Assembly (NCBI GenBank): GCA_038217285.1
Contig: JBBQPO010000120.1
Location: forward strand, 1-17,550
Source: Chthonomonadales bacterium
Lineage (GTDB): Bacteria; Armatimonadota; Chthonomonadetes; Chthonomonadales; Chthonomonadaceae
Length of the DNA stretch: 17,550 nt
Direction: 5' to 3'
Part shown: positions 1 to 17,550 of the stretch, piece after piece
Numbering within the stretch: the stretch's first letter is position 1
How the letters are laid out: every line of letters begins with the position of its first letter
Made by a program: the position numbers and the translations under genes
Notes under the pieces: generated by a model
Databases searched by the model: none
Told to the model about the DNA's origin: nothing
The model's input: the letters and a program-made list of their open reading frames with translations, nothing else

Positions 1-531
1 CGACTTCACCCAGGATTGATGTCGTACCGCGGGCAGGGCGGGTGGCTTTACGGGTACGAACGACCAGTGGAGTGGGCTGCGACTGGCGTGCGTCGAGGTG
101 ACCGCCGATGTGGTTGCGGCCAGAGTCGGCGCCGGACCCCAATACGCTCCGCTCTGTACCCACCTCGCCAGGACGCCGATCTCTGCCTGCGAGAGTGGCC
201 CGGACGGAGGCATCTTCAGCGCATTCCGATACCGAACGGCGTTAATGAGCAGGCTCGCATCTGGGCTGCCGGGAACCATCGCCGGTCCACGGTGCCCACC
301 GGCGACCATTGCAGCGCGCGAATCGAGCCGAAGTCCGCCATTCGAAAGCTTGGGACCATGGCAGTTGGCGCAACGATCGAGCACCAGGGGGCGGACGCTG
401 TTCTCGAAGAACGCAGCCGCGTCCTGATCTGGTGGCGTTTCGCTGAGTGAGGCGCCCACTGCGAGCGCGAACAGTGCCGACGAAAGGATGGTTGCTACCG
501 CGGGGGTTCCGTACCGCAGGCAAATGCGCAT
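1..531 (-). CDS. Planctomycete-type cytochrome c domain protein (PSCyt1, probably followed by DUF1549/DUF1553); 3' end runs off the window
   Basis: Not in the ORF track because there is no stop in the window. Manual translation from ATG at 531 (GGGAG upstream) is open to base 1: MRICLRYGTPAVATILSSALFALAVGASLSETPPDQDAAAFFENSVRPLVLDRCANCHGPKLSNGGLRLDSRAAMVAGGHRGPAMVPGSPDASLLINAVRY..KMPPSGPLSQAEIGVLARWVQSGA..HWSFVPVKPPALPAVRHQSWVKS. It has a signal peptide, a CxxCH haem motif (CANCH), the GGLRLD/MPP motifs and the HWSF segment that precedes DUF1549. Confidence 0.93.
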   Translation of the reverse strand, partial: MRICLRYGTPAVATILSSALFALAVGASLSETPPDQDAAAFFENSVRPLVLDRCANCHGPKLSNGGLRLDSRAAMVAGGHRGPAMVPGSPDASLLINAVRYRNALKMPPSGPLSQAEIGVLARWVQSGAYWGPAPTLAATTSAVTSTHASRSPLHWSFVPVKPPALPAVRHQSWVKS

Positions 532-555
532 TAACTGGGCTCCCGGCCATCATTC

Positions 556-2220
556 TCAATGCGATGGATTCGCAATTTTCGCCAGATTGATGTAGTCGTA
601 CGTTCCGCCATTATCTTCGGCGATTCCCTTTAACAGTCGCATACCGGGGAATCTCTCACCAAGCCCGAGCGCGAGCGTAGTGATTTTGATGCCGTGAGTA
701 TTCTTCTCCCGAATGTAATTACGGAGCGTCATGAAGTCACCGACCATACCATTCAGGTTGTTGTCGACTACCGGATCGCGGTTTGGCTCACCATCCGACA
801 TCAGGAAGATGTGCGTGATGCCGTTCATGTCGAAAGCAAGGTCCAGGGCGCCGGAGATATTGGTTCCATCCGCTACGTTGCGGTCTTCGACCCAGGCGCG
901 AGCATTCGCGACATTGGCGAGCGTCGCCGGAACGGAGTCGTCGCTAAAACACCTTGCGTGGCGCCAGAACACGACGATGTTGAATGTGTCGGACCGGCGC
1001 AGCTCACCGAGCGCCTTTTTCAGCGCCTCCTTCGCCTTGCCGAGCTTGTTTCCGTCACGCATGCTGCCGGAGACGTCCAGAGCATACACGATATGGATAG
1101 GCCCGTCTTCGCCGCCGGCACGGTGCGTACCGAATACCGCACCGCGGCCGAGCGCTCCATCGCGGGTCCCTGCGTTATCGCCGCCACCCAATAAGCCGGC
1201 GATGTTGCCGAACGGGACTCCGCGCATTCTTCCCGGCGGCGCGGCGTCATCGGCGCCTTCTCCGATGGCATTGCCGTGCCCGCGGCCGTAACCGTTGCCG
1301 TTACCACCGATTCCCGGCAGTTCGGCGCCGCGGCCTCGTCCGCCTCCGGGCGCCCTGGTACCGATCTCCGTGCCTTCGTCCGCGGCGCCGATTCCGCCCC
1401 CGCGCGCTCTCCTGAGGCTGCCGATCGCGACCGTTCCATCCGCTTGAGCCCCGATTCCCTTGCCTGTGCCCGAGCCGATACCTCCCTTTGACCCTGTTCC
1501 AAGTCCGCCACGCGTTCCGGGGCCGATGCCTGGCTTGTCGTCCGGTATGCCGTCGCCCAGTGGGTTGTCCCCGTTGACCGAGAGGATCGACCTTCCTCCT
1601 CCGCCGCCGATACGCGGAGCGACAATGGGAAGGTTCTCGCCGCCTCGCCCGCCTCCCGTGTAGAGCACGTCCTCCTTCGGCGATTCTGGCGCGGCCAGAC
1701 CATCGTGCCCGCCGGGACTAGGCGCGGGCGAGGGGGCGCCGCCGCCTTCTACGAGCGGGTGATTGTTTCGGGCGATACGCATCCTCAACGGCGCTGCAAG
1801 CGTCCTCTCGGGCAATGGGCTGGCAGCAGGCGCCTCCGCGGCTACCCTTTCGGGGAGCTCTACGGACGTCCGCTTCGGTCTGACCGTGGTCGGCAGAGGG
1901 TTGGTGCCGGCGACTGTGCGCTGAATACTTTGAGGTTCAAATGCGACACGTCGGATAGTCGCAACTTGAAAGGCTGCCACGGCAATCGGCCGCCGGCCAA
2001 CTGCGACGCTGTGCCTCGATGGAGGCTTAGTCGCCGCCCGCTTTGGTTCGGGCTTTGGTAGCGCCGGCTGAGCTGAAGGCTCAAACGCAACCTCGATGCT
2101 GGATGATTCCGGCTCGGTAGGCCGGTTGGTCGCTCCTCGCGTGACGACGGCAATGGTCAAATGCATCAGGATGGATACGACGCAGAATACCGGCAGCCAG
2201 AACCAGCGTTCGATGCGCAT
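556..2220 (-). CDS. Membrane-anchored protein with TonB/TolA-like N-terminus, Pro-rich and Gly-rich linker, and C-terminal vWA domain
   Basis: Start placed at ATG 2220 (AAGGA RBS upstream) rather than 2268. The N-terminal TM helix carries SxxxH (S16-ILM-H20), followed by a PALPKPEPK Pro-rich tract and a long Gly-rich tract. The vWA domain has a complete MIDAS: DVSGS, GTN, MSDG. Confidence 0.9.
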   Translation of the reverse strand: MRIERWFWLPVFCVVSILMHLTIAVVTRGATNRPTEPESSSIEVAFEPSAQPALPKPEPKRAATKPPSRHSVAVGRRPIAVAAFQVATIRRVAFEPQSIQRTVAGTNPLPTTVRPKRTSVELPERVAAEAPAASPLPERTLAAPLRMRIARNNHPLVEGGGAPSPAPSPGGHDGLAAPESPKEDVLYTGGGRGGENLPIVAPRIGGGGGRSILSVNGDNPLGDGIPDDKPGIGPGTRGGLGTGSKGGIGSGTGKGIGAQADGTVAIGSLRRARGGGIGAADEGTEIGTRAPGGGRGRGAELPGIGGNGNGYGRGHGNAIGEGADDAAPPGRMRGVPFGNIAGLLGGGDNAGTRDGALGRGAVFGTHRAGGEDGPIHIVYALDVSGSMRDGNKLGKAKEALKKALGELRRSDTFNIVVFWRHARCFSDDSVPATLANVANARAWVEDRNVADGTNISGALDLAFDMNGITHIFLMSDGEPNRDPVVDNNLNGMVGDFMTLRNYIREKNTHGIKITTLALGLGERFPGMRLLKGIAEDNGGTYDYINLAKIANPSH

Positions 2221-2357
2221 GGCAGTTTCCTTACTCGTACTTTGACTCTGCACACAAAGCCGGTCCAATTGCTTTCTTACACGGCAGTCACAACGGCTTC
2301 ATGAATCAGCGTGTCGCCGGCCCCGGTTCGGACTGTCCGGCAATACCGGTTTTCGCC

Positions 2358-2795
2358 CTATGTCCCCCGAACCGCATTTTGATCCAGTCGGGGGTTAGTC
2401 GGCAGGTTGATATGCTTGATGTTTGCCAGACTGATGATGTCCATCGCGTGACTTACTCTTCCGTAGGGGACGCCCTCGTCGCCCTTAACCAGGACGCGAA
2501 CGTCATGGTTCCTTCGATATGCCGATTGTAGTGTCTGCAGGAGCGCCGCGTCGGTAGGATTTGAACCATCCAGCCAGAACTTTCCATGACGGTCGATGCT
2601 GACGACAATGTCCTTCGGCGTTTCCGGCTTACCCTGGCGGGACGTCGACTCAGGGAGCTTCAGCGCAAATCCCGGCTGTTTCACAAAGGTGGTGGTGATC
2701 ATCATGATGATCAGCAGTGTCAGGGAGATGTCGATCAACGGGATCATGTTCATCTCGGCTACCGGATCGTCCTCGTTTCTTCCGCCGGCGTGCAT
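2358..2795 (-). CDS. exbD: ExbD/TolR family biopolymer transporter subunit
   Basis: AEMNMIPLIDISLTLLIIMMITT TM segment with the conserved Asp, and the periplasmic VLVKGDEGVPYGRV motif. The symbol is at family level only. Confidence 0.96.
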   Translation of the reverse strand: MHAGGRNEDDPVAEMNMIPLIDISLTLLIIMMITTTFVKQPGFALKLPESTSRQGKPETPKDIVVSIDRHGKFWLDGSNPTDAALLQTLQSAYRRNHDVRVLVKGDEGVPYGRVSHAMDIISLANIKHINLPTNPRLDQNAVRGT

Positions 2796-2796
2796 G

Positions 2797-3435
2797 TCAG
2801 GCCTCCTGTGGCTGTCGCGAGCGTGCGGAGCCGCTGCGGATCAGCGGAATTAATCGAGAAACGTGGCTTTGGACGTGCAGAAGCGATGCTTGGACATGTC
2901 CGAGGAGAAAGTTGTAGGCGATCACGCTCGGAATCGCGACCAGGAGCCCAAGTGCAGTGGCCGCGAGCGCCTCGGCTATATCGCCGGTAATTCTCTCGCT
3001 GCTCAGGCCCCCGACCTTCATCGTATCGAACGAGTGCATCACGCCAAGCACCGTTCCGAAGAGGCCGATAAACGGCGCGATGCTTCCGATAGTCGCGAGC
3101 GCATTCATGAAGCGTCGGAGTCGCATTCGCTGCAATGACAGAGCAATCTCGCTTGCCTGCCAGAGCGCGTTCTCCGTCGCGCCGCGCAGAGACGCCAGGG
3201 TTGCAACGATCTGGGCTACCGGAGCGACAGCCAGCGACGGGTCGCTCGGCGTATATTCCGCGCCGTTTTCAAGCGAATCCTTGATGATCTTAAATGCCGC
3301 GTCTTCGCGCTCTCGGATCCACCGCAGCACAAAGAGTCGCTCGAGCACGATCGCGAGTGCAAGCACCGAACAGACGCCGAGCGGCCAGGCGACAATCCGC
3401 GCCTTGACGAACAGGTCGATGAGATTGAAGGTCAT
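2797..3435 (-). CDS. exbB: MotA/TolQ/ExbB proton channel family protein
   Basis: LATIGSIAPFIGLFGTVLGVMHSF and IAEALAATALGLLVAIP motifs, three TM helices, and a 1-nt gap to exbD. The symbol is at family level only. Confidence 0.96.
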   Translation of the reverse strand: MTFNLIDLFVKARIVAWPLGVCSVLALAIVLERLFVLRWIREREDAAFKIIKDSLENGAEYTPSDPSLAVAPVAQIVATLASLRGATENALWQASEIALSLQRMRLRRFMNALATIGSIAPFIGLFGTVLGVMHSFDTMKVGGLSSERITGDIAEALAATALGLLVAIPSVIAYNFLLGHVQASLLHVQSHVSRLIPLIRSGSARSRQPQEA

Positions 3436-3498
3436 ACTTCTTTCCTGATACTACCGATAGATTTCCGTTTTGATCCCAATGGCCAGATTGAGTAACCG

Positions 3499-5670
3499 CT
3501 AACTCCCTTTGACGGCCTTGAGCGCGGCGAGCCGAGTCTTGGCGTTAGCGATCCGCATGTGCTTGGGATATCTGTCGACGAGAGCGGTGAGGCGAGCAAT
3601 GGCTTCGTCCTTCTTGTTTGACTTCGAGTAGGCGACGCCTGCCCAATACAGCGCCTCGGGAATGAACTCACCCGCGCTCTTGCTATCCGCCACGATATTG
3701 TACTCCGAGGCCGCTTCCACGAACTTATCCTGGCGATAGTATGCGGCTCCCAGATTGAATCGGCCCTCCAGCGTAAACGGGCTATTTGGAAAGTCGGTCA
3801 CGAGTTGCAGGTATTTCGCCTGGGCCTCGGGCCACTTCTCCGCCTTGCTCAGGGCGTCGCCCGATCGTAGGAGGGCTTGCGCGGCATATTCGCTCTTGGG
3901 AAAGTCGGTCGTGATCTTTTGCCAGACGGCCAGCGCGTCGTCACTCTTCTTCTGACGTTCGTAAGTCGTGGCCTGAACGTAAAGAACGGTTGCGATAGTC
4001 TCAGGAGAAGGTGTCTGTTCGAGAAGGGTTTTGCACCCTTCGAGCGCGGCGTCCCACTTCTGCTCCTCGAGGAGAGCCTGGACCAGAGCAAGTCGAGACT
4101 GTTCGACCTGCTCTTTAGGTCGATTAAATGTGAGCGCCGCGCTTGCCGCCTGTTCGGCTTTTGCCGGCCTTTTCAGGTCGAGATAGAGCCAGGCCAGGCT
4201 TGCCTGGACATCGCCTGCCCAGGGAGCGTCGGCCTTGAGACGCAGAGCTTCGCTATATGCCGCGACGGCAGAAGCCGCTTTCTTCTCAGCCTCGAATGTA
4301 ACGCCGAGAAGATATTGAGCCTCCGCCGCGACGTCCTTCTCCGGAGTTGATTCCAATAGCGCGCCAAGTCGTGTCTCCGCCTCCAGGTAACGGCTTGCGT
4401 GAATATCTTTACGCGCGGCTAGAATCGCTCCTCGTGTCTTCTCGCCCTTCATCTCCAGGAGAGCCTGCTTCGCCTCCGCTGCCTCAGGCGACTGCGGATA
4501 GCTCGTCACGACAGCCTGATATCCGAGTCTTGCGGCATCAGGCAGCTTTGCGTTTTGATAGGAATCCGCGGCGCGCAACTGTGCCTTGGATGCAAGAGAC
4601 TGCGCGGGAAAGCGCGAAACGTACCGGCTGAACTGTGCCGCTGCATCGGCGTGCTTGTTCATCGCCAGTGCGGCATTTCCGGCCCAGTAGAGTCCTTCCC
4701 CGGAAACGGCGGGCTCCAGCGACTTTGACGCGTCGACATAGGAGGTGTAAGCGAGGTCGTAATCCTTGAGGTGATAGCGGCAGTGTCCAAGACTCAACTG
4801 CGCTCGGAACCGCTGCGAGTCGCCGGGCGTAAGTCGACTGACGGCCGACTCGAGACGACCGATCGCGGCATCGTAATCATGCATCGCCAGGAGACACTGG
4901 ATCAGGCCGTCCTCTGCAGCGGCCTGCAGCTTCTGTCCCTTTTGCGTGGTTTTGAAGTCCTTCAGCAGGGATTCGAAGCCCGCTCGTGCCTCTGGAAGTC
5001 GATTGGCTTCAAGATCGAGCTGCGCGAGCATGAGTGCAGCCTGCGGCCTGTCCTCGCTCGCGGGATACCGCGCAATCAGGATACTGAAATCCGCCCGGGC
5101 CTCGTCTTTTTTCTTGAGCTTCAGTGCCGCGAGCCCCGCCCCGTAGCACGCTCCATCGGCGACGTCGCTCTTGCCGTAGCTGCGAACTATCGTATTGTAC
5201 GCCTGCTGCGCTAAGTCATACTTCTGCTGTTGGTAGTCTGCCTGCGCGAGCCAATACCAGGCGGCCGCCGCCTGCTCCGGTTTGAGCGTCCCCTTGACCG
5301 CAACCTCCAGCGCCGCCTCAGCTTTGTCGTATACGTGCGCGAACGTTGCGGCCTCGCCCAGGCCCAGATAGGCGAGTTGCGAAACGGAGGCTTCTTTCGA
5401 AGCGATCGCCTTTTCATAGGCCGCAATCGCCTGGGGATACTGTTTCAGTTCCGAGCGACATCGGCCCAGTGTAAACGCGACGGGCCCTGCCTTTGCATGA
5501 CGAGGCGTCGCCGCGAGGAACGCATCCAGCTTCAGTGCGGCCTCGGAGTACTTCTCCGCGTTGAAGAGCGCCGATGCGGCCGCGATCTGTTCGTCCGGCG
5601 TTTCAGCTCGGACGGTGGTAGTGGCAAGGCTCACGAGGAGACAGCAGACCAGAGGGCTGAACTTACTCAT
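3499..5670 (-). CDS. Secreted multi-TPR protein (CpoB/YbgF- or BamD-like repeats)
   Basis: Sec signal peptide (MSKFSPLVCCLLVSLATTTVRA) and GGGAG RBS. TPR helix pairs span the whole length, with recurring [YF]PxS turns (RYPAS, SYPQS, DFPKS, DFPNS) and the related RYPKH near the C-terminus. Confidence 0.93.
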   Translation of the reverse strand: MSKFSPLVCCLLVSLATTTVRAETPDEQIAAASALFNAEKYSEAALKLDAFLAATPRHAKAGPVAFTLGRCRSELKQYPQAIAAYEKAIASKEASVSQLAYLGLGEAATFAHVYDKAEAALEVAVKGTLKPEQAAAAWYWLAQADYQQQKYDLAQQAYNTIVRSYGKSDVADGACYGAGLAALKLKKKDEARADFSILIARYPASEDRPQAALMLAQLDLEANRLPEARAGFESLLKDFKTTQKGQKLQAAAEDGLIQCLLAMHDYDAAIGRLESAVSRLTPGDSQRFRAQLSLGHCRYHLKDYDLAYTSYVDASKSLEPAVSGEGLYWAGNAALAMNKHADAAAQFSRYVSRFPAQSLASKAQLRAADSYQNAKLPDAARLGYQAVVTSYPQSPEAAEAKQALLEMKGEKTRGAILAARKDIHASRYLEAETRLGALLESTPEKDVAAEAQYLLGVTFEAEKKAASAVAAYSEALRLKADAPWAGDVQASLAWLYLDLKRPAKAEQAASAALTFNRPKEQVEQSRLALVQALLEEQKWDAALEGCKTLLEQTPSPETIATVLYVQATTYERQKKSDDALAVWQKITTDFPKSEYAAQALLRSGDALSKAEKWPEAQAKYLQLVTDFPNSPFTLEGRFNLGAAYYRQDKFVEAASEYNIVADSKSAGEFIPEALYWAGVAYSKSNKKDEAIARLTALVDRYPKHMRIANAKTRLAALKAVKGS

Positions 5671-5817
5671 ACTCCCGGTACTCCGTAATTCTAAGGTAGA
5701 CCATTAGACCCGATTTCGACGGGATAGTTGCTGAATAAGCCCTCGCAGTCGAGCGCTCCACAATAGTATAGACGTCTGCTTCCGGCCGATTATCGCAGAA
5801 CGAATCCAACAAACAGA

Positions 5818-5845
5818 CAAGCAGGAGACAACTGTCTCCTGCTTG
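5818..5845. terminator. Perfect 13-bp inverted repeat; possible minus-strand intrinsic terminator or operator
   Basis: CAAGCAGGAGACA-AC-TGTCTCCTGCTTG. On the minus strand it is followed by TCTGTTTGTT. The repeat is certain; the function is inferred. Confidence 0.55.
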
Positions 5846-5871
5846 AGTCTACACTGATTCTTCGATCATTC

Positions 5872-5891
5872 GAGGTTCTTGCAAATGTCTG
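5872..5891. repeat. IS terminal inverted repeat (downstream of transposase)
   Basis: GAGGTTCTTGCAAATGTCTG, 16/20 identical to the reverse complement of 7247-7266. Confidence 0.75.
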
Positions 5892-6081
5892 CGATTTGGC
5901 AAGGACCCTTGATACCATCGTGTCCTGTATTGCGTTAAAATACAATACAGTCGTCAGTTTGTGTTGATCGACTACCGGTTTTGGCCAATTTGCCAATTGG
6001 GTGGCGTACAGAGCTATTGGAGAACCCCTGAGCGAGTCCACCAACCTATGAGTACCGTCGTTTTGACGCTCGATCCCGGGC

Positions 6082-7179
6082 TCAGCCGCTGAATATCTGC
6101 CGCAACGCGTCGGCAAACAATGCCATGACTCCGAACATGATATGCATGTGTGCCTTGGCATGTCCGCGTACACGCAGGTGGCGCAAGCCGAACTCATCCT
6201 TGAGGCGACTGTTACCGCGTTCCGCCGTTGATCGCTCGTTATAGCGGCGCAGACGGTCCGGATCCCAGGGCTTCGGATTGGAACGCCTTGGATTGGGATC
6301 GATCAGAGCGACGTGACCTAACTCTTGGCTTACCTTGTGAATCTGCTCGGCATCGTAGGCGCTGTCCATCAGGTCATAGAGTGAGGTTACTCGTAACGCC
6401 GTCGTTCGTGCCATTGGAATGGCAACCTGATTGTCGTGCAAGGACGCCGAGGTCGTCAGGACATTCAGCGGTACGCCGCCGTCAGCCCAATCGATGTGGG
6501 CTTTCCAACCGGTCCACGAGTGGGAATTGCCTTTCGAGTCCTTCTTGGTTCCGACGTTGCAGACACGCGGCAACTCGGCAATTGCCTCTTCTGCGGTCTG
6601 ATCGAGCTGCCTGACCAACCGGGTTGGCTCCTTTGGAGGCCCTTCCTCGCCCTTCTTCGGGCGACCGCGCTTTCGCTTGGGCTTAGGCGCCGCCTTCACT
6701 TTCTTGGCGGGTTTTTCACGGGCGTTGACTTCTGTGGAATCGCGGCTGACATGCATGACGACCTTCTCGCCGACATGCTCCCTGACCAACGCTTCGTGCA
6801 CACGATCCCCCAATCCCTCCTTGGCAAATTGGGCGAAGGCGCGTGAGAAGGTGGAAGCGCTGGGAATATTGCGCTGATACTCGAAGCCACAGAGCCGCCG
6901 CAACGTCGGCTGTAGACGCATCATCTCGATCAACAATTCGGTCGTCGGCAAATCGTAGACAGCCTTGGCAAGGAACGCGCGAGCGATCGACCGGCGATCG
7001 CTCTGTTTGCGACCCATCCATTGGGCGAAGGGACTGGCAACAAACTGTTCGATCGACACCACGTCGAAGATACGAACAAGCTGTTTGAGTTTCTCAGTGA
7101 GCGGCTCTTCAACAACGATCTCTAGATGAGGGAAAAGCGAGACTTGAAATCTGTGCCAGTATTCTGATAGAATGGACAT
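6082..7179 (-). CDS. DDE transposase (DUF772-like N-terminus plus DDE_Tnp_1-like domain)
   Basis: LRRLCGF..IPSASTFSR N-terminal motif, catalytic SRDST and LMDSAYD, and the YREK signature YNERSTAERGNSRLK. It also has a basic KRKRGRPKK insert and an AAGGAG RBS. Confidence 0.95.
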   Translation of the reverse strand: MSILSEYWHRFQVSLFPHLEIVVEEPLTEKLKQLVRIFDVVSIEQFVASPFAQWMGRKQSDRRSIARAFLAKAVYDLPTTELLIEMMRLQPTLRRLCGFEYQRNIPSASTFSRAFAQFAKEGLGDRVHEALVREHVGEKVVMHVSRDSTEVNAREKPAKKVKAAPKPKRKRGRPKKGEEGPPKEPTRLVRQLDQTAEEAIAELPRVCNVGTKKDSKGNSHSWTGWKAHIDWADGGVPLNVLTTSASLHDNQVAIPMARTTALRVTSLYDLMDSAYDAEQIHKVSQELGHVALIDPNPRRSNPKPWDPDRLRRYNERSTAERGNSRLKDEFGLRHLRVRGHAKAHMHIMFGVMALFADALRQIFSG

Positions 7180-7182
7180 GTA

Positions 7183-7231
7183 GGCTCCTTGTATCTTTTG
7201 GTTTCGTCACTTAAAGATTCAACAAGGAGCC
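7183..7231 (-). promoter_or_regulatory. Stem-loop covering the transposase RBS
   Basis: GGCTCCTTGT (7183-7192) pairs with ACAAGGAGCC (7222-7231), and ATCTTT (7193-7198) pairs with AAAGAT (7213-7218). On the minus strand the first arm is the Shine-Dalgarno sequence of the ATG at 7179. Confidence 0.75.
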
Positions 7232-7246
7232 GAAATCCCCTACCTC

Positions 7247-7266
7247 CAGACTTTTGCAATTTCCTC
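7247..7266. repeat. IS terminal inverted repeat (upstream of transposase)
   Basis: CAGACTTTTGCAATTTCCTC, the partner of 5872-5891. Confidence 0.75.
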
Positions 7267-7711
7267 TCTAGTATACGATAGTCGTTGGCTTCCTCACGAA
7301 ATAATAGACAGTTCTTAGAGAGTCGCCTTGTAGAATGGTCTGAACGCCCATCTACAGGGCATTTTCATGCCGTTGTCCGTCTTGAATTTGCGCCTTCCAT
7401 GGCTGTTATGAGTGTTAGGCCGCCGGCTCCTTCAACGACCGTTCAAATACGGCATCACGTGTACGTGGCAACCACCGGCCCGACGAAGGCAAGGTCAGGA
7501 CAAGCGAGCGAAGCAGCCCAGCGGCGAAATGATCGTTGGGTTGAAGTGGAAGCATGTCTGCTTGTCCGGAACTGGAGAGACCAACTGTAATCCTTTTCAG
7601 AGATCTTAGGACCAGTTCGATACGGTGAGAGCAGGATTGCCGACCTGGCTCGGGACCGCTGGGAATGAGCGCAGCGGGCCCCTGCCGGGCAGCTGAGCGA
7701 CGAGCGCATTC

Positions 7712-7840
7712 ATGAACGTCGTTGTCGGCATTGCAATGCCCTGGCTTCTCATCGTCTTTGGCTGTTGGCTTAACTTCCAGTTAGTCCGTCAGAACGGGCG
7801 GATTCTGCTGCGCATGGAGAGGCTGGAAGAGCAGGTGTGA
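7712..7840 (+). pseudogene. 42-aa remnant (or small membrane protein) matching the N-terminus of the redoxin gene at 16554
   Basis: Manual translation MNVVVGIAMPWLLIVFGCWLNFQLVRQNGRILLRMERLEEQV* aligns with MTVTWIVILAPWSFLAICCRLGFLLVRQNG/RILMRLDGIED at 16554 onward. No thioredoxin domain follows. The stop overlaps the next GTG (GTGA). Confidence 0.75.
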
Positions 7841-8709
7841 CGCCGTCGACGGCCCAGACACCTTCCAGGACCGACCCCTTCACATTCACTTCCCCATACG
7901 GTTTAAGCTCTGCCGGCGGTCTCGTCCAGGCGTCAGACGGTAACTTGTACGGCACGGCCATCTCAGGCGGTGAAAATGGATACGGTGCTATCTTCCAGGT
8001 CACGTCTTCGGGTGTGCTCAGGACCCTTTATTCGTTCATCGGATCCGATGGCGCTTCTCCTTTCGGCAATCTGATTCAGGCGCGCGACGGCAACCTCTAC
8101 GGCACTACAAGCGGCGGCGGTGCAAACAACGACGGAACGATTTTCAAGATGACGACTGGCGGAGCGCTCACGACTCTCTACAGTTTCGGCGCCGTCGATG
8201 TGAGCGGCAATTATGCCGACGGCGCCGTTCCGGACGCCGGCCTAATGCAGGCAACCGACGGCAACCTGTACGGTACAACGTTTCAGGGAGGCGCCGGTGG
8301 ATCAGGAACGATTTACAAGATTACGCCTTCCGGCACGTTCACTTCCCTGCACACTTTTCTTCCCTACGTACGGACAGTTCATGGGACAGGACGTAACCGT
8401 TGGTGGACCGTTCACCAGGTAGACGGGGCCAATCCCTACGGCGGCGTGGTTCAGGCAAGGGACGGCAACATCTACGGCACGACGGAGGCCGGCGACCTGC
8501 CCGAATCCAGAGTATCTGGCGGGTTGAACGGCTCAGGGTCTGTCTATAGAGTGACACTCGCCGGCGCTTTCACCAAACTCAATAGCTTTGGAGCAGGTTC
8601 AACCGGGGCCAATCCCGCTGCCAATCTGGTCCAGGCCTCGGACGGCAAGCTCTACGGCACGACGTCTACCGGCAGTGTTCTCGTCGCGATGTTGTCGTGT
8701 TACCGCTAA
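7837..8709 (+). CDS. GloVer (Gloeobacter/Verrucomicrobia) tandem-repeat beta-propeller-like protein, probably truncated at both ends
   Basis: Five copies of a [LV]xQAxDGx[LI]YGT core; the first four continue into a GT/AIFK-type strand and an LYSF-type motif. There is no signal peptide, and the fifth repeat breaks off after LYGTTS. Confidence 0.85.
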   Translation: MTPSTAQTPSRTDPFTFTSPYGLSSAGGLVQASDGNLYGTAISGGENGYGAIFQVTSSGVLRTLYSFIGSDGASPFGNLIQARDGNLYGTTSGGGANNDGTIFKMTTGGALTTLYSFGAVDVSGNYADGAVPDAGLMQATDGNLYGTTFQGGAGGSGTIYKITPSGTFTSLHTFLPYVRTVHGTGRNRWWTVHQVDGANPYGGVVQARDGNIYGTTEAGDLPESRVSGGLNGSGSVYRVTLAGAFTKLNSFGAGSTGANPAANLVQASDGKLYGTTSTGSVLVAMLSCYR

Positions 8710-9527
8710 CGACCGCTCTTGCCGCCGTGAGTCCGTCAGCCGCCGAAGAATTAACTGTCCTGGAGTCGAATGTCGAAGTCAAAACGCCGCACGGCGCCTG
8801 CGATGCTGCCTTCATCCATCCGGAGAAGGGCTCCTACCCTGGCGTCTTGATCTGGCCGGACGCATTCGGACTCCGACCCGCCATGCGCGACATGGGCAAG
8901 CGCCTTGCTGCCGAGAGGTACTCGGTGCTTGTTCCGAATCCATTCTATCGCGCCGGAGCCGCAACGACTTTCGATCTCAACACAAAGACGTTCAGTTTCC
9001 AGAACCCGGACGACATGGCGAGACTGCGCAAGCTAATGGGTGGAATCAACGCGCCCGGCGCAGCGGAAAAGGACGCTTCGGCATACGTCACCTTCCTCGA
9101 CGCGCAGCGATCCGTAGATAAGTCAACGAAGATCGGGACACAGGGTTACTGCATGGGCGGCCCGCTGGTCCTTAAGACTGCAGCGGCCCTGCCGGACCGC
9201 GTCGGGGCCGGTGCTTCCTTTCACGGCGGAGGTCTTGTAACGGACCGGCCGGACAGTCCGCACACGCTTGCGCCCAGGATCAAGGCGCGAATCTACATCG
9301 GCATCGCATCGAACGACGACATGCGCCAGCCGGACGCGAAAGACAAGCTTCGCGACGCCTTCGCCGCCGCCAAGGTGGCGGCCGAGATTGAAGTCTATAG
9401 AGGTCTGCACGGTTGGTGCGTACCGGATATGCCGGTCCAACCGGATGGCAAGCCACTCTACAACAAGCCTGACGCGGAGAAAGCGTGGGCCAGGCTGCTC
9501 GCGCTGTACAAAGCGGCGCTTGTCTGA
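8697..9527 (+). CDS. Dienelactone hydrolase family protein (5' end probably truncated)
   Basis: PGVLIWPDAFGLRP motif, nucleophile GYCMGG, ASFHGG, acid NDD and catalytic His in GLHGW. An in-frame SRRDVV Tat-like motif lies upstream of the first available start codon. Confidence 0.92.
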   Translation: MLPLTTALAAVSPSAAEELTVLESNVEVKTPHGACDAAFIHPEKGSYPGVLIWPDAFGLRPAMRDMGKRLAAERYSVLVPNPFYRAGAATTFDLNTKTFSFQNPDDMARLRKLMGGINAPGAAEKDASAYVTFLDAQRSVDKSTKIGTQGYCMGGPLVLKTAAALPDRVGAGASFHGGGLVTDRPDSPHTLAPRIKARIYIGIASNDDMRQPDAKDKLRDAFAAAKVAAEIEVYRGLHGWCVPDMPVQPDGKPLYNKPDAEKAWARLLALYKAALV

Positions 9528-9747
9528 GGGAATGAAAGACCCTGACCCATCGCCTTCATTGAAGGAACTGCGGCCGGTATCGCCGAAAAGCCTTTTGCTA
9601 CCCTCCCCGCGTTTGAACGGTTTGCGCAGGCATACATGGCTCCGCCGATTGTTGCGACTCTCGGTCGACCCCGTTGACGTCTGTCGAATACGATTGATGG
9701 GCCATGAGCGAGTCAAAGTGGAAGTCGATGCCGGCGGAAATACGGAC

Positions 9748-11613
9748 ATGGACACGACGCTGCAAAAATGCCGGATCGAACTATTCGGCGGGCTGTGCCT
9801 CGATGTGGGTGGTCTACGGGTCACCCGCTTTCGCACGAGGAAGACGGCGGAGCTGCTGGCATACCTTGCGTACTACAGTCGGCGAACGCACCCGCGAGAA
9901 GTGCTGATCGAGCTTCACTGGCCCGAGTGCGATTCGGACTCCGGTCGTCACAATCTCAGTATGGCCCTCTCCTCACTTCGTGCGGTTCTGGACCCTCCGG
10001 AACGATCGAATGAAGTCCGGCTGGTGGCAGACCGTTATACGGTGGGGCTGAATCCGGTCGGTCTTGCAACAGATGTCGCCGAATTCGAGGAAGCTATCCG
10101 TTCGACGTCGCAAGCGCGAACGGACGGGGATCGAATTCACTTGTTGGAGAGGGCGGTCAGTCTCTATTCCGGCGAGCTCTTGCCGGGATACTACCAGGAT
10201 TGGATTTTTCCCGAACAGCAGCGTCTCGAGGAGACGTATTCTCAGGGCTTGCGGCAGTTGATTCTCCATCTGAACCGTGCAGGAGACTTCGTTCGTGCGC
10301 TCAAGTATGCCCTGATCTGTCTGACTATCGACCCCTTCGGAGAAGAGGCTCATAGGGACGTGATGTCCCTCTATGTCGCGACGGGTCAACCGGAGGGCGC
10401 GCTTCGGCAATACCGGAAACTGGAACAAAAGCTCAGGCAGGAGCTGCAGACGGAACCCGAAGAGGAGACTCAAGCGCTCTTTAATGCCATCGAATCCAGC
10501 GCGCTCAAGGTCGATCGAGCTATCGCCGGCTCGCGGACCGACCGGGGTGATTTGCAGCTGTCCCAGCCGGCTGTGCCATCAATTGCTCACGATGATTGGC
10601 TGGAGCCAGTAGGGGGAGCTGTTCCGCTCGACTCGAGGTTTTATCTAACGCGCCCTACGGACGCGGAATTCCACGCCGCAATAGCGCGTCATGACAGTAT
10701 CGTACTCGTGAAGGGATCTCGCCAGGTGGGCAAAACGTCTCTCCTGGCGCGCGGTCTCGATCGCGCAAGGCGGGCAGGCTTCGGTGTCGTACTGAGCCAT
10801 TTTCAGCTCTTGAATTCATCGCACTTCGAGTGTGCGGACGCCCTTCTCCTGGCGCTCGCGCAATCGATCGCGGAACAGCTCAATCTCGAAGCGGATCCCG
10901 CCGACCATTGGGACCCGCGCCGGGGCGCCACTCCCAGCTTTCGACGATATCTGCGTCGTGAGGTGCTCAGCAATCTCTCGGCGCCGATGGTCTGGGGGCT
11001 GGATGGCGTAGATCTTCTCTTTTCCTGCTCCTTCGGCAGCGAGATATTCGGCCTGTTCCGATCCTGGTACGATGCGCGAGCGCTCGATCCGCAAGGGCCG
11101 TGGGCCGGGCTGACACTCGCTATGGCTTACTCGACGGAAGCTCATTTGTTTATCTCGGACGTCAACCAATCGCCGTTCAACGTCGGGACTCGACTCTCTC
11201 TGGACGACTTCACCCTAGCGCAAGTGTTAGACTTGAACTGGCGATACGGCTCGCCTCTCAGAGATCAGGATGCCGTGGCGCGCTTTTACGGCCTGGTCAG
11301 CGGGCATCCTTACCTGGTAAGAAGAGGGCTTCATGAAATGGCCGTTCATGGTGTCGGGATAGCATCGTTTGCGGCGCGCGCGAGCAGCGACGACTGGATT
11401 CTTAGCGACCACCTCCATAGGATCGCGGGCCTCGTCGCCAAAGACGCAGAGCTCCGGGCCAGTGTTCAAGCGGTTTTGAACGGAGCTCCGTGTCCGACTC
11501 GCGAGAGCTTCTATCGGCTCCGAAGCGCTGGGGTTCTCGTTGGAGATTCAATCCACGACGCCCGATTTCGCTGCCCCCTCTATGCCGATCATCTTCGGGC
11601 ATATCTCGCGTGA
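9748..11613 (+). CDS. SARP-like regulator: winged helix + BTAD + AAA_35-like STAND NTPase
   Basis: Start placed at ATG 9748 because family similarity begins at CRIELFGGL. wHTH segment KTAELLAYLAY..REVLIELHWPE..NLSMALSSLR; BTAD segment TDVAEFE..LYSGELLPG..DPFGEEAHRDVMSLY..ALRQYRKL; NTPase motifs GAVPLDSRFYLTRPTD, Walker A GSRQVGKTS, QSPFNVG and GHPYL. Confidence 0.9.
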   Translation: MDTTLQKCRIELFGGLCLDVGGLRVTRFRTRKTAELLAYLAYYSRRTHPREVLIELHWPECDSDSGRHNLSMALSSLRAVLDPPERSNEVRLVADRYTVGLNPVGLATDVAEFEEAIRSTSQARTDGDRIHLLERAVSLYSGELLPGYYQDWIFPEQQRLEETYSQGLRQLILHLNRAGDFVRALKYALICLTIDPFGEEAHRDVMSLYVATGQPEGALRQYRKLEQKLRQELQTEPEEETQALFNAIESSALKVDRAIAGSRTDRGDLQLSQPAVPSIAHDDWLEPVGGAVPLDSRFYLTRPTDAEFHAAIARHDSIVLVKGSRQVGKTSLLARGLDRARRAGFGVVLSHFQLLNSSHFECADALLLALAQSIAEQLNLEADPADHWDPRRGATPSFRRYLRREVLSNLSAPMVWGLDGVDLLFSCSFGSEIFGLFRSWYDARALDPQGPWAGLTLAMAYSTEAHLFISDVNQSPFNVGTRLSLDDFTLAQVLDLNWRYGSPLRDQDAVARFYGLVSGHPYLVRRGLHEMAVHGVGIASFAARASSDDWILSDHLHRIAGLVAKDAELRASVQAVLNGAPCPTRESFYRLRSAGVLVGDSIHDARFRCPLYADHLRAYLA

Positions 11614-11760
11614 GTCGCCGACCCGCTTGCAGTCTTACGCGCTCCAAAAGTCGCCGCGCAGCACGTCGCTGAACGACGGTTTCCTCCCTGCACGCAGATA
11701 TAGCCGCTTCCGCTCGGCGAGACCTTCGCAGCGAGTGGGAGGCGCCCCATGCGTTCGCTT

Positions 11761-11804
11761 GTGAGAGTTGCCGTGAGATTCTGGAGAGGCCGCTCGTGTA
11801 GAAT
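11761..11804 (+). promoter_or_regulatory. Candidate promoter with GAGA-type direct repeats and a -10 box
   Basis: GTGAGA (11761), GTGAGA (11773), GAGAGG (11784), 9 nt, then TAGAAT (11799-11804). The same spacing occurs at 16428-16459. Confidence 0.45.
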
Positions 11805-11846
11805 GAACCTGACTATGTGATCGGAAACAGCGGGGAGAACGCAGCC

Positions 11847-14800
11847 ATGGGCGGAGTGCGATCCGGCTTTTACGTAACAGGAGGAAGCTTGCGGGCCGAC
11901 ACCCGATCCTACGTCCAGCGGGATGCCGACGAAATCCTGTTTTCCTCCCTCATGAACGGCGAGTTTTGCTACATCCTCACGGCCAGACAGATGGGCAAAT
12001 CGTCGCTGATGGTGCGGACCTCCGTCCGACTGCGCGAGGTGGACGTTCATGTGGCCGTCCTGGACCTTACCGCGCTAGGACAGAACCTCAATGCAGAACA
12101 GTGGTACTACGGCTTGGTCTGCATGTTGGGGGAGCGGTTTGGTCTGGAAGACAAACTTGACGCCTACTTTCTGAAGCACGAGGGCCATGGACCGCTTCGT
12201 CGTTTCATGGCCGCGCTGCGCTATGTGCTCCTTCCTAGCTGCGCGGGCCGAGTGGTCATCTTTGTCGATGAAATCGATATAGTCCGCAGTCTGCCCTTCT
12301 CCACCGACGAGTTCTTCGCGGCGATACGCGAGTGCTACAATCGGCGCACCGAAGACGCGGAGATGGATCGCCTGACTTTTTGCCTTCTTGGCGTCGCAGC
12401 CCCGATCGACCTGATTGAAGATACGCGTATGACTCCGTTCAACATCGGTCGCCGGATCGAGTTGGATGACTTTACGTCCGACGAGGCAGCGCCGCTGTCG
12501 CGCGGATTGTCACCGGAGCACGAAGTAACCGCGCGTGGGACGGAGCAGCGGCGACGGTCACTTCTGGAACGCATTCTCCACTGGACGGGAGGACATCCTT
12601 ATCTGACCCAGCGGCTATGCCTGGCGGTCGCCGACTGGGGGGAAGTGAGCGATCACGCCTCGCCCACACCTAACGCCCGCCATCCCACGCGCTCGGACGT
12701 GGATCGTCTCTGCACGGAGCTATTCATCTCGCATCGGGCGCAGGAGCGCGATGATAACCTGACCTTCGTGCGCGATCGGCTGCTCTACGGCGAAAGCGAC
12801 GCCGCGACGCTACTGGAACTATACCGTCAAGTTTGGAGCGGTAAGCGTATCCCGGACGACGATACCGACCGGCTCGCAGGCGTGCTGCGACTCGCCGGCA
12901 TCGCACGCTCGGATCACGGACGGCTCCGCGTTCGGAACCGCATCTATGAGCGCGTCTTCAACTCGCGCTGGGTCCGTAGACACCTGCCGGGCGCGGAGCT
13001 GCAGCGGCAGAAGGCGGCTTATCGTCTTGGCTGGGCGCGCGCACTGACCGCTTCGACCATGGTAGTAGCGGCTACCGGAGTTCTTGCAGTCGCTGCCTTT
13101 CGTTACGCCGCTTTGGCGCGGAGCGAGTCGCGGATTGCGCGCGACGAATCGCGCGCGGAGCGCCGGAGCCTCTATGTCGCCGATATGAATCTGGCCGGAC
13201 GCGCGGTGGAGCTGCACAATCTGGCGCGGGCAAGGGAGCTGCTTGAGCGGCATCGACCCACCAAAGACGACGAGGAGGATCTGCGTGGATTTGAGTGGCG
13301 GCTGCTCTGGGCAGAATGCAGGCCCGGCTGGCTGTATACTCTCGGCGGAGGCGGCGGTCCCGTCATAACAGTTGCGTACTCTCCGGACGGCCGGACCATC
13401 GCTTCCGGCTGCGCCGATGGTACTATTCAACTGTGGGATGTAGTGTCAAGAATGCCAACTGCTCACTGGAAGGCGCACTCCAAACTCGTCGATTTCACCG
13501 GAACGTTGCACTACTCACCGGACGGATCGCTTCTCGTTTCCGCCGGATGGGACCACGCGGTCAAGCTCTGGAATACCCGCACCTATGGGCTGGAGGCGAG
13601 TCTTCTTGCCGATTCCGGAGTCGCTACGGATGCCGAATTCTCGCCCAATGCCCGTCGTCTGGCGACCTGCGGAGACAGCGGCATCGTCCGGATATGGGAT
13701 ACCTATTCACATAAGCGACTCGAGCCGTTTCGATCTCAATCGAAATTCCTGAACTGCGTGCGACATTCTCCGGATGGGAGATTGATCGCTGCGGGCAGCG
13801 ACGATGGGATCGTCAGGCTCTGGAATGTCCGCTCTCACAGGATCGTTCGTAGCCTGCCCGGAGTGAAGTCCATCGAATCCATGGCGTTTTCGCACGATGG
13901 AAAAACCCTCGCCGTCGGACAATTCGCCAATTCGATTGATCTTTGGGACGTGGCCACCGGAAGGCAAACGCGCACGCTTAGCGGACATGCCGCCGATGTG
14001 GCATTTCTGGAATATTCATCCGATGGCAAGCTTCTAGCCACCGCCAGCAAGGACGGGACTGCGAGGATATGGGACGCGGCGTCCGGTAAAGCGGTTCGCG
14101 AGCTCTACGGTCACAGGGGCAGCGTCGATTCGGTCGGGTTTTCGCCGGATCACTCCCGAGTCGCAACCGCGAGCGAAGATGGCTCGATCGCGATCTGGGA
14201 CACCGGACCACAGCCCGATCGAAGCTCTCTGAGGCTACAACAGCGCCCGATCTTAGGGCTGGTCTTCTCTCCGAACGGCAAACTCCTGGCCGCCGGAGGC
14301 GCGGGCAGCGTGAGGTACCTGATCGATGTTGATGCCAGACACGTGATCGCGCGATTGCAGGGCAATTCGGATACGACACAGTCGGTAGCCTTTTCCAGGG
14401 ATGGTCGCACCCTTGCCGCGGCGACCGGACACGTGAACGGGGGCAACGCATCTTGTCCTATTGAACTCTGGGATGTGCTCAGGCATCGACTTGTACGCGA
14501 ACTGGTCGGCCATGAGGGAGCCATATCATGCGTCAAGTATTCCCCGGACGGCTCGATGCTTGCCGCGTGCTGCAGCGACGGCGCGGTGAGTATTTGGGAA
14601 CCGGAAGCAAGCAGACCGAAATATACAATCCATCTGGATAAGCGCGAGACCATTGAGGCGGCGTTTTCGCCCGACGGAGCAGTTCTTGCCCTGGCGGGCG
14701 GCGGTTTCGACCATGTAGAGCTATGGGATGTCGCCGGCCGCCGCAAAATTCGAGACATACAGGCGTCCGATTCCTCAACCATCTCTCCGGTCTTCTCGCC

Positions 14801-15143
14801 GAACGGCAAACTGCTGGCATTCTCGGACTTTACCGGTGTTCGAATAGTGGACCTGGACGGTATGGTTGAGAGGGCCGTTCTCAGTGGCCATGTTCGAAGC
14901 GCCCGGGCGATCGCGTTCTCTCCCGACAGCAAGACGCTAGCGAGCTGCGGAATCGACGGAACCACAAGGCTTTGGAACCTGGCAACTATGTCGGAGGTGT
15001 GGGTCTTCCGCGGCGATGGGAGCGAATTCTCGTCCATTGCATTCTCTCCCGATGGGAATCACCTTGCCGCCGGGTGCGCGGATGGAACCATTCGGTTTTG
15101 GGATGCAGAGCCATCTGGAATAACGGACTCCGGCCGCCAGTGA
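11847..15143 (+). CDS. AAA_35-like STAND NTPase + TM helix + 14 WD40 repeats
   Basis: ATG 11847 preferred over GTG 11817 because GGGGAG precedes it. Motifs FYVTGGSL..SYVQRDAD, Walker A ARQMGKSS, Walker B VIFVDEID, TPFNIG and WTGGHPYLTQRLC. A hydrophobic helix (ALTASTMVVAATGVLAVAAF) precedes 14 counted WD40 repeats, probably two 7-bladed propellers. Confidence 0.95.
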   Translation: MGGVRSGFYVTGGSLRADTRSYVQRDADEILFSSLMNGEFCYILTARQMGKSSLMVRTSVRLREVDVHVAVLDLTALGQNLNAEQWYYGLVCMLGERFGLEDKLDAYFLKHEGHGPLRRFMAALRYVLLPSCAGRVVIFVDEIDIVRSLPFSTDEFFAAIRECYNRRTEDAEMDRLTFCLLGVAAPIDLIEDTRMTPFNIGRRIELDDFTSDEAAPLSRGLSPEHEVTARGTEQRRRSLLERILHWTGGHPYLTQRLCLAVADWGEVSDHASPTPNARHPTRSDVDRLCTELFISHRAQERDDNLTFVRDRLLYGESDAATLLELYRQVWSGKRIPDDDTDRLAGVLRLAGIARSDHGRLRVRNRIYERVFNSRWVRRHLPGAELQRQKAAYRLGWARALTASTMVVAATGVLAVAAFRYAALARSESRIARDESRAERRSLYVADMNLAGRAVELHNLARARELLERHRPTKDDEEDLRGFEWRLLWAECRPGWLYTLGGGGGPVITVAYSPDGRTIASGCADGTIQLWDVVSRMPTAHWKAHSKLVDFTGTLHYSPDGSLLVSAGWDHAVKLWNTRTYGLEASLLADSGVATDAEFSPNARRLATCGDSGIVRIWDTYSHKRLEPFRSQSKFLNCVRHSPDGRLIAAGSDDGIVRLWNVRSHRIVRSLPGVKSIESMAFSHDGKTLAVGQFANSIDLWDVATGRQTRTLSGHAADVAFLEYSSDGKLLATASKDGTARIWDAASGKAVRELYGHRGSVDSVGFSPDHSRVATASEDGSIAIWDTGPQPDRSSLRLQQRPILGLVFSPNGKLLAAGGAGSVRYLIDVDARHVIARLQGNSDTTQSVAFSRDGRTLAAATGHVNGGNASCPIELWDVLRHRLVRELVGHEGAISCVKYSPDGSMLAACCSDGAVSIWEPEASRPKYTIHLDKRETIEAAFSPDGAVLALAGGGFDHVELWDVAGRRKIRDIQASDSSTISPVFSPNGKLLAFSDFTGVRIVDLDGMVERAVLSGHVRSARAIAFSPDSKTLASCGIDGTTRLWNLATMSEVWVFRGDGSEFSSIAFSPDGNHLAAGCADGTIRFWDAEPSGITDSGRQ

Positions 15144-15201
15144 CGGCGCGCGATGCGCCCTTTCAGCATCAGATTGACGGATCGAATTGATCGCTGCATA
15201 G

Positions 15202-15263
15202 TATAATTGTTGCTCACTCGCCTTAGCGGTTCGTAGCTGTTCGTATCTTTTCGTACCTGGAGG
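15202..15263 (+). promoter_or_regulatory. TATAAT -10 box, triple 10-bp repeat and GGAGG RBS upstream of the DUF1559 gene
   Basis: TATAAT at 15202-15207 with no canonically spaced -35. TTCGTAnCT occurs at 15230, 15240 and 15250, and GGAGG at 15259-15263. Confidence 0.5.
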
Positions 15264-15269
15264 TTTGCC

Positions 15270-16148
15270 GTGGAGCGCGCCTATCGTGCATTCACCCTGA
15301 TAGAGCTCCTTGTGGTCATCGCAGTGATTGCCATCGTTGCGGCGCTGCTCTTTCCCGTCTTCGCGCGCTCGCGATCCGTGGCGCGCAAGACCGTGTGCAT
15401 ATCCAATTTCAAGCAGATGGGCACGGCGGTCCTGATGTACACCCAGGACTACGATGAGACCTATCCCATCGCCAGTTGGCAGTTCATTGATGCTAAATGT
15501 AACAATCCTCCGCCGATTCTCCAGAATCTACTCTCCGTTTATGGTATAAGCGACAAGATTTGGAACTGCCCCGAGGATCCCGCGACCGAACGGCGCCGAG
15601 AGGTGAGCCTGTGCGACGACGTCTCTCCGCCTACGAATTCGACGCAGGCCATGCGCGATGCCGCCTGGCGCGCCGATTTCGCCTATAACTGGCAGTACTT
15701 TGCGCCCGTCGGAAAGGACTGCGACGGATTTAAGGGCACAGACCCCGTCTCCGTGCCGGTATCGATGGTTTCTCGTCCTGCAGAGAGCATCTACGCGACT
15801 GACAGCGTCTGGTGGCGTCTTCCGGACGGAACCCCCGACGGCGGCGGCGAGGCCGCCGTCGATCCGCCATGCCGTTATGACGCAAACGGCACAGACACAT
15901 TCACTTACCCGATAATCCCGGGCTGCCGCGGCCGAGCAGTGTGGGGTGGATGGCTGCCGAGCAAGCCGCTGGATTGGCAGGTATACGGCGGCGTCTACCC
16001 TTGGCACCTCAACATGGTGAACGTGGCCTGGGCCGACGGCCACGTGAAGACCCGGACCCTCGGCGCCATCTCCGCCGGCTGCGAAGTAAGGGACAGCTTC
16101 GGGGGCAGGATAACCGACCCCGAAAAATACCTCTGGGATCTCAACTGA
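15270..16148 (+). CDS. DUF1559-family prepilin-type N-terminal cleavage/methylation protein with H-X9-DG motif
   Basis: RAFTLIELLVVIAVIAIVAALLFPVFA, CISNFKQMGTAVLMYTQDYDETYP, WNCPED and C-terminal HLNMVNVAWADGHVK. GGAGG RBS precedes the GTG. Confidence 0.95.
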   Translation: MERAYRAFTLIELLVVIAVIAIVAALLFPVFARSRSVARKTVCISNFKQMGTAVLMYTQDYDETYPIASWQFIDAKCNNPPPILQNLLSVYGISDKIWNCPEDPATERRREVSLCDDVSPPTNSTQAMRDAAWRADFAYNWQYFAPVGKDCDGFKGTDPVSVPVSMVSRPAESIYATDSVWWRLPDGTPDGGGEAAVDPPCRYDANGTDTFTYPIIPGCRGRAVWGGWLPSKPLDWQVYGGVYPWHLNMVNVAWADGHVKTRTLGAISAGCEVRDSFGGRITDPEKYLWDLN

Positions 16149-16393
16149 CGCTTCGCAACGCGTCTGCCGATCCAGCGCCTACACTAAACGGCATCTCAAT
16201 ACCTCAAGCTCGCATCGTCTTCGCTCTCCGCAAGTGTTGCGATACGCCCGTTGCAGCACCCCATAATCTGATCTTCCCGACCGGGGCGATCCTTTCGCAT
16301 CCGCACGGGGCAGAATCCATATTCCAGCTCGAAAAACCAGACTCACCGACCCTGGCCACCTATGGCCAAACGAATCAAGCAAAGCCCGCCTCT

Positions 16394-16459
16394 GAGAGAG
16401 TTTGTAGAGACTTCCGCCAACTCGGTTGTGAGAAATCTGAGAGGGACGGGTCTCATACT
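16394..16459 (+). promoter_or_regulatory. Candidate promoter with GAGA-type direct repeats upstream of the redoxin gene
   Basis: GAGAGA/TAGAGA (16394, 16405), then GTGAGA (16428), GAGAGG (16439), 9 nt and CATACT (16454-16459). Confidence 0.4.
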
Positions 16460-16553
16460 CACTGTAAACCACGGGAGCGGGCCATTGGCGCGCTTCCGCT
16501 CAAATGACAGGCATCAGACTTGAACGCAGCGCCGTGAGTATGAAGACTTCGAT

Positions 16554-17278
16554 ATGACCGTGACCTGGATTGTAATTCTCGCGCCCTGGAGTTTTCTGGC
16601 GATCTGCTGCCGACTCGGCTTCCTGTTAGTCCGCCAGAATGGCGCATTCTGATGCGGCTGGACGGCATTGAAGACTACCTGGATATGCTCACTCCCGTGG
16701 TCGAGGAAGAGGAGCATGACCAGGAGGACGCCGGAAACCCACAGAATGGCCATCCGCCGCTAAAGGGTGGTCGCACACTTGCCGACAGCCGCATCGCGCG
16801 CAATGGGCTGCCCGCCGGGACGCCCGCTCCCGTTTTCAAACTTCCCCGCCCGGACGGCGGAGAACTCTCGCTTTCCGAATATCGCGGCAAGAGAGTCCTG
16901 CTCGTCTTCTCCGATCCGCATTGCGGTCCGTGTGACGCCCTCGCGCCCGATCTGGAGAGAGCGCATCGCGCGAATAGCGGCGTACAGGTGCTGTTGGTGA
17001 GCCGGGGCGAGATCGGAGATAATCGGCGAAAGATCAAGCAGTTCGACCTGACGTTTCCAATAGTCCTGCAGAGGAAGTGGGAAATCTCAAAGCGCTACGC
17101 GATGTTCGCGACGCCGATCGGCTACCTAATCGACGAACAGGGAATCACCGCTTCCGAAGTCGCCCTCGGCGCCGATGCGATCCTGGCGCTGCTATCCGGT
17201 TCGACACGAATACAGGAAGGAGGCGGTAGGGAAGTAACGCAGTGGTTTTCCGACGCGACGGATCGCGTCTCGACGTGA
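16554..17278 (+). pseudogene. Membrane-anchored TlpA/MauD-like redoxin (CGPC) with a 1-bp frameshift near 16643; C-terminal ORF 16652-17278 is intact
   Basis: The first frame gives MTVTWIVILAPWSFLAICCRLGFLLVRQNG then AF*. The second frame continues RILMRLDGIE..GLPAGTPAPVFKLP..LSEYRGKRVLLVFSDPHCGPCDALAPDL..FATPIGYLIDEQG. The paralogue at 7712 shows QNGRIL uninterrupted. A sequencing error is possible. Confidence 0.8.
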
Positions 17279-17292
17279 AAAGGAGAAAACCG

Positions 17293-17550
17293 GTGGACAA
17301 ACAATTCGACGAACGAACGACGACGGATGTGGGAAGACGCGATCTTCTGGTTAGGGCCCTGACCGGGGCGGCGTTCGGCGCGGGAGCGCTGATCGTCCCG
17401 AAACTGGCGAGTGCTGGCGGAGGCGGATCGGAGGGCGCGAAAGACGCTGAGATCCACGAGCTGCAGGCCAATTTCCACCTTGCCAAGTCTACACAGGATA
17501 TCGACCTGATGATGTCACTCTGGGCGGATGACGCCGTGGTGGCTTTCAAC
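17293..17550 (+). CDS. Tat-exported NTF2/SnoaL-like protein, partial (runs off the window)
   Basis: Not in the ORF track. AAGGAG RBS precedes GTG 17293: MDKQFDERTTTDVGRRDLLVRALTGAAFGAGALIVPKLASA-GGGGSEGAKDAEIHELQANFHLAKSTQDIDLMMSLWADDAVVAFN. GRRDLL is a twin-arginine motif, and DIDLMMSLWADDAV is typical of NTF2-like folds. Confidence 0.85.
   Translation, partial: MDKQFDERTTTDVGRRDLLVRALTGAAFGAGALIVPKLASAGGGGSEGAKDAEIHELQANFHLAKSTQDIDLMMSLWADDAVVAFN

Follow-up and report, generated by a model that had tools for sequence, protein, structure and literature searches.

To our knowledge, the Ton and Tol systems are the only well-understood routes by which inner-membrane energy reaches the outer envelope. 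The closest described relatives of the locus reported here are the vWA motor-driven force transducers, which were proposed from genomes in 2025 (Mol Biol Evol 42:msaf138, PMC12204202). In the parts of that paper dealing with them, the cassette, with Tichowtungia aerotolerans as the seed, comprises a gene encoding TPRs, one tolQ-like gene, two tolR-like genes and a gene for a vWA protein anchored by an SHLS helix, and in an AF3 model the histidine of the transmembrane (TM) helix touches the motor.

The window analysed here is the whole stretch of 17,550 nucleotides. Its host lineage is Armatimonadota (Chthonomonadaceae/Chthonomonadales, from the names on relatives) and not PVC. The window ORFs include a minus-strand cassette with the order TPR protein, ExbB/TolQ, ExbD/TolR and a fourth protein, X, all four genes being present as the initial annotation had described them. 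Gene order, domains, conservation and synteny of the cassette were established computationally. The four genes are probably a single operon that encodes a Ton/Tol-type envelope machine driven by protons, the form taken by the vWA force transducer cassette in Armatimonadota. The features are:

3499..5670, minus strand, secreted TPR scaffold, 723 aa (Pfam TPR families, NCBIfam tol_pal_ybgF, AF2)
2797..3435, minus strand, stator subunit of the ExbB/TolQ family, 212 aa (PF01618)
2358..2795, minus strand, subunit of the ExbD/TolR family, 145 aa (PF02472)
556..2220, minus strand, X, 554 aa, vWA-headed transducer resembling TonB/TolA, encoded last in the cassette (start codon, homologue N-termini)
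2131..2211, minus strand, predicted TM helix of X, residues 4-30, with S16 and H20 (AF2, conservation)
2077..2097, minus strand, putative D-box/motor-box-like strand of X, I42-E-V-A-F-E-P48 (conserved alternating pattern)
1747..2070, minus strand, Pro-rich variable spacer of X, residues 51-158 (composition, low conservation)
1105..1746, minus strand, conserved Gly-rich module of X, residues 159-372 (composition, high conservation)
583..1104, minus strand, vWA head of X with intact MIDAS, residues 373-546 (VWA_3, pLDDT, Foldseek)
5818..5845, minus strand, terminator-like hairpin closing the upstream transposase region ahead of the cassette (consensus match only)

Like the published family, as far as its vWA passages describe it, X combines a Ser/His TM helix and a Pro-rich domain II with a vWA domain in place of TonB_C, and the cassette has a TPR gene upstream and TolQ/TolR-type motor genes (PMC12204202). 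For the strand predicted there in the disordered part past the helix, the conserved alternating pattern at residues 42-48 of X is a candidate counterpart. For the comparison with SHLS, only the Ser and His positions of X were scored. The cassette is a variant of the published kind, likened to it by architecture. The idea put forward in the initial annotation had already appeared in print in 2025, both the architecture and its interpretation. There are differences as well. Here ExbD is encoded by a single copy, starting one base past the exbB stop, and one ExbD per locus was also seen in the loci fetched for full-length X, whereas the published cassette has a heterologous tolR-like pair. This marks a variant and not an exclusion, because the pair is stated as 'often', and for the PVC group only, in the relevant passages of PMC12204202. 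In addition, domain II has about 100 residues in that description, while X adds a conserved Gly-rich module of 214 aa behind it.

Both motor subunits were recognised clearly, with ExbB matching PF01618 (5e-28, 97.8 bits, cut-off 22.9) and ExbD matching PF02472 (7e-25, 88 bits, cut-off 25.4). The channel residues noticed at first sight were retained among cassette homologues: the TM Asp of ExbD (D22) in 26/26, and in ExbB T128 in 27/27, E155 in 26/27 and T160 in 27/27, together with P121 in 27/27. We take D22 and the ExbB Thr and Glu residues to be the counterparts of the E. coli motor residues (TM Asp; TM2/TM3 Thr/Glu). The cassette motor proteins stayed below every NCBIfam equivalog cut-off for tolQ, exbB, tolR and exbD.

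The genome also carries a canonical ExbB-ExbD-TonB locus with a TBDT-like barrel on contig C320, where TonB_C was found at positions 1852-2079 (3e-13). The motor of that locus is only distantly related to the one in the cassette: ExbB is 22% identical to the TonB-linked ExbB and 49% identical to the ExbB of a second cassette on contig C75, and the corresponding values for ExbD are 25% and 43%. The cassette motor does not group with the canonical one. The window ORFs scanned contained no family of TonB-dependent receptors, TolB or Pal, as had been noticed initially, and in the 95%-complete genome TolB_N and the OmpA/Pal family gave no matches, with Omp85 present. Because the canonical Ton locus is separate and TolB_N and OmpA/Pal matches are lacking in this genome, the cassette is neither Ton nor Tol-Pal, in agreement with the initial annotation. 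With TonB it shares the SxxxH helix, the putative D-box-like strand, the Pro-rich spacer and the TM Asp and Thr/Glu ring residues of the motor, but X lacks TonB_C, no TonB-dependent receptor adjoins the cassette, and the true TonB of the genome is the one on C320. Its operon resembles Tol-Pal including CpoB in combining a TolQR-like motor with a TolA-like anchor and a TPR protein of the CpoB type, but no TolB or Pal/OmpA-family protein was found in the genome and X lacks TolA domain III.

These same absences can be read in favour of a substitute for Tol-Pal, that is, a housekeeping machine for outer membrane (OM) constriction and stability tied to the proton-motive force, in which the TPR protein takes the role of CpoB and the vWA domain binds an anchor in the OM or wall. 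According to the part of PMC12204202 that covers them, curated systems of the Tol-Pal type are reported from Gracilicutes alone, which would fit such a replacement. We consider this reading unlikely. The tolQ and tolR models give no help to it, since they score above the exbB and exbD models even for the TonB-linked motor and are therefore non-discriminating.

One further point in favour of the Tol-Pal substitute comes from the TPR protein. It matches many Pfam TPR families and the NCBIfam TPR model for CpoB/YbgF, tol_pal_ybgF, with 8.8e-66 over seven stretches. CpoB/YbgF is a protein of about 260 aa with an N-terminal trimerisation coiled coil and a single C-terminal TPR domain. The cassette protein is instead a 723-aa solenoid in which the TPR unit alone matches, seven times, and for which the Pfam and NCBIfam scans reported no CpoB N-terminal family; the PRK10803 CpoB model reached 77.6 bits, its cut-off being 383. 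Identification as CpoB/YbgF was rejected on this basis. The N-terminus is signal-peptide-like, and a hydrophobic leader is also present in 19/19 homologues taken from loci. The AF2 model has a mean pLDDT of 91 and is an all-helical solenoid of 37 helices, with residues 1-21 disordered.

The listed ORF of X begins at TTG 2268. The homologues all begin with MRxERW, which corresponds to ATG 2220, preceded 7 nt upstream by the Shine-Dalgarno-like AAGGAA, and X is for that reason taken as 554 aa; the numbering of S16 and H20 counts from this ATG. AF2 predicts a helix at residues 4-30 (pLDDT 78-96). In a set of 81 homologues, S16 is conserved in 80 and H20 in 78, the remaining three having Q at position 20. 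As these homologues are only 41-67% identical, the retention is more than chance, and the TonB/TolA-like SxxxH helix proposed at first inspection is a conserved property of the family. Past the helix, position 42 is I/M/L/V, 44 is V/I and 46 is L/F/M, each in 81/81 homologues, and P48 is conserved in at least 90%. Place and alternating pattern are as in the TonB D-box QPISVTMVTPAD, as given in the part of PMC10907165 that describes it. No strand is formed by residues 42-48 in the AF2 model of the X monomer. Judged from its sequence, X appears to have the N-terminal hallmarks of TonB and TolA: its SxxxH helix is conserved, an alternating D-box-like strand comes next, and then a Pro-rich spacer.

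Residues 51-158 make up this spacer, with 16% Pro, a mean top-residue frequency of 0.36 and 2/108 columns conserved at 90% or more; its length varies from 94 to 183 among the 81 homologues. Residues 159-372 contain 33% Gly, have a mean top-residue frequency of 0.69 with 72/214 columns conserved at 90% or more, and keep a length of 203-237 (sd 6). This module is the best-conserved part of X, above the head, and yet it is predicted disordered (AF2 pLDDT <50); it has no Pfam match, and its best PDB E-value is 0.066. It is also present in PA14-headed paralogues. Of the Pro- and Gly-rich linker originally described, the Pro-rich half stands as a variable spacer, whereas the Gly-rich half is no mere linker.

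The head contains VWA_3 at residues 376-542 (1.2e-11) with pLDDT of about 90-98, and the MIDAS residues D382, S384, S386, T453 and D476 are each found in 81/81 homologues. Neither TonB_C (PF03544/TIGR01352) nor a TolA family was found in X by Pfam and NCBIfam scans, so that the initial assignment of a vWA domain with intact MIDAS in place of TonB_C was borne out. In a Foldseek search the head matched ITIH1 (6fpy, 6e-13), and the best bacterial structural matches were BatB (3ibs, 1e-10) and the aerotolerance-related 4jdu. These matches raise the question of a Bat-like function, since Bat also combines a membrane-anchored MIDAS vWA with a TPR partner. X would then be a static anchor, with the TPR protein as in BatA/BatB/BatC, and ExbBD would serve another partner, for example TonB, with no motor coupling. 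We regard this as quite improbable. Bat operons carry genes for MoxR and DUF58 proteins and are not known to include ExbBD, while the cassette has motor genes and TonB-like N-terminal motifs in X; no MoxR/DUF58-type gene was conserved as a neighbour in 24 loci or found among the window ORFs scanned. A static anchor would leave the conserved S16/H20 and the D-box-like strand unexplained, and the TonB of this genome has its own adjoining ExbBD.

Gene neighbourhoods were surveyed in three sets of fetched loci. In those chosen for full-length X, the order TPR-ExbB-ExbD-X with the TPR gene leading was found in 17/20, the other three being cut by contig ends or having a different order. Among the partial-match loci, ExbB-ExbD with an anchor occurred in 8/15, five of them led by a TPR gene. 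All eight TPR-match loci had TPR-ExbB-ExbD; in seven of them the DNA continues, and there an anchor with SxxxH or TxxxH comes next. The association of X with exbBD assumed initially is therefore a syntenic one that spans several Armatimonadota families, and the kept gene order also argues against a Bat-like anchor. Seven of the 15 partial-match loci had no motor gene within the fetched flanks, and five of these (L060, L062, L064, L067 and L068) encode SxxxH-anchored vWA proteins, the N-terminus of the one in L067 being very like that of X. Because such relatives exist, the linkage of X-type proteins to motor genes is not obligatory, a point in favour of the static anchor; many tonB genes are likewise unlinked to motor genes (PMC12204202, in the part on tonB). 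Of the three observations that the initial annotation named as refuting it (SxxxH not conserved, X not syntenic with exbBD, a motor grouping with canonical Ton/Tol), none was made, these unlinked relatives being the one caveat.

No further conserved neighbours were found across 24 loci including the window. No OM, secretin or adhesin-export gene was conserved beside the cassette, which counts against a surface-motility or adhesion machine of the Agl-Glt kind, in which the motor moves an adhesin-type vWA or PA14 head engaging the substratum via OM partners. Both domains are typical of adhesins, gliding is named as one possibility by the authors of PMC12204202 in the passages concerned, and in Foldseek the TPR model loosely matched 9hmf_K (TMq 0.36, rmsd 14), from the Campylobacter flagellar motor's periplasmic scaffold, a match that is generic TPR similarity. 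No means of crossing the OM is visible in the sequence of X, and the GltC model NF033756, with its cut-off of 450 bits, gave only 18.1. Such a machine is very unlikely here, and the comparison with Agl-Glt made in the initial annotation comes down to analogy only.

The heads are exchangeable among relatives. Of 39 representative matches to the stalk profile with at least 440 aa, 34 had vWA heads and five had PA14 heads; one DUF4159 head was found, in L077. The vWA passages of PMC12204202 say nothing of PA14 or DUF4159 heads, and 'Armatimonad' does not occur in those passages or in one supplementary file. The cassette-type TPR protein (E <= 1e-130) was found in 26/401 genomes of the phylum and 10/31 other genomes of the window's family, a patchy distribution. 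Two cassettes are present in this genome, whereas the four other genomes of the genus lack the copy seen in the window. Head exchange, patchiness and duplication all speak against a Tol-Pal substitute.

Returning to the proton-driven Ton/Tol-type machine, by analogy with solved Ton and Tol motors ExbB and ExbD would assemble 5:2 in the inner membrane to make up a proton channel and motor. The X helix with S16/H20 may dock on the motor rim, and residues 42-48 could be offered as a short strand to the periplasmic ExbD dimer. The Pro-rich spacer and the conserved Gly-rich module would carry X across the periplasm and present its metal-dependent vWA head to an outer-envelope ligand, with the secreted TPR solenoid as a periplasmic partner or scaffold. 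Force transmitted in this way could allow X to grip and pull on its substrate, as suggested initially; the ligand may be a protein carboxylate for vWA heads and a glycan for PA14 heads. Since the stalk carries PA14 or DUF4159 heads in relatives, and the cassette is patchily spread and duplicated, an accessory task is the most probable one: the machine would spend energy to capture, or pull on, a ligand that belongs to the envelope or is coming in. We give less weight to a core housekeeping function.

A wider reading is possible, and we hold it as doubtful. The Armatimonadota, as diderm Terrabacteria without Tol-Pal, might have their own Ton/Tol-like branch, in which a TonB-like stalk would be a platform for interchangeable vWA, PA14 lectin and DUF4159 heads. 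The Gly-rich module might be a new force-transduction element, elastic or partner-bound, and the whole a grapple, powered by protons, that takes hold of glycans or envelope polymers independently of TonB-dependent receptors. The known uses of proton-driven 5:2 motors would be widened by such a third class, whose heads are of adhesin or lectin type. The 2025 proposal is extended here to a Terrabacterial diderm phylum, to head swapping on one stalk and to a conserved Gly-rich segment beyond what current structure prediction explains. With four genes and only one ExbD, these compact cassettes should be handy for reconstitution. As a minor observation, the hairpin at 5818..5845 has a stem of 12 bp, 7 of them GC, and its tail is rich in T.

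The cassette in the window consists of four closely packed minus-strand genes, of which the last, X, encodes a 554-aa TonB-like arm with a vWA head.

Cassette genes and upstream features
5670..3499, minus strand: TPR protein, 723 aa; TPR unit of CpoB/YbgF matched 7 times in Pfam/NCBIfam scans (8.8e-66)
3435..2797, minus strand: ExbB/TolQ; MotA_ExbB 5e-28
2795..2358, minus strand: ExbD/TolR; ExbD 7e-25; start one base past the exbB stop
2220..556, minus strand: X; VWA_3 1.2e-11 at residues 376-542
5845-5818, minus strand: 12-bp terminator-like hairpin between the cassette and the upstream transposase gene
6082-7179, with ORF 5790-6197, minus strand: IS5/IS1182-family DDE transposase, next to the cassette on its upstream side

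As listed, the ORF of X has its start at TTG 2268; the homologues all open with MRxERW, corresponding to ATG 2220, which is preceded by AAGGAA 7 nt upstream. Numbering from this ATG yields S16 and H20 in the transmembrane (TM) helix. Residue counts, region statistics and the AF2 model were all based on an alignment of 81 full-length homologues (41-67% identical). S16 is conserved in 80 of these and H20 in 78, with Gln in the remaining three. Ten residues past the helix lies the stretch I42-E-V-A-F-E-P48, in which positions 42, 44 and 46 are hydrophobic in all 81 sequences and P48 is conserved in at least 90%. It resembles the TonB D-box (QPISVTMVTPAD) in both place and alternating pattern. In TonB this motif attaches to the ExbD dimer through strand recruitment (PMC10907165), and a 2025 Mol Biol Evol paper proposing vWA force transducers (PMC12204202) names it the 'motor box'. 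All five MIDAS residues are invariant (81/81), and neither TonB_C nor a TolA family was matched in X by Pfam and NCBIfam scans. The domain matches and residue counts thus bear out the initial annotation, which had described a cassette carrying a TonB/TolA-type SxxxH arm tipped with a vWA domain in place of TonB_C.

In the AF2 model, helix 4-30 and the vWA fold were confidently predicted (pLDDT about 90-98 for the latter), while pLDDT stayed below 50 throughout residues 80-370. The closest solved structures to the head were the ITIH1 vWA domain (6e-13) and Bacteroides BatB (1e-10). A static vWA protein of the Bat kind is very unlikely, as this would leave the conserved Ser/His pair and the D-box-like stretch unexplained. 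X probably acts instead as a motor-coupled transducer, in the manner of TonB and TolA. Both this architecture and the motor-transducer reading are already in print in PMC12204202, where an AF3 model places the helix His on the motor. The earlier proposal of a PMF-driven module gripping its substrate through the vWA domain, and being neither Ton nor Tol-Pal, finds partial support, and the kind is not new.

The region between this stretch and the head was divided into a spacer and a Gly-rich module.

Regions of X in the 81-sequence alignment
51-158: Pro-rich spacer; mean top-residue frequency 0.36; 2 of 108 columns at least 90% conserved; length 94-183
159-372: Gly-rich module; mean top-residue frequency 0.69; 72 of 214 columns at least 90% conserved; length 203-237 (sd 6)
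373-546: vWA head; mean top-residue frequency 0.60; 41 of 174 columns at least 90% conserved; length 164-174

Conservation within X is highest in the Gly-rich module, above even the vWA head, and the module also holds conserved non-Gly motifs around SILSVxNPLA, ELPGTGG, GYGRG and PFGDxxGLL. Judged by this conservation, the stretch is not an ordinary linker, as it had been called at first. Searched alone, the module had no match in Pfam up to E 10 and no solved relative; the best PDB sequence match, to fimbrial proteins (E 0.066), was taken as chance. Prediction of a complex between the TPR protein (23-723) and the module (159-372) gave no answer, with an ipSAE of 0.02 in both runs. A Foldseek search with the TPR model brought up long TPR solenoids of a generic kind and no specific relative.

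Gene order in relatives was analysed in three sets of loci. Among 20 loci picked for a full-length X match, 17 carry the order TPR-ExbB-ExbD-X, two are truncated at contig ends and one has X followed by ExbB. The last (L051, 1477-3869 of contig G163:C28) is the second locus of its genome, and its contig begins 1.5 kb upstream. The conservation of SxxxH and the synteny of X with exbBD, whose absence would have refuted the initial annotation, are both seen in relatives. Of 15 loci picked for partial matches, five have TPR-ExbB-ExbD with an anchor protein, one has ExbB-ExbD with an anchor at the contig start, and two have ExbB-ExbD with a vWA anchor and no TPR match. In the other seven, a motor gene is absent from the fetched flanks, so the linkage between anchor and motor is strong and not obligatory; tonB is likewise not obligatorily linked to its motor (PMC12204202). 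Five of these seven loci (L060, L062, L064, L067 and L068) encode SxxxH-anchored vWA proteins, which may be orphan transducers borrowing a motor encoded elsewhere. All five proteins also carry a D-box-like strand, and the N-terminus of that from L067 is very like X. The third set comprised eight loci picked by a weaker TPR match (proteins of 930-1070 aa), and TPR-ExbB-ExbD was present in all eight. In five, the next gene encodes a PA14-headed SxxxH anchor, with TxxxH in one of them. One anchor carries a DUF4159 head (9e-20; L077:3102-5438, minus strand, one Armatimonadota family), one is truncated C-terminally by the contig end, and one contig stops right past exbD.

Clustering of all ORFs from 24 loci, the window included, revealed no further conserved neighbour except a secreted protein of about 680 aa, which follows X in the window's genus only. 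A gliding machine is also very unlikely, no outer-membrane partner being conserved beside the cassette.

The genome (6.2 Mb, 459 contigs, 95% complete) contains three MotA_ExbB loci: the window, C75 and C320. On C75 the order is TPR, ExbB, ExbD, a PA14-headed X paralogue and a vWA-headed X paralogue, and the Gly-rich module is retained in PA14-headed paralogues. This second cassette places two tandem transducers on one motor and is followed by a secreted protein of about 690 aa, conserved only in the genus (L041: 3581-10385, and 10389-12458). C320 carries a canonical ExbB-ExbD-TonB locus (TonB_C 3e-13) followed by an 860-aa TonB-dependent-receptor-like barrel (L070: 2034-4613), which matches TonB_dep_Rec_b-barrel (6e-23). 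Identity between the motors of the two cassettes is 49% for ExbB and 43% for ExbD, against only 22-25% to the TonB-linked pair. Two Omp85 proteins were found, and searches of the 95%-complete genome gave no match to Plug, TolB_N or the OmpA family. Given these searches and the three motor loci, the organism is a diderm with a Ton system and without Tol-Pal, in which the cassettes are extra motors. Calling the motors Tol or Ton by NCBIfam scores was rejected, as the tolQ/tolR models outscore exbB/exbD even for the TonB-linked motor; none of these proteins reached a tolQ, tolR, exbB or exbD cut-off.

A stalk profile built from 17 sequences, spanning from the TM helix through the whole Gly-rich module, was searched against 1.84 billion representatives and matched 103 proteins at E <= 1e-3, 37 of them at E <= 1e-30. 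Among 39 matches of at least 440 aa, 34 bear a vWA head and five a PA14 head, with no others. Similar clusters had been suspected at first in PVC bacteria; the relatives bearing names are all Armatimonadota (Chthonomonadaceae or Chthonomonadales). Cassette-type TPR proteins (E <= 1e-130) occur in 26 of 401 genomes of the phylum, including that of the window, and in 10 of the 31 other genomes of its family; weaker matches (1e-45 to 1e-98) were found in another 24 of the 401. Two full cassette copies occur in this genome only. The other four genomes of the genus hold just the C75-type copy (65-69% nucleotide identity to the window), so the window copy may have been acquired or retained singly. 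In the stalk tree its branch is long and falls among vWA-headed stalks from other families. The genus's tandem PA14-headed and vWA-headed paralogues are sister groups there (support 92/94), a placement that fits a duplication followed by head exchange.

Every head found is of adhesin or lectin type, the spread is patchy and the cassette is duplicated. A housekeeping role like that of Tol-Pal is unlikely on each of these counts, and together they argue for an accessory function in capturing or pulling a ligand. While the kind is published, this locus differs in belonging to Armatimonadota and not PVC, in its single ExbD, in the conserved Gly-rich module and in heads swapping on one stalk. The text of PMC12204202 contains none of the terms 'PA14', 'glycine', 'DUF4159' and 'lectin', and 'Armatimonad' is absent from one of its supplementary files, others of which may list more; the one paper with the term 'PA14 domain' that a literature search on ExbB or ExbD turned up was unrelated.

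A gene with a PSCyt1 ('Planctomycete cytochrome C') domain (1-531, minus strand) begins 24 nt past the X stop and, lying on the same strand, may be co-transcribed with X; its presence beside X is not conserved in other loci. Elsewhere in the window, two large regulator-like genes, with Trans_reg_C, BTAD and AAA_35 (9268-11613, plus strand, 781 aa) and with AAA_35 and many WD40 repeats (11817-15143, plus strand, 1108 aa), are followed by a pilin-like protein with a prepilin-type N-methylation motif and DUF1559 (15270-16148, plus strand).
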